Shown here in pieces: positions 1 to 64,000 of a stretch of 64,000 nt of DNA. The notes under the pieces are model-generated. The model was given only the letters and a program-made list of their open reading frames with translations, ran no database searches and was not told the DNA's origin. The stretch spans positions 18,641 to 82,640 of the forward strand of contig CAVQRZ010000021.1 of NCBI GenBank assembly GCA_963715335.1. Reading direction: 5' to 3'. Numbering within the stretch: the stretch's first letter is position 1; each line of letters starts with the position of its first letter. Both the position numbers and the translations under genes were made by a program. The stretch comes from an uncultured delta proteobacterium (GTDB lineage Bacteria > Desulfobacterota > Desulfuromonadia > Desulfuromonadales > BM103).

Positions 1-173
1 AATGCAACGTAACAACGTGGTTGGGAATTATCTTGAAAATCGCAAAGGATGGCGTGGACGTCGAAGCCACTTTCCCCGGCATCACCAAAAATGACGGGAT
101 CCCTGGATCGACAGAGACGCTTGATACTGCCGACTTCCACTTCAAGAAAGCCTTCAGCTTCGTAGATGAGCAT
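1..173 (-). CDS. Probable N-terminal part of a hypothetical protein (runs off the window edge)
   Basis: Minus-strand ATG at 173 follows a G-rich RBS-like stretch. The frame MLIYEAEGFLEVEVGSIKRLCRSRDPVIFG... stays open to position 1. No recognisable motif. Confidence 0.35.
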   Translation of the reverse strand, partial: MLIYEAEGFLEVEVGSIKRLCRSRDPVIFGDAGESGFDVHAILCDFQDNSQPRCYVA

Positions 174-232
174 ACATTTCCCCCCGGAAACGCAATTCGG
201 ATAATTTTAGTTATATTAAAAATGCGAAATCA

Positions 233-256
233 GGGCTGATGTGCAACACCAGCCCC
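233..256 (-). terminator. Hairpin downstream of pta, possible terminator
   Basis: GGGCTG(ATGTGCAACAC)CAGCCC stem-loop about 45 bp past the pta stop codon. Confidence 0.4.
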
Positions 257-301
257 AATTTACACTAAAAAACGTGGCGTTACAAACAGAACGCCTGAGA
301 A

Positions 302-1303
302 TCAGCCTTGTGCCTGGACAGCGGTAATCGCCGATACGGACACGATGTCGTCAACGGAACAGCCGCGGGAGAGGTCATTGACCGGCTTGGCGAGACCCTG
401 CACGATCGGCCCGACCGCTTCAGCGCCGGCGACGCGCTCGACCAACTTGTAGCCGATATTGCCAGCATCGAGATCGGGGAAGATCAGGGTGTTTGCCTTG
501 CCGGCAACGGCGGAGCCGGGGGCTTTCTTCTCGCCAACCTTGGGTAGCAGTGCGGCATCGGCCTGCAACTCACCATCGATTTGCAGGTTCGGGTCAAGTT
601 TCCTGGCGATCTCGAGGGCCTCCAGGACCTTGTCGCAATCTTCGTGACTGGCGCTGCCTTTAGTAGAAAAAGAGAGCATTGCCACGCGGGCGTCGACGCC
701 GAGGAAGCTCTTGCAGCTGCTCGCTGTGGCAACAGCGATCTCGGCCAGAGCCTGGGCATTCGGGTTCGGGTTGACGGCACAATCGGCGAAGCAGAGCACG
801 CCGTTTTCACCGAAGTCAGGGTTCTTGGTCACCATCAGGAACACTGAAGACACTGTCTTCATGCCTGGAGCAGTGCCAATCACCTGGAAAGCCGCACGCA
901 GGACGTCGCCGGTGGTGTTATGGGCACCGGCAACCATGCCGCCGGCATCACCCTTGTGCACCATCATGGCGCCGAAGAAAAGGTTGTCCGAGCCGGTCAG
1001 GGTTTCACGTGCCTGTTCGGGCGTCAGGCCCTTCTTCTTGCGCAGCTTCACCAACTCAGCGACATAATCGTCCAGGCTGGCGGCGCTCTTTGGCTCAATG
1101 ATCTCGACACCGGCAAGAGAAACACCGAGCTCGCCGGCCCTGGCTGCGAGCGTGGCTGGGTCGCCGAGCAGGACAACTTTTGCCAGTTTGTCACCGGTAA
1201 TCAGCTCGGCAGCCTGGATCATGCGGTCATCATAACTTTCAGGAAGCACTACAGTCTGGAGACTGGCGCGGGCCTTTGCCTTGATCTGGTCAACGAGATG
1301 CAT
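302..1303 (-). CDS. pta: Phosphate acetyltransferase
   Basis: Motifs MLSFSTKGS, IDGELQADAA, FPDLDAGNIGYK and GLAKPVNDLSRGC. ATG at 1303 follows an AAGGAGG RBS. Confidence 0.95.
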   Translation of the reverse strand: MHLVDQIKAKARASLQTVVLPESYDDRMIQAAELITGDKLAKVVLLGDPATLAARAGELGVSLAGVEIIEPKSAASLDDYVAELVKLRKKKGLTPEQARETLTGSDNLFFGAMMVHKGDAGGMVAGAHNTTGDVLRAAFQVIGTAPGMKTVSSVFLMVTKNPDFGENGVLCFADCAVNPNPNAQALAEIAVATASSCKSFLGVDARVAMLSFSTKGSASHEDCDKVLEALEIARKLDPNLQIDGELQADAALLPKVGEKKAPGSAVAGKANTLIFPDLDAGNIGYKLVERVAGAEAVGPIVQGLAKPVNDLSRGCSVDDIVSVSAITAVQAQG

Positions 1304-1344
1304 CGGCATTTCCTCCTTCAAACAGGGTTTTATTAGAATCCAAG

Positions 1345-1373
1345 AATATACCGGATGACATGTTGACCGTCAA
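1345..1373 (-). promoter_or_regulatory. Sigma70-type promoter of pta
   Basis: Minus strand TTGACG-17 nt-TATATT. The -35 box overlaps the palindrome GTTGAC-C-GTCAAC. Confidence 0.55.
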
Positions 1374-1471
1374 CTTATTTCCCCTCGCAAATTGCAGTCG
1401 ACAGGCCTATTCGACACTGGCGGTTCCCCTTCGTTTGTAATATAATTGCTAGTTTGTAAATCATTAACGCC

Positions 1472-2374
1472 ATGACCACTGAGCAACGACAAGATATCAT
1501 AATCACAGGGTTTCTCCTGTTATCCCTGCTTTTGCACCTGCTCCTGCTGCTGGTGCCGAAAGACGGGCTGTTTCCGGCAGAGATTGCACCACCGCCGGTT
1601 TACGTTGAAGTTCGCCCTTCCCAACCACGCGACCGGGAACTCGATCTGCCGATCCGGGAAGAGCTGGAAAAGCCTCGTCTGAAACCGGCCGAGCGCCTCG
1701 CCGAAAAGGACCAGGTCGTAGAGAAGGAGACCGCCCCGGAGGGACGGGACAACGAGGATCGTGAAAAGGTCGTCCGCGCTCCCGAACAGGTGCAGAAGGT
1801 TCCGCAGCCAACTCCGCCACAACCTGAACCGATGCAGGAGAAAGCCCCGGCCGACAAATCTGACCAGACACTGCCGGAGACTGCAGAGGGCTGGAAGCGG
1901 CAGAAGACCGAGCCCGCCCCCAAGCTTCCAGACCTGCAAACCCTGACCCAGATTTCACCCCAGGCCATGGCACAAATAGAAAGTGACTGGCGGCAGAAAT
2001 ATCGCAAGGACATTGAACGGGGCGATACTGTCTGGATGGACACTCAGCAGGACTTGCTGATCTCCTTCATGCGCCGCTTCCGCAACAACATTTACGGGGT
2101 ATGGAATTACCCTGAATCCGCCAGGAGGCAAAACCAGCAGGGCTCCTGCCTGATTCGCGTCACGGTCGATCGCGACGGCAACGTCACCGATGTAATCCTG
2201 ATGGAAAGCTCCGGATCTCGCGTCCTCGACGACGAAGCGATGCGCGCCATACGGCAGGGGGCCACCTATGGGCCATTGCCAAGAGCCTACCCGAATGAGT
2301 ATCTGCACATCATGGGTTTATTCAATTACAGTCTCAGTGGCAGCAGCAACTACCAGCGCCGCTCCCTCTATTAA
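1472..2374 (+). CDS. TonB-family energy transducer (TonB C-terminal domain protein)
   Basis: N-terminal TM helix with SLLLH, Pro/Glu-rich linker, C-terminal YPESARR...SSGSRVLDDEA motif. Confidence 0.85.
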   Translation: MTTEQRQDIIITGFLLLSLLLHLLLLLVPKDGLFPAEIAPPPVYVEVRPSQPRDRELDLPIREELEKPRLKPAERLAEKDQVVEKETAPEGRDNEDREKVVRAPEQVQKVPQPTPPQPEPMQEKAPADKSDQTLPETAEGWKRQKTEPAPKLPDLQTLTQISPQAMAQIESDWRQKYRKDIERGDTVWMDTQQDLLISFMRRFRNNIYGVWNYPESARRQNQQGSCLIRVTVDRDGNVTDVILMESSGSRVLDDEAMRAIRQGATYGPLPRAYPNEYLHIMGLFNYSLSGSSNYQRRSLY

Positions 2375-2416
2375 GAACCATGCCCTCTTTCCTTTTCTTG
2401 AAAGGCTTAAAAGCAA

Positions 2417-2848
2417 AACCGGCGGGTCGTGTCCCGCCCGACGCCATACGCATGAAACGGGGACACGTAACAAGTACATGTCCCCATTTCACTATGCAAA
2501 AACGCCTTCTCCTTGCGGAGGGCATCTCCTTTGCCGGAGGTCTGTGACTTCAAGAACCTGCTGTGATGGGGATCCGGCCCTGTGTCAAAGGGCCTGACCT
2601 TGCCGTGTGATTTACATGGGAAAAGCAAAACAACCCCTACCGACGCAAACCTCCACAGCAGGAGAGGCTCTCAAGAGCCTCGGCTCCTGCGGGGGAAGCG
2701 TAGACTCCTGATCGTTTAGAACGATCCGGATTGAGGTTGCCACCTTGACGAACCAGACATGCCCAGCGCAGCGCAGGCCTTTTTCTGCTTACTCTTTTGG
2801 GCCAGCAAAAGAGTAAGGCGCAGTCGGGGGGCGCAACCCCCGGGTTCT
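2417..2848. repeat. Hairpin-rich non-coding repeat element, copy 1 (two ~200-nt monomers in inverted orientation)
   Basis: Aligns by eye along almost its whole length with 56089-56497. Its ends are also shared with 61408-61905. Confidence 0.9.
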
Positions 2849-2882
2849 GTTTTTGTCTTTGTTTTCCAGAGAACAACAGCAA

Positions 2883-2911
2883 AGGGCAACAGATGAACCA
2901 TCTGTTGCCCT
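2883..2911. repeat. REP-like palindrome AGGGCAACAGA-N7-TCTGTTGCCCT, copy 1
   Basis: Identical 11-bp arms recur at 61355-61384 and 62004-62032. Confidence 0.85.
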
Positions 2912-2973
2912 AAAATTCATAAGACTTCCACCTGCCAGACAAAAACAGCATCACGTGTGGGGTTTGTCAACCA

Positions 2974-3007
2974 GCGGAGGGCCGGTCATCAATGACCGGC
3001 CTTCCGC
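2974..3007 (-). terminator. Strong hairpin after gcvPB, likely terminator
   Basis: GCGGAGGGCCGGTCAT-CA-ATGACCGGCCTTCCGC, 25 bp past the stop codon. Confidence 0.55.
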
Positions 3008-3031
3008 CTTGCCTCTTGCCCTCACTTCACG

Positions 3032-4492
3032 CTACTCGTTCCCCTCCCATTTCAGTCTCGGTTTTCGCGCAGCCGTCGTCTCATCAAGCCTTCTGACCCG
3101 GGACCGCATCGGGGCCTTGAGCAACAGGTCCGGATTGTCACGGGCCTCACCGGCAATGGCAATCATGGCATCACAGAATTCGTCGAGCACTTCCCGGCTC
3201 TCCGTCTCGGTCGGTTCGATCATGATCGCGCCCTTGACCACCAGCGGGAAATAGATGGTCGGCGGATGATAACCGTAGTCAATCAGCCGTTTCGCCACAT
3301 CCAGAGTATGACAGCCGCCTTCAAGGTCCTTGTCCGAGAAGATGACCTCGTGCAGCGAGCGGTTTTTGTACGGCAGGTCATAGACACCCTCGAGCCGTGC
3401 CCGGATGTAGTTGGCATTGAGCACTGCCATCTCACTGGCATGCCTCAAGCCCGCGCCACCCATGCTGCGGATATAAGAGTAAGCCCGCACCATGACACCG
3501 ACGTTGCCATGGAAAGCCATCAGGCGCCCGATCGAGCTGGCATGGTCGGTCTCGAAACGATACTCGTCGCCAACACGTTCCACTCCCGGCCCCGGCAGGT
3601 AGGGGATCAGCTCTTCGGTGACACCGACCGGTCCGGCACCCGGACCACCGCCGCCATGGGGTGTGGAAAAGGTCTTATGCAGGTTGAAATGCATGACGTC
3701 GATCCCCATGTCACCTGGACGGGCGATACCCATCAGGGCATTGAGGTTGGCGCCGTCGCAATAGACTAGGCCGCCCCGATCATGGACCAGTTTGCAGATC
3801 GCCTCGATATTCGTTTCGAACAGGCCAAGGGTGTTCGGATTGGTCACCATCAGCGCGGCAACCTCATCATTCATGTGCGCCTCGACTTCTTCGAGGGTGA
3901 GGATTCCCTCCGAAGCAATCGGCACGACGTCGTAGCCGGCCAGGGCCGCAGTTGCCGGGTTGGTGCCGTGGGCCGTGTCGGGAATCAACACCTTCGAGCG
4001 CTTGCTGTTGCGCGCTTCGTGCCGGGCGCGGATCACCAGCATCCCTGCGAGTTCACCATGTGCACCTGCCGCTGGCTGCAAGGTAACCCGGGCGAAACCG
4101 GAGACTTCGGCCAGAGAGGACTGCAGGTTGTACATCAGCTCCAGGATTCCCTGGGCCAGATGCGGCGGGGTTGCCGGGTGGATGTCGGCGAGGCCCGGCA
4201 GGCGAGCCGCAATCTCATTCACTTTGGGGTTGTACTTCATGGTGCAGCTGCCCAAAGGATAGAACCCGGAATCAACACCATAGTTCCAGGTTGACAGGCG
4301 TGTGAAGTGACGGACGACATCGACTTCGGATAATTCGGGGAAGCCCGCGATTTCATCCCGGCAGAGTTCGGCGGGCAGGGTCGCTTCAGGTACATCAAGC
4401 TTCGGCAGGCTGTAGCCCTTGCGCCCCGGGACGGAATGCTCAAAGAGCAGTTTTTCGTTCAGGACAAGTCCGCTGGTACCAAGGATCGTCAT
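3032..4492 (-). CDS. gcvPB: Glycine dehydrogenase (decarboxylating) subunit 2
   Basis: YPLGSCTMKYNP, QPAAGAHGE and the PLP-lysine motif HFNLHKTFSTPHGGGGPG. Confidence 0.95.
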   Translation of the reverse strand: MTILGTSGLVLNEKLLFEHSVPGRKGYSLPKLDVPEATLPAELCRDEIAGFPELSEVDVVRHFTRLSTWNYGVDSGFYPLGSCTMKYNPKVNEIAARLPGLADIHPATPPHLAQGILELMYNLQSSLAEVSGFARVTLQPAAGAHGELAGMLVIRARHEARNSKRSKVLIPDTAHGTNPATAALAGYDVVPIASEGILTLEEVEAHMNDEVAALMVTNPNTLGLFETNIEAICKLVHDRGGLVYCDGANLNALMGIARPGDMGIDVMHFNLHKTFSTPHGGGGPGAGPVGVTEELIPYLPGPGVERVGDEYRFETDHASSIGRLMAFHGNVGVMVRAYSYIRSMGGAGLRHASEMAVLNANYIRARLEGVYDLPYKNRSLHEVIFSDKDLEGGCHTLDVAKRLIDYGYHPPTIYFPLVVKGAIMIEPTETESREVLDEFCDAMIAIAGEARDNPDLLLKAPMRSRVRRLDETTAARKPRLKWEGNE

Positions 4493-5838
4493 GCTGCACC
4501 TCCTTGCAGTGCAGCAATCAGCCCTTCAATCTCGCCACGCTGATTCTGTTCGGTTACACAGACCAGGAAACAATCCGCAAGTTCCGGGTAATCATCACCC
4601 AGGGCAAGACCACCGAGGATTCCGGCTTTTTCCAACCGGCCAAGCACTTCAGCCACCGGCTTTTCTGAACGGACGACGAATTCGTTGAACGAAGGACCGT
4701 CAAACGCCAGGCTGAAGCCTTTGACGCCGGCGATCTGCTGACGGGCATAGGTCGCCTTGGCCAGGTTCTGCTCGGCCATCTCGCGAAGGCCCTGTTTGCC
4801 CAGCAGGCTCATGAAGATCGTCGCCACCAGAGCGCACAGGCCCTGGTTCGAGCAGATATTCGAGGTCGCCTTTTCGCGACGGATATGCTGCTCGCGCGTC
4901 GACAAAGTCAACACGAAACCACGCTGACCGTCGAGGTCAGTCGTCTCGCCGACCAGACGGCCGGGCATAGCACGGACATCCTTCTGGCGCACGGTAAAGA
5001 AGCCTACATACGGGCCGCCGAAAGCGAGCGGCAGGCCAAAACTCTGGCCGTCACCAGCAACGATATCGACGCCGAGTTCGCCGGGAGCCTTAAGCAGTCC
5101 CAGGGCGACGGGCTCCGCAACAGCTGCGACCATGCGGGCTCCGACGGCATGGGCTCGTTCAGACAAGGTGGCCAGATCTTCGACCACGCCGAAATAGTTC
5201 GGATAACCGGCAACCACTGCCGCCGTTGTATCGTCCAACTTGGCCACCAGGTCCTCGAGGTCAGTCCGGCCATCGTCTGCAACAGCAATATCAATCAGTT
5301 CCAGACCGAGATAAAGGCAATAGGTCGCCACGGTTGTCCGGTACCGCGGGTTGAGTGCCCGCGACAAAAGCACCCGCTTGCGGCGGGTCAGACGTACCGC
5401 CATCAGGACCGCTTCGGCACAGGCCGATGCGCCATCGTACATGGAGGCGTTGGCGACATCCATGCCGGTCAACTGGCAGACCATGGTCTGGAATTCGAAG
5501 ATTGCCTGCAGAGTCCCTTGACTGATTTCCGGCTGGTAGGGTGTATAAGCAGTGTAAAATTCACTGCGCGATATCAGCAGGTCGATTGCCGCCGGGCTGA
5601 AGTGGTGATAGGCACCGCCACCGAGAAAGCTTACATGATTCGATGGCGTTGCATTTTTTGCCGCCAGGCCTTTGAGTTCACGCAGCAGTTCGGTCTCGCT
5701 GACCGGTTCCGGCAGATCAAGAGGACGCTTGAGACGTACCGCACCGGGCACCTCGACGAACAGGTCTTCGAGGCTCTTTACCCCGACCCGTCCCAGCATC
5801 TCGCTCACATCCGCTGCAGTATGCGGGATATAGCGCAT
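4489..5838 (-). CDS. gcvPA: Glycine dehydrogenase (decarboxylating) subunit 1
   Basis: MRYIPHT start, EFYTAYTPYQPEISQG and TREQHIRREKATSNICSNQ. Confidence 0.95.
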   Translation of the reverse strand: MRYIPHTAADVSEMLGRVGVKSLEDLFVEVPGAVRLKRPLDLPEPVSETELLRELKGLAAKNATPSNHVSFLGGGAYHHFSPAAIDLLISRSEFYTAYTPYQPEISQGTLQAIFEFQTMVCQLTGMDVANASMYDGASACAEAVLMAVRLTRRKRVLLSRALNPRYRTTVATYCLYLGLELIDIAVADDGRTDLEDLVAKLDDTTAAVVAGYPNYFGVVEDLATLSERAHAVGARMVAAVAEPVALGLLKAPGELGVDIVAGDGQSFGLPLAFGGPYVGFFTVRQKDVRAMPGRLVGETTDLDGQRGFVLTLSTREQHIRREKATSNICSNQGLCALVATIFMSLLGKQGLREMAEQNLAKATYARQQIAGVKGFSLAFDGPSFNEFVVRSEKPVAEVLGRLEKAGILGGLALGDDYPELADCFLVCVTEQNQRGEIEGLIAALQGGAA

Positions 5839-5842
5839 CGAT

Positions 5843-6229
5843 TCAGCTCTCCTCTGCAATCAGGGCCTGGTACGCTTCTGCATCCATCAGCGCGTCAGCA
5901 TCGCTGGCTTCGGCCATGCGGATCTTGACCATCCAACCATCCTCGTAAGGGGAGGTGTTGATAATCTCGGGCGCGTCGATCAGGTCATCGTTGATCTCTT
6001 CGATCGTACCGGTGAGCGGCGCATAGACATCGGAGACAGCCTTGACTGACTCGACAACGCCAAAGGCCTTGCCGGCCTCGACACTCGCACCGACCTCGGG
6101 GAGCTCGACAAAAACCACATCACCCAGGGCGTCCTGGGCAAAATCGGTAATGCCGACCACAGCCAGGTCTTCCTCGACCATGACCCACTCGTGCTCTTCT
6201 GTGTACTTTAACTCTTCCGGAAATTCCAT
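5843..6229 (-). CDS. gcvH: Glycine cleavage system H protein
   Basis: [19 protein letters not shown] and the lipoyl motif VESVKAVSD. Confidence 0.97.
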
Positions 6230-6303
6230 GGCTTTCTCCTTGCTGTCTGTAAACCCCGGGCAGCCAGGGTCGATGATGAAAGTTTCTGTTCGTATAGTGA
6301 CGC

Positions 6304-7392
6304 TTACGCGACGAAAGGTGGACGGACCACTTTCGCCCTCATGCGACGATTGCGGACGACAATCTCCAGTTCCGTGTCAGCCGCGGCAGCTTCCGGCGCT
6401 ACCAGCGCCAGGGCAATACCGACCTTGAGGCACGGCGACATGGTTCCGCTGGTCACCACACCTACTTCACTGTCGCCCAGGAAGACCGGGTATCCTTCTC
6501 GAGGGATGCCGCGTTCGAGCATGCTCAGCCCGACTCGCCGACGCGGCACGCCGTCAGTCTTCTGGGTTACCAGAGCAGCTTTGCCGACAAAGTCGTTCTT
6601 GTCAAGCTTGGTGATCCATGCCAGCCCGGCTTCGAGCGGGGAGATCTCGCGGGAGAGCTCGTGGCCGTACAGGGCATAGCCTTTTTCCAGGCGCAGGGTG
6701 TCGCGTGCGCCCAGGCCAATCGGCTGAAGCCCGTACGGGCGCCCGGCGTTCATCAATTTCTGCCAGAGATCCTCGGCAGCTGCCGCAGGAAGATAGAGCT
6801 CAAAGCCATCTTCGCCGGTATAGCCGGTCCGCGACACGATCATCTGCAGCCCGCCGACTTCACCCACGCTGAAATGATAGTAGGCCAGCTGCGCCAGGGG
6901 CAGGTCTGTCAGGCAGGCGAGAATCTTTTCCGACTCGGGTCCCTGCAGGGCGATCTGGGCGAACTCCTTGCTGCGGTTGACGAGAGAGACATCCGAGAGC
7001 GACGAATCAGCGTGCACCTGCTGCATCCAGGTAAAGTCCTTGTCAATATTGGCGGCGTTGACACAGAACATGAAGCGGGTCTCGCTGAAGCGATAGAGGG
7101 TTACGTCGTCAACGATACCTCCCTCCGGATAACAGAACGCTGAATACTGGACCTGGCCGTCGACCAGCTTTGCAGCATCATTTACGGTCAACAACTGGAT
7201 GTAGGCCAGGGCGTTGGTCCCGGTGACTTCTATTTCACCCATGTGTGAAACATCAAAGAGGCCGGCAGCCAGGCGGACGGCAAGGTGCTCTTCTATTACG
7301 CCGGCATACTGCACCGGCATGTCCCAGCCACCGAAATCGACCATCCGCGCACCGAGGTCACGATGAATCTGGTTCAAGGGGGTCTTTTGCAT
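6304..7392 (-). CDS. gcvT: Glycine cleavage system aminomethyltransferase T
   Basis: [32 protein letters not shown] and [11 protein letters not shown]. Confidence 0.97.
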
Positions 7393-7493
7393 GGGCTCTC
7401 TCCTTATTCAACTCTACACAGTTGTCCATTCAGCCACAAAGACACCAAGACACAAATGGATCAATTATCCGCAGCGCTGCACCTTCAAGAACT

Positions 7494-8348
7494 TCACGCC
7501 AGTAGCGCAGGAATCTTGTCTTCGTGCCCGAGGGTCATCAGGTGAACACCCTGGCAAAGGTCCCTGGCCCAGGCAACTGTCTCGCGAGCGATGGCAATGC
7601 CCTCCACCATCGGATCAGCGGCTTTGTCGAGGCGTTCGACCAAATCGTCGGGGACCTGCACTCCCGGGATATTGTCATTGAGGAAACGCGCCATTTTGCC
7701 GCTGCGCACCAGCAGCACCCCGGCGATCACCGGCACACCCAGCGGCTGCATGGCGCACACGAACCGCTCCATGACCCCGCGTTGAAAGACCGCCTGAGTC
7801 TGGAAAAACCGGGCCCCGCTTTCAACCTTTTTCGCCACCTTCTGAAACATCAGCTCAAACGGCTCCGCCGTCGGATTGGCCGCTGCGCCGGGAAAGAACT
7901 TCGGCACGCCGTTGAGCGGTTTGCCGACCATGTCGACCCCGTCCATCAGGCCGCTGGTCATCGCAAGCAACTGGACCGAATCAAGGTCGAAGACCGGCCT
8001 TGCATCAGGTTGGTCACCAAACTTGCTATGATCACCCGAAAGCAGCAACAGGTTCTCAATACCGAACGACGCAGCTCCGAGCAGATCGGACTGCAGGGCG
8101 ATGCGATTCCGGTCGCGGCAGGTCAGCTGCAGGATCGTCTCCGTACCGGACTGCTGCAAGCACGCCGCCAGGGCCAGCGACGACAGACGCATATTGGCCC
8201 CCTGGTTGTCAGTGACGTTAACCGCGGTAACCCCGACGAATTTTTTGGCTTCACCAAACGCCGGCGCCAGGTTGGTGCCTTTCGGCGGGGCGATTTCGGC
8301 AGTTACAACGAACTGACCATCAGCCAACTGCTCAGATAATAGCGACAT
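7494..8348 (-). CDS. metF: 5,10-methylenetetrahydrofolate reductase
   Basis: TAEIAPPKG, LQLTCRDRNRIALQSDLLGA, GARFFQTQ and GVHLM. Start taken at ATG 8348 (MSLLSE). Confidence 0.85.
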   Translation of the reverse strand: MSLLSEQLADGQFVVTAEIAPPKGTNLAPAFGEAKKFVGVTAVNVTDNQGANMRLSSLALAACLQQSGTETILQLTCRDRNRIALQSDLLGAASFGIENLLLLSGDHSKFGDQPDARPVFDLDSVQLLAMTSGLMDGVDMVGKPLNGVPKFFPGAAANPTAEPFELMFQKVAKKVESGARFFQTQAVFQRGVMERFVCAMQPLGVPVIAGVLLVRSGKMARFLNDNIPGVQVPDDLVERLDKAADPMVEGIAIARETVAWARDLCQGVHLMTLGHEDKIPALLA

Positions 8349-8368
8349 AAATTGATAGCGCCAGTACG

Positions 8369-9025
8369 CTAACGACCGCCGTCTTTCAGACGATAGCGGC
8401 CTGGCTTGCGGCGGCGGCTCCAATTCTTCGGCGGCACCCGGCGGGCAAAGACTCCTTGCCGCTGCTGTTTCTGCAGGCGCTCATAAATCAGCCTCCAGGC
8501 GCACTCGATCTCCGGGTCAACTTCGCAATGACCATCTTCCATGCCCCCACACGGACCGTTCAACAACCCCTTGGCACAGGTTGTCACAGGGCATATCCCG
8601 GCGGTTTCATTGAGGATACAGTCGCCGCACAGAGAGCACATCTCCTCGTAATGACCGAAGCGACGCACGTTGCCGAGAAACATAGAGTTCAGACCACCGA
8701 CGACCTGTTTTTCCACATTGGAAGAGATTGACTGCACACCAGATCCGCAGGCAAGGACAACCAGCGCGTCGGCTTCATGAAGGGCATTCTTGTGGTGTCG
8801 CAGATCGCGGGCCGCACGCATAATGTGGCAGGCCTCATCGATGATGACACTGCCGGTCACGTCCTTGCCCTGCTCCAGAAGCCATTCCTGCAGTTTAAAG
8901 ACTTCTTCTTCGCCGCCGGCCTTGCACGCGGTCGCGCAGGCGGCACAACCCACCAGGAAAAGCCTGTTGAATTCAGACAGGGTCTTCTGCAGGTCCTCGA
9001 GAGGTTTCAGTTCGCTGATTATCAT
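8369..9025 (-). CDS. metV: MetV-like methylene-THF reductase accessory subunit (Cys-rich, MTHFR C-terminal-like domain)
   Basis: GCAACATAC, LACGSGVQ and CSLCGDC...CPVTTCAKGLLNGPCGG...CAW; directly upstream of metF. Confidence 0.8.
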   Translation of the reverse strand: MIISELKPLEDLQKTLSEFNRLFLVGCAACATACKAGGEEEVFKLQEWLLEQGKDVTGSVIIDEACHIMRAARDLRHHKNALHEADALVVLACGSGVQSISSNVEKQVVGGLNSMFLGNVRRFGHYEEMCSLCGDCILNETAGICPVTTCAKGLLNGPCGGMEDGHCEVDPEIECAWRLIYERLQKQQRQGVFARRVPPKNWSRRRKPGRYRLKDGGR

Positions 9026-9131
9026 TTATTAATCGGTGGCTGGTTGCCGGGGGCTGGTCACTGGGGAAACCAGGCCCGCAATTCGAAGGCAAAACGGCCC
9101 GGAGCGTTCAAACCCATCGGACCGTGAATCT

Positions 9132-9986
9132 TTACTGTTGGGCCGCGCGGCGCTTGGCGCCTTCGACCGTGTTGTAGAGCAGCATGGTGATCGTCATCGG
9201 GCCGACGCCACCGGGAACGGGAGTGATGGCGCTGGCACGCGCTTTCGCCGCTTCAAACTCGACATCGCCAACCAGCTTCTTTTCGCCAACCCGGTTGACA
9301 CCAACATCAATGACCACAGCGCCCGCCTTGATCCAGTCGCCCTTGATCATCTCGGGACGGCCGACAGCGGCAATCAGGACATCAGCCTGGCCAACCTTGG
9401 CCGGCAGGTCTTTGGTGCGGGAATGGCAGAGCGTGACCGTGGCATGCTGGGCAAGACACATCATGGCCACCGGTTTGCCGACGATATTGGAACGGCCAAC
9501 CACCACGACTTCCTTGCCGGTCAGGTCAACGCCGGTATGCTCGAGCATTTTCATGACCCCGAAGGGGGTACACGGCTGGAACAGCGGGTTGCCGGTCGCC
9601 AGGCGTCCGACATTGTAAGGGTGGAAGCCATCCGCATCCTTGGCCGGCGAAATCGCCTCAAGGACCTTGCTCTCGTCAATGTGGTCGGGGAGCGGCAACT
9701 GCACCAGGATGCCATCGATACGGGGGTCCTGGTTCAATTCATCGATCAGTGCCAGCAACTGTGCTTCGGTCGTCTCGGCTGGCAACTTGTGCTCGTCAGA
9801 AAAGATACCCGCGGTCTCGCAGGCTTTCTCCTTCATCGTCACATAAACCCGGCTCGCCGGGTCATCTCCGACCAGGACTACTGCCAGGCCAGGGGTCACC
9901 CCCCGCTCTTTCAATGCGGCCACGTCGGCAGCAATTTCTGCGCGTATATCGGCGGCAATCGCCTTGCCATCAATGATCTTGTCCAC
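9132..9986 (-). CDS. folD: Bifunctional methylene-THF dehydrogenase/cyclohydrolase
   Basis: [30 protein letters not shown] and [16 protein letters not shown] start after GGAGG. Confidence 0.97.
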
Positions 9987-10016
9987 GGACTAAACCTCCT
10001 CTGGGATGAGACTAAG

Positions 10017-10045
10017 ACTATACGCAACGAGGATGGGCTTGTAAA
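10017..10045 (-). promoter_or_regulatory. Sigma70-type promoter of the folD-met-gcv cluster
   Basis: Minus strand TTTACA-17 nt-TATAGT, about 30 bp upstream of the folD start. Confidence 0.55.
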
Positions 10046-10144
10046 GATGTGAAGGGGTCCGTTTAACGGAAAAAACCTGTTCCCATGACCTTCTTTGATT
10101 TCGGTCCCGGTTTGCGCTTCACGACACAAGCCGTACCTCGCACT

Positions 10145-11203
10145 CTATTCTCTCTCCCTGCGCTTCTGTGTCTGGACCCGCTTGTACATCTTGCCGAAGT
10201 TTTTGTCCCTGCGGCGCTTCTCGACCAGCGTCTCCTCGGTCCGTTCCCGCTCGGCACACAACTTGAGATAGTTTTCCAGTCGTCGTGGATCAAGCTCACC
10301 ACGTTCGGCAGCTTGCGCCACTGCGCAGCCCTTCTCTCCCTGGTGACGGCAGTCACTGAAGCGACAGTCACGGGCCGCTGTTTCGATCTCTTCGAAGAGT
10401 GTGGCGACACCTTCTTCGCAGTCGCTCAGCTGCAATTCGCGCAGACCGGGACTGTCCAGGAGCAACCCGCCACCGGGCAGCAGGTGCAGAGAGCGTCCGG
10501 TGGTCGTGTGGCGGCCTTTGCCATCGCCATCACGCACCGCGCCTATCTCCTGCACAGCCCTGGCACTCAGAGTATTGACCAGTGTCGACTTGCCGACCCC
10601 GCTTGAGCCAACCAGGGCCACGGTCCGACCTGCCTTGCACCAGGGGTCGAGCCTATTCGCGACGGCAGCATCCTTGGCATTGACTGCAATAACCGCCAGG
10701 TCGACATGGAGAGTCCGGGCCTGGACCGCAAAGTCATCGACACTGTCAACCAGGTCCGCCTTGGTCAGCACGACCACCGGCTCGACCCGTGCGTCCAGGG
10801 CCAGGGCAAGGTAGCGTTCGAGACGGGAGAGGTTGAATTCCTGGTTACAGGAAGTGACGATAAACAGGGTGTCAACATTGGCCGCCATCAACTGCACCCG
10901 GGCATCGCGTCCGGAGGCCATACGCTTGAAAAGGCTGGTGCGCTCCAGGACACGGATGGGCTGTCCCTCGTCATCAACCAGCACCCAGTCACCAACGGTG
11001 GGAAGACTTTCAACCGGATAATTCAGCCAGGCGACCGGAAGCTTAAACTGCCTGCGACCAGATTCGCCGACCACCTCAACCAGGTGCCGGTTCAAAGCGA
11101 ACACCCGTACGGGCAGGGTCGCGTCCCACTCCTCAAGGCTTAGCTGTTGCTGGAAAGAATGGTTCCAGCCAAGCTCCGGCAGGGAGAAATGTTCTTCAGA
11201 CAT
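10145..11203 (-). CDS. rsgA: Ribosome small subunit-dependent GTPase A
   Basis: PTVGDWV, LTKADL, GSSGVGKSTLVN, GRHTTT, DSPG and the CRFSDCRH...GC zinc site. Start uncertain (11203 or 11221). Confidence 0.9.
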   Translation of the reverse strand: MSEEHFSLPELGWNHSFQQQLSLEEWDATLPVRVFALNRHLVEVVGESGRRQFKLPVAWLNYPVESLPTVGDWVLVDDEGQPIRVLERTSLFKRMASGRDARVQLMAANVDTLFIVTSCNQEFNLSRLERYLALALDARVEPVVVLTKADLVDSVDDFAVQARTLHVDLAVIAVNAKDAAVANRLDPWCKAGRTVALVGSSGVGKSTLVNTLSARAVQEIGAVRDGDGKGRHTTTGRSLHLLPGGGLLLDSPGLRELQLSDCEEGVATLFEEIETAARDCRFSDCRHQGEKGCAVAQAAERGELDPRRLENYLKLCAERERTEETLVEKRRRDKNFGKMYKRVQTQKRRERE

Positions 11204-11344
11204 TAACTTGGCCCTGATCAATCAAGATGGCTCCTCGGGTTGTCGGCAATGCGTGATTCTATCCCAGGCGGAAGGTCACAGGCAAGCACCGGAACTTCAG
11301 AATCAAAAGACTGTCAAAAGCGTCGCGCAGAAGCGCGGACGCAT

Positions 11345-11438
11345 AAAAAATGCCCCGATTCCTGGAGGGGAAGGTCGGGGCGAAGAACTCTGTGCATCCA
11401 AGTTGGATGTGCAACAGAGTGTCATGTATCTTTTTGTG
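11345..11438 (-). ncRNA. Candidate small RNA or attenuator leader (promoter, long hairpin, intrinsic terminator)
   Basis: Minus-strand TTGACT-17-TATGTT at 11472-11444, a long hairpin at 11387-11420, then a GCCCCGA...TCGGGGC stem followed by T6. Confidence 0.45.
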
Positions 11439-11669
11439 CGATGAACATAACCGATAAGTCATTCGGAGTCAACAGATAAGAAAGACAGCAACGGAACCGT
11501 GAAGCCGCCTGGCAGGGGCGATGGGCCACGCAGTAGTAAACGGCGGGGAACCGAATCCGCCCAGGTAGTTAAACGCCTTGTTTCGGCAACCAGACCTTCA
11601 CACGGAGCCCATCGCCTAAACTGCTGTCTATGAGTGATCGATCCGCTCTCTGCACAGCCAGCAGAAGCA

Positions 11670-12737
11670 TCAAACGCTCCTCGGCCGAGCCTCTTTGGCG
11701 AAATATCGTTTCTGCAGCCAGAAGGCAACATTCACCAGGGCGATCAGGGCAGGCACCTCGACCAGGGGACCGATCACCGCCGTGAATGCGACACCTGATT
11801 CAATCCCGAACACGGCGATCGCAACAGCAATCGCCAGTTCGAAGTTATTGCCTGCAGCGGTAAAGGCGACGGTCGCTGTCTTGCTGTAATCGGCGCCGGC
11901 CTTGACCCCCATCATGAAACTGACCAGGAACATGATAATGAAGTAAATCAGGAGAGGGATAGCAATCCGCACCACATCCATCGGGATGGTCACGATCAGT
12001 TCACCCTTGAGGCTGAACATCACGACGATTGTAAACAACAGGGCGACCAGGGTAATCGGACTGATCTTGGGAATGAAGATCTCGTCATACCACTTCCTGC
12101 CTTTAAGCGGGATCAGGATGTAACGAGTTGCGATGCCGGCTATGAACGGGATGCCAAGATAGATAAAGACACTCTCTGCAATCTGGCCGATGGTCACTTC
12201 GACAACCGCACCTTCCAGACCAAGCAGCGGCGGCAGCACCGTAATGAAAAGCCAGGCGTAGACGCTATAGAAGAGTACCTGAAAAATGCTGTTGAAGGCC
12301 ACCAGGCCGGCGCAATACTCGGTGTTTCCATCGGCCAGTTCATTCCAGACGATGACCATCGCGATACAGCGCGCCAGGCCGATCATGATCAGGCCGACCA
12401 TGTACTCCGGGTAACCGGATAAAAAAGTGACCGCCAGCACAAACATGAGGACCGGGCCGATGACCCAATTCTGCAAAAGCGACAGCCCGAGGATTTTGCG
12501 GTTGCGAAACACCTCGCCGAGCTCTTCGTATTTCACCTTGGCCAACGGCGGGTACATCATCAGGATCAGGCCGATAGCGATCGGCAGATTGGTTGTGCCG
12601 ATGCTAAAGGCATTGACCACGCCCCTGACACCAGGCACCAGCCAGCCTCCGACCACACCGATAAACATCGCCAGGAAAATCCACAGGGTAAGATAGCGGT
12701 CGAGAAAGGACAGCTTTTTTGTCAGGCCGTGTTCCAT
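11670..12737 (-). CDS. acr3: ACR3-family arsenite efflux transporter
   Basis: [37 protein letters not shown] and IGPLVEVP. Confidence 0.95.
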
Positions 12738-12738
12738 C

Positions 12739-13176
12739 TTATTTGCCTTTCAGCTCGTCGTTGAAAAAATGGTTCAGCTGTTCGCGGATCTCGTCACGGA
12801 CCCTCCGGTAAACCGCCAGGACCTGCTGATCGCTGCCGGTTGCCCGTGGCGGGTCATCAAACGGCATGTGCAGGCGTCTTACCCCGCCGAAAAAGGCCGG
12901 GCACTTTTCGTCGGCGTCACCGCATAACGTGATCACGTAATCGAAGGTTAGACTCCCGTAGCGGCTCAGATGATCCGAAGTGTTGTGTGAAATGTCCATC
13001 CCGATCTCATGCATGACCTGGACAGCACGGGGATTGAGCCCGTGCGGTTCGGTTCCGGCAGAGACTGCGGTTTCTTTGATCTTTCCCGAAAAGTCGTGAT
13101 TGACAATCCCGTCGGCCATCTGGCTACGACAGGAGTTGCCGGTACAGAGAAAAAGGACTCGCAAGGGTTCAGCCAT
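12739..13176 (-). CDS. arsC: Arsenate reductase, thioredoxin-dependent (LMW-PTP fold)
   Basis: [26 protein letters not shown] and FDDP. Confidence 0.93.
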
Positions 13177-13190
13177 TCTCAATTCACCTC

Positions 13191-13206
13191 ATCCGTCTAT
13201 ACGGAT
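13191..13206. promoter_or_regulatory. Palindromic putative ArsR operator upstream of arsC
   Basis: ATCCGT-CTAT-ACGGAT, matching the palindrome at 13582-13597. Confidence 0.55.
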
Positions 13207-13225
13207 ATTTGTCGAGCAAAAAAAA

Positions 13226-13570
13226 TCAGGCCCCCTTTTGCAGGGAATCCCTACGGAACACCTCGAGCTTGCGAAAGGCCTGTATAATCTCCGGAGAATC
13301 AACCAGAGAGTTTTTGAGTGTAGCGGTCAGAGGCTTGCGCAATCGGTCGTCAGCAGCGTCGAGCTGGTAATACATCCAAACCCCCTGCCTGCGATCACGG
13401 ACCCAGCCGGTTCTTTTCAGATAGGCCAGGTGACGTGAGATGGTTGACTGGGGCAGTTCGAGTGCAGCAATAATTTCGCATACACACAGCTCGCCATCGA
13501 GCAAGAGTAGCAGGATACGCAGCCTGGTTTCATCGGCCAGGGCCTTGAATATTGCGGCTTCGTTCTTCAT
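13226..13570 (-). CDS. arsR: ArsR/SmtB-family arsenic-responsive repressor
   Basis: FKALADETRLRIL, the ELCVCEI metal site and QSTISRHL; upstream of arsC-acr3. Confidence 0.92.
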   Translation of the reverse strand: MKNEAAIFKALADETRLRILLLLLDGELCVCEIIAALELPQSTISRHLAYLKRTGWVRDRRQGVWMYYQLDAADDRLRKPLTATLKNSLVDSPEIIQAFRKLEVFRRDSLQKGA

Positions 13571-13581
13571 TTTCCCAACAT

Positions 13582-13605
13582 ATCCGCCTAAGCGGATTAA
13601 GTCAA
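13582..13605 (-). promoter_or_regulatory. arsR promoter with overlapping palindromic operator
   Basis: ATCCGC-CTAA-GCGGAT lies between a minus-strand TTGACT -35 box and a TATGTT -10 box. Confidence 0.6.
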
Positions 13606-13720
13606 CAGCAAGACCGCAATTTTCTTCGCCGAACACCGATTACTGCGACAGAGATGCGTTGAACTCATCAAAGAGGAAGACTTCAGAAGGACTGCATTTG
13701 AGGTAAGGGGAGTGGCCGAC

Positions 13721-13933
13721 TTATGCAAAAAGCGGGGTTTCAGATGTAGCAAGTCTGCGCTCGGGTCCGCCATAAGTACTGCGTTGTGATGAGCGAACTT
13801 CGTCGATGCCCAGGACGACCGGCCCGTTTTGCCTGTAGAAGCTTATAATCTCCTCCGACTCAATCAGGCGATCAAGGGTTTGTGGGTTGACATAATCGTA
13901 GTAGCCAGCGTTGTGCAGTACGCGTATAAGCAT
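13721..13933 (-). CDS. Small conserved protein (GSU3473-like family)
   Basis: The pattern MLIRV...YDYV...LDRLI...II.F.R...V.LG.D.VR...YGGPERR is typical of this Desulfuromonadales family. Preceded by a GGAGGA RBS. Confidence 0.75.
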   Translation of the reverse strand: MLIRVLHNAGYYDYVNPQTLDRLIESEEIISFYRQNGPVVLGIDEVRSSQRSTYGGPERRLATSETPLFA

Positions 13934-14066
13934 CTTTATCCTCCCACAGCCGGGGTCAGCAAAACACTCTCATCGCGATAAACCGCTTGCTATTCAAGTC
14001 TGGAATACAAATGAACCCGTTCAATATAACCAAATAGGCAGGGGGATACAACTAAAGATAGAGGAA

Positions 14067-14096
14067 AGGCCGCCTGGAGTTCAAACCAGGCGGCCT
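14067..14096 (-). terminator. Terminator hairpin after the FmdB-family gene
   Basis: AGGCCGCCTGG-AGTTCAAA-CCAGGCGGCCT. Confidence 0.55.
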
Positions 14097-14123
14097 CGAG
14101 TCAATTTACGGGGGAAAAGGGTT

Positions 14124-14372
14124 CTATTCGTTGGCCGCTTTCGGACAACCGGCACAACCACCGCCGGCATCTGCCGAAGGACAGGCCGCTGGCTTCTGAC
14201 CGTAACCATGGTCGTACCAACCGTCACCTTTAAGGGCAAACCCGGTCTGCGAAATCAGCTTGGCCACCTGGCCACCGCATTCCCCGCATTCGGTCAACGG
14301 AGCGTCTGAAAATTTCTGCCGGGCCTCGAAAACCAGCCCGCAATCCTTGCATTGATATTCGTACATCGGCAT
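14124..14372 (-). CDS. FmdB-family zinc-ribbon regulatory protein
   Basis: MPMYEYQCKDCG...CGECGG...GFALKGDGWY. Confidence 0.9.
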   Translation of the reverse strand: MPMYEYQCKDCGLVFEARQKFSDAPLTECGECGGQVAKLISQTGFALKGDGWYDHGYGQKPAACPSADAGGGCAGCPKAANE

Positions 14373-14454
14373 GGCAAATCACCTTTTCTATGAGTCAGCA
14401 GAAAGCTGGAGAATAAAAAATCCGCCGGTAATCTAATAACTCTGCAGTGAGAAG

Positions 14455-14760
14455 TCAACCCCCCAGTAAATCCCTGAGCAGAGCGTCGATTTGTTGTCGA
14501 TCGGCACCTTCCAGCAACAGGCGCTTGTGCCGTGACGTCTCACCGGCAACCAGCAGGACCCGACTCCTGGGAATGTCGCAGAGTTTGGCGATAAAAATCC
14601 GACAGGCCTTGTTCGCGGCCCCGTCCACCGGTGGGGCGGTCAGGGCAATCTTGAGTTCCTCACCCTGAAGACCGGCGATTCTACTGCGGCTGGCGCGGGG
14701 CTGGATATAAAGGGAGAGTTCGACGCCTGATTCAGTGTTCCGCAGGCACGGCAGGATCAC
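14455..14760 (-). CDS. DUF167 (YggU-like) protein
   Basis: YIQPRASR, LTAPPVDGAANKA and GETSRHK. Confidence 0.88.
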   Translation of the reverse strand: MILPCLRNTESGVELSLYIQPRASRSRIAGLQGEELKIALTAPPVDGAANKACRIFIAKLCDIPRSRVLLVAGETSRHKRLLLEGADRQQIDALLRDLLGG

Positions 14761-15458
14761 TTGGGAAGGTTCTCCTCGTTGCCGTCATCTCCATTGTCGA
14801 AATCCAGGGCGAGTTCCTGAGACGGCGCGTCGCACCAGGCCTCACCGTTCTCCGGCTCCTGCGGCTCGCCAAACGCCGCATCTGCGTCCGGTTGTTCAGT
14901 TGAACCGGCCTTTTCAGGCCGCGATTTCCGTACTTCAGTCCCCGACCCGTGGTGCTTGATAAAAGGTAACGGCTCTTCGAGCAGCCTGGTGCCGGTATCG
15001 TGCTGTTCAATAGCCACTGCGTTCATATCGAGCATCCTGATATGTTTTTCCAGAAGCCCCCGCAAGCTGACTTCGAAATCAATCTTCTGTCGCTTGATTT
15101 CCTGAATCTCGTTGATCAACTCCACGCGCCGCTCTTCGGCGTTGTACATCAGACGCTCAGCCTTGACTTCGGCCTCGGCCAGCATGACATCAACTTCACG
15201 GCGGGCTGTCGACTTTAACCCATCGGCGATTTTCTGGGCGGTCACCAGAGTCCTTTTGAGGGTTTCCTCGCGGTCGCGCATCTCCGCCAGGCTTGCTTTA
15301 ACTCGCGCCAGTTCCTCCATCAAGTCGAGGTTTTCGCGAACCAACCGCTCCAGTTCCCCGGCCAGGAGTTCAAGGAACCGGTCGACACCGGCTTTTTCGT
15401 AGCCGAAAGGGCGCGATTTGAATTGTTGCTGCTGGATATCGATCGGACTGATTTTCAT
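14757..15458 (-). CDS. divIVA: DivIVA-domain protein
   Basis: MKISPIDIQQQQF...FGYEKAGVDRFL, then a coiled coil and an acidic tail. Confidence 0.85.
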   Translation of the reverse strand: MKISPIDIQQQQFKSRPFGYEKAGVDRFLELLAGELERLVRENLDLMEELARVKASLAEMRDREETLKRTLVTAQKIADGLKSTARREVDVMLAEAEVKAERLMYNAEERRVELINEIQEIKRQKIDFEVSLRGLLEKHIRMLDMNAVAIEQHDTGTRLLEEPLPFIKHHGSGTEVRKSRPEKAGSTEQPDADAAFGEPQEPENGEAWCDAPSQELALDFDNGDDGNEENLPK

Positions 15459-15467
15459 GATAACCGC

Positions 15468-15758
15468 CTAGAAACCGCCATAGGTCAATTTGTACTGGAT
15501 TTGGGCGAGAATGTTCTGTAGCACGCCGATGATAATCAGTAAGGCAATCGGAGTAAAATCCATACCGCCAAACTGCAGGGGTAGCATGCGCCGCATACGG
15601 CTAAAGACGGGCTCAGTTGCGTTGTACAGGAAGCGAACAATCGGGTTGTACGGGTCCGGATTGACCCAGGAGATCACCGCTCTGCCTATGACAATCCAGA
15701 AATAGATCGAAAGAATGGCATGCAAAACCTGAAAGACGGCACTGACCAATATGTCCAT
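15468..15758 (-). CDS. yggT: YggT-family membrane protein
   Basis: ISWVNPDPYNPIVRFLYNATEP...MDFTPI. ATG follows an AGGAG RBS. Confidence 0.9.
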   Translation of the reverse strand: MDILVSAVFQVLHAILSIYFWIVIGRAVISWVNPDPYNPIVRFLYNATEPVFSRMRRMLPLQFGGMDFTPIALLIIIGVLQNILAQIQYKLTYGGF

Positions 15759-15944
15759 GAATACTCCTAACCGGGGCACCGCTCAAGTCCCGGCTCAAAT
15801 AAAGTCTTAATAATACTGATTTATAGCGTGTTAACAGGAAATGTGTCAATCACATGATGGTGCTAAATCCTTTAATCTTATTGATTTTTTTCCGTTTTGT
15901 AGGACATAATGCCTTATTTTTGCCCCAACTCTCAGGAGAAACCC

Positions 15945-17009
15945 ATGGTTCGGACCAACAATCTCAATGTCAGCGGCTTGACCCCGCTTATTGCTCCCGC
16001 AGACCTCAAACAGGTCCTGCCCCTTTCCGAAGAGGATGCCGAATTCGTCGCCAAGTCCCGCGCGCAGGTCCAAGACATCCTCTGGAACCGTGACCCGCGC
16101 ATCATGGTGGTGATCGGGCCCTGTTCCATTCATGATCCGAAGGCTGCAGTTGAATATGCCGAGAGGTTGGCAAAACTCAACAAGGAGCTGCAAGACCAAT
16201 TGCTGCTGGTCATGCGCGTCTATTTCGAAAAGCCCCGCACCACGATCGGCTGGAAGGGCCTGATCAACGATCCGGACCTCAACGGTACGCACCTGATCTC
16301 CAAGGGGCTCGGGATTGCCCGCCGCCTGATGCTCAACATTACCGCCATGGGTCTGCCGGTCGCAACAGAGATGCTCGACCCGATCACGCCACAGTACTTG
16401 GCCGACACGATCAGCTGGGGGGCAATCGGCGCACGCACCACTGAAAGCCAGACCCACCGTGAGATGTCGAGCGGACTTTCCTTCCCGGTCGGCTTCAAGA
16501 ATGGCACCGACGGCAACCTGCAGATCGCCATCGACGCCATGGGCGCCGCCTGCCACCCGCACAGCTTTCTCGGCATCAACCGCGAGGGACGGACATCGAT
16601 CGTCCGCACTACCGGCAACCCGGATGTTCACATCGTCCTGCGCGGCGGCAACGACAAACCGAATTACGAAGCGGCCGACATTGCCCAGGCCCAGAAGAAA
16701 CTCGACGATGCCGGCATCAAAACCACCCTGATGGTGGACTGCAGCCACGCCAACTCACTCAAGGACCACAACCGCCAGGAAGCCGTCATGCAGGATGTGA
16801 TGGCACAGATCGCAGCCGGCAACGCCAACATCGGCTCATTGATGATCGAAAGCTTTCTCAAGGAAGGCAACCAGAAAATGGCTGTCAAGCTGGAAGACCT
16901 GGAATACGGCGTCTCGATCACCGACAAGTGCGTCAACTGGGAGACCACTGAACGCATGCTGCGCTATGCCCATGCCACACTCAAGGCGTGTGGCGGACGC
17001 AAGATTTAA
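15945..17009 (+). CDS. aroG: DAHP synthase, type I-alpha (AroF/G/H-like)
   Basis: IGPCSIHD, RVYFEKPRTTIGWKGLINDP, AIGARTTESQTHRE, VDCSHANS and YGVSITDKC. Confidence 0.9.
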   Translation: MVRTNNLNVSGLTPLIAPADLKQVLPLSEEDAEFVAKSRAQVQDILWNRDPRIMVVIGPCSIHDPKAAVEYAERLAKLNKELQDQLLLVMRVYFEKPRTTIGWKGLINDPDLNGTHLISKGLGIARRLMLNITAMGLPVATEMLDPITPQYLADTISWGAIGARTTESQTHREMSSGLSFPVGFKNGTDGNLQIAIDAMGAACHPHSFLGINREGRTSIVRTTGNPDVHIVLRGGNDKPNYEAADIAQAQKKLDDAGIKTTLMVDCSHANSLKDHNRQEAVMQDVMAQIAAGNANIGSLMIESFLKEGNQKMAVKLEDLEYGVSITDKCVNWETTERMLRYAHATLKACGGRKI

Positions 17010-17017
17010 GGACCTCG

Positions 17018-18223
17018 ATGAACGACTCCTGCTGTCCTCCCCCGGAGAACAACACCAACTGCCGCCCGCCCGCAAAAGCTGAACCGGCAGCTTGTTGCCC
17101 GCCAGCCGCCACGCCCGTCGGCACGTGTTGCCCACCGGACAATAAGGCTTTGAGCTGCTGCCCGGCCATTGCTGACGACCGCCCCGGCTACAAGCTCTGG
17201 CCTTTCGTCTGTGGCTGGCTCAACACCCCGGCCGGCCAGGTCCCGCAAATCACAACCAGGCTGACAAGAACCGATATTTCCGGTCGCTGGCAGATGCGCT
17301 GGGGACTCGGCCGCAACCGCTACAGCATCGCCCCGGGGCTCTATGCCATCGGCTCACCAACTGCCGACAGCCAGGTCCTGGTCACGGCCAACTACAAGAT
17401 GACTTTCGACATCGTGCGCCGCGACATGCACGGCCACAACCTCTGGCTGCTGGTCCTGGATACCAAAGGGATCAATGTCTGGTGCGCCGCCGGCAAAGGG
17501 ACCTTCGGCACGGACGAAATGATTCGCCGGGTGCAAATCACCGGCCTGGATCAGGTCGTCAATCATCGGACCCTGATCGTGCCCCAACTCGGCGCTCCCG
17601 GCGTCGCATCCCACGAGGTTAGCAAGGCGAGTGGCTTCAAGGTCGTCTTCGGTCCGGTGTTCAGCAAGGACTTGCCGCTGTTCCTGCGCGACGGCTGCCA
17701 TGCCGCCCCGGATATGCGTCGTGTCACTTTTGGCGTTATCGACCGGTTGGTGCTGACCCCCGTCGAGCTGGTCAACCTACGCAAACAGACCTTGTGGAGT
17801 ATCCTGGCCCTCTTCATTCTTGGTGGCATTGGCCCGCAGATCTTTTCACCCTTGGCAGCCTGGAGCCGTGGCGGTGCTGCTATCTGCTCGGGCCTGCTCG
17901 GGATCTTCACCGGTGCCGTGCTGGTTCCGTTGCTCCTGCCATGGCTGCCCGGGCGGGCCTTCGCCATGAAAGGTGCGATAGCAGGACTTGTTGCGGGACT
18001 CGCGGGCATTGTCGTCCTGCATGCCTCGCTTGACTGGCTGAACTCCATGGCCCTGCTGATCGCGGTCACCACGGTTTCTTCCTGGTGTGCCATGCACTTC
18101 ACCGGCTCATCGACCTTCACCTCCCCTTCCGGTGTTGAAAAAGAAATGCGACAGGCCATCCCTGCCCAGGCTGCCGCCCTGCTGGTCGGCGGTGCGTGCT
18201 GGCTGGCCGCCGCGTTCCAATAA
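17018..18223 (+). CDS. hgcA: Mercury methylation corrinoid protein HgcA with a Cys-rich N-terminal extension
   Basis: PGLYAIG, VLVTANYKMTFD and the cap-helix motif GINVWCAAGKGTF; C-terminal multi-TM domain with FTGSSTFTSPSGVEKEM. Confidence 0.9.
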   Translation: MNDSCCPPPENNTNCRPPAKAEPAACCPPAATPVGTCCPPDNKALSCCPAIADDRPGYKLWPFVCGWLNTPAGQVPQITTRLTRTDISGRWQMRWGLGRNRYSIAPGLYAIGSPTADSQVLVTANYKMTFDIVRRDMHGHNLWLLVLDTKGINVWCAAGKGTFGTDEMIRRVQITGLDQVVNHRTLIVPQLGAPGVASHEVSKASGFKVVFGPVFSKDLPLFLRDGCHAAPDMRRVTFGVIDRLVLTPVELVNLRKQTLWSILALFILGGIGPQIFSPLAAWSRGGAAICSGLLGIFTGAVLVPLLLPWLPGRAFAMKGAIAGLVAGLAGIVVLHASLDWLNSMALLIAVTTVSSWCAMHFTGSSTFTSPSGVEKEMRQAIPAQAAALLVGGACWLAAAFQ

Positions 18224-18276
18224 CACCCGTGACTTAAGGTTTATTAGACATAATTCAAAATCACCCGCCGCGCTTC

Positions 18277-18305
18277 TTGACCAGCCGTCATTGCATCATT
18301 ATATT
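18277..18305 (+). promoter_or_regulatory. Sigma70-type promoter of the DnaJ-class gene
   Basis: TTGACC-17 nt-TATATT. Confidence 0.5.
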
Positions 18306-18365
18306 GAGCCTGCCTGATACCCGTCACGTGAAACGGGCCAGCAACTCCATTTGCAAGGAAACCTC

Positions 18366-19271
18366 ATGGCCAAAGACTACTATGCTGTGCTCGGCCTGGA
18401 GAAATCTGCCGAAGCCGACCAGATCAAAAAAGCCTATCGTAAGCTGGCCCTGAAATACCATCCGGACAAAAATCCCGATGACAAGGCGGCTGAAGAGCGT
18501 TTCAAGGAAATTACCGAAGCCTACGCAGTGCTCTCCGATCCGGACAAAAAGAAGCAGTACGACCAGTTCGGCGATGCGGCGTTTCATCAGAACTTCTCGC
18601 AGGAAGACATTTTCCGGAGCGCCGATCTTGGCAGCATCTTCCGTGAATTCGGCTTCGGTGGCCGTGGCAGCGATGATATTTTCAGTCATATCTTCGGCGG
18701 CGCGGGACTCAATCAGGGTTTCGGCGGCCGCCAGAATTTTCACAGGCCGGTCAAGGGACAGGACTACCTGATGCGGCTGACGATCCCGTTCCGACAGGCG
18801 GTGCTCGGCGGCGAGCGGCGGGTTGACCTCGACCGTAACGGCAAGGTCGACCAGCTGCAGGTGCGCATCCCGGCCGGGGTCGAATCAGGACAGAAACTGC
18901 GCATCCCCGGCAAGGGCGGCGCCAGCCCGTCCGGCGGCCCGGCTGGAGACCTGATGCTGGAACTCACGGTGACCGGAGACTCCCGGTTCCAACGTGAAGG
19001 CAGTGATCTTTTTACAACAGTTAAGGTGCCGTTTAGCGGAGCGTGCCTCGGCACCTCGGTTGAAGTCGAAACCCTCGAGCAGGCCAAGCGCATCAAGGTC
19101 AAGCCCGGCACCCGGAGCGGCAGCAAGATCAGGTTGAAAGGTTTTGGTGTCCCCGGACGACCGGGCAAAGAGGCTGGTGATCTTTACGTTGTTATCGAAG
19201 TCGCCGTACCGCACCACCTGAATGACGAGCAAAAGGAATTGCTGAAACAGCTTCAGGCGCATGACCTTTGA
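18366..19271 (+). CDS. DnaJ-class (type II, CbpA-like) chaperone
   Basis: J domain KDYY...[13 protein letters not shown] region and C-terminal DnaJ domain; no zinc finger. Confidence 0.9.
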
Positions 19272-19322
19272 ACAAGTGTGGTGGTCGAGCACCTCGGAAC
19301 ATGTAAAACAGGGCCGGGCATG

Positions 19323-21140
19323 TCAGTGAATCAGCGGATTTCGCGGTAGTGAACGGCTCTCGTCAAAATCATCTTGTTCGAACTTGAACAGTGAAACCGT
19401 GTCTTGAAGTTGCCCGACCTGGCTGGCCAATTCCTCTGCGGTCGAGGAGAGCTCCTCCGCCGCTGCAGAATTTTGCTGGATAATCCGGTCAAGCTGCTGA
19501 ATCGCACTGCTGATCTGATTCGCTCCGGCATCCTGTTCGCCGCTGGCCAAAGAAATTTCCTGCACCAACTCGGCGGTCTTCTGAATAGCGGGAACGATCA
19601 TCTCCAACAAACGACCTGCGTTTTCCGCCACCTCGACGCTGGTACTTGACACATTGCCGATCTCTCCCGCAGCCACCTGGCTCCGCTCGGCAAGTTTTCG
19701 CACCTCGGCTGCGACAACCGCAAAGCCCTTGCCATGGGCTCCGGCCCGAGCAGCTTCAATTGCGGCGTTGAGTGCCAACAGATTGGTCTGCCTGGCAATC
19801 TCCTCGACAATCAGAATCTTGGAAGCAATTTCCTTCATCGCCAGCACGGTCTGCATGACGGCTTCGCCACCTTGACGGGTATCGGCGGCGGCCTTGCTGG
19901 CGATTTTTTCGGTCTGAATGGCATTGTCGGCGTTTTGCCGAATATTGGCGACCATCTCCTGCACGGAAGCGGCGGCCTGCTCTGCAGAAGAAGCCTGGGT
20001 CGATGCTCCTTCGGACAGGACCTGACTGGCTTTGGCGACTTCGCTGCTGCCGAGGGCAATCTGGCTGGTCGAAAGATTGATGCCGCCAGCGATCTCCCGC
20101 AGACTCACCAGCATCTTCTGCAGAGCGCGGCCGAACTGATCCTCCTTTGAAGCCAGTCGGATATCGACAGTCAGATCCCCCGCGGCAATCCCCTCGGCCA
20201 TGCCTATTTTTTCCTGCAAGCCCGCTGACATCAGGTTAAAGGCTTCTGCCAGGTCACCGATTTCATCCTTTTGGCCGATTTGCAAGCCTTCTGCGAAGCG
20301 CCCCAGGCTCATCTCACGGGCAGATTTCACAACCAGTGCCAAAGGCCTGGTGATGCTACGGATAATCAGAACGGTGAGAAAAAGCGAGAGGATCAGCGCA
20401 ACCAGGACTGTAATGACAAAATTGCGGGTTGTCTGAGAATAACTCTCCAGGGAGCTGAGGTAGCTCATTTTACCAAGCAACCCCATCAGCCCCTGAAGGG
20501 TGTCAAGAGACTGTTGTAACGTGCCGAAATCCTCGTCTGTTCCAGCCATCATGCCAGCCGCCATTTCGGCGCCGATATCTTTCATCGCCCGCACCGTTGG
20601 CATCACATCAATGACCGCCAGACGATAACTCTCGATGGCGAAAAAAACCTCTGTGCAGAGAAGCCTGGCCGTCTCGTCGTTAAGCTGCTCGGCATCCTCA
20701 GTCTGGAGGGCTTTCTTGATCCGTGCCAACTCTGCGCTCAACTCGACCCGTGACTTGACCAGAGCAGAATAATTATTGGCGCTTTTTTTCAAGACCTCGC
20801 CATCCAGATCGCCCATCACCGTGATCCTTTGCTGGGCCTGGTCGAGCAGCTTCATGAAACCGGCAACGCCCTGGTCAATGTCCTGCTCGCTCTTTTCCAT
20901 ATTGATCATGTTGACAACTTTGTAGATATGAGCGTTGGCGGCAAGCAGTATCTTACCCACGTCGCCGCTCTCACGGATATCCGCAAACTGGTTCTGGTAA
21001 AGGCTTTCCATAGCGTGATTCTGTCCCTGTAAACCGCGGAAGGAGACTGCGGCGAGGGCCAACATCAGTAGGACCATAAGACCGGCCAAGCCAAACAATT
21101 TGCCGGCTACCCTGAAATCAAGCAGTAGTCTCTTTATCAT
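19323..21140 (-). CDS. Methyl-accepting chemotaxis protein
   Basis: Two TM helices around a helical periplasmic domain, HAMP (KDEIGDLA) and signalling tip [37 protein letters not shown]. Start 21140 or TTG 21155. Confidence 0.93.
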
Positions 21141-21183
21141 TTCCCCTGCTTTCAACGAAAGGATGTATAGATGTAAAAGGGAC

Positions 21184-21216
21184 CCCGCCGCAGGTTGATC
21201 AAAAACTGCGGCGGGG
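21184..21216. terminator. GC-rich hairpin between the Cache gene and the MCP gene
   Basis: CCCGCCGCAG...CTGCGGCGGGG. Confidence 0.4.
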
Positions 21217-21240
21217 CGACATACAATTTAAATGCTTGAT

Positions 21241-21705
21241 TTATTCTTCTTCGTACATACCGGAACCAAGCCACCAGCCGTCATCCACCTTGACGACGTA
21301 GCCCATCTTCGGCATGACTTTCTTTTCTACAGGATTGTCCCAGTAATACCGGAGCCAGCCCTGACCGCCCTCGGCAATGTTGCGCAATTCCTCGATCACG
21401 CTCAGCCCCTTGGCGTCCTTGAGCCGCAGCAGGTTTTTACCGACCAGTGCCGGTTTGGCGCCGTGGGAGATAACATTGCCGTCAAAATCGTAAGCGAAGA
21501 TGTAAAGCTCCCCGCGGAAAAATTCGCCTTGAGGATTCATGAATTCTTTGAGGGCTTGTTCTTTACCGTTGGCTTTGGCGTAACTGACAGCCTTGTCGAC
21601 GAAAGCTTTCACTTCATCCTTGGTCGGATGTTGCTCGGAAGCTGAAGCCAATAAAGGCAACCCGACCAATAACACCGCCATCACAACCACAATTAACTTC
21701 TTCAT
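21241..21705 (-). CDS. Stand-alone periplasmic single-Cache domain protein
   Basis: Signal peptide, LYIFAYD...HG...LVGKN...KDAKG and GWLRYYWDNP...K.GYV. Preceded by an AGGAGG RBS. Confidence 0.88.
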   Translation of the reverse strand: MKKLIVVVMAVLLVGLPLLASASEQHPTKDEVKAFVDKAVSYAKANGKEQALKEFMNPQGEFFRGELYIFAYDFDGNVISHGAKPALVGKNLLRLKDAKGLSVIEELRNIAEGGQGWLRYYWDNPVEKKVMPKMGYVVKVDDGWWLGSGMYEEE

Positions 21706-21851
21706 CTAAAATAACCTCCTAGCCCGACGTTTCCCCGAGATCCCCTGTCACACCATTGCAACCAGGGGCTACCGAGTGTTTAGTGCCAACAGGGGGCCTG
21801 GATTATTCAGCGGTGCCCCACAGCATTCTGGCATACGATACAAGAGAATAA

Positions 21852-21868
21852 AGCAACTTATGTACCAA
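21852..21868 (-). promoter_or_regulatory. Putative sigma54 (-24/-12) promoter for the Cache-MCP genes
   Basis: Minus strand TTGGTAC-ATAAG-TTGCT (GG-N10-GC). Confidence 0.55.
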
Positions 21869-22310
21869 AAGCATTGAGGGTGCAGAGGCTCAGGCCGGCT
21901 CGGGAGCATGTCTTTAACAGCACGCATTGGAAGATTTGAAAAGTCAGTGATTTCAGCAGTTTATAAAATATTGAGGGCGGTTACGTTGCCTATCAATTCG
22001 CCGCAAATTACTGTGCCTCCTGAATTTGTCCATCGACAACCTGTAACTTGAACGTAAAACTGTGCCCGCATCCGCAAAAGTGTGTCATGGGTTGATGCGG
22101 ACGATTGCAAACCAGCAATGGGCTCAACCTGTAAATCGGTTTTTTGCCGCCGGAGCATCAGGTAAGTGCGACATAGCTCGACATTGTTAGTGGCAAGGAG
22201 AATAAAAACTGAACGTGGGTTGGGAGGAAGCAAGCAATTGCTACCGAAAGGATTACGCCTGCTGCACAAATGTACTCAAGCCTTCTATCTAACTTAACGG
22301 TCAAAGGCCG

Positions 22311-22814
22311 TCAGAATATGGATGCCAGCCGCATGTAGGCTTTTTGCAGCCGGTTCGACTCCGACAGCAGCATCCCCTTGAGAAGCTTGGTGCCGATGGC
22401 AGGATAATCTTCAAGTAATCGGTTGAAGTTGTCGTGAGCAAGCAGGATCAAACCGGAATTCTCCATAGCCGTCGCGGTCGTGTAGCGCGGCGCCGTGTCA
22501 ACTGCGCAGCTGGAACCGATAACAGAGCCACGGCTGAACACCCCGACGACGACCTGCTTGCCGGGGAACTCGGTGTCAACCTTGATCTGGACCCGCCCGG
22601 AGATGATGAAGGCGATATAGTCACAGGAATCACCGGCCTTCCAGAGGTTGGTGCGCGCGGCAACAGTCCGACAGTTAAAAAAAACGCTCACATCACCGAG
22701 ATCGCCCTCAGACAGAAAGCTGAAGAAGCCGAGTTCACGCTTCATCTGCTTGCAAAGGCGGGATGAACACTCCTCACCAAGACAGACGCTGTCAAAAGGC
22801 TCCAGTGAGGTCAT
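22311..22814 (-). CDS. Cyclic-nucleotide-binding domain protein (no HTH)
   Basis: FFSFL...LWKAGD...FIISGRVQI...G.VIG...PRYTTATA. 4-bp overlap with mlaC. Confidence 0.8.
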   Translation of the reverse strand: MTSLEPFDSVCLGEECSSRLCKQMKRELGFFSFLSEGDLGDVSVFFNCRTVAARTNLWKAGDSCDYIAFIISGRVQIKVDTEFPGKQVVVGVFSRGSVIGSSCAVDTAPRYTTATAMENSGLILLAHDNFNRLLEDYPAIGTKLLKGMLLSESNRLQKAYMRLASIF

Positions 22815-23434
22815 GTCTTTTCCCCAATCCTCATGGGTTGCCCATGTAATTCGGCGATCTTCTCTCTCATGCGCTCGAAGAGCCCCGCATACCCCTCCTT
22901 GCGCACGATTTCACCATAGCTGCTCCGATAATTCTTGATCAGGCTGATATCTTCGACCACCACATCGTAGGCAAACCAGTCATCCCCCTGTTTGACCATG
23001 CGGTATTCAATCGGGATGTCCGTATTGCGGCTGTGGACGACCGTAACCACGACCGCGCGGTCGCCATCAATTTTTTCCGAGTTATAGTCGACCGTTTCGT
23101 CCGAGTAGGCTTCAATCCTGCCAATGTAGCTTGCCTCAAGAAGATCGGAATACAGGCGGACGAATTCATTCTGCTCCTGTGCCGTGGCTTTTTTCCAATG
23201 TTGCCCTAGGGTGCGTTGGGACATGATGACAAAATCGAAACGTGCCCTTATCAGTTCGCTCAGGACCTTGCGCCGGGCCTCGCCCTGCAGCTCACCCTGA
23301 CGCAACACCTCTATCACCTGGTTCACGGTGGCCTTGACCTGCTCCAGCGGTGATGCCGCACAAATAGCCTGAGGCACTCCGAAAACGAGAACCCCAAAGA
23401 TAATAAGCAGTACTTTTTTCGACCATATAGTCAT
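22811..23434 (-). CDS. mlaC: MlaC/Ttg2D-family periplasmic phospholipid-binding protein
   Basis: Signal peptide, FDF..MSQRTLG.HW and YDVVVEDISLIKNYR. Confidence 0.88.
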   Translation of the reverse strand: MTIWSKKVLLIIFGVLVFGVPQAICAASPLEQVKATVNQVIEVLRQGELQGEARRKVLSELIRARFDFVIMSQRTLGQHWKKATAQEQNEFVRLYSDLLEASYIGRIEAYSDETVDYNSEKIDGDRAVVVTVVHSRNTDIPIEYRMVKQGDDWFAYDVVVEDISLIKNYRSSYGEIVRKEGYAGLFERMREKIAELHGQPMRIGEKT

Positions 23435-23467
23435 TGTTCAAACCTCGGCAGTAACAGACAGCAGTCA

Positions 23468-24235
23468 TTATTTTTCGACTTTTGCCGCCCGGTTCTGCAT
23501 GAAAGCGTTACGGATAAAAAGATACGGATCAAGCTCATCTCTCTTGATCGATTCATAGGTGTCTTTGTCGAGAGAAACTTCATTCACCTTGTCGTATGAC
23601 TGTATACCGGCCACTTCAAGTGGCTTCATCTGCAGATAAAAGGGCGAGGGTACCGGGTGGACCAGAGAATCGGCCACTTGACCGACGGCATCCCGGGCAT
23701 TCGTCGGCCCGAAAACCGGCAGGACCAGGTAAAAGCCGGTAGACGTTCCGTAGCGCCCCAGCGTTTGCCCAAAGTCCTCGGCATCCGGTTTGACCATGTC
23801 ATCCGGGGTCAGGTCAAACAGGCCCGCGATACCGAAAGTGGTATTGAGCATGAACAGCGCCAGCTCACCGGCCGCGTCATGACCCTTGCCCTGCAGCAGG
23901 CAGTTCACAAACCTGACCGGTGTCGCGAGGTTGTGGAAGAAGTTGCCGACAGATTCGCGGACCGGCTCCGGAGCCACGTAACGATAGCCCTTCGCAACCG
24001 GCTTCAACAGGTAGAAATAGAGCTTGTCGTTAAACCAGAACATGCCGCGGTTGAACGGCTCCAGCGGATCCCAAACCGACAGTTCCTGATCACCCTCGTC
24101 AAGTTCCGTCCAGTCGACATCCGCCCGGGTTGCAGCTGGCGACACAGTGACACCATCCTCAACCTGGCCAGACCAGGCGATGGTCACTCCAACGACGAGA
24201 AAAATGAATGGCAACAGAACGATTCGACGTATCAT
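23468..24235 (-). CDS. mlaA: MlaA/VacJ-family protein
   Basis: DPLEPFNRGMFWFND, NTTFGIAGLFD, EDFGQTLG and DPYLFIRNA. Confidence 0.9.
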   Translation of the reverse strand: MIRRIVLLPFIFLVVGVTIAWSGQVEDGVTVSPAATRADVDWTELDEGDQELSVWDPLEPFNRGMFWFNDKLYFYLLKPVAKGYRYVAPEPVRESVGNFFHNLATPVRFVNCLLQGKGHDAAGELALFMLNTTFGIAGLFDLTPDDMVKPDAEDFGQTLGRYGTSTGFYLVLPVFGPTNARDAVGQVADSLVHPVPSPFYLQMKPLEVAGIQSYDKVNEVSLDKDTYESIKRDELDPYLFIRNAFMQNRAAKVEK

Positions 24236-24280
24236 CGGCAACAGCTCCTTACTGCAGAGCGCGTTTCCGGGGAAACAGGC

Positions 24281-24727
24281 TTAATTTTTTTCAAAGATGT
24301 ACTTGCTCACCAGTTCTTCGAGATTGATGGCCGACTCGGTCTCGTGAATACGGCCGCCATCGCCGAGCAACGCCTCGGAACCTCCCGGTGAGATATCGAT
24401 GTAGCGGTCGCCGATGATCCCGGCGGTACGGACCGACGCGATACTGTCATCCTGCAAGACGACGCCCTGGTCGATCGACATGACTACCTTCGCTTCGTAG
24501 TCGTCCGGGTCAAAGCTGATATCGGTCACCTTGCCCACCTTCACTCCGGCAATCTCGACAATTGCGCCATCTTTCAGACCTGAGACCGAACCGAACTTTG
24601 CCGAGACTGCGTAGGTCTGCGGACCAAAGATATCAATGTCACCCAGCTGTACGGAGAGCCACGCAAAACAGAGAAAGCCGGCGATCATGAAGAGACCGAC
24701 AACCATTTCAACATTAAACCTGCGCAT
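24281..24727 (-). CDS. mlaD: MlaD (MCE-domain) protein
   Basis: VGLF TM segment, GLKDGAIVEIAGVKVGKV and TAGIIGDRYI. Confidence 0.9.
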   Translation of the reverse strand: MRRFNVEMVVGLFMIAGFLCFAWLSVQLGDIDIFGPQTYAVSAKFGSVSGLKDGAIVEIAGVKVGKVTDISFDPDDYEAKVVMSIDQGVVLQDDSIASVRTAGIIGDRYIDISPGGSEALLGDGGRIHETESAINLEELVSKYIFEKN

Positions 24728-25526
24728 AAAAACCGTTCTCCTCTCTGTCACTTGAATAGAGATGTCCCATGGTTTCTTCGACAAAAGCCCTGATCGTCGG
24801 TTGCTCGGAAAGCTGGAAATCCTCTGGGGACATACACCCCTGGATCCGGCCTTCTGCGAGCAACGCCACCTCGTCAGCCAGTTTGAAAATTTTCGGCACA
24901 TCATGGCTGACGATCACTGCAGTATAGCCGAGCTGCTGCTGGGTCCGATAAAAGAGCCGGTAGAGCTCGTTGCTCTTGTGAGCATCCAGGCCGGTAGTCG
25001 GTTCATCGAAAAAAACGATTTTCGGCCTCAGCATCAGGGCCCTGGCAAGGCCGACGCGCTTACGCATGCCGCCACTAAGCTGTGCGGGAAATTTATCTAT
25101 CGCTTCCTGCAGCCCCATCAGGCCGAGCTTCTCCATGACGCCCTGGCGCACCTCGTCTTCATTCCGCCGGGTCCTCTCACGTAAAGGCAGGGCAACATTA
25201 TCGTAAACATTCAGCGAATCAAAGAGCGCGGCATTCTGGAAAAGAACACCAAAATTTTCACGGATCTCGTCCTTCTCTTTTCGATTCAGGCGATTGATAT
25301 TACGACCGAAGACCTTGACCGTGCCGCGGTCCGGCCTGACCAGGCCGAGCATGTGCTTGATAATAACGCTTTTGCCCTGCCCGCTTGCGCCAACGATCAC
25401 CAGGGTCCGGCCTTCGCGAACCTGCAGATCGACACCGCGCAGCACCGCTTGACGCCCGAAAGACTTCTTGACGCCGGAGAGCTCGATGACCACAGGTGGG
25501 GTATGATTGTCCTGACCATTCATCAT
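24714..25526 (-). CDS. mlaF: MlaF-like ABC transporter ATPase
   Basis: GASGQGKS, FQNAALFDS, LSGGMRKRVGLARAL and FFDEPTTGLD. Confidence 0.9.
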   Translation of the reverse strand: MMNGQDNHTPPVVIELSGVKKSFGRQAVLRGVDLQVREGRTLVIVGASGQGKSVIIKHMLGLVRPDRGTVKVFGRNINRLNRKEKDEIRENFGVLFQNAALFDSLNVYDNVALPLRERTRRNEDEVRQGVMEKLGLMGLQEAIDKFPAQLSGGMRKRVGLARALMLRPKIVFFDEPTTGLDAHKSNELYRLFYRTQQQLGYTAVIVSHDVPKIFKLADEVALLAEGRIQGCMSPEDFQLSEQPTIRAFVEETMGHLYSSDREENGFYAQV

Positions 25527-25551
25527 TAAAGTCCCATCAGCATTGGCAGTA

Positions 25552-26340
25552 TCACAACAGCAGGGCGCTGATCAGGTAATCCCACACCAGCACACTGACC
25601 GAGGAGAGCACCACCGCATCCGTTGTCGTCCGACTGACCCCTTCCGCACCAAAACCTCCCGACCGCTCCAGGTGCAGGTAAAACCCTTTGCAGGCGGCAA
25701 TCCAGACCATCAGCAAACCGAAAACCAATGATTTGACCAGGCCCATTTCCACATCAGCCCAGACCACGCTGGAGTACATCCCCTGAAAATATGCCCCAGG
25801 ATTGATGCCGAACAGACCGGACCCGACCATGTACCCACCCATGATACCGATCACGTCAAAGATCGCCGTCAGCAATGGCATGGCAATAATTCCGGCAAGT
25901 AATTTGGGCGCGATCAGGTAGCGAAAAGGATCAACCGCCATACACTCCAGGGCATCGATCTGCTCGGAGTTGCGCATAATGCCCATCTCGGCGCAGATCG
26001 CCGAGCCGGCCCGACCGATGACCATGAGTGCAGTCAAGACCGGCCCGAGTTCACGGATCAGGCTCAGGGCGACCGCCGAACCGAGAAATCCCTCGGAGCC
26101 AAATTTACGCAGTGTGTAGTAGCCCTGCAGACCAAGGACCATGCCGGTGAAAAGGCCAGTGAAAAGAATAACGAATGCCGAGCGCGCACCGATAAAATGA
26201 ACCTGGCGCACCACCGGCTTCAACTTGAACGGCGGGTGGAAAACACTCGCCAGGGCACGCACCAGAAACATCCCCATGCGACCGGAGGTTTCGAGAAAAC
26301 CGAGTGATCCGGAACCTATTTTTTCTATCAACTGGTACAT
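25552..26340 (-). CDS. mlaE: MlaE-family ABC transporter permease
   Basis: GMVLGLQ, RELGPVLTALMVIGRAGSA, EQIDAL and GAEGVSRTTT. Confidence 0.92.
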   Translation of the reverse strand: MYQLIEKIGSGSLGFLETSGRMGMFLVRALASVFHPPFKLKPVVRQVHFIGARSAFVILFTGLFTGMVLGLQGYYTLRKFGSEGFLGSAVALSLIRELGPVLTALMVIGRAGSAICAEMGIMRNSEQIDALECMAVDPFRYLIAPKLLAGIIAMPLLTAIFDVIGIMGGYMVGSGLFGINPGAYFQGMYSSVVWADVEMGLVKSLVFGLLMVWIAACKGFYLHLERSGGFGAEGVSRTTTDAVVLSSVSVLVWDYLISALLL

Positions 26341-26584
26341 AAATAGTCTTTTCAGGGTTTGCAGAGACCTCGGCACCCGAGGTGTCTCACACAAACATCA
26401 TAACACAGCCAAACCTTTTTACCTCACCAACGCCGCAGAGACAAAGAGATCATTAATTACAGGGAGATGAGAGTTTTCTCAGAGTACTGGTGAACGACCA
26501 CAGGCGAGCGCTTTTGCTCCGGAGCTGGAGCGGACAAGCCTGCCCCGCTACAGGATTAACCGGGGGCGGATCCAGAGCCAAAAT

Positions 26585-26619
26585 AAAAGGGCGGGCCAAG
26601 ATTGGCCCGCCCTGAAAAA
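26585..26619. terminator. Intrinsic terminator after the heme operon
   Basis: AAAAGGGCGGGCCAA-GA-TTGGCCCGCCCT; the T-tract lies on the minus strand. Confidence 0.65.
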
Positions 26620-26667
26620 GAGCTGACTGCTCCGCCTTTGCACCTAACCCGGCGTGCGCAAACCGAC

Positions 26668-26850
26668 TCAGTTATGGCAGGTCGGATCGTACATCATCGC
26701 CAGCCGGCCGCGACTGGCCAGGCAATTCGCACAGACCTTGCCAGCATCGCCGTAGCGTTCCTTGGCGAGGATCATGCCGGCCTCAATCTCCGTGCCACCC
26801 GGCAGATTCTCTGGGTCGAATTCTGCTCCGCAGTGCCTGCAGGGGATCAT
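26668..26850 (-). CDS. Small CxxC...CxxC protein (60 aa), unknown function
   Basis: MIPCRHCG...VCANCLASRGRL; ATGA overlap with the hemH stop; terminator follows. Confidence 0.7.
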   Translation of the reverse strand: MIPCRHCGAEFDPENLPGGTEIEAGMILAKERYGDAGKVCANCLASRGRLAMMYDPTCHN

Positions 26851-27872
26851 CCGGAGCCTTTCAGGTGGCTGCGGACCAGTGCGGCAAGGGCCTGCAGAAA
26901 GTCCATGTTGTCGTTCAGCGATGGCGCACGTTCGAACCTCGGCAGGCCGATCGCTTCGGCATGCATGCGGAATTCGAAATCAATCTCCTGCAGGGTTTCG
27001 ATATGGTCCGAGACGAACGAAATCGGCACGATCAACACGCCCGGGGCCTTCTCGGCACCGAGTTGATCGAGCACGTTCAGGGTGTCCGGCTCCATCCACT
27101 GCACCGGACCCGTCCGGCTCTGGAAGCCAAGCTTCCAGGGGCGTTCTTCGAAGCGCTGCATGACTCCCCGCACTGTGCACAAGACATGGTCAAGGTAAGG
27201 GTCGCCTTCGTCTATGAACTTCTGCGGCAGGGCGTGGGCAGAAAAAAGGATCGGAATTTCGTCACGGACCAATTCGTGAAACTTTTCCAACCCTTCACGT
27301 ATGCGGTTGGCCAAAGCATCGAGGTATCCCGGCCAGTCGTACCATTCGCGAATGATCGTGTACTGGAGTTCCGGATAGATGCTGGCCGCGGCCGCCTCAA
27401 AGTCCTTAACGCTGCTGCCGGTGGTTGCGCCGGTGTAATGCGGATACATCGAGAGCACGACGGCCTGTTCGATGCCGTCCTGCTTCATCCGACGCAGACA
27501 CTCATCGGCGCGGGGCTTCCAGTAGCGCATCGCCACGTATGGTCTGACCTGCGCGCCAAGCTCCCGCGCAGCACCCTGCGCCTGTTTCTCCGTCCACGAC
27601 AAAAGCGGCGACCGGCCACCGATCATGGCATAGTTAACCCTGACCTTCGGTGCCCGGATCCGACTGATCAGCCAAGCGAAGGGCTTCTGCAAAAGGGCCC
27701 CGGCCGGCAGCTGAATCAGCTCCCGGTCGGAAAACAGGTTATAGAGAAAAGGACGGACCGCCCTTAGCGAGTCGGGTCCGCCCATATTCAAAAGGACCAG
27801 GCCCGTTGGTTTCTCTAGAGAGACCAACGGCCGGGGGCTGGGGGTTGGGGGCTGGTTACTCTCGCCTCGCAT
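26847..27872 (-). CDS. hemH: Ferrochelatase
   Basis: LLNMGGP, IGGRSPL, AMRYWKP, FSAHALP, FQSRTGP and FVSDHIETLQEID. Start uncertain (lies in heptamer repeats). Confidence 0.93.
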   Translation of the reverse strand: MRGESNQPPTPSPRPLVSLEKPTGLVLLNMGGPDSLRAVRPFLYNLFSDRELIQLPAGALLQKPFAWLISRIRAPKVRVNYAMIGGRSPLLSWTEKQAQGAARELGAQVRPYVAMRYWKPRADECLRRMKQDGIEQAVVLSMYPHYTGATTGSSVKDFEAAAASIYPELQYTIIREWYDWPGYLDALANRIREGLEKFHELVRDEIPILFSAHALPQKFIDEGDPYLDHVLCTVRGVMQRFEERPWKLGFQSRTGPVQWMEPDTLNVLDQLGAEKAPGVLIVPISFVSDHIETLQEIDFEFRMHAEAIGLPRFERAPSLNDNMDFLQALAALVRSHLKGSG

Positions 27873-27890
27873 TTCGCGCCGCGCGCCTCG
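27831..27890. repeat. Heptamer-periodic repeats between hemE and the hemH core
   Basis: GGGCTGG-GGGTTGG-GGGCTGG followed by TCGCN3 7-mers. Confidence 0.6.
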
Positions 27891-28916
27891 TTATTTGCCG
27901 CTGTGCTTGTGGACGCATTCAACCATGAACTTGGCGTGCTCGGGGTCAACCGTCGGCAGGATGCCATGGCCAAGGTTGAAGATGTGCCCGGGACGGCCGG
28001 CATTCTCGTCGAGGATCCGCTTGACCTCGCGCTCGATGTGCTCTTTTGGCGCATAGAGCACGGTCGGGTCGAGATTGCCCTGCACAGCAATATCGGGGCC
28101 GATGATATCTCTGGCCTTGCCGAGGTTGACATGCCAGTCGAGGCCCATGACATCCGATCCGGCCTTGGCAACAGTATCAAGCATGGTGCCGGCACCCTTG
28201 ACGAAGTGGATGATCGGTACACTGCGGTCGAGGCCGTCAATCAGCTTCTTCGTGTAGGGGAGGATGAACTTCTCATAGTCGAGGGGTGAAACGATGCCCC
28301 CCCAGGTGTCAAAGATCTGGATCGTCTGGGCACCGGCTGCAATCTGGGCGTTCAGATACTGACGGTCCATTTCCGTGATCTTATCCATCAGCTTGGCATA
28401 CAGCTTAGGCGCCCCGTACATCAAGCGTTTGATCTGGGCGAAATCTTTGCTCCCCTTGCCTTCGACCATATAGCAGGCCAGGGTGAAGGGGGCGCCGCCG
28501 AAACCGATCAGGGGTACACGGCCTTCAAACTCGCGACGCAGAATCTTGATCGTCTCGAGGACGTAAGGGACGTCCTCTTCCATCACCGGGATGCGCAGGG
28601 CATCGATATCGGCCTCGGTACGCACCGGGTTCTCGAACACCGGACCGGGCACGAAGTCAAGCTTCAGCCCCATCGGTTCCACCGGTGTCAGGATGTCGGA
28701 GAAAAGGATCGCCGCATCGGCGTTCAGGTAGTCGATCGGCTGAATCGTCACCTCGGCGGCGAGCTCAGGGGTTTTGCACAATTCGAGGAAGGTGACTTTC
28801 TTACGTACCGCCATGTACTGGGGCAGGTAACGGCCGGCCTGGCGCATCAGCCAGACCGGGGTGTAATCGGTTTTCTCACCGCGACAGGCTTTCAGAAACG
28901 TATAATCCTGGGACAT
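27891..28916 (-). CDS. hemE: Uroporphyrinogen decarboxylase
   Basis: PVWLMRQAGRYLP, AAILFSDIL, GAPFTLACY, QGNLDP and IFNLGHGI. Confidence 0.97.
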   Translation of the reverse strand: MSQDYTFLKACRGEKTDYTPVWLMRQAGRYLPQYMAVRKKVTFLELCKTPELAAEVTIQPIDYLNADAAILFSDILTPVEPMGLKLDFVPGPVFENPVRTEADIDALRIPVMEEDVPYVLETIKILRREFEGRVPLIGFGGAPFTLACYMVEGKGSKDFAQIKRLMYGAPKLYAKLMDKITEMDRQYLNAQIAAGAQTIQIFDTWGGIVSPLDYEKFILPYTKKLIDGLDRSVPIIHFVKGAGTMLDTVAKAGSDVMGLDWHVNLGKARDIIGPDIAVQGNLDPTVLYAPKEHIEREVKRILDENAGRPGHIFNLGHGILPTVDPEHAKFMVECVHKHSGK

Positions 28917-28942
28917 GTTGTTGCCTCCTGTATATTAAATTC

Positions 28943-28995
28943 GGGGGCTGGACGCTGGGGGCTGGCAAACCAGTCCCCAGCCCCTAGCCCCTAGC
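28943..28995. repeat. Inverted heptamer repeat array (GGGCTGG)n / (CCAGCCC)n
   Basis: GGGCTGG ACGCTGG GGGCTGG-CAAA-CCAGTCC CCAGCCC CTAGCCC. Confidence 0.65.
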
Positions 28996-28997
28996 GA

Positions 28998-30104
28998 CTA
29001 TTTGTTAGCGTTTTCCGCGGCTTCCTTCTCCATCCGCTTGCGGGTGCGATCGGGAATGTAGTTGCAGAACGGCTCTTCTTCCATGTAATCGCCGTAGACC
29101 GCATCAGCACGGGCGCGACAGCCACCGCAGACGTTGATAAACTCGCATTCGCCGCACTTGCCCTTGTACTTCTTGAAGTCACGCAGGTCGTTAAAGGTCT
29201 TGCTGTTGAACCAGAGTTCCTTGAACGGGATCTGCTTGACGTTGCCGACCGACGAGTGAAAATATGAGCAGGGCTTGAGGTTGCCGAAGCAGTCGATCAG
29301 GCAGATCGTCTGGGCAGCGATGCAGCCTTTGCCGCCACCGGTGGAGAACGTCAGGCTACGACGCTTGAAATCGACCCCTTCGGCCTTGGCCATCTGCGGC
29401 ACGATACGGTAATAGTGCGGCGCGCAGGTCGGCCGCATCAGGATGTCGTCTTCGCCCTTCTCCTGTTCGTAGTGCCAGGAGAGAATCTCCTCGTAATCAT
29501 CCGGCGAGATCAGTTCGTTCATGATCTCTTCGCCACGCCCGGTCGGCACGATCATGAACATGTACCAGGCTGTCGAACCGAGGCTCTTGGCCACCTTGAA
29601 GGTCGCAGCAATATCGTGCTGGTTGCGTTTGGTAAACGACGAGTTGATCAGGAACTTGATGCCGTTGCGTTTGAGCGTCTCGGCGCCGCGCACGACACCT
29701 TCGAAAGCCCCGGGACAGGCGCGGAAGTTATCATGTATTTCGGCTGTCGAGCCATCGAGTGAAAGCGAGACCATCTTGATGTCGGCTGCTTGCATCTGCT
29801 CGCAGATTTCATCGGTAATCAGGGTTCCGTTGGTCGCAATACACATGCGCAGCCCCTTATTGGTACCGTAGCGGGCGATCTCAAAGATATCCTTGCGGAG
29901 CAGCGGTTCACCGCCGGACAGGACCATGACCGGGGTGCTGACTTCGCAGATATCGTCAATCAGTTTGAACGCTTCTTCAGTATTGAAATCGCCGACCGCA
30001 GCATCCATGTCGGACGAACAGCGGCAGTGTACGCAATTAAGGTTGCAGCGCTGGGTCGATTCCCAGGCAATCCACTTGGGGATGAATTCTTCCTTTTTCG
30101 CCAT
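28998..30104 (-). CDS. Radical SAM/SPASM heme-biosynthesis protein (AhbD/NirJ-like)
   Basis: [33 protein letters not shown] and SPASM motif [19 protein letters not shown]; upstream of hemE. Confidence 0.8.
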
Positions 30105-30301
30105 CCGAGCAACTCCTCAAGAAAAGAATGAGGTTCGGGGTTATCCCGAACCACATCCTGCGATACTACAACAGAACAGGCTGGCCTGACAAGGGCTATA
30201 GGGATATTTTCAAGTCCTGAACTGTTGGTTTTGTGCGGATTAAGCTGACATAAAAAAGGCAGCCTTCAGGCTGCCTTGCAAAGTTTAAGGACGCGGAAGC
30301 A

Positions 30302-31375
30302 TCATCCGCAGACAGCCTGGGTGACCTGGTCATGGAAGAGTTCGTCGAAAATACCCTGGACCGTTTCAATGCGCGTGGCTTTCCAGGCATTGCTGCCGCA
30401 GAAAACCAGTCCGGTTTCCATGTCGCCCCTTTGTGCACGATCAAGGGCATGGACGATGCAGAAGCGTTCCTGCTCAGACTTGTAAGTGCACTTGCGCAGG
30501 CAGCCGGTCGGGCATCTTGGTGTCATCTCCAGATCGCGTTCACGTATCGCCGGGACATTCGCCACCAGGGCCCTGCCCGGCAGACCCGCCGGACTCATAA
30601 TCAGCCCGATATCGCTTTCGCTGCAGTTCAGGTACGCCTGCTTGAAGGCATCATCGGCGTCACACTCTTCGGTACAGACAAAACGGGTCCCCATCTGTAC
30701 GCCGTCGGCTCCCTGTGCCATGGCATTGTCAAAATCGGCCCGGTCCCAGATACCCCCTGCGGCAATAACGGGAACATCAAGCTTCCACGTATCGCGGAGA
30801 TAAGCCTTGACACCGCGTACCGTCGCATACTGATCATATTCACCAGTCCCGATATTCTCCAATTTCTCCCCTAGATGACCACCCGCGGTGTCGGGGTCTT
30901 CAACCACCACGGCATCGGGCAGGCGATCATAGGCCTTGTGCCATTTGCGGGCGATCAATTCGGCGGCCTTGATCGAAGAAACGATCGGCACCAGGGCCAC
31001 GTCCGGCCAGTCGGCGGTCAGCTCCGGCAGGTTCATGGGCAGGCCGGCACCACTGACGATCAACTTCGCGCCACCTTCGCAGGAAGCTTTGACCAGCTCA
31101 GCATAGTCGGTGACCGCGACCATGCAGTTGGTGCCGATCACGCCATCCGGTGCAATTTCGTAAGCCTTGGCCAATTCATCCTTGAGCGCCAGAGGTTCTG
31201 CGGCAAAGTAGTTGTCACCCTTGAAACGCGGGGTGTTAATGCCGATTCCCGCAGTGGCCACCAGGCCGATGCCGCCACAGCGGGCCACGTTGCCGGCCAG
31301 GCGATGCCCCGAAACACGGACGGCCATGCCGCCCTGGATCAGAGGATAGGGAACTTCATGTTTGCCGATGCGCAT
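30302..31375 (-). CDS. Nitronate-monooxygenase/FabK-family FMN enzyme with C-terminal Cys cluster (FabX-like)
   Basis: PLIQGGM, SGAGLP, AGGHLG, IAAGGI, GVQMGTRF and CPTGCLRKC...FCI. Confidence 0.8.
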   Translation of the reverse strand: MRIGKHEVPYPLIQGGMAVRVSGHRLAGNVARCGGIGLVATAGIGINTPRFKGDNYFAAEPLALKDELAKAYEIAPDGVIGTNCMVAVTDYAELVKASCEGGAKLIVSGAGLPMNLPELTADWPDVALVPIVSSIKAAELIARKWHKAYDRLPDAVVVEDPDTAGGHLGEKLENIGTGEYDQYATVRGVKAYLRDTWKLDVPVIAAGGIWDRADFDNAMAQGADGVQMGTRFVCTEECDADDAFKQAYLNCSESDIGLIMSPAGLPGRALVANVPAIRERDLEMTPRCPTGCLRKCTYKSEQERFCIVHALDRAQRGDMETGLVFCGSNAWKATRIETVQGIFDELFHDQVTQAVCG

Positions 31376-31581
31376 CGTGACTCCGGAGACTTCAGGTTGA
31401 TCTTAGGCGAGAGGGCCTCAGATTCTTGATTGATTTTAACAGAGAGCTCTCTGCCGATATGTAATACTTCTGTAAAATCTTCGGCATAGTGTTGTCGTGA
31501 TCTTCACATATAATTCAATCTTTCTTGAAGGTTACGGCCTAAGGGTCAAAGCCGGTTTCTCCTTGTCGCCTGCTGTCGGTA

Positions 31582-32562
31582 ATGGTAAAAATATCGCTTA
31601 TGAAGTGGTTGAAACGCATATTTAACCCGCTTATGGCGTTTATCGGTATCCAGCTGGCTTGGGTCCTGGTGGTCATCGTCTGGCTGAACTGGTTCCTCGG
31701 CAGTCACCGCAAGTTGCGGCAACTGGCGGAAAAGTACAGCCCTGAGCTACTGGTAGGCGGCCCTGACTGGTTGATTCTCACCGAAGGTCTGCTGCTGCTG
31801 ATTTCGATCCTGGTCGGCGTTTACGTCATCTTCCTCTACTGGAAAAAGCAGTCCGCCCTGGTCCGGGAACAACGCCATTTCATCTCCCAGGTCACCCACG
31901 AATTGAAATCTCCGCTGGCCTCGCTGCAGCTGCATCTGGAAACCGTTCGTCGCCACCAGCCGTCGCCGGAAAAACTGGCTGCGTTCATAGAGACGATGTT
32001 GAGCGATACGACCCGCTTGAATGGCCTGATAGACAACCTCCTTTCAGCCAGCCGGGTGGAACAAAAGCACTGGCGGCTGGACCTGCAACCGATCGATTTC
32101 AGTGCCTTCGTCGAAAGATATTTCCGCACCCGGAAGTTCGCCCTGCCCAAGGCCGGCAAACTGACCATGGAGATCACCCCGGGCATCCATGCGGCCATCG
32201 ACCATGATGCCATGGAGACAGTCTTGCGCAACCTGCTGGAAAACGCGGTCCTCTACTCTGACAAATCCCCGCGGATTACTGTGAGCCTGGGCATGGAAGG
32301 AAAGAATTGCTGCCTGGCCATCGCCGACCATGGCCGCGGCATTGAATTCTACGAGCAGAAAAAAATCTTCAACATGTTCTACCGCATCCGCCGCAAGGAC
32401 GAGAACATTCGCGGCACGGGGCTCGGCTTGTTCATCGTGCACGCCATCGTCCGCCGCCATCACGGTCAGGTCAAGGTGGAGAGCAAGGGCAAGGGCCATG
32501 GCACTACCTTCAAAATCTGTCTGCCGCCGGCATCTTTGCCGGACACTGCGGAGGCCTCATGA
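31582..32562 (+). CDS. Sensor histidine kinase
   Basis: Two TMs, H-box VTHELKSPL, NLLENAVLY, D.G.GI and GTGLGL. Start 31582 or 31600. Confidence 0.92.
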   Translation: MVKISLMKWLKRIFNPLMAFIGIQLAWVLVVIVWLNWFLGSHRKLRQLAEKYSPELLVGGPDWLILTEGLLLLISILVGVYVIFLYWKKQSALVREQRHFISQVTHELKSPLASLQLHLETVRRHQPSPEKLAAFIETMLSDTTRLNGLIDNLLSASRVEQKHWRLDLQPIDFSAFVERYFRTRKFALPKAGKLTMEITPGIHAAIDHDAMETVLRNLLENAVLYSDKSPRITVSLGMEGKNCCLAIADHGRGIEFYEQKKIFNMFYRIRRKDENIRGTGLGLFIVHAIVRRHHGQVKVESKGKGHGTTFKICLPPASLPDTAEAS

Positions 32563-33272
32563 GGCCACCACGTATCCTTCTCGTCGAAGACGAAGAACAT
32601 ATCGCCCAGGGCCTGGTTTTCAACCTGGAACGGGAGGGCTACCGTGTTACTCACGCGGCGACCGGGGCCGCCGCCATGCAGGTCTTCGCCAACAAGCGGT
32701 TCGACCTGGTCGTTCTCGACCTGATGCTGCCCGACAGCCACGGTATAGACCTCTGTCAACAGATGCGCGAAACCTCGCCGCAGTTGCCGATCCTCATCCT
32801 CACAGCTTTGGGCGAAGAGCAGAATCGGGTTAAGGGCTTGCGGGTTGGCGCCGACGACTACCTGAGCAAGCCATTCAACCTCGAAGAGTTCCTGCTGCGG
32901 ATCAGGGGCATGCTGAAACGATCGGCATGGTATCAGCCGGGCTTCAACAGGAACGAGCATTACCGGTTCGACGGCAACCGCGTCGACCTGAAGAACCTCC
33001 AGGCAGACACGGCCAACGGCGCAATCCGACTCACCGAACTGGAAGGCCGCATGCTGGAGACTTTCTTTGCCCGTGAAGGGGAGACCCTGACCCGTGCCGA
33101 GCTGTTGAGATCGGTGTGGGGCATGGCAGAAGACACCGAAACCCGCACCCTCGACAACTTCGTCGTCAGGCTGCGCAAATATTTTGAGCAGGACCCGACC
33201 AACCCCCGGCACTTCCTGACGGTGCGGGGGCGCGGTTACCGGTTTGTCAGGGAGGGGGAAGGAAGCTCATAG
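32559..33272 (+). CDS. OmpR-family response regulator
   Basis: ILLVEDE, LDLMLP, GADDYLSKPF and winged helix TRTLDNFVVRLRK...TVRGRGYRF. Confidence 0.95.
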   Translation: MRPPRILLVEDEEHIAQGLVFNLEREGYRVTHAATGAAAMQVFANKRFDLVVLDLMLPDSHGIDLCQQMRETSPQLPILILTALGEEQNRVKGLRVGADDYLSKPFNLEEFLLRIRGMLKRSAWYQPGFNRNEHYRFDGNRVDLKNLQADTANGAIRLTELEGRMLETFFAREGETLTRAELLRSVWGMAEDTETRTLDNFVVRLRKYFEQDPTNPRHFLTVRGRGYRFVREGEGSS

Positions 33273-33273
33273 G

Positions 33274-33415
33274 TATTCAGAATCCAGTATTCAGAATCCA
33301 GTATTCAGAATTCAGTAGAAAACCAGTGCAGAACATCTGGTATAAAAGAATTCAAGCTGAGCCAAGACAACAGCAGTCTTAACTTCTGGATACTGAATAC
33401 TGAATTCTGTATCCT
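33274..33415. repeat. Heptamer tandem repeats in inverted arrangement (WATYCAG)n...(CTGRATW)n
   Basis: TATTCAG AATCCAG TATTCAG AATCCAG TATTCAG AATTCAG at 33274-33315 and CTGGATA CTGAATA CTGAATT at 33386-33406. Confidence 0.8.
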
Positions 33416-33448
33416 AATATTTCAACTTTTGACACGCGGAGGATAAAT

Positions 33449-34438
33449 ATGAAAGCAGTATTGATGGATAAATTCGGCGGCGTGGACGTACTCAAGGTCG
33501 GCGAAGTCGACAAGCCGACCCCGAAAGAGGGCGAAGTCCTGGTCAAGGTCGTTGCCACCTCGATCAACCGTCCCGACCTGGTCCAGCGCCAGGGCAACTA
33601 CCCGCCCCCTCCCGGAGACTCCGAGATCCTCGGCCTGGAAGTCTCGGGGACCATAGCAGAAATCGGCCAGGGAGTATCAGGATGGAGCGTTGGCGACCGG
33701 GTTATCAGTCTGGTCGGCGGCGGCGGTTACGCCGAGTACGCCGTGGCCTACGCCAGCCACCTGATGCGCATCCCCGACAGCGTCAACTTCGAAGAAGCCG
33801 CCTGCATCTGCGAGTCCTACATTACCGCGTTCCTCAACATCTTCATGATCGGTGATTTCCAGGACGGCCAGACCGCGATCATCCACGGCGGCGGCGGCGG
33901 CGTCAACACGGCAGCAATTCAGCTCAGCAAGGCGCTGACGCCGAACAGCAAGCTGATCGTCACGGCCCATCCGACCAAGATGGCCCGGGTCGGCGATCTT
34001 GGCGTCGATATGGTTATCAACTACGTTGAGAATCCGGACTTTACCGAAATTGTCAAGGAGTACACGAACAAGAAGGGTGTTGACCTGGTCCTCGACCATG
34101 TCGGTGCCAAGTATCTCGACCCGAACATGAAATCGCTCGCCTACAAGGGCAAACTGGTCCTGATCGGGGTCATCAGCGGCATCAAGGCCGAGCTCAACCT
34201 GGCCCTGATGATGGTCAAACGCCAACAGATCATCGGCTCTGTGCTGCGCTCCCGCCCGGTGCCGGAAAAAGCCGAGATCGTCGCCGAGTTCACCCGGCGC
34301 GCTCTGCCGAAATTCGCCGACCGCACCATTGTCCCAATCATCGAGAAGACGTTTACTATCGACGAGGTAGTCGAAGCCCATCGGATGATGGAAGAGGACA
34401 AACACTTCGGCAAGATTGTCTTGAAAATTTCTGGCTGA
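33449..34438 (+). CDS. NAD(P)H:quinone oxidoreductase (PIG3/zeta-crystallin family)
   Basis: INRPDLVQRQGNYPPP, LGLEVSG, GGGYAEY and HFGKIVL. Confidence 0.9.
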   Translation: MKAVLMDKFGGVDVLKVGEVDKPTPKEGEVLVKVVATSINRPDLVQRQGNYPPPPGDSEILGLEVSGTIAEIGQGVSGWSVGDRVISLVGGGGYAEYAVAYASHLMRIPDSVNFEEAACICESYITAFLNIFMIGDFQDGQTAIIHGGGGGVNTAAIQLSKALTPNSKLIVTAHPTKMARVGDLGVDMVINYVENPDFTEIVKEYTNKKGVDLVLDHVGAKYLDPNMKSLAYKGKLVLIGVISGIKAELNLALMMVKRQQIIGSVLRSRPVPEKAEIVAEFTRRALPKFADRTIVPIIEKTFTIDEVVEAHRMMEEDKHFGKIVLKISG

Positions 34439-34456
34439 CGTGAGGCCTAGAGACGC

Positions 34457-34969
34457 ATGCGTACAGATTGTGCCCTGAATATTATCCTGATCGGCATGCC
34501 TGGTGCCGGCAAGAGTACGGTTGGCGTACTCCTGGCAAAACGCCTCGGCTACAACTTTGTCGATACCGACCTGTTGCTGCAGACCGAACAGCGCGGTCGC
34601 CTGCAGGAGATCATCGCTCGTGCAGGAATGGAGCGGTTCAAGGAGCTCGAAGCGGACAACCTCTGCGGCCTGGCGACCACTCATAGCGTAGTTGCAACCG
34701 GAGGCTCGGCGGTGTATAGTGCGCGGGCCATGGACCGCCTCAGGGCGCTGGGACAGCTGGTATTTATCGACATCCCGCTCGAAGAACTGCTGACCAGAGT
34801 CCATGACATGGATACTCGCGGTCTGGTTATTGCCCCGGGCGAAAGCTACGAGCAGCTTTACCTGGAGCGCCAGCCGCTCTATGAAAAATACGCTGAAATA
34901 ACCATTTCGGGCGGCGGCATGGCAGTGGAAGCTGTTGCCGCGGCGATCGAAGAACAGGTCTGCGGATAA
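34457..34969 (+). CDS. aroK: Shikimate kinase
   Basis: IILIGMPGAGKSTVG, FVDTD, VVATGGS and ERQPLYEKYA. Confidence 0.85.
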   Translation: MRTDCALNIILIGMPGAGKSTVGVLLAKRLGYNFVDTDLLLQTEQRGRLQEIIARAGMERFKELEADNLCGLATTHSVVATGGSAVYSARAMDRLRALGQLVFIDIPLEELLTRVHDMDTRGLVIAPGESYEQLYLERQPLYEKYAEITISGGGMAVEAVAAAIEEQVCG

Positions 34970-34999
34970 GCTGACCGACAACCTACGATTTTAAGCTAT

Positions 35000-35710
35000 A
35001 TGTCATTCGGGAAATACTTCAATAAAGGGCAGAAGGTTTTTATCAAGCGGGTCTACAGCGATGAAGAACCGCCCGCCGTGGATACGATCACCGGCTATGC
35101 CATGCGCAGCCAGCCGATGCAGCTGGACCTGGCCCTGCCTTACGGATCGGACGCAGCCGACTCCTACCCTTTCGAACCAGAGATGAAGTTCGAGGTCATG
35201 ACCGACAGCAAGGGGATGGGGTTGCGCCTGACCGCAGCGTTCGTCGAGAAAATCAGCAGCCAGGACATCCGATTGGAGTTTGCAGGGGACCTGGAGTTTA
35301 TCTCCCGCAGGATTTACCCGCGCGTTGACGTCAACGCCTGGGTGGGGCTCAAGCGCGGCGAGGGCAATCTCTCGGCAATGCGTCAGCTCTGGCGAGAGCA
35401 CCTGGATAAAATCAGGTCAGGGGTTTCCGCTGCAGAGTTCACCGAATTCAACAAATACCTGGTCAACCTTGCCGGTGGCGGAATGCGCCTGCCCATGCAG
35501 CCGCCGATCAACATGGCTGAGCTGGTTTTGGTCTATCTGTCGATCGGCGACAAGAAAGGGATCATCTGTGGCCTTGCCGAGGTAATCTGGGTCGGGGAGG
35601 AGCAGAGCAACGGTCTGCAACTGGGCGGATTACGCTTCCTGAACATCCTTGAAGAAGACCAGGCCCGGCTAGATGCGGTCGTCAAGGGGCTCCTCGATCG
35701 TCTGGCTTAA
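35000..35710 (+). CDS. PilZ-domain protein
   Basis: RxxxR (RIYPR), NLAGGG motif, AEVIWV...GLRF. Confidence 0.75.
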   Translation: MSFGKYFNKGQKVFIKRVYSDEEPPAVDTITGYAMRSQPMQLDLALPYGSDAADSYPFEPEMKFEVMTDSKGMGLRLTAAFVEKISSQDIRLEFAGDLEFISRRIYPRVDVNAWVGLKRGEGNLSAMRQLWREHLDKIRSGVSAAEFTEFNKYLVNLAGGGMRLPMQPPINMAELVLVYLSIGDKKGIICGLAEVIWVGEEQSNGLQLGGLRFLNILEEDQARLDAVVKGLLDRLA

Positions 35711-35737
35711 CCGGCGCAGTAGAGAGTGGTCAGGCGA

Positions 35738-36337
35738 TCATTCCCCTGCGACAACCTTGCTGTTCAACTTTTCCCATAAAGTCTCATCCCGCCCGACAAA
35801 AACACTTTCCTCATCCGCCGGCACAACATGCCAGTCCCCGCGTTGCATTTCATGATTCAGTTGCCCGGGAGCCCATCCGGTATACCCGACAAAAGCCCGG
35901 TATTCGATCACTTCTACAGCGAAGTCAGGCCACACATCAAGAACCCCGACACCCGTTACATAGGTGTTCGCAAGGATTTTTTCGGCCGGTTCAGGAGGGT
36001 CGTTGTGCACCTTGACCAGGGCGAGCAGGGAATCCGGGTCAACCGGCCCACCATAGGATAAAGTCTGCCCCTGTCGGTCGAGTTGCGACTCTTTTGGCAG
36101 GACGGCATTCAACGGCAGCCTGCTGCCCCGGTTGATGATCAACCCGGCGGAGCCCTCTGCATCATGCCGGATCAGCAGGATCACCCGGGACTTGAAACGC
36201 GGGTCGGCCATTCCCTCATCGGCAACCAGGAACATCCCTTTGGCCGGGACGAAAGCGTGCAGGCCCAATGGGGTAAAAACCGTGTACAACGCCAGAGACA
36301 AAAAGAGAACCTTCAAGGGTTGCAGCAGCTTGATCAT
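35738..36337 (-). CDS. YqgE/AlgH-family protein
   Basis: FLVA...DPRF, GLIINR, YGGPV and FVGYTGWAPGQL. Confidence 0.85.
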   Translation of the reverse strand: MIKLLQPLKVLFLSLALYTVFTPLGLHAFVPAKGMFLVADEGMADPRFKSRVILLIRHDAEGSAGLIINRGSRLPLNAVLPKESQLDRQGQTLSYGGPVDPDSLLALVKVHNDPPEPAEKILANTYVTGVGVLDVWPDFAVEVIEYRAFVGYTGWAPGQLNHEMQRGDWHVVPADEESVFVGRDETLWEKLNSKVVAGE

Positions 36338-37506
36338 TATTGCTCCTTATTCGAGTTGGGCAACAGCACCCAGAATTTTGCGGTTTGTTTCATGCTCCCG
36401 GCCTTTGCCCCGGCGTCATCACCCATTCCCCAGAAAAAATCGCCGCGAACCCGACCCTTGATCGCGCCTCCCGTGTCCTGTGCCATCATCAGGCGCTGCA
36501 GCGGCTGGGCGCTGTTCGGCCAGCTTGTCTCGACAAAGACCGGCGTGCCAAGGGGGATATAACGCCGGTCAACGGCGATGCTGCGCCCCGGCGTCAGGGG
36601 AACCCCGAGCGCACCGGGCGGGCTCTTCACCTTGCTGTCCAGTTCACGGAAGAATACATAACTCGGGTTCTGGTTGAGCAGGGCGTCGACTTCCATCGGA
36701 TTGTTTCTCGCCCACTTGCTGATGTTCTGCATTGACATCTCGTGACGCTCCATGAGACCACGATCAATCAGGTACTTGCCGATCGACCTGTATGGATGGC
36801 CGTTCTGATCAGCGTAGTTGACCATGATCGACTCGCCATTATCCAGCAGGATGCGCCCTGAGCCCTGGATATGGAGGAAAAAGAGTTCAACGGGATCGGC
36901 CACCCAGAAAAGCTCTTGGCCGGCCAGGGGTCGGTCATAACTGTCTATACCGCTCCGGTCCCAGTAAGGGATGACCCGCTGGCCGTCAAGGCGTCCGCGT
37001 AGCCGGTAATCCCCCAGGTCTGGATAAACATCACTCAGGTCGATGGTCAGCAGGTTATCGGGACGACGATAGAGCGGGTACGGGTATTCCGAGGACGCAT
37101 AGCGACTGCCCTTCAGGTCCGGGACGTAATAGCCCGTCATCAGACCTTCGAAAGTGCCATCCGGCTGTTGGACCTGGTGCGGCACAAAATTCCGTTCAAA
37201 GAATTGCCGCGCCTCATCCTCTCCAGCTTGCACCATGGCGGCTGCCTGCTGGCAGGGTGCCTGCCACTCCGGGCGCCAGCGCAAAGCACTGCAACTCTCG
37301 AGGAAAGCGCCAAGCGCCTGGCTTGGGTCATCCTTGCGCCAGCCGGGAATCTCCTGCCAGGTGACAGGCCGCAGAACCGGGACCTCTTCTGCAGCGATCG
37401 GCCCTTCAACCACAGGAACTTCAACCACCGGTGGTGGTTCGGGCGGGCGGGCACAGGAGGCCAGCAGGATGAAAAGTATTACAATCAGCCAACGTTGTCT
37501 GAACAT
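36337..37506 (-). CDS. mltA: Membrane-bound lytic murein transglycosylase A
   Basis: Lipobox LLASC, TGYY.P, HIQGSGR, NPSYVFF and QDTGGAIKG.VRGDFFWG. Confidence 0.93.
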   Translation of the reverse strand: MFRQRWLIVILFILLASCARPPEPPPVVEVPVVEGPIAAEEVPVLRPVTWQEIPGWRKDDPSQALGAFLESCSALRWRPEWQAPCQQAAAMVQAGEDEARQFFERNFVPHQVQQPDGTFEGLMTGYYVPDLKGSRYASSEYPYPLYRRPDNLLTIDLSDVYPDLGDYRLRGRLDGQRVIPYWDRSGIDSYDRPLAGQELFWVADPVELFFLHIQGSGRILLDNGESIMVNYADQNGHPYRSIGKYLIDRGLMERHEMSMQNISKWARNNPMEVDALLNQNPSYVFFRELDSKVKSPPGALGVPLTPGRSIAVDRRYIPLGTPVFVETSWPNSAQPLQRLMMAQDTGGAIKGRVRGDFFWGMGDDAGAKAGSMKQTAKFWVLLPNSNKEQ

Positions 37507-37539
37507 TTATCCTCTCACTCTCGCAAACGATCTCCTACA

Positions 37540-39747
37540 TCAGAACATATCGACCGGATCAATATCAACTGTCAGTTGCACACCCGGCGGCAGTCCCTTT
37601 TTCAACCTGCCCAACAAGGCAATATTCCTGCGCAGGGGGTCGCGCTGTTTCGCCTTGAGCAGGATCTGCATACGGTGCCGGTTGCGCAGGCGCGCCAACA
37701 GACAAGGTGCCGGCCCGAGCACTTCGACATCATCACCTGCCCGGGCGAGTTCGTCTGCCAACCGCTTTGCGGCCTCTTTCACCCTGGCCGCATCGTTACT
37801 GCTTAAAACCAGGTTGACCAGGTGACCGAAAGGCGGGTATGCCAGGGCTTGGCGCTGGGTCAGCTCCAGTTCGGCAAAGCCGCGATAATCATGCCGCGTC
37901 ACGTACTCGAGAGCAGAATTGTCCACAGCGTAGGTCTGAATCAGGACTCGCCCGGGACGATCGCCCCGCCCTGCTCGCCCGGCGACTTGACTGAGCAGGG
38001 AGAAAACCCGTTCGGCGCTGCGGAAGTCGGGCATGTTGAGCGCAGTGTCGGCATTGAGGACCCCGACCAGGGTCACTGCCGGGAAATCATGGCCCTTGGC
38101 TATCATCTGTGTACCGATCAGGACATCAATCTCTCCGGCCGACATCCGATCGATCAGGCAATGGTGGGCCCCTTTGCGCATGGTGGTATCGCGATCCATC
38201 CGCGCCACCCTGGCGTCGGGAAAATTCCGCCGGATTTCCTCTTCAAGACGCTCCGTACCCATGCCTTCGGGGAGCAGCCTGGCACCGCTGCAGCGATCAC
38301 AGCTATCCGGAGGCGCTTGGCGGAAGTCACAGTAATGGCAGCGCAGGGAACGCTGCACCTGCGAATACGTCAGGGTGATGTCGCAGTTCAGGCAGCGCAG
38401 GGCGGCGCCACAGTCGTGACAGAGGAGAAACGGAGCGTACCCTCTGCGATTGAGCAGCAGCAACGCCTGTTCACCGGCCACCAGGGTTTCCTCAAGGGCC
38501 CCTTGCAGGGCTTCACTCAACAGGCTTTCTTGCCGGTGTTCGGAAAGATCGATCAAGTGGACACTGGGTAGAGTTCGCTCAGCGGTACGTTCGGGTAGTT
38601 CCAGGTAGGTAAGATGCTCATCCATCGCCCGCTGGTAGGTCGTCAGGGCCGGTGTGGCGCTCCCCAGGAGAACAACGGTCTGGTCACGCTGGCCGCGCAT
38701 CAGGGCCAGGTCACGTGCATTATAGCGAAAGCCTTCCGATTGTTTATAGCTGCCGTCGTGCTCTTCGTCTACGACGATCAACCCCAGGTCATCAAGAGGC
38801 GCAAAGACCGCCGAACGCGCGCCGATCACCACATCTATATCGCCACGGGCAACCCTGCACCAGGCATCGTAACGCTCTCCATCCGATAATCCCGAATGCA
38901 GCACGGCCAAGTTGACATCAAGGTCCCGGAACCAGCTGCGGAACCGGGCAACCAGTTGTGGAGTCAGGGCAATTTCAGGGACCAGGACCAATGCCTGGCG
39001 ACCACGTTCCAGGGTTTGTGCGACGGCGCGCAAATAGACTTCGGTTTTGCCGCTGCCGGTCACACCATGCAGGAGAAAAGACTGAAACCGTTCCGACTGC
39101 AGGGCCTGACCGACGCGGTCGACGGCCTCCTGCTGGGCCGGATTCAACACAACGGCATGATGCTCTTGCACGGCAATTTCGGCAAAAGGGTCCCGGAGTT
39201 TTTCGATTTCTTCGAACTCAAGGAAGCCAAGCTCCACCAGCCGCTGCAGGGCGGCGTGAGGTGCTGGGAATTTACCGCGAAGCTGGCTCAGGCTGGCAGA
39301 TTTTTCTCCCCGGATGAACCCGAGGATCTCGCGTTGACGCCCGCCTTTTGGTTCTTCATCCCTTGCCGTTGGCCGATAAAGCCTGTCACGCAAGACCGGC
39401 GGGGTGACATCCGGTGCAGAGAGTCCTGCCGGCAGCGCCGTGCGCACGGCCTCACCGGGCGGATAATCGTAATAACGCGCAGCGCGCAGGTAGAATGAAG
39501 CATGGCGTTCGTGAAACAGGGGGTGAGGATCGATGATTTCCAGTATCTCTTTCAAGGCTGCGCCGTCCGGAGCAACCCGCTTCATGACATATCCGACTAC
39601 CTGCCGGCGCCCAAGAGGCACCCGCACGCGACTGCCGACCTGGAGGTTCCCGGCCAGCCTTTCTGGCACGGCATAGGTAAGGGTTTTGTCGAGGGGCGCG
39701 ACGACAGCGATTTCTGCCGCCTGCAGATTTTGTGTTTCAGATGTCAT
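37540..39747 (-). CDS. priA: Primosomal protein N'
   Basis: HGVTGSGKTEVY, VDEEHD, LNRRGY, Cys-rich region and GTQMIAKGHDFP. Confidence 0.97.
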   Translation of the reverse strand: MTSETQNLQAAEIAVVAPLDKTLTYAVPERLAGNLQVGSRVRVPLGRRQVVGYVMKRVAPDGAALKEILEIIDPHPLFHERHASFYLRAARYYDYPPGEAVRTALPAGLSAPDVTPPVLRDRLYRPTARDEEPKGGRQREILGFIRGEKSASLSQLRGKFPAPHAALQRLVELGFLEFEEIEKLRDPFAEIAVQEHHAVVLNPAQQEAVDRVGQALQSERFQSFLLHGVTGSGKTEVYLRAVAQTLERGRQALVLVPEIALTPQLVARFRSWFRDLDVNLAVLHSGLSDGERYDAWCRVARGDIDVVIGARSAVFAPLDDLGLIVVDEEHDGSYKQSEGFRYNARDLALMRGQRDQTVVLLGSATPALTTYQRAMDEHLTYLELPERTAERTLPSVHLIDLSEHRQESLLSEALQGALEETLVAGEQALLLLNRRGYAPFLLCHDCGAALRCLNCDITLTYSQVQRSLRCHYCDFRQAPPDSCDRCSGARLLPEGMGTERLEEEIRRNFPDARVARMDRDTTMRKGAHHCLIDRMSAGEIDVLIGTQMIAKGHDFPAVTLVGVLNADTALNMPDFRSAERVFSLLSQVAGRAGRGDRPGRVLIQTYAVDNSALEYVTRHDYRGFAELELTQRQALAYPPFGHLVNLVLSSNDAARVKEAAKRLADELARAGDDVEVLGPAPCLLARLRNRHRMQILLKAKQRDPLRRNIALLGRLKKGLPPGVQLTVDIDPVDMF

Positions 39748-39922
39748 GAAAGGTTCGCATGCTGCTCGCTAAAGGATACTAACAATCCAAAAAACAGAAT
39801 TTAACGCAAAGGCGCAAAGGTCAAAAAAACAAGACGCAAAAGGGGGCCTTCATCAAAGACTAACCTTTGCGTCTTTTAGTTTGTCTGTTCTGAACTGTGG
39901 TCTGGAAGTCTTACTGTTGCAT

Positions 39923-41125
39923 TCAAGCCGCTTCCGGACCCGCCACCTGCGCTGCGAACTGGCGGGCAAACTCACGGCATTCCTCGAGGTTTTCTTCTGT
40001 CGGCGTAAAGCGCAAGGTCAAGCCGGGAACCGGTATCTTGAAGCGCAACCCCTTCAGACGATCCTCGATCAGCTTCACGGCCTCACCGCTCCAGCCGAAA
40101 GAGCCAAAGGCCCCGGCAACTTTCGCCTTGGGCGTGACCAACGAGAAGAGTGACATGGCATGCCAGGCTTGCGGCGGGGCATCACGGTTGATCGTCGAAG
40201 AGCCAATCAGGATCAGGTCGGCCAGTTCCAGTTCATCCCGCAGGTCGCCATCACGCATCTCGCACATGCGCATCACGACCACGTTGAACCCCTTGGCTTC
40301 AAGTTCCTCCCGTATAGTGGCCGCCATGGTGTGCGTGTTGCCGTGCGATGAAAGCGTCAGTAACAGGGCGCGAGGCTTCGGTTGCTTCGGCGGCAAAGCC
40401 GACCAGCGGCGGTAGGAATCTACCACGGCCCGGGGATCAATCCGACGGATCGGTCCGTGGGAAGGACAGATCATCTTCAATTCGAGCGCGTCGACCTTGG
40501 CCACGGCATCGCGAACCTTGTCCTTGAAAGGGCGCATGATGCAGTCAAAGTAGAAGTGAAAATCCTGGGAAAAGTCAGGGATTTCATCATCAAACAGCTT
40601 GCGCGCACAATAATGCGCACCAAACGCGTCGCAGGGGAAAAGGATCTCTTCCTCGACCAGATAGGTGAATATGGTGTCCGGCCAGTGCAGGTAGGGCGCC
40701 AGAATAAAGCGCAGGGTCAGTCCGCCGAGGTCTATCTCTTCGCCGTCGCTGACCACATGCGCATTGAATGGACGGTTCAGCAGCTGGCTGAGGAAATTCT
40801 GCGACGGGCGGCTGCAATAAACCGGCAGATCCGGACGCAACTCGAGCAACCGGCCAAGGGCTCCGGAATGGTCTGGCTCGGTGTGGCTGATGACCACCAA
40901 ATCGATTTTTTCCAGGCCGATCGCTGCTTCAATTTTATTAAGAAATTCGTCGGTAAAAGGGGCCTTGACCGTATCGATAAGTGCCGTTTTGTCTTGCCCG
41001 CGAACCACGTAGGAATTGTAGGTTGTGCCGTTGTGGGTCGGAAACAGTTCGTCAAAAATCTCCAGATCGGGATGCCGAACGCCAACCCAGGAGACATTAT
41101 CGGTAACTTGCTGGTATTGCTCCAT
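39923..41125 (-). CDS. fprA: Flavodiiron protein (A-type flavoprotein)
   Basis: GTTYNSY, HTEPDHSG, LHWPD, DAFGAH, PSHGP and flavodoxin motif FGSFGWSGEA. Confidence 0.92.
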   Translation of the reverse strand: MEQYQQVTDNVSWVGVRHPDLEIFDELFPTHNGTTYNSYVVRGQDKTALIDTVKAPFTDEFLNKIEAAIGLEKIDLVVISHTEPDHSGALGRLLELRPDLPVYCSRPSQNFLSQLLNRPFNAHVVSDGEEIDLGGLTLRFILAPYLHWPDTIFTYLVEEEILFPCDAFGAHYCARKLFDDEIPDFSQDFHFYFDCIMRPFKDKVRDAVAKVDALELKMICPSHGPIRRIDPRAVVDSYRRWSALPPKQPKPRALLLTLSSHGNTHTMAATIREELEAKGFNVVVMRMCEMRDGDLRDELELADLILIGSSTINRDAPPQAWHAMSLFSLVTPKAKVAGAFGSFGWSGEAVKLIEDRLKGLRFKIPVPGLTLRFTPTEENLEECREFARQFAAQVAGPEAA

Positions 41126-41248
41126 AACTTGTATCGCCTTTCCTTTTCGAGATAGATCCCTATATAATTGTCGGATCATGCACTGTCATAAGATAATACA
41201 ATCGCGCCATCCTGGCAACCACGGCAAGCACGCTTTTGGCAGGTTTTT

Positions 41249-42097
41249 ATGACCTGGCCCGTGCGCCGACGCAAAGGCATCAGCAGACGCCGGTTCCTTT
41301 CCCTCGGATTTGCCGGATTGACCGGGGCTTTGCTGGCAGAGACTGCATGGTACGAGCCACAGGCCCTGCAGGTTGAACAAAGCTCCGTACCGTCTCCCTT
41401 GCCCGGCGGCCTGATCCGCATGGTGCAGGTCAGCGACCTGCATTTAAGCAGTTTTGACGACTATTTCAAGAAGGTAGCGAACCAGGTTACCAGTCTGGAA
41501 CCGGACCTGATTGTCCTGACCGGAGACTACCTTGAAGAGGAGAGAAATATCAGGGGTGTCCTGAATTTCCTGAAACAGCTGCACGCTCCGCACGGCATCT
41601 ATGCCGTGCAGGGGAACTGGGAATACTGGTCAAGGCTGGAAGGAGAAAACCTGCGCAGGCATTTCGCCGGTGTAGGGGTCAAACTCCTGATCAATGAACG
41701 TGCGGATCTTGAGATCAAGGGCCGGGCATTATCGATTTACGGCATGGACTACCCTTCTGCAAGCGATTACCTGCACCGTCTGCAACAAGACATCGACCCT
41801 CGACGTTTCAACCTGCTTTTATCTCATGTTCCGGCTTTCGCCCATGAACAACTGAGCAAACACATCAACCTGGTCCTGAGCGGCCACACCCACGGCGGGC
41901 AGATCCGGTTGCCCTACCTGCCGCCATTCTACCTGCCACGCTATTCAGGCCGGTTCGTCGCCGGCTATTACCAGGTCAGCGAGCACCAGGTCCCGCTTTA
42001 TGTCAGCCGCGGTGTCGGTACCAGCGTTCTACCCCTAAGGTTCCTCTGCCGCCCGGAAATCGGGTTGTTTGAACTGGGAAGACAGTCAATCACCTAA
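41249..42097 (+). CDS. Metallophosphoesterase with twin-arginine-like N-terminus
   Basis: SRRRFL, SDLH, TGDY, GNWE, SGHTHGGQ and YVSRG.G. Confidence 0.88.
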   Translation: MTWPVRRRKGISRRRFLSLGFAGLTGALLAETAWYEPQALQVEQSSVPSPLPGGLIRMVQVSDLHLSSFDDYFKKVANQVTSLEPDLIVLTGDYLEEERNIRGVLNFLKQLHAPHGIYAVQGNWEYWSRLEGENLRRHFAGVGVKLLINERADLEIKGRALSIYGMDYPSASDYLHRLQQDIDPRRFNLLLSHVPAFAHEQLSKHINLVLSGHTHGGQIRLPYLPPFYLPRYSGRFVAGYYQVSEHQVPLYVSRGVGTSVLPLRFLCRPEIGLFELGRQSIT

Positions 42098-42354
42098 AAG
42101 AGTCCAGTTCAGCCTTGACACGACAACTTTTGCCAGGTTTGGGCCCTAAATGGCACCCATACAGCAATCCTCTTAGAGTTCTTAGATCATCGTGGTTGCC
42201 GAAACTCATTTGGGTGGCTAGAGAGCTGGAGGGTTCTACTTACAATGTTACCCAGGGGATTGATTATCTTTACCTCAAGGCGCCAATTCTCCCGATAACC
42301 GCATAAATGACACGACATTAAGCACCTGTAAAATAAAGACAAATCACAAAATAC

Positions 42355-42383
42355 TTGACCACGGACAAAAATATTATCATAAT
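42355..42383 (+). promoter_or_regulatory. Putative sigma70 promoter upstream of riboswitch 1
   Basis: TTGACC-17 nt-CATAAT in an AT-rich context. Confidence 0.5.
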
Positions 42384-42464
42384 CTCAATCATAGTCATGG
42401 TAATAATCGATTAACATTTTTATTGTCTCGACAGAGGAGCCCTGCAGCCCAACAAAAAACAAAT

Positions 42465-42550
42465 GTCTCCGAAAAAGGCAAAACCAGAGAAATCTGGTGA
42501 CGCAAAGCCACGGGTCCTCAAATTCAGGACAGCCGGGTTGCCGAAGAGAG
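42465..42550 (+). promoter_or_regulatory. Cyclic di-GMP-I (GEMM-I) riboswitch aptamer 1
   Basis: GGC-AAA-ACCAGA-GAAA-TCTGGT-GACGCAAAGCC...GGGTCCT...AGGACAGCCGGGTTGCCGAA: P2 with GNRA loop, P3 and GCAAAGC junction. Confidence 0.92.
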
Positions 42551-42590
42551 TGTTCGCCTAGCTTTTGCCTTGATCAACTTCTGCAACGTT

Positions 42591-42627
42591 AAGCGCCCAT
42601 CTTCGGTATCGAGGTGGGCGCTTTTTT
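42591..42627 (+). terminator. Intrinsic terminator of riboswitch 1
   Basis: AAGCGCCCATCT...AGGTGGGCGCTTTTTT. Confidence 0.85.
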
Positions 42628-42875
42628 ATTCTGCCAGAGTGGATGCAGATCATCGTGAAACATTTCATACTGAATTGCATTGAGAGACCAGTGATGTGGT
42701 TAAATGACTATACCTTTTCAATCATGGACACACTTTCGATACGCACGACACCTGTGCACGCACACTGTCCAATCAGCTGCTTAATACAAACCTGCGTGGA
42801 GATGCATAAATTCCTTGTAATGATATCAACCGCTTCTATTCGATTCTGTGGAAGGCTTGTCATCTCTCATGTCAA

Positions 42876-42892
42876 TTGGCATGCTCTCTGCT
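42876..42892 (+). promoter_or_regulatory. Putative sigma54 promoter between riboswitches 1 and 2
   Basis: TTGGCAT-GCTCT-CTGCT (GG-N10-GC). Confidence 0.45.
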
Positions 42893-43036
42893 TAATCTGG
42901 ATGGTGTTCGCATACAGGCGTGATGCAAAGAATCTCGAATGAGCATGAGTCGATCAACAGTCTTTTGCAAGACAAGGTAACCGCGACATGGAGCGCAAAC
43001 CGATGGCATAGAATCTTTATTTTAAAAACTAAATAA

Positions 43037-43122
43037 GTCTCCGATAAGGGCAAAGCCAGAGCAATCTGGCGACGCAAAGCCACGGGTCCTCAAATTCAGG
43101 ACAGCCGGGTTGCCGAAGAGAG
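43037..43122 (+). promoter_or_regulatory. Cyclic di-GMP-I (GEMM-I) riboswitch aptamer 2
   Basis: GGGC-AAA-GCCAGA-GCAA-TCTGGC-GACGCAAAGCC...GGGTTGCCGAA; P2 shows a compensatory change relative to copy 1. Confidence 0.92.
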
Positions 43123-43161
43123 TGTTCGCCTAACTTTTGCCCCGATCAATTTCTGCAATGT

Positions 43162-43199
43162 AAAGCGCTCACCTTCGGTAACGAGGTGAGCGCTTTTTT
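43162..43199 (+). terminator. Intrinsic terminator of riboswitch 2
   Basis: AAAGCGCTCACCT...AGGTGAGCGCTTTTTT. Confidence 0.85.
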
Positions 43200-43383
43200 A
43201 GTTTGGAGGTTAACCTTCAGTTCAGCAATTGCATGAGATAAAAAGCTATAGAGGTCCTGTGCAACCGACATTGAATGATACATAGACAACCAACAGACAA
43301 CCAACACACTTTTATCAGGCAAGGGAACAACGACATGGAGTGCAAACCGATGGCATAGAATCTTCATTTTAAAAACTAAATAA

Positions 43384-43469
43384 GTCTCCGATAAGGGCAA
43401 AGCCAGAGCAATCTGGCGACGCAAAGCCACGGGTCCTCAAATTCAGGACAGCCGGGTTGCCGAAGAGAG
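43384..43469 (+). promoter_or_regulatory. Cyclic di-GMP-I (GEMM-I) riboswitch aptamer 3
   Basis: Identical to aptamer 2, 347 bp downstream. Confidence 0.92.
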
Positions 43470-43508
43470 TGTTCGCCTAACTTTTGCCCCGATCAATTTC
43501 TGCAATGT

Positions 43509-43546
43509 AAAGCGCTCACCTTCGGTAACGAGGTGAGCGCTTTTTT
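43509..43546 (+). terminator. Intrinsic terminator of riboswitch 3
   Basis: Same hairpin plus T6; ends about 45 bp before the ATG at 43592. Confidence 0.85.
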
Positions 43547-43591
43547 AGTCTGGACGTTAACTCTCAGTTCAGCAACTGCGGGAGGAAAAAG

Positions 43592-46500
43592 ATGGGGTAT
43601 ACCATGACAAAAGCAATTTTACTTACAGTTTGTCTATTTCTGGCCATCACGGCTACGGCCAATGCCAAGACGGTTAATCTGGCTTGGGATCCGAGTCCAA
43701 GTACCAATGTTGCGGGATATAAGATTTACTATAAGGAGGGCTCTTCAAGTCTACAATTTAATGGCACTGGCGCTAACGAAGGATCTTCTCCGATTGATGT
43801 GGGAAAAGTCCTGAGTTCAAGCCTCACGGGTTTGCCAGATACCCAGACACATTATTTTGCTGTTACGGCTTACGATACATCAGGGAACGAGAGCACACCT
43901 TCAAATATCGTCGATAGCTCACCGGTTATCATAGCCATCAATCATCCCCCGGTGCTGGCCGCCATCGGCAGCAAGACGATTAATGAAGGAACCAACCTGA
44001 GCTTCACCCTGAGCGCCACGGACCCCGATGGCGACAGCCTGACCTACAGTGCCACCGGCCTGCCGAACGGCGCTACCTTCAATGCCGCGACGCGGACGTT
44101 CACCTGGACCCCGAGCAACACCCAGGCCGGCAACTACAACGTGAGCTTCAGCGTTAGTGACGGCAGCCTGAACGATGCGGAAACGGTTGCGATCAGTGTC
44201 GGCAACGTGAACAGACCGCCGGTGCTGGCCGCCATCGGCAGCAAGACGATTAATGAAGGAACCAACCTGAGCTTCACCCTGAGCGCCACGGACCCCGATG
44301 GCGACAGCCTGACCTACAGTGCCACCGGCCTGCCGAACGGCGCTACCTTCAATGCCGCGACGCGGACGTTCACCTGGACCCCGAGCAACACCCAGGCCGG
44401 CAACTACAACGTGAGCTTCAGCGTTAGTGACGGCAGCCTGAACGATGCGGAAACGGTTGCGATCAGTGTCGGCAACGTGAACAGACCGCCGGTGCTGGCC
44501 GCCATCGGCAGCAAGACGATTAATGAAGGAACCAACCTGAGCTTCACCCTGAGCGCCACGGACCCCGATGGCGACAGCCTGACCTACAGTGCCACCGGCC
44601 TGCCGAACGGCGCTACCTTCAATGCCGCGACGCGGACGTTCACCTGGACCCCTGGCAACACCCAGGCCGGCAACTACAACGTGAGCTTCAGCGTTAGTGA
44701 CGGCAGCCTGAACGATGCGGAAACGGTTGCGATCAGTGTCGGCAACGTGAACAGACCGCCGGTGCTGGCCGCCATCGGCAGCAAGACGATTAATGAAGGA
44801 ACCAACCTGAGCTTCACCCTGAGCGCCACGGACCCCGATGGCGACAGCCTGACCTACAGTGCCACCGGCCTGCCGAACGGCGCTACCTTCAATGCCGCGA
44901 CGCGGACGTTCACCTGGACCCCTGGCAACACCCAGGCCGGCAACTACAACGTGAGCTTCAGCGTTAGTGACGGCAGCCTGAACGATGCGGAAACGGTCGC
45001 GATCAGTGTCGGCAACGTGAACAGACCGCCGGTACTGACCGCCATCGGCAGCAAGACGATTAATGTAGGAACCAACCTGAGCTTCACCCTGAGCGCCACG
45101 GATCCCGATGGCGACAGCCTGACCTACAGTGCCACCGGCCTGCCGAACGGCGCTACCTTCAATGCCGCGACGCGGACGTTCACCTGGACCCCTGGCAACA
45201 CCCAGGCCGGCAACTACAACGTGAGCTTCAGCGTTAGTGACGGCAGCCTGAACGATGCGGAAACGGTCGCGATCAGTGTCGGTAACGTGAACAGACCGCC
45301 GGTACTGACCGCCATCGGCAGCAAGACGATTAATGTAGGAACCAACCTGAGCTTCACCCTGAGCGCCATGGATCCCGATGGCGACAGCCTGACCTACAGT
45401 GCCAGCGGCCTGCCGAACGGCGCCACCTTCAATGCCGCAACTCGATTGTTCACATGGACCCCGAGCAACACCCAGGCCGGCAACTACAACGTGAGCTTCA
45501 GCGTTAGTGACGGCAGCCTGAACGATGCGGAAACGGTTGCGATCAGTGTCGGCAACGTGAACGGACCGCCGGTGCTGACCGCCATCGGCAGCAAGACGAT
45601 TAATGAAGGAACCAACCTGAGCTTCACCCTGAGCGCCATGGATCCCGATGGCGACAGACCTGACCTACAGTGCCACCGATCTGCCGAGCGGGGCCAGCTT
45701 CAATGCCGCGACGCGAATGTTCACCTGGACCCCTGGCAACACCCAGGCCGGCAGCTACAACGTGAGCTTCAGCGTTAGTGACGGCAGCCTGAATGATGCG
45801 GAAACGGTTGCGATCAGTGTCGATGCCTCTGTGCCTGAGGGTCTCAGTCTTCCGCTATCGGAAAACGGATTGCCCGGAGTCGAACGCGAAGATGGCGGTG
45901 ACGACTCTAACAACTATGTCAACGGAATGCCAAAAGGCGACCTGAAGTATATCTTCCGTGTCGTTCTGCGGGATACCTCGGGTGGTGAATTGCCAAGCGT
46001 TCTCCTTATCCTGAACGGGTACGCTTACCCCATGGTTCGAGAAGTCGGCGGCATTGAAACCGGTGCAACATTTTCCTTCACAACCCGACTTGGTCCAGTC
46101 GCGTCGCATCGTTTTTATTTTCAGTCCAGAGACGCAGAGGGAAAGATTCTTTCCGAATTCCCTGCACAAGAAGATTTACAAGGTCCTCAGGTGGAGTTTC
46201 TGAATGGGAAAAATATGGTCGGTGCACGTGGCGATATCAACCTTCTTCAGTTGAGCAGTACCGATGCTATTGGCACAACCCAGTCGTTTCGTTGGATCCC
46301 CAGCGAGAAGAAGAACGGCAGCTACGTTCGCGTTGACAATGGTGGCCCGGTGATTCTCGGTGAAGGGTATGTCATTAAACGGACAACCGATAGTTTCCTG
46401 CCGTCCATGGAGCAGTTTGGCGAAAACCATGCACTGACCTCTGAGATCGCTGTCAAAGCGGGCTGGAACCTGATAGCCAACCCTTATGGCGGAAATGTTC

Positions 46501-46745
46501 CTCTCTCAAAAGTTCTGATCCAGGATGGAGGCTCAGAGCCAATCAGCTGGGTTGAGGCCGTCAGCCGTCGGATGATAGTCGACGGGTCATATTACTACAC
46601 CGGAAGGGACTGGGGGGGCGGTACTGTTTTCGAAAGTAGCGATGGAGAACAGGGAGCGATTCTTATTCCCGGGATCGGATACTGGATCTACGTCAACTCC
46701 GAAAACGAGCCAGTTTCTCTTATCATTCCTAAACCGCAACAATAG
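43592..46745 (+). pseudogene. Large secreted Fn3 + Ig/cadherin-like repeat protein (~1050 aa if intact), split by a +1 frameshift into ORFs 43592-45778 and 45648-46745
   Basis: Signal peptide (ATANA/K), Fn3 domain (LAWD...GYKIYY...YFAVTAYDTSGNES) and seven 90-aa repeats (NRPPVL...ATDPDGDSLTYS...LP.GA.FNAATRTFTWTP...VSDG). Repeat 7 has an extra A at 45658 (GACAGaCCTG versus GACAGCCTG in the other six). Confidence 0.8.
43951..45821 (+). repeat. Seven near-identical 270-bp tandem repeats
   Basis: Units begin at 43951, 44221, 44491, 44761, 45031, 45301 and 45571. Confidence 0.97.
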
Positions 46746-46755
46746 GAGAGTTGAA

Positions 46756-47925
46756 ATGCATACTTTCAAATTTATCAAAATGCCCCTTATCGCTTCTCTG
46801 CTCTTTATTGTGACCGCCTGCGGAGGAGGTGAAGATGGCGGTGATTATCCCGTTGTGTTAAACGGCCAGGTTGCCGACGGCTATCTATCTGGTGCCAGAG
46901 TCTTCCTTGACCGCAACGGGAACCGGATGCCCGACCCCGGAGAACCCTCGACCGAGTCTGGGGCTCAAGGTCATTTTTCGCTGGACATCGAGCAGGGAGA
47001 AGGGAATCTTTACCCGATCGTCGCCGAAGTTATCGCCGGCAAAACGATTGATGAAGACCAACCCAACCAATATGTTGCCGAAAGTTATCAGCTAGAAGCC
47101 CCTGCGGGCAAATGGGCGTTTATTTCGCCTTTGACTACTCTGGTCAATCATGAACTCAGCAAAGATTCGACCCTTTCGCTGCAGGAAGCTGAGATTCGAA
47201 TCCTTTCGCAACTTGGGCTTGGCAGCAACATCTCCCTCTTTGAAGATTATATCCAGGCACCGAGCAACACAGGGCTGGGGAGGGCTCATCGCGCAGCCAG
47301 AATCATCGCAGGATTAATGGGGAGTCTGCAGAAGGAGATTGAACTGAATCTCGGTGTCGAAAACGCTGAGGGCAAGAGAACGGCAATTTCCCTGATGATA
47401 AGTGACCAGATTGTGAACAACTGTGATGCCATTGCTCTGGGCCTTGCCTCCGCAGGAGAGGCTATCGCGATTGAGGAGACCCAAACGGCGGTTCTGCAGG
47501 GAATCAATACCACCCGTCTTAATGCTGAGCTTCTGGATCGTTATGTCGAGCGAATGCAGGTCACGAATACGATTTGGGATATGACACCTCCAAAGGTCAT
47601 CAACCAGAGACCCCTTGTTGACGGCAACGCCTCCATCGACGTCGTTGTCTCTCTGGTCTTCGACGAAGAGATCGATCCGGAATCGATATCGCAAGAGACA
47701 ATCCAGATCATCGGCCCGTCAGGGGCGATGCCCGGAACGATCGCTTACGACCCTACTTTAAAGGAAGTCAACTTTACGACTGAGAGCTATCTGAGGGCAT
47801 TTACGACATACCAGGTTTACCTTACCGGTATCGCTGACAAGTACGGCAACAGCCTCGAGCAACCTCAAAGCTTTAATTTTACGACGATATTCGATCAACG
47901 CCCCCCAGAACTGCCTGAATTCTAG
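46756..47925 (+). CDS. Lipoprotein with C-terminal Ig-like (Big_5-type) domain
   Basis: Lipobox VTAC-GGG, G.VADGYL.GA.VFLD.NGN, ISPLTTLV and C-terminal DMTPPKV...FDEEIDP...FTT. AGGAG RBS, 10 bp after the upstream gene. Confidence 0.8.
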   Translation: MHTFKFIKMPLIASLLFIVTACGGGEDGGDYPVVLNGQVADGYLSGARVFLDRNGNRMPDPGEPSTESGAQGHFSLDIEQGEGNLYPIVAEVIAGKTIDEDQPNQYVAESYQLEAPAGKWAFISPLTTLVNHELSKDSTLSLQEAEIRILSQLGLGSNISLFEDYIQAPSNTGLGRAHRAARIIAGLMGSLQKEIELNLGVENAEGKRTAISLMISDQIVNNCDAIALGLASAGEAIAIEETQTAVLQGINTTRLNAELLDRYVERMQVTNTIWDMTPPKVINQRPLVDGNASIDVVVSLVFDEEIDPESISQETIQIIGPSGAMPGTIAYDPTLKEVNFTTESYLRAFTTYQVYLTGIADKYGNSLEQPQSFNFTTIFDQRPPELPEF

Positions 47926-47994
47926 TGAATAAAATCATGGGGCAAAACCTGGCCACATTACCAGCTTTGCTCAGCCCCTTACAGGCTCCCACTC

Positions 47995-48046
47995 GCCCCG
48001 TGCTTCTCCCCTCCCTCATGGAGAGGGTTGAAGCATGGGGCTATTT
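47995..48046. terminator. Hairpin between the convergent lipoprotein and DAHP synthase genes
   Basis: GCCCCGTGCTTC...GAAGCATGGGGC. Confidence 0.45.
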
Positions 48047-48114
48047 CATAATCAGTGTACGGCAGTGCCAATATTTTTGCCCGTCATTCTGCAAACTTCA
48101 CCAAACAACAAACG

Positions 48115-49128
48115 CTAAACCGATACCAGCAGGCCCTGTAAACGATAAAGCTCGGCGACCAGTTGACTGAAGCCTTCGCCGGTCAGGCTCTGGGCCCCAT
48201 CACAAAGCGCCTTGTCCGGATCCGGGTGGACTTCGATCATGACACCGTGCGCCCCAACCACGATTGCCGCCTTGGCCATCGGTCCGACCAGGCTGCGCCG
48301 GCCAGTTGCATGGCTCGGATCGACCACGATCGGCAGGTGGCTCATTTCACGGATCAGGGGAACAACGCTCAGATCAAGGGTGTTGCGAGTCGCTCTTTCA
48401 AAAGTCCGGATCCCCCTTTCGCAGAGGATAACCTGCGGATTCCCTTCGGCCAGGATATATTCAGCTGCAGAGAGAAATTCCTCGATAGTGGCACTCATGC
48501 CGCGCTTGAGCAGAACCGGATGCCTGAGCTTGCCAACCTCCTTGAGCAGATCAAAGTTCTGCATGTTGCGGGCGCCAATTTGCAGCACGTCCGCGTACCG
48601 GCAGATCGTATCAAGCTGTTCAATGCGCATGACTTCGGTAATCACCGGCAGACCTTCCGCATCACCGGCCTGGCGCAGGTACTTCAGGCCCTCAATACCA
48701 AGGCCCTGGAAACTGTGCGGCCCGGTCCGCGGCTTGAAAGCGCCGCCGCGCAGCATGTGCGCGCCGGCCTCTTTCACCAGTCGGGCTGCAGCCAGCATCT
48801 GCTCCTCGCTCTCCACTGAGCAGGGCCCGGCGATCAGCACCGGTCTCTGGCCGTCACCGAACTTGACGCCGCCGGCCTCAACCACCGAGGACTCGGGATG
48901 AAAATCACGGGAGACCAGCTTGTAAGGCTTGCTGACATGGATGACTTCACGCACGCCGGGAAGTTCGCGAATGGTTGTATCATCGACATAGCCCTGGTTG
49001 CCGAGGACTCCGATAGCGGTCCTCAAGCTCCCCGGAATCGGCTCCGCGATCAGGCCCATGGCCTCGACGGCGGCGGTGACGGCCCGGACCTGCTCGTCGG
49101 TTGCCGAATGATGCATGACTATCAGCAT
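48115..49128 (-). CDS. aroF: DAHP synthase, type I-beta with N-terminal regulatory (ferredoxin-like/ACT) domain
   Basis: IAGPCSVES, LRGGAFKPRT, QIGARNMQNF, LCERGIRTF, DPSHATG and ALCDGAQSL. Confidence 0.92.
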   Translation of the reverse strand: MLIVMHHSATDEQVRAVTAAVEAMGLIAEPIPGSLRTAIGVLGNQGYVDDTTIRELPGVREVIHVSKPYKLVSRDFHPESSVVEAGGVKFGDGQRPVLIAGPCSVESEEQMLAAARLVKEAGAHMLRGGAFKPRTGPHSFQGLGIEGLKYLRQAGDAEGLPVITEVMRIEQLDTICRYADVLQIGARNMQNFDLLKEVGKLRHPVLLKRGMSATIEEFLSAAEYILAEGNPQVILCERGIRTFERATRNTLDLSVVPLIREMSHLPIVVDPSHATGRRSLVGPMAKAAIVVGAHGVMIEVHPDPDKALCDGAQSLTGEGFSQLVAELYRLQGLLVSV

Positions 49129-49302
49129 AAGGATAACTCCCTGGAAAGATTGTTGATGCCCTGACAACTCTAATGCTTGCCCCGCGCTAGGGTACTTGGG
49201 CAACAGAATGATTTCAAGCTCTTTTCCTATTTAGCCGCTTGGCGAACAGCCGGATCTTGGTTATGCTGTAGCAACGATTTCCTCTTTACATCTGGAGAGC
49301 CA

Positions 49303-49626
49303 ATGTTTCGCACCTTGTCAAGGCTCGGCGGGATGGCCCTGATCATCATCGCGTTTCTGCCAATAGGCAGCCTCGCAGCAGATGACAGCCTGGCCCGCAA
49401 GCTCTTCAACTCCCAGGGATGCAAAGCCTGTCATACCCTGGAAGGGGATGGCGGCAAGGATGACGGCAGCTTTGAAGAAATGCGCGAACGCCTGTCACGG
49501 GCCGAGGTCAGACTGCAGCTGGTCAATCCGGCAGGGACGCACGGCAAAGGCAGCATCCATGACTTCAGCCACCTCTCGGACACAGAGATCGAGGCACTGG
49601 TCTCTTTCATTCAACCGGCACCATAA
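49303..49626 (+). CDS. Monoheme c-type cytochrome
   Basis: Signal peptide, GCKACH motif and C-terminal LSDTEIEALVSFI helix. Confidence 0.85.
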   Translation: MFRTLSRLGGMALIIIAFLPIGSLAADDSLARKLFNSQGCKACHTLEGDGGKDDGSFEEMRERLSRAEVRLQLVNPAGTHGKGSIHDFSHLSDTEIEALVSFIQPAP

Positions 49627-49656
49627 CCACGGCAACGACTAACCTAACGGCCTGAT

Positions 49657-50358
49657 ATGACCCAACGTATAATCCCCATCCTGTCCCCCAACTTTATCGC
49701 CGACAGCACGTTTGAAAACCCGCTGGACTGGCCTGCCCTGTTTGGCAACAGCAATCCCCTTGCTCTCGAAATCGGTTGCGGCACCGGCCACTTTGTCCTG
49801 CAACAGGCCGCCAGCCAGCCGCAGACAAACTTTATCGCGATCGACATCTACAACAAGGGTTGTCTGAAGACCTGCGCCAAGCTCGACGATTCGGGCCTGG
49901 CCAATGTCCGGGTCGTCCGGGTCGAGGCCCGCTGGCTGCTGACCAGGGGGCTGCAACCGGAAAGCCTTTCCGCTGTGTACATCAACTGCCCTGACCCCTG
50001 GCCCAAGAAAAGGCACCGGCGCCGGCGGCTGGTCAACCGCGACTTCCTCGAAACCCTTGCGCATTACCTCAAACCCGGGGCCGACTTCTACTTCAGCACC
50101 GATTTCGATGACTACGCAGGAGATGTCGCTGGACAGATTCGCGGTCTGGCCGGATATCGCAACATGCTGACGACAGCGTCGACAACGACTCTTCCCGGCT
50201 ATCCGATCTCAAAGTACATGCAGCGTTTTCTCGACAGGGGACAGGACATCTACTTCATTCATTACCAGAGAGACACGGCCGTGCCCCGCAGCAACCTGCC
50301 CGCACCGATGATGCAGCGCGGGTTCCGGGTCTGCTGGCAGATGGCGGAAAATGACTGA
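49657..50358 (+). CDS. trmB: tRNA (guanine-N7)-methyltransferase
   Basis: LEIGCGTGHF, PDPWPKKRHRRRRL and STD. Confidence 0.92.
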   Translation: MTQRIIPILSPNFIADSTFENPLDWPALFGNSNPLALEIGCGTGHFVLQQAASQPQTNFIAIDIYNKGCLKTCAKLDDSGLANVRVVRVEARWLLTRGLQPESLSAVYINCPDPWPKKRHRRRRLVNRDFLETLAHYLKPGADFYFSTDFDDYAGDVAGQIRGLAGYRNMLTTASTTTLPGYPISKYMQRFLDRGQDIYFIHYQRDTAVPRSNLPAPMMQRGFRVCWQMAEND

Positions 50359-51547
50359 GTACCTGACTGACCAGATTCCGGGGACCGGCGGGACCCTCCG
50401 TCATGAACCTGAAGACTTTCGCGTTGAGGAAATCCCTCTTTATGAACCTTGCGGGGAAGGGGATCATCTTTACCTGTTGGTCGAAAAGCGGGGCCTGACC
50501 ACCTATGACCTGCTCAGGGAACTGGCGGTCGCCCTGGATTGCGAGGAACGTGACCTGGGTTATGCCGGGCTCAAAGATGCCCAGGCGATTACCCGGCAGA
50601 CCGTTTCCGTACCGTCACGCAAACCTGATGACGTCAAGGATCTGGAAATCCCCGGAGTGAAAATTCTTGCGGCGACCCTGCATCGCAACAAACTGCGCCC
50701 CGGACACCTGGCCGGCAACCATTTCCGCATTCGCATTCACCAGCCGGAGCCGGGAGCGTTGCAGAGAGCCGCAGAGGTCCTGGCCTGCCTCGGAGAAACA
50801 GGAGTCCCGAACCGCTTTGGCGAACAGCGCTATGGCTCACTGGGCAATTCACACCGCATCGGACGGGCGATCCTTCGCCAGGACTATGAAGCCGCGATTG
50901 GCGAGATTGTCGGTGACCCGCTGACGATTGCGCATGCCGGCTGGCGCGAAGCCGCCGAAGCCTATCGAAGCGGGGATACAGAGAAAGCAATTGAAAAGTT
51001 CCCCCGTCACTGTCGCCATGAACGCGAGCTGCTGACAAGGCTCAAAGACCGGAGCAGCCCAAGGAACGCGGTATTGGCCATGCCTCGCAAGTTACTGCGG
51101 CTCTACCTTTCAGCCTATCAGTCCAGCCTGTTCGACCGGCTGGTTGACATGCGAATGGCCTCATTGAATAAAATCTGGCCAGGCGACATTGCCTGTAAAC
51201 ATGTCAACGGGGCCTGTTTTGTCGTAACCAATCAGGCCGCAGAACAGGTGCGTGCCGATGCTTTTGAAATCAGTGCCACGGCACCGCTCTACGGTTTCAA
51301 GACGAAGCTGGCCGAGGCACAGGCCGGGCTGCTTGAGGCAAGCCTGCTCGACAGTGAAGGGCTGACGCTGCAGGCGTTCCGCCTCTCCGGCGGTTTGGCC
51401 ATGGAGGGGGAGAGACGCCCCCTGCGGGTACCGCTCGAGGCGGCGGCATGCTCCTCTGAGGGAGACGATCTGCTGCTGTCATTTTCGTTGCCCAAAGGCA
51501 GTTTCGCCACCACTGTCCTCGCCGAGGTAATAAAAGCCCGTGCATGA
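50351..51547 (+). CDS. truD: tRNA pseudouridine(13) synthase
   Basis: PEDFRVEE, YAGLKDAQAITRQ, PNRFGEQRYG and LPKGSFATTVL. Confidence 0.95.
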   Translation: MTEYLTDQIPGTGGTLRHEPEDFRVEEIPLYEPCGEGDHLYLLVEKRGLTTYDLLRELAVALDCEERDLGYAGLKDAQAITRQTVSVPSRKPDDVKDLEIPGVKILAATLHRNKLRPGHLAGNHFRIRIHQPEPGALQRAAEVLACLGETGVPNRFGEQRYGSLGNSHRIGRAILRQDYEAAIGEIVGDPLTIAHAGWREAAEAYRSGDTEKAIEKFPRHCRHERELLTRLKDRSSPRNAVLAMPRKLLRLYLSAYQSSLFDRLVDMRMASLNKIWPGDIACKHVNGACFVVTNQAAEQVRADAFEISATAPLYGFKTKLAEAQAGLLEASLLDSEGLTLQAFRLSGGLAMEGERRPLRVPLEAAACSSEGDDLLLSFSLPKGSFATTVLAEVIKARA

Positions 51548-51555
51548 CACCGGCA

Positions 51556-51572
51556 TTGGCAAAGCCTTTGCG
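51556..51572 (+). promoter_or_regulatory. Putative sigma54 promoter of the DUF4212-symporter operon
   Basis: TTGGCAA-AGCCT-TTGCG (GG-N10-GC), about 75 bp before the start codon. Confidence 0.55.
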
Positions 51573-51646
51573 TTAATGTATCCTAAGCGGGAATCGGCTT
51601 AGTCCCGTCACTAACGCAAGGCGACACCGACCAGGAGAATAGCATC

Positions 51647-51976
51647 GTGCCTCATCTCAATGATCAGGACCCTGCAAACAGGGAAGATTTGCGCATTAAC
51701 TTCTTCCGTCCGCGCGCTGGATTCATGCGCAAAGAAGTGACGATTATCTGGATCGCGCTTGCCGCCTGGGGAATCATGACCTTCGGCATGCCGATTCAAC
51801 TGGCGTTCACACACGACGACCCGGTCCGGAGCTTGGCCGAAGGTTCTTACGTCTTCGGCATCCCGGCCTATTTCTGGTACAGTGGACAGTTCCTGATCCT
51901 CTGGTTTATTTTTCTCTGTTTTTTCTTCAACATCCTGATCGACTGGCTGAGTTCCAGTTATCGCAGGCGGCGGTAG
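51647..51976 (+). CDS. DUF4212-like small membrane subunit of a sodium:solute symporter
   Basis: INFFRP, two TMs and FGIP.YFWY.GQ; precedes the SSS gene. Confidence 0.75.
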   Translation: MPHLNDQDPANREDLRINFFRPRAGFMRKEVTIIWIALAAWGIMTFGMPIQLAFTHDDPVRSLAEGSYVFGIPAYFWYSGQFLILWFIFLCFFFNILIDWLSSSYRRRR

Positions 51977-51986
51977 GAGGGGATTC

Positions 51987-53507
51987 GTGGACTATTCGGT
52001 CAGGTACACGCCGTTTTTCATGTTGGGATGCGTGCTCATTGTTTCCCTGATCGTCGGACTCATGTCACGACAGCAGGACAAGGGAGGCTACGGCCTGCAG
52101 GTCCGTTCGATCGGTCACGCCAACATCGGGGCGGCCATCGCATCCAACTGGATGAGCGCAGCCTCTTTCCTCGGCATTGCCGGGGTCTTTTTCCTGAACG
52201 GCTATTTCGCCTTCGCCTACATCCTGGGCTGGACCGGCGGTTACGTTCTGCTTTTGGTCCTGATGGGTAGCCAGATTCGGCGCTTTGGCAAGTACACGGC
52301 GCCGGACTTTGTCGAAGCCCGCTACGACTCTTCGGTGGCCCGGGTTATTTCCGCAGTCATCGCGATCATCATCTCCCTGATATATTGTGTCGCCCAATAC
52401 AAAGGTATCGGGATGGTCTTTGCCTGGATGTTCGGCATCGAATACACCCAGGCGCTGATTTTCGGTATCGTTTTAACCATGGGCTACCTGATCATTGCCG
52501 GGGCGCTGAAAGCGGCGCGCAACCCGCAGATGCACTACCTGATCCTGATCTTCTCCTTTGTCATCCCGTTGATGATGATAGCAAAAAAACTCGGCTACAA
52601 CTGGCTCCTCCCGCAATTCAGTTACGGCAACGCGCTGCGCGACCTCCCGCAACAAGTTTCCACTGACTACCTCTTCCCCTGGACTTTCGGCACACCCTAC
52701 GAATGGATTGCTCTCTGCTTTACCCTGATGGTGGGCACCGCCGGGTTGCCGCACGTCTTGTCACGCTTTTACACTGTGCCAAACACCCGTGACGCCCGAT
52801 GGGGCGTGGTATGGGGACTCTTTTTCATAGGGCTTCTGTACTGGAGCGCACCGGCGTTCGGCGCCTTCGCCCGGAACTGGATGGAACGGACCGGAGCAGC
52901 ATTCGACCCGGTGGAGGCCCAGGCCTACGCAGATATCATCGTTATCAAAACCGCAGAATGGGTCGGCGTCAATGAAATCCTGGTCAGCGTACTCGCCGTG
53001 GGAGCCGTCCTTGCCGCAATCAGCACCATTACGGGCCTGTTGGTCACGGCTGCCGGGGCGGTTTCCTACGACATCTACTATCGCCTGGTCAATCCGAATG
53101 CCAACGAACGGCATCTGCTGCTGGTCGCCAAGGGTGCGACCCTGGTCCTGGCCGTCATCGTTCTGGTGATCGCGGTCAATCCACCGGGGCTGATCGCCCA
53201 GATCACTGCGGTCGCCTTCGCCCTGGCCGGCAACACGCTCTTCCCGGTTTTCCTGCTTGGCATCTGGTGGGATCGTGCCAACAAGTACGGCGCCATTTCC
53301 GGCATGCTGGTAGGCATCACGATCACTTTCGCGCCGATCCTGTTCGGCCACATCTTCCCAACATTACGCGCCGTACTGCCGCCGACATCATCTGCCCTGA
53401 TTGGCGCGCCGGTCGTTATCCTGACGATGATCATCGTGTCGCGGTTGACCCCTCCGCCACCGGATCACTTGCGTCGTTTCCTGGTCGAGAAAGTACACAG
53501 CCCCTGA
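51987..53507 (+). CDS. Sodium:solute symporter (ActP-like)
   Basis: AIASNWMSAASFLG, IRRFGKYTAPDF, LMVGTAGLPHVLSRFYT and LGIWW.R.N..GA. Confidence 0.9.
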   Translation: MDYSVRYTPFFMLGCVLIVSLIVGLMSRQQDKGGYGLQVRSIGHANIGAAIASNWMSAASFLGIAGVFFLNGYFAFAYILGWTGGYVLLLVLMGSQIRRFGKYTAPDFVEARYDSSVARVISAVIAIIISLIYCVAQYKGIGMVFAWMFGIEYTQALIFGIVLTMGYLIIAGALKAARNPQMHYLILIFSFVIPLMMIAKKLGYNWLLPQFSYGNALRDLPQQVSTDYLFPWTFGTPYEWIALCFTLMVGTAGLPHVLSRFYTVPNTRDARWGVVWGLFFIGLLYWSAPAFGAFARNWMERTGAAFDPVEAQAYADIIVIKTAEWVGVNEILVSVLAVGAVLAAISTITGLLVTAAGAVSYDIYYRLVNPNANERHLLLVAKGATLVLAVIVLVIAVNPPGLIAQITAVAFALAGNTLFPVFLLGIWWDRANKYGAISGMLVGITITFAPILFGHIFPTLRAVLPPTSSALIGAPVVILTMIIVSRLTPPPPDHLRRFLVEKVHSP

Positions 53508-53613
53508 AATTTTTCATCTAAGCATGCACCGGCATTGACCAGCCCCCGGCCTTGCTGTAATGTGCGAAACTTCTAAAATAACGTTCTATTGTGCGGCAGT
53601 AATTCTATAAGTA

Positions 53614-54465
53614 ATGAAACTGATACTCTCCGCAGGCAGTCTTTATACCCTACCCTCGACCCAGGTCTTTGAAATGGCTCGGAGCGCTGGCTTTGACGGT
53701 CTGGAAGTGATCGTCAACCATGATTTCTCCGGTTCACAGGCCCTGGCCCACATTAAGGAGTTGCAGAGCATTCACCCGGTCCTCTCGATCCACGCACCTT
53801 TTTTTGAGATAGATGGCTGGGGCAACAAGATCGACCAGCTCAAACGCTGCGCGGAACTGGCCTTGAACGCCGGAGTACCACTGATCAATTTTCACCCTCC
53901 GAACTGGGTGCACTTCGAATTCAAGTTCTGGCGATGGCTGAAACGAGTCAAGGATTTCCAGGCCGAGATAGGTCAGAATGGCGTCCTGGTTACAATTGAG
54001 AACATGCCGTGTCTGCCGCAATTCAAAATCAATCCGTACATGCTGACCAGGATTGAGAATATGGTGCGCTTCATGGAGGAGCGCAACCTTTACCTGACCT
54101 TCGACACCGCGCACTGCGGCTCCATGCACACCGACTTCCTTGGTGACTTCCACCGGTTCTACAATTCAGGCAGGATGCGCAACATCCATTTCTCCGACTA
54201 CGGCAACGGTCAGGAACATCTCTTCCCGGGGCACGGGGCCCTGCCACTGACCCGCTTCCTGAATCATCTCAGGGAAACCGACTACGATCAGGCGCTGGTC
54301 CTGGAACTGGCCCCCCACGAGTTTCCGGAAGAGCCTGAGCTGATCCAGGAGACCCTGGTCGAGCTCTACGGCTACATCTGCCAGGAAACCAGGCATTCTG
54401 TTCCCCGGACCGGGGAGATGGCAGGCGAAAGGAGTGGTCGGCAGGCCGGTCAACGGACAATGTAA
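53614..54465 (+). CDS. Sugar-phosphate isomerase/epimerase (xylose-isomerase-like TIM barrel)
   Basis: GFDGLE, SIHAPF, IENMP, TFDTAH, IHFSD, HLFPGHG and LVLE. Confidence 0.85.
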   Translation: MKLILSAGSLYTLPSTQVFEMARSAGFDGLEVIVNHDFSGSQALAHIKELQSIHPVLSIHAPFFEIDGWGNKIDQLKRCAELALNAGVPLINFHPPNWVHFEFKFWRWLKRVKDFQAEIGQNGVLVTIENMPCLPQFKINPYMLTRIENMVRFMEERNLYLTFDTAHCGSMHTDFLGDFHRFYNSGRMRNIHFSDYGNGQEHLFPGHGALPLTRFLNHLRETDYDQALVLELAPHEFPEEPELIQETLVELYGYICQETRHSVPRTGEMAGERSGRQAGQRTM

Positions 54466-54902
54466 ACGGAACAGTGGGCGTGCAGGGACACTTTTGTGGA
54501 GACACTGCCTAGCAGCGTACGCTTCATGCGACCTTTTCCGGAAGATCCAATGACGATCACGTCACACCCCTTCTCTTCGGCAAACATCATCAACTCTTCC
54601 GCAGGGTCACCATAGAGGACAAGCGCCTCTAATTGGACCTCCGCTTCCGCAGCAGCCTTCTCAACGACGTAGAAGAGCCGGTCACGTTTTTCATGCCATC
54701 CGGGCATTTCCGTTGCCGGCTTGTCCGGGAAGAAGTCGGTGAAAGAAGGTGTTTTCATGCTCGGCAGGACCAGGACTGCATACAGCTGACTTTTGAACTT
54801 GGTGCCGGAAATCGAGGCCAGACGAACCGCCTCTTCGGCGGCCTTGTCGGACTGGGGCGATCCGTCGATGGCAACAATTATTTTTTTACTGAGTGTCAGC
54901 AT
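54450..54902 (-). CDS. Universal stress protein
   Basis: KIIVAIDGS, GDPAEEL, DVIVIGSSG and LLGSVS..V...A.CSVYIVR. Confidence 0.92.
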   Translation of the reverse strand: MLTLSKKIIVAIDGSPQSDKAAEEAVRLASISGTKFKSQLYAVLVLPSMKTPSFTDFFPDKPATEMPGWHEKRDRLFYVVEKAAAEAEVQLEALVLYGDPAEELMMFAEEKGCDVIVIGSSGKGRMKRTLLGSVSTKVSLHAHCSVYIVR

Positions 54903-54985
54903 GTCCAACCCTCCAGAATTTCATTAACTTGAATTTACCCGCCGCCCTGCCACGTGTCAACATCGCAGAAAAACGACTTATCTGT

Positions 54986-55119
54986 TTGACTTCTATAAAA
55001 CACTATTTTAGAATTGGTAAAGACAGAGAAATAAAGGCCTTTGGATAAGTCTGCAAAACCTGCAATCTGGAACGAAAAGATCCATTTGCCTTGACAGTTT
55101 CACTGCGTTTCGTTAGAAA
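54986..55119 (+). promoter_or_regulatory. Two tandem sigma70-type promoters upstream of the IclR gene
   Basis: TTGACT-17-TAGAAT (54986-55014) and TTGACA-17-TAGAAA (55091-55119). Confidence 0.5.
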
Positions 55120-55176
55120 TCAACACTTACATAAAATAGTCGTTTTTTAACCAAATTACTCAAGGATTCCCCAAAA

Positions 55177-55959
55177 ATGGCCAGGAAAGAAAAATCTGAA
55201 TATATTATCCAGGCGGTTTCGCATGCGCTGGACCTGCTCGAGCAGTTCCATGATGAAGTCGACGAACTCGGCGTTACCGAACTCAGTAAGCGCCTGAAGT
55301 TACACAAGAACAACGTATTCCGACTTCTGGCGACCCTCGAGTCGCGGGGTTATATTGAGCAGAACAAGGCTACCGAAAACTATCGCCTCGGCCTCAAGGC
55401 CCTGGAATTGGGTCAGACATTCATCAAGCAGATGGGTCTGCTGCGCCAGGCCAAGCCGATCCTCGAAAAGATGGTGGCCGAATGCAACGAAACCTGTTAC
55501 GTCGCCATCTTCAAAGAAGGTCACGTGGTTTATCTCGACATGGTCGAGACTGACATGACCGTACGCGTCGTTTCACGTGTCGGCTCCCGTCTGCCCTCCT
55601 ATTGCACTGCTGCCGGCAAAGTCTACCTGGCCTACATGTCCGACGAGGAGATCAATGAGATCCTGCCGGATCAAGAGCTGAAACCATTCACAGCAACCAC
55701 GATCAAGTCGCGCGACACCCTGAAAAAAGAGCTGGAGACCATCGCCGTAGATGGTTATGCCATCGACAATGAGGAACTTGACGTCGGGGTTCGTTGCGTC
55801 GCAGCACCGATCCGTGACTACACCCGCCGCATCGTCGGTTCAATCAGTGTCTCCGGACCGAACATGCGCCTGAATGACGAGCGCATCAAGAGCAAGCTGA
55901 TACCGCTGGTTACAAGCTCTGCCGAAGAGCTCTCGACAAGGCTGGGTTATCACAAATAA
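55177..55959 (+). CDS. IclR-family transcriptional regulator
   Basis: HTH GVTELSKRLKLHKNNVFRLLATL, TAAGKVYLA and GYAIDNEE...GVRCVAAPI. Confidence 0.95.
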   Translation: MARKEKSEYIIQAVSHALDLLEQFHDEVDELGVTELSKRLKLHKNNVFRLLATLESRGYIEQNKATENYRLGLKALELGQTFIKQMGLLRQAKPILEKMVAECNETCYVAIFKEGHVVYLDMVETDMTVRVVSRVGSRLPSYCTAAGKVYLAYMSDEEINEILPDQELKPFTATTIKSRDTLKKELETIAVDGYAIDNEELDVGVRCVAAPIRDYTRRIVGSISVSGPNMRLNDERIKSKLIPLVTSSAEELSTRLGYHK

Positions 55960-55983
55960 GCTTTTGGATCTGAACTTGATTGA

Positions 55984-56012
55984 GGCCCCTGCTTTTTTGC
56001 AGGGGCTTTTTT
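55984..56012 (+). terminator. Intrinsic terminator after the IclR gene
   Basis: GGCCCCTGC-TTTTTT-GCAGGGGC followed by a T-tract. Confidence 0.75.
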
Positions 56013-56088
56013 GTTTGCGGACACAAGGCTTGATGGCATTGTGTCCGCATTGTGTTTTAGACGATTGAATCTTAAGAACCATGGATAG

Positions 56089-56497
56089 AACCGGCGGGTC
56101 GCGTCCCGCCAGACGCCATACTTTTGTCCGGCAACAAAAGTATGCAAAAGTGCCTTCTCCTTGCGGAGGGCATCTCCTCTGCCGGATCTCTGTGACGTCA
56201 AGAACCTGCTGTGATGGGGATCCGGCCCTGTGTCAAAGGGCCTGACCTTGCCGTTTGATTTACCAGGGAAAAGCCAAAACAACCCCTACCGAGACAAATC
56301 TCCACGAAAGGAGAGGCTCTCAAGAGCCTCGGCTCCTGCGGGGGAAGCGTAGGCTCCTGATCGTTTAGAACAATCCGGATTGAGGTCGCCGCCTTTTCGA
56401 ACCAGACATGCCCAGCGCAGCGCAGGCCTTTTTCTGCTTACTCTTTTGGGCCAGCAAAAGAGTAAGGCGCAGTCGGGGGGCGCGACCCCCGGGTTCT
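56089..56497. repeat. Hairpin-rich non-coding repeat element, copy 2
   Basis: Direct copy of 2417-2848 with scattered substitutions. Confidence 0.9.
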
Positions 56498-56645
56498 GAT
56501 TTTCAAGGTTTTGTTATTTAAGATATAAATAGACGCCACCATACCGTCAAACAAACCCTCATCATAAAGATTGACACTCCCCCTCGGAGTGCTATCCTTT
56601 CACTAAGTATTTCCCCAATAAATCAAAACACTTAAGAAACTGAAG

Positions 56646-57488
56646 ATGCCACTGCAGACAACCCCTTTTGACTGTTCGGACACGCACCCCGCATGCCGCA
56701 TTCTGCGCAGCGACTCGCGCAATCTCGGTGTCACCGACCCTGGCAACCTGCCTTTCATGCTCCGTCCGCAGAAGGCAACGACTGCAGCCCTTCTGGTACA
56801 TGGATTTACCGGCACACCCTGGGAAATGCGCCCTCTCGCCGATTTTCTTGCTGAAGCCGGGATTGCCAGCCTGGCGGTCCGCCTGCCAGGACACGGCACC
56901 TCCCCGGAAGATCTTGCAGGCCGCCGCTGGCAAGAATGGTTGCGCTGCGTTGAAGATGGTTACCAGATTCTCAACGAGGAATTCGCGTCTGTTTATGGCA
57001 TGGGGATGAGTACTGGTTGCCTGCTGTTGCTGACGATGGCGGCGACAAAACGCTTCAAGGGGCTGGTGCTTTTCTCACCCTATCTGCGCATCTTCCACAA
57101 ACTCGCGCCTTATGCCGGATGGATTAAGTGGCTTCGGTCTTACTATCTCAAACCTAGCAGGGAGGAGCACCAGGTCCGTTATTACAACCGCAAACCGGTT
57201 GCCGGTATTCACCAGATCAATCTGTTGGTTAAATCGTTGAAACCACAATTGAGCGAAATCGACTGCCCGGTGATGGCCTTCAACGCAGAAAACGATCGAA
57301 CAGTCGATGCAAAGAGTGGTTTTGAGTTAATCAAGCTGATGAACAGCAGGGTCAAGATCCACGGATTCTACGGTCCTGATGTCCCGCATGTCCTGACCCT
57401 GGAAGGCAATCCGTACCGCGGATCAATCTTTGCCCAGGCTGTTCACTTTGTCCAGGACACCGACAAGCCGGGACGGCGGGTCAGGTAA
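56646..57488 (+). CDS. Alpha/beta-hydrolase (carboxylesterase-like)
   Basis: LVHGFTGTP.EM, LPGHGTSPEDL, GMSTG nucleophile elbow, D..V and H. Confidence 0.85.
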   Translation: MPLQTTPFDCSDTHPACRILRSDSRNLGVTDPGNLPFMLRPQKATTAALLVHGFTGTPWEMRPLADFLAEAGIASLAVRLPGHGTSPEDLAGRRWQEWLRCVEDGYQILNEEFASVYGMGMSTGCLLLLTMAATKRFKGLVLFSPYLRIFHKLAPYAGWIKWLRSYYLKPSREEHQVRYYNRKPVAGIHQINLLVKSLKPQLSEIDCPVMAFNAENDRTVDAKSGFELIKLMNSRVKIHGFYGPDVPHVLTLEGNPYRGSIFAQAVHFVQDTDKPGRRVR

Positions 57489-58063
57489 GCGTAAAGCGCT
57501 GCGACCAGGGCCCGGGTATTCTGCAGAGGCCCAGAGTTGTCGATGACGTAATCCGCTTTTTGAACCTTGTCCGCCTGGGGCCACTGGGCCGCTATCCGTT
57601 GCCTTGCCTCGGGTTCGCTCAGCGCGTCCCGCTCGAGCAGCCGCTGCAACTGAACCTCCGGGTCAACCAAAACCACCAGAACCTGATCAACACGACGTTC
57701 GCCGCCGGCTTCAAAGAGCAGTGGCGCTTCATAAACAATCAAGTCATGTGGAGCCCTGCTCAGGTCTGCCAGGCGACATTCGGCCAGGTGGGCAATTTCC
57801 GGGTGAGTGACTGACTCAAGCTTTTTCCGCGCCACGGGATCGGCAAAAACCTTTTTCGCCATTATCTCACGGTCGAGGCTTCCGCCGGCCGTCAGGATCT
57901 CCATACCAAAAAGATCCACCAGCTTTGCCAGAGTCGGGCTCCCCGGATTAACCACTTCCCTGGCCAGTTGGTCCGCACTGACCAGGACCGCCCCACATTC
58001 GACCAAGTAGCCCGCGACGGTACTTTTCCCGGAGGCAATACCTCCCGTAAGACCCAGAATCAT
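57443..58063 (-). CDS. coaE: Dephospho-CoA kinase
   Basis: LGLTGGIASGKSTV, PLLFEAG, RIAAQ and ADYVIDNSG. Confidence 0.95.
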   Translation of the reverse strand: MILGLTGGIASGKSTVAGYLVECGAVLVSADQLAREVVNPGSPTLAKLVDLFGMEILTAGGSLDREIMAKKVFADPVARKKLESVTHPEIAHLAECRLADLSRAPHDLIVYEAPLLFEAGGERRVDQVLVVLVDPEVQLQRLLERDALSEPEARQRIAAQWPQADKVQKADYVIDNSGPLQNTRALVAALYAYLTRRPGLSVSWTK

Positions 58064-58345
58064 GACCTGTGCATCTCCTGAAAATTCGGCAGGGAGCAGT
58101 CAAGCGACGCCTCTCGACCCTCGCCCGGGCCGGTGGCCCGCATAATGATAGCATGTGACAGCCTTTTGCCAAACAAATACACGTTTTCATCCAGAGTGAG
58201 GATTGCAGCCTGTTTGCCGATCGAACAGAAGGCATGCAGGAGGGACTCTGTCAGGGCTGGTCAAAATTTTTAAAATCATTTAGAATGCTCTGAGGTTTTG
58301 CTCATAACCTTGCAGCATCAATCAGGAGTCGACAGAAACCGGCCG

Positions 58346-59917
58346 ATGCAGAACTCCAACGAGCTTTATAAACTGATTACCGTCGCCCTGACCGGAGTCG
58401 TCAAACAGATCAAGGCGATCAGGTACTACCCACCAAAACACCCGGCCCTGCAGGCAACAGCGGGGGAATGTCTACGTGGGTTTCAACCGATCCTTGCGGG
58501 AGACAACCATCTCTCACTGTTGGTGCGCAAGGATGCCTTCCTGTTCGATGATAACCCGGTCGCCAAGGGCAACCAGGTCTTGTCTCAACTCTCCAGCTTC
58601 TGTTTCGCGCGCCGCATCCAGCACCTGACATTCCTGGCCGATTTGAACAGCAACGATCTTCACCATTTCGTGCACTACCTGCTGCTCGACCCGCAGGTCA
58701 TCCAGAAGCACGGGGGCATCCAGGTCATTCTCCAGAAGGCCCGCCTGACAACGATTTGGGCCAATGTTCACAACCTGGAGGAAATCCTGCAACGCAGGGA
58801 TGAAATCGAAGCGCTCCCGGAGGATCTGGATTTTGACCCGGGTGCGGTTCTCGAACAGGCCGGAGAAATCTACGACGTGCAGTCGCAGGCTGATGCCCTT
58901 GATTTGGAATCACTCCTGGCAAAACTGGAGCAGGAGCAAAACGATAGCAGGTTCCAGCACTCCCTGCAGAAGTTGATCCCGCTGCTGCGCATACAGCTCT
59001 TCGAGGAAAGTCGCCCTCTGATCCTGCGCGCTTACCTGCTGCTCTGCCGGACAGCAACGGGCAAACAATTTTCCGAAGACCGAAAACAGTATGCCAGGCT
59101 CGCTCTGGGCCAACTGGCAAGCGATGAAATAACCAATTACCTGGTGGCGTATACCCTTGACAAAGACACCGACAAGAAGACCAGGATCCTGTTGATTCAG
59201 ATCCTCGCCTACCTGGGCGACAAGGTGGCCAACCGGATCATGCAGATCCTGTGCAGTGAAGAATCTGCATCCCATCGCAAAACCCTGAGTGATATCCTGA
59301 CTCGTGGCGGCACTGCAGTCCTGCCGACCATTCACGACTACCTGAACGACGATCGATGGTACGTCGTGCGCAACGCGATCGCAATCATGGGGGATATCCG
59401 CAGCCAGGACTCCCTGGCCGAGCTCTCCCTATTGCTCCAGAACGAGGACATTCGCGTCCGCCGCGAAACGATTCGGGCCCTGACCAAAATCGGCGGCAAA
59501 CGTGCGATCAAGATCCTGCTGCAAACGGCCGCAGCAGAGGACCAGGAGATCCGCCGGCAGGCGATCCTCTCCCTGGGAGCTCTGCGTGCAACGGCGGCCG
59601 TTCCGATTCTGATCGCGCTATTAAAACAGCGAGGTTGGACCCAGCGGGAAATAGATCTCAAGAAAGACGCGATCCGCGCTCTTGGGGAGATACGCGCCCC
59701 CGAGGCCACCCCGGAGCTGGTAAGAATCCTGAAGAGAAAACGTTGGATGCACCGCCAGCTCAACGATGAGCTGCGGGCCGCTGCGGCAGCCGCGCTCGGC
59801 GACATCGCCAACGAAAGCACAATCAGTGCGCTCGACAAAACAACCAATGACCGCAATCCAAAAATCGCCAGGGCTGCAGCCCAGGCGCTCAAGCAGCTGG
59901 ACAAGGGAAACACATGA
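58346..59917 (+). CDS. HEAT-repeat protein
   Basis: N-terminal YYPPKHP motif and C-terminal PBS-lyase HEAT repeats (DDRWYVVRNAI, VRRETIRAL). Confidence 0.85.
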   Translation: MQNSNELYKLITVALTGVVKQIKAIRYYPPKHPALQATAGECLRGFQPILAGDNHLSLLVRKDAFLFDDNPVAKGNQVLSQLSSFCFARRIQHLTFLADLNSNDLHHFVHYLLLDPQVIQKHGGIQVILQKARLTTIWANVHNLEEILQRRDEIEALPEDLDFDPGAVLEQAGEIYDVQSQADALDLESLLAKLEQEQNDSRFQHSLQKLIPLLRIQLFEESRPLILRAYLLLCRTATGKQFSEDRKQYARLALGQLASDEITNYLVAYTLDKDTDKKTRILLIQILAYLGDKVANRIMQILCSEESASHRKTLSDILTRGGTAVLPTIHDYLNDDRWYVVRNAIAIMGDIRSQDSLAELSLLLQNEDIRVRRETIRALTKIGGKRAIKILLQTAAAEDQEIRRQAILSLGALRATAAVPILIALLKQRGWTQREIDLKKDAIRALGEIRAPEATPELVRILKRKRWMHRQLNDELRAAAAAALGDIANESTISALDKTTNDRNPKIARAAAQALKQLDKGNT

Positions 59918-61254
59918 ATGTTGATGAGATAAAGAAGTTTGTTCAGGTCCTGACGGCAGCCGTCAAGGGTTTGCGCCTCTATGCCGTTGATCATCCGGCC
60001 ACGACGAAACAGGTCGAAACCCTGCAGAACGGCCTGTTCGCAATGCTTCAGTACAAGAAGATGATCAAGATGGGACTGCTCGAGGGGACTCTCTTCGTCG
60101 AGGATCATCTTCTCATGCAGGAGTTCCAGGCAGCAACGGAACTGGCCAAAATGATGGAATCGTGCGAGCTGGTCGGTTTTGAATTCATGACCGGGCTCTC
60201 CGCCAACGAGATCCAGTCCCTTCTGCACCTGTTGCACTCGGGCAACAGCAAGGGCCAGGATTTTGCCGATGCCCTGGTTTCACAGGGGGTCAAGAAGATT
60301 CGTGCGGTGGCTGCGACAGATGATAACGACGATGACGATCAGCAACCGCGCAAGGTCTACCACAAGGCCCTCAAGGTTGTTGACCAGATCTTCCAGGATG
60401 TCCGCATGGGAGAGATCCCTTCGTCAGAAGATGCCATCAACGTCGTCAAGAACATGGCCCAGCTGACCATGACGGAGCCTCACGCCATGCTGGCCCTGTC
60501 GATGCTCAAGGATTATGACAACTACACCTTCACCCACTCTGTCAACGTCTCGGTTCTGGCCCTCGCCATTGGTCGTGCCTGTAAGCTGACAGAAGAACAG
60601 CTCAGGACTCTGGGGCTCGGTGGGTTGCTGCACGACCTGGGCAAGCTTCGCGTTAATGTCAACATCATCACCAAACCCGGCAGGCTGACCGACGCCGAAT
60701 TTGAAGAGATCAAGGAGCACCCGGGTTTCGGAGCCGAGATCATCAAGGAAATGGAAGGCGTGACCGACGAGGTCATGCAGATCGTCCATGGTCACCATCT
60801 CCGTTATGACCGTACCGGCTACCCGAGTGAGGCCGTCAAAGATACGGTTTCACCCCTGGTCGAGATGACGGCGATTGCCGATGCCTACGATGCCATGACC
60901 ACGCTGCGCTCCTACCAGAGGCCCTTCACGCCGAGAAACGCGATTGCACGGCTGAAAGACGTCGCCGGTTCTTCACTCCATCCGGATTTTGTCATGCACT
61001 TCATCGAATCGCTCGGGCCCTACCCGGTGGGCAGCCTGGTCCGCCTCGACAGCAACGAGATCGGCCTGGTCACCAAGGTTGAGCCGCAGGATACCAGTCT
61101 GGTCGATATCAAGATCATTTACAATCCGGCCGGCGTCATGCTTGATGAACCTTACATGATGCAATTGCGCCCCGATCAGCCGCGCAAGATCGTTGCCGAA
61201 GTCGACCCGCAAACCAAAGGCATCGATGTGACCAACTTTTTCGATCTCGGCTAG
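59914..61254 (+). CDS. HD-GYP domain protein (putative cyclic-dinucleotide phosphodiesterase)
   Basis: YTFTHSVNV, LLHDLGK, HHLRYDRTGYP and IADAYDAMTT.RSYQ; 4-bp overlap with the HEAT gene. Confidence 0.9.
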   Translation: MNVDEIKKFVQVLTAAVKGLRLYAVDHPATTKQVETLQNGLFAMLQYKKMIKMGLLEGTLFVEDHLLMQEFQAATELAKMMESCELVGFEFMTGLSANEIQSLLHLLHSGNSKGQDFADALVSQGVKKIRAVAATDDNDDDDQQPRKVYHKALKVVDQIFQDVRMGEIPSSEDAINVVKNMAQLTMTEPHAMLALSMLKDYDNYTFTHSVNVSVLALAIGRACKLTEEQLRTLGLGGLLHDLGKLRVNVNIITKPGRLTDAEFEEIKEHPGFGAEIIKEMEGVTDEVMQIVHGHHLRYDRTGYPSEAVKDTVSPLVEMTAIADAYDAMTTLRSYQRPFTPRNAIARLKDVAGSSLHPDFVMHFIESLGPYPVGSLVRLDSNEIGLVTKVEPQDTSLVDIKIIYNPAGVMLDEPYMMQLRPDQPRKIVAEVDPQTKGIDVTNFFDLG

Positions 61255-61289
61255 CAGGGACTGTACCCGGAGAGTGGCTTTAAAGATGA

Positions 61290-61317
61290 CAATGCCGGAA
61301 GGTTTCTTCCGGCATTG
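61290..61317 (+). terminator. Hairpin after the HD-GYP gene
   Basis: CAATGCCGGAAG-GTTT-CTTCCGGCATTG. Confidence 0.5.
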
Positions 61318-61354
61318 GGCTGCCGCAAAAGTTCATCCAGACTTCACGATAGAG

Positions 61355-61384
61355 AGGGCAACAGAGTTAACCTTCTGTTGCCCT
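61355..61384. repeat. REP-like palindrome AGGGCAACAGA...TCTGTTGCCCT, copy 2
   Basis: Same arms as 2883-2911. Confidence 0.85.
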
Positions 61385-61407
61385 AAGCCTTTTTTACTTA
61401 AGAGTAA

Positions 61408-61905
61408 AACCGGCGGGTCGCTCGCTTGACACCTTATTTTGTTTGTTTGCAACGAAAAGGGTTTTACGTTGATTTATCGAGCACCATGCAACGATTGGCC
61501 ACCGGGTCAAGAAAGCCATGCCGCGAGGCCCCCTGCAACGGGCCGGCTCCCGTACACATAAGCCATTAGAAACCACGGCAATCCTGCGGACGTCTATGCC
61601 CAGCGCAGCGCAGGCCCTTTTCTGCTGACTCTTTTGGGCCAGCAAAAGAGTCAGGCGCAGTCGGGGGGCGCCACCCCCGGGTTTTGCTTTTGCTTGGTTT
61701 TATGTATTTAAACATGATTCAAAAGATCGAGGACCAGAACCGGCGGGTCGCGTCCCGCCGGACGCCATACTTTTGTCCGGCAACAAAAGTATGCAAAAGT
61801 GCCTTCTCCTGGCGGAGGGCATAGACGTTCGCGCAGGATCTATGGCGTTCAGGAACAACGTAGGAGGCGAGCCGGCCCGTTACAGGGGGCCTCGCCATAC
61901 TGCCG
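61408..61905. repeat. Third locus of the hairpin-rich repeat family (truncated monomer plus an inverted pair with a different body)
   Basis: 61596-61683 matches 2759-2846 and 56408-56495; 61738-61822 matches 56089-56173; 61522-61600 is the inverted counterpart of 61817-61895. Confidence 0.85.
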
Positions 61906-62003
61906 TCAATATGGGGTGGCAGGATCACACTGATGAGACCGATTGCAACCGGCAGGGACTGAACTTAAAACCCTTCCTTTTTGAAGTCCAAAGGACAATG
62001 AAA

Positions 62004-62032
62004 AGGGCAACAGATGGTTAATCTGTTGCCCT
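62004..62032. repeat. REP-like palindrome AGGGCAACAGA...TCTGTTGCCCT, copy 3
   Basis: Same arms as 2883-2911. Confidence 0.85.
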
Positions 62033-62079
62033 AAGCTTCGTAGAAATCTTGCCGGCTTCCCGCCGCGCGCCCCGCACAG

Positions 62080-62655
62080 CTAATCCTGCAGTGGTAATTC
62101 GCTCAGAGCTTTGACCGCCGCAACCCGGACAGCGGCGCGGCTGTCTTTGGTCAACCGCATCAGGGGGCCAGCGCTTTCCGGAGAACCAATCGAACCGAGA
62201 GACCTGGCTGCACTGATAACCAGTTGCTCATCGTCATCTCCGAGCAGCGAGACCAGGTACGGCGCAAGCCTGACATCACTGAAATGACCGAGGGCCTCGG
62301 CGGTATGGACACGGACGGCCGGAGCAGGGTCCTTGAGGTGCTTGACCAGGCTGTTGAGTGCCTTCGGATGGGCTTTCACCCCGAGCACCTGGATCGCCGC
62401 ACCCCGGATATCGGGATCAGGATCCTTGAGCAGGTCGACAAGGTGCGGAAAGACGTCCGTCGACTTGACATATTCCATGGCGAAGATCGCCTTGACCCGC
62501 TGGCCGCGCTTGTCGGATGCAAGATCTCCGACGATTTGCGCCAGGTCCTGGAAAGATTCCAGGCGTTCCAGCGCAGTGGCCGCAGCAGTACGGACTTGCT
62601 CCTCGGAATCACTCAATAATTCTATGAGCAGATTGCGTCGTTGCTCGAGAGACAT
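62080..62655 (-). CDS. HEAT-repeat (PBS-lyase type) protein
   Basis: Repeated L.D.D..VR..AA..LG units; start taken at MSLEQRR. Confidence 0.85.
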   Translation of the reverse strand: MSLEQRRNLLIELLSDSEEQVRTAAATALERLESFQDLAQIVGDLASDKRGQRVKAIFAMEYVKSTDVFPHLVDLLKDPDPDIRGAAIQVLGVKAHPKALNSLVKHLKDPAPAVRVHTAEALGHFSDVRLAPYLVSLLGDDDEQLVISAARSLGSIGSPESAGPLMRLTKDSRAAVRVAAVKALSELPLQD

Positions 62656-62793
62656 GGCATTCCCCACCCGGTAAAAATCAGCAGCGTCAAACTTACCAGA
62701 AACGGCCTTGCTGCGCAAATGCGAAAAGCACGGGAATGAACACGGGCAAGGCCTGGCGACCCTGCCCGCAACAATCACATATTTATCCTGGAA

Positions 62794-63252
62794 TTAGAAC
62801 GGGATGTCGTCATCCGGGTTGAACGGCGGCTCCTGGGAACCCTGCGAATAATCTTCAGCCGGCGCGGCCGATCGACCGCCGCCACCGCCGCCACCGCCAC
62901 CGCCGCCGCCACCACCCTGCTCGCCGGCACGGCTGAGCATCTGCATCTCGTTGGCGACGATCTCGGTGATGTAGCGCTTGTTGCCGTCGCGATCATCGTA
63001 CGAGCGGTTCTGGATACGCCCCTCGATGTAGACCTGCTTCCCCTTGGTCAGGTATTTGCCGCAGATCTCCGCCAGCCCGGCCCATACCACGATGTTGTGC
63101 CACTCGGTGCGTTCCTGCTGCTCCCCCTGCTTGTTCTTGAAACGGTCGGTGGTCGCCAGGGAGAAAGTACAGACCGCGGTCCCCGAAGGGGTGTAGCGCA
63201 GTTCGGGGTCTTTGCCCAGGTTGCCGACCAGAATCGCCTTGTTGACTGACAT
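62794..63252 (-). CDS. ssb: Single-stranded DNA-binding protein
   Basis: [26 protein letters not shown], poly-Gly linker and DDDIPF tail. Confidence 0.97.
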
Positions 63253-63352
63253 GAGAACACCTCCATTGCATTGGATTGAAGTGGCAGTCTATTACAATCC
63301 CCCGGGGCTGTAAAGGCCAAGATGCCGCCGGCAACAGATTGGCTGAGACGGC

Positions 63353-64000
63353 CTAATGGTAGTGGACTTTCTTGATCCCATCAAGCTGCAGAATCGCCTG
63401 GGTCAGCTCCCGTCCGACCCGTTTCCGTTGCTGGGTAATAACCATCTGAAAGAATATCTCATCATTGACAAGATCGACATTTGAACTGAGATCGGAAACT
63501 GTCAGCTTTTGCTCCTCGCAGATCTGCTGCAATTCGTCCTGGAGTTCCATGCGCCTTTCCGCGGTAACCACCAGCGTCAGGTACCGGTCCTTTTTCATCA
63601 GCGGATCGAGCTTTTTGAGGAAAACCAGGCTGGCCAAAACCAGTACGGTAGTAATCGCGCCGAGAGTGAAGTGTCCCATACCAAAGGCCATCCCCAGGCT
63701 GGCCACAACCCAGAGGCTTGCGGCAGTCGTCAGACCGCGCACGGACACCCCCTCCTTGAGGATCACGCCGGCGCCGAGGAAGCCGATCCCGGTAACGATC
63801 TGGGCGGCAACCCGCGACGGGTCGAACCGGACCGCGGATTCGGTATCCAGCATCCCGTACTTGAGGTAGAACGCCTCGGAGATGATCATCATGGCACAGG
63901 CCCCTACGGAGACCAGGATGTTGGTCCGCAGGCCGGCCGGGCGACCGTGCCTTTCCCGTTCAAGGCCAACCAGTCCGCCGGCGAAAGCGGCAAGGACCAG
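63353..64000 (-). CDS. MgtC/SapB-family membrane protein (start lies beyond the window)
   Basis: Frame open to the edge: LVLAAFAGGLVGLERERHGRPAGLRT...DPSRVAAQIVTGIGFLGAG...GLTTAASLW. Confidence 0.92.
   Translation of the reverse strand: MVLAAFAGGLVGLERERHGRPAGLRTNILVSVGACAMMIISEAFYLKYGMLDTESAVRFDPSRVAAQIVTGIGFLGAGVILKEGVSVRGLTTAASLWVVASLGMAFGMGHFTLGAITTVLVLASLVFLKKLDPLMKKDRYLTLVVTAERRMELQDELQQICEEQKLTVSDLSSNVDLVNDEIFFQMVITQQRKRVGRELTQAILQLDGIKKVHYH

What the first reader, a model, noticed from the sequence alone, without database searches (positions are those of the whole stretch)
42465..43546. Triple tandem c-di-GMP-I riboswitch array, each unit with its own terminator, upstream of an adhesin-like operon
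Seen: three complete GEMM-I aptamers (42465, 43037, 43384), each followed about 40 nt later by a hairpin plus T6. No credible ORF lies between them, and the third terminator ends just before the RBS of the repeat-protein gene. Units 2 and 3 are a 347-bp duplication. Unit 1 differs by compensatory pairs (P2 ACCAGA/TCTGGT versus GCCAGA/TCTGGC; terminator C-G versus T-A), which suggests selection on structure. Known: independent tandem riboswitches steepen the dose-response, and a triple c-di-GMP array has been described in Bacillus thuringiensis. Inference: this is a rare three-stage, switch-like gate on surface-protein expression in a Desulfuromonadales-like organism.
Basis: partly seen in the sequence, partly recalled or inferred. 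Interest (0 to 1): 0.85.

Follow-up and report, generated by a model that had tools for sequence, protein, structure and literature searches.

The report
Triple c-di-GMP riboswitch, probably OFF-type
Three genuine copies of a well-known RNA sensor for the bacterial signal c-di-GMP, each with its own stop signal, sit in front of a secreted surface-protein gene; such arrays are already described, and here each copy looks built to stop transcription when the signal is bound, with a probable second promoter that skips the first copy.

Summary
There are three c-di-GMP-I aptamers (RF01051 73.5-77.2 bits, all G20/A47/C92), each followed by its own terminator. A same-genus genome carries the whole array at 93% identity, and contigs of another sample bridge every junction, so it is no assembly artefact. 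Two refinements. (1) Polarity: each terminator's 5' arm and loop is complementary to the aptamer strand holding C92. This is the layout of the C. difficile OFF switch Cd1, the opposite of the B. thuringiensis Bc3-5 triple (ON). A conserved linker also pairs with the aptamer and leaves room for ON logic, so OFF is about 65%. (2) A sigma-54-like site lies between unit 1 and unit 2, and five close homologues have such a site directly before a doublet or singlet. The array is probably one unit plus a doublet, not a strict three-stage gate. In a toy model three units deepen repression about 90-fold but sharpen the response only about 2-fold. Twelve c-di-GMP-I triplets are already published, this genome holds a second triple, and this scan reported OFF-type triples and doublets on other DNA before. 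Verdict: a new member of a known kind.

The parts
42355..42383 (+). sigma-70-like promoter candidate P1 (TTGACC-17-CATAAT, 10 of 12)
   Evidence: 4 promoter-like sites found, 2.3 expected by chance, so weak alone; both hexamers kept in G004 and L178
42467..42545 (+). aptamer 1, c-di-GMP-I (GEMM-I); G20 at 42477, A47 at 42504, C92 at 42541; GAAA tetraloop on P2
42563..42576 (+). linker element 1, complementary to the 5' strand of the aptamer (anti-aptamer helix)
   Evidence: 0 of 200 shuffles as stable
42591..42627 (+). terminator 1 with T6; its 5' arm and loop (42601-42608) can pair with the aptamer 3' strand as an antiterminator
42643..42942 (+). 99-codon ORF, probably not a gene; the stretch more likely serves as a promoter region
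42877..42892 (+). sigma-54-like promoter candidate P2 (9 of 10 consensus positions, consensus recalled), between terminator 1 and aptamer 2
   Evidence: chance 0.06 in the 409-nt gap; kept in G004 and L178
43039..43117 (+). aptamer 2; G20 at 43049, A47 at 43076, C92 at 43113
43135..43148 (+). linker element 2 (anti-aptamer)
43162..43199 (+). terminator 2 with T6; antiterminator strand 43173-43180
43386..43464 (+). aptamer 3, identical to aptamer 2; G20 at 43396, A47 at 43423, C92 at 43460
43482..43495 (+). linker element 3 (anti-aptamer)
43509..43546 (+). terminator 3 with T6; antiterminator strand 43520-43527
43592..46745 (+). secreted surface-protein gene: signal-peptide-like N-terminus, Fn3-like domain, seven 90-aa He_PIG repeats, 308-aa all-beta C-terminal region. 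Read as two ORFs (43592-45778 and 45648-46745) because of a +1 frameshift near 45658; intact (870 aa, 5 repeats) in G004
46756..47925 (+). second gene of the operon: predicted lipoprotein (lipobox-like VTAC, read by eye) with a C-terminal Big_5 domain
47995..48041 (.). strong hairpin after the lipoprotein gene, probable end of the operon

Best explanation
Three independent c-di-GMP-I transcriptional OFF switches in series, probably fed by two promoters. Without ligand, the 5' arm and loop of the nascent terminator pair with the aptamer's 3' strand (G91-G97, which includes the ligand-contacting C92). The terminator cannot nucleate and polymerase reads on. With c-di-GMP bound, that strand is locked in the aptamer, the terminator folds and transcription stops. 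Transcripts from the sigma-70-like P1 pass three gates; transcripts from the sigma-54-like P2 pass only units 2 and 3. The operon (Ig-repeat surface protein plus lipoprotein) would be made only at low c-di-GMP. Shown here: aptamer identity, pocket bases, terminators, complementarity and its conservation, copy number. Inferred: ligand binding, direction, use of either promoter, adhesin function.
For: Folding at the stage when the terminator loop has emerged: the antiterminator fold is -53.5 (unit 1) and -55.5 kcal/mol (units 2 and 3), against -41.8 and -46.6 for the best fold leaving the terminator arm free. The barrier to the terminator is 16.6 and 12.8 kcal/mol from the antiterminator, but 2.3 and 1.3 with the aptamer locked. 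Of 51 units examined, 43 carried the loop motif; in these the antiterminator was favoured in 43 of 43 and the barrier order held in 40 of 43. The motif TCGG(C/T) lies in the terminator top in 48 of 57 riboswitches with this aptamer 3' strand, against 22 of 573 other terminators of the genome. The 7-bp core pairs in 98.9% of 280 cells, against 21-66% when slid. Before homologous genes, C92 pairs with the loop G (P>0.5) in 27 of 33 units. Cd1's antiterminator also captures the ligand-pairing C (PMC9262584). Promoter: a site scoring at least 9 of 10 lies before the first unit in L179, L180, L203, L208 and L209, and after unit 1 in L178.
Against: The antiterminator core is invariant, so there is no two-sided covariation (0 pairs), and the units are related by descent. 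A swap test on aptamers with other 3' strands failed (own partner better in 1 of 8). The pairing was not predicted in 6 of 33 homologous units. A conserved linker helix can trap the unliganded aptamer: barrier 6.0-7.4 kcal/mol into the trap and about 15 out of it by nested paths, which would let the terminator form without ligand. c-di-GMP normally promotes attachment, also in G. sulfurreducens (PMC6456294), so OFF control of an adhesin-like gene is against the usual logic. The sigma-54 site has a chance of 0.06 in this gap; only 5 of 21 loci scanned have a 9-of-10 site before their first unit; another 9-of-10 site at 42151 is not kept in the orthologues; and a profile of four relatives' promoter regions did not find the window's spacer (E=7). 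No ligand or transcription data.
Confidence: 0.62

Rival explanations
1. ON switches by kinetic protection. Without ligand the linker captures the aptamer early and hides its 3' strand, so the terminator forms. Bound c-di-GMP protects the aptamer from the linker until the terminator arm emerges; the arm then invades P1, expels the ligand and forms the antiterminator.
For: The linker pairs with the aptamer better than 95% of shuffles in 32 of 42 units (9 with the 5' strand, 23 with the 3' strand). The 5' helix is -10 kcal/mol or better in 17 of 18 distinct window-type units, with an A-U/G-C change between unit 1 and units 2-3. Trap-to-antiterminator barriers are 14.8-15.3 kcal/mol here and 20.7 in a paralogue on C9. 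ON control would fit the usual c-di-GMP/adhesin logic.
Against: In the window's units the trap binds the 5' strand, so it can coexist with the antiterminator as an H-type pseudoknot. A rough estimate puts that state 2.5-7.5 (unit 1) and 1.5-6.5 kcal/mol (unit 2) below the trap. With the aptamer locked the barrier to the terminator is only 1.3-2.3 kcal/mol. The model needs ligand release within about a second, whereas Cd1, with the same competing pair, acts as OFF.
Confidence: 0.2
2. One promoter, strict three-stage gate: the sigma-54-like site is chance or vestigial, and all transcripts start upstream of unit 1. This concerns layout only and is compatible with either direction.
For: P1's hexamers are kept in three genomes. 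The sigma-54 match alone has a chance of 0.06. The promoter profile test was negative.
Against: The site is kept in G004 and L178, with L178's changes falling in the spacer positions. A 411-nt non-coding gap separates units 1 and 2, against about 190 nt between units 2 and 3. Five close homologues have such a site right before their first unit.
Confidence: 0.3
3. Unit 1 mainly ends read-through from the upstream metallophosphoesterase gene or makes a short RNA, and units 2 and 3 are a recent, near-neutral duplication.
For: No terminator-like site was found between the metallophosphoesterase stop (42097) and unit 1. Units 2 and 3 share an identical 184-nt core. L178 has lost the aptamers after the sigma-54 site and keeps only a terminator.
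Against: Doublets stand before 11 of 34 homologous genes across several genera. In G004 both cores stay nearly unchanged while the spacers drift.
Confidence: 0.1
4. The ligand is c-AMP-GMP (3'3'-cGAMP) or both dinucleotides, as for many GEMM-I RNAs of Geobacter.
For: The order uses cGAMP riboswitches (PMC6456294), and A20 aptamers with the same terminator motif occur in relatives.
Against: All three aptamers here and all 33 before homologous genes have G20. G20 marks c-di-GMP recognition and wild-type Vc2 discriminates against cGAMP (PMC6140456).
Confidence: 0.07

Closest known systems
Bc3-5 triple-tandem c-di-GMP-I riboswitch of Bacillus thuringiensis CT-43, cspABCDE leader (PMC4759541; passages read)
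   Same: Three complete class I units with separate terminators, before cell-surface protein genes.
   Different: Bc3-5 is ON: its terminator includes the aptamer's binding-site C and P1/P3 bases. Here the terminators lie about 45 nt downstream and the aptamer strand forms the antiterminator. The spacing here is uneven (572 and 347 bp), with a probable internal promoter.
Cd1 c-di-GMP-I riboswitch of Clostridioides difficile (PMC9262584; first part of the text and passages read)
   Same: Aptamer and terminator can coexist, and the antiterminator pairs terminator-strand bases with the ligand-binding C: OFF logic.
   Different: Cd1 is a single unit before flagellar genes. The units here are triplicated and carry an added linker element complementary to the aptamer's 5' strand.
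Pseudo-cooperative tandem c-di-GMP-I riboswitches, 347 doublets and 12 triplets (PMC9481103; abstract, passages and section 11 read)
   Same: Independent same-ligand units in series; this class has the most tandems of any.
   Different: The passages read give neither polarity nor internal promoters. The paper's supplement, which I did not open, may already list Desulfuromonadales triplets.
Tandem GEMM-Ib (cGAMP) riboswitches of Geobacter sulfurreducens, e.g. before omcAHG (PMC6456294; section 8 read)
   Same: Related lineage; tandem GEMM-I units before envelope genes.
   Different: Those sense cGAMP and act as ON switches; these have G20 and an OFF layout.

Membership tests
c-di-GMP-I riboswitch (RF01051) | Covariance-model score above the gathering threshold | tested here: met
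   77.2, 73.5, 73.5 bits against 35
c-di-GMP-I riboswitch (RF01051) | Pocket bases G20, A47, C92 (G20 and C92 from PMC6140456; A47 and Vc2 numbering recalled) | tested here: met
c-di-GMP-I riboswitch (RF01051) | P2 with GNRA tetraloop, P3, short P1 | tested here: met
   no non-canonical marks in the three cmscan alignments; loops GAAA and GCAA
c-di-GMP-I riboswitch (RF01051) | Binds c-di-GMP and changes expression | not testable with these tools
   needs in-line probing or transcription assays
c-di-GMP-I-GGC variant (RF03167) | G at the position of A47 in the model consensus | tested here: not met
   the model consensus has G there, all three aptamers have A; that this base defines the variant is my reading of the consensus and family name
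c-AMP-GMP riboswitch (GEMM-Ib) | A at position 20 | tested here: not met
   G20 in all three
Pseudo-cooperative tandem riboswitch | Complete units, each with its own expression platform, same ligand | tested here: met
Pseudo-cooperative tandem riboswitch | All units on one transcript | tested here: inconclusive
   no credible gene between units, but a sigma-54-like site lies between units 1 and 2; the RNA-library data were contigs and cannot show starts
Pseudo-cooperative tandem riboswitch | Steeper dose-response than one unit | not testable with these tools
   only a toy model with assumed parameters
Bc3-5 / pilM-type ON platform | Terminator stem includes the aptamer 3' strand | tested here: not met
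   terminators start about 45 nt downstream; 6 of 71 terminator-bearing aptamers from relatives do show the overlap
Cd1-type OFF platform | Terminator strand pairs with the ligand-binding C of the aptamer | tested here: met
   by computation only
Cd1-type OFF platform | Ligand raises termination | not testable with these tools
   needs a transcription assay
sigma-54 promoter | -24 GG / -12 GC with correct spacing, conserved | tested here: met
   an RpoN-box motif is present in the genome; consensus recalled
sigma-54 promoter | Upstream activator site homologous to that of relatives | tested here: inconclusive
   similar by eye in the alignment, not significant by profile (E=7)

The most novel reading that the evidence does not exclude
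This Desulfuromonadales family of GEMM-I platforms is a three-helix kinetic switch. An added linker element, aimed at the aptamer's 5' strand in one subfamily and at its 3' strand in another, traps the ligand-free RNA and turns a Cd1-type OFF platform into an ON switch in which the ligand acts only as a transient protector and is then displaced. Stacked behind two promoters, the array would give promoter-specific two-gate or three-gate thresholds.
Probability: 0.15. Interest if true: 0.7.

Novelty: new member of a known kind. Interest (0 to 1): 0.33.

Why it matters
As a triple array it adds one more case to a published class. If OFF is right, it is a natural deep-repression c-di-GMP sensor that complements the ON-type Bc3-5 reporter, and it implies that a family of large Desulfuromonadales surface proteins is made at low rather than high c-di-GMP. 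My seven literature searches listed no characterised OFF-type c-di-GMP-I triple, but the library lacks most subscription papers and I did not open any supplement. Homologues with one, two and three units, and the linker element, make the direction and the role of copy number cheap to test.

Tried and rejected
Assembly artefact: rejected. Coding role of the 99-codon spacer ORF: rejected as unlikely. Filing under RF03167: rejected on the pocket base, although cmscan ranked it first. CTTCGG as an ordinary UUCG tetraloop: rejected, because in the predicted terminators the motif spans the top of the 5' arm and the loop, and the loop itself is GGUA. Covariation as proof of the antiterminator: none found, and the swap test failed. 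A first folding run picked the wrong motif copy in several units, including unit 1, and was replaced; the column labelled n20 is position 19 and was not used. My pattern caught only 76 distinct aptamers in the loci held, fewer than the covariance model finds there, so those counts are a subset. Promoter-region profile: negative. RNA-library contigs: X15 shows cover up to about 43537 and almost none over the gene start, X16 covers both at even depth; contigs cannot show ends or levels, so no conclusion is drawn. Function of the C-terminal region: no Pfam match or NCBIfam match, only unnamed Atlas clusters, no Foldseek match at E<=0.001; residues 7-127 are Ig/Fn3-like (best Z 10.7, rmsd 2.4, 96 aligned, 6fhn) and residues 128-308 were barely tested. 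PMC8835794 (passages) gave nothing on tandem or G20 units. One locus (L176) was left out of the counts because it repeats a triple already counted.

Full report
Observation. A cmscan of the 64-kb window against Rfam gave three matches and nothing else, at 42468, 43040 and 43387. RF01051 scores them 77.2, 73.5 and 73.5 bits. Each aptamer is followed about 45 nt later by a 13-14-bp hairpin and six T. All three have G20, A47 and C92. G20 and C92 are the c-di-GMP contacts, and A20 marks the cGAMP variant (PMC6140456, passages). Units 2 and 3 start 347 bp apart and share a 291-bp block (270 identical) with an identical 184-nt core. The only sizeable + strand ORF between units (99 codons) has no Pfam match, changes mostly non-synonymously against G004 (3 against 12) and is interrupted in L178.

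Copy number is real. Of 43 other genomes of the family, one (G004, same genus) holds the whole array at 93% identity, with the riboswitch cores nearly unchanged and the spacers drifting. Contigs of run X2 span 42531-43075, 43170-43422 and 43517-43940, that is each unique junction, and X15 spans two of them.

Context. The downstream gene encodes a signal-peptide-like start, an Fn3-like domain, seven 270-bp He_PIG repeats and a 308-aa all-beta region, followed by a predicted Big_5 lipoprotein and a strong hairpin. A +1 frameshift near 45658 splits it here; the G004 gene is intact with five repeats. Adhesin function is plausible but not shown; the folded part searched is only generically Ig-like. 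Of 34 homologous loci (L177-L210), 11 have two GEMM-I units upstream, 11 have one and 12 have none, and 9 of those 12 lack the gene's 5' end. All 33 units are G20/A47/C92. Riboswitch control of this gene family is therefore old, and copy number varies from one to three.

Rarity. The genome has 18 GEMM-I matches, including a second triple on C9 before a gene of at least 2565 aa and a doublet on C16. Among the 150 rows listed from 41 genomes (264 more were not listed) there are triples in G015 and G020 besides G004. Sherlock et al. report 347 doublets and 12 triplets of this class (PMC9481103).

Direction. The top of each terminator's 5' arm and its loop are complementary to the aptamer's 3' strand, including C92-G94. 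When the loop has emerged, the antiterminator fold is 9-12 kcal/mol more stable than any fold leaving the arm free. The path to the terminator costs 12.8-16.6 kcal/mol from the antiterminator but 1.3-2.3 with the aptamer locked. Of 51 related units examined, 8 lacked the motif; in the other 43 the antiterminator was favoured in 43, the loop was paired without ligand in 42, free with the aptamer locked in 33, and the barrier order held in 40. The motif sits in the terminator top of 48 of 57 riboswitches with this aptamer strand, against 22 of 573 other terminators of the genome. The core pairs in 98.9% of cells in a 40-row alignment but shows no two-sided change, and a swap test on eight aptamers with other 3' strands failed. 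The layout is that of Cd1, whose antiterminator captures the ligand-pairing C and which is an OFF switch (PMC9262584). It is not the layout of Bc3-5, which is ON (PMC4759541).

A complication. The linker between aptamer and terminator pairs with the aptamer's 5' strand (G20-A25 region) in 17 of 18 distinct window-type units, with an A-U/G-C change between unit 1 and units 2-3. Across 42 units the linker pairs with one or other aptamer strand better than 95% of shuffles in 32. By nested paths this helix is a trap: 6.0-7.4 kcal/mol in and about 15 out. In the window's units it can in principle coexist with the antiterminator as an H-type pseudoknot, which a rough sum favours by 1.5-7.5 kcal/mol depending on unit and assumed penalty. 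It would then help antitermination and close the ligand-binding window. If it cannot coexist, a kinetic ON mechanism is possible. I put OFF at about 65%, ON at 20% and weak or constitutive behaviour at the rest. These are secondary-structure energies without tertiary contacts or ligand.

One gate set or two. A sigma-54-like site (9 of 10, consensus recalled) lies at 42877-42892, between terminator 1 and aptamer 2; its chance in that gap is 0.06. It is kept in G004 and L178. Five of the 21 loci scanned (L179, L180, L203, L208, L209) have such a site 47-116 nt before their first unit. A sigma-70-like site precedes unit 1. The simplest history is a sigma-54-driven doublet with unit 1 and its promoter added upstream. 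Against this: the profile test of the promoter regions failed, another 9-of-10 site at 42151 is not kept in the orthologues, and no start site is mapped. I give the internal promoter about 65-70%.

What stacking buys. In a toy model with independent units and assumed termination of 5-90%, the 10-90% span is 81-, 49- and 37-fold for one, two and three units, the dynamic range 9.5-, 90- and 855-fold, and the half-point falls to 0.48 and 0.30 of the single-unit value. The gain is mainly depth and sensitivity, not a sharp switch.

Earlier notes of this scan. AI notes on other genomes already report OFF-type triples and doublets, among them a Geobacter-family and a Desulfuromusa case. I had reached the OFF reading before looking, and did not check their loci. 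They are not independent support, but they show the scan has met this design before.

Verdict. A real, conserved triple c-di-GMP-I array; a new member of a known kind; probably OFF, probably one unit plus a doublet. Interest 0.33. The linker element is the one part that could hide a new mechanism.

Noticed in passing
G000:C9:14719-16138 (L002, L003, L009, L010): Four GEMM-I units in one operon leader: one after a sigma-54-like site and before an OmpA/Pal-family gene, then a tight triple (215-216 bp spacing) before a gene of at least 2565 aa. The linkers here pair with the aptamer's 3' strand, the best case for kinetic ON logic.
   Followed up: partly
L178:960-1145: A close homologue keeps unit 1 and the sigma-54 site but has only a terminator half, without aptamer, before the gene: a deletion that would silence the gene, or a collapsed repeat in a 3.1-kb contig.
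   Followed up: partly
G000:C33:46611-46700; L034, L037, L057: A20 (cGAMP-type) aptamers followed by a downstream terminator with the same complementary loop, i.e. candidate cGAMP OFF switches, whereas the G. sulfurreducens GEMM-Ib switches described in PMC6456294 are ON.
   Followed up: no
L023:2346-2902 (G020:C168): A triple GEMM-I array about 180 bp apart, two units with a terminator overlapping the aptamer (ON-type layout).
   Followed up: no
G011 and G024: 38 and 37 RF01051 matches per genome, about twice the 17 reported for G. sulfurreducens.
   Followed up: no
G000 C15/C28, C1/C32, C9/C2/C16: Near-duplicate riboswitch loci on different contigs and 6.87% contamination suggest two strains in the assembly, so the count of 18 may be inflated.
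   Followed up: no
window 43946-45820: Seven near-identical 270-bp repeats (five in G004), with a +1 frameshift in the last; repeat-number variation or an assembly error.
   Followed up: partly
window 45819-46745: The 308-aa C-terminal region is conserved across Desulfuromonadales, folds with confidence (pLDDT 89) and has no Pfam or NCBIfam family; residues 128-308 weakly match Armatimonadota proteins.
   Followed up: partly
window 35000-35710 and 59914-61254: A PilZ-domain gene and an HD/HD_5-domain gene lie in the same window, both of families linked to c-di-GMP signalling.
   Followed up: no
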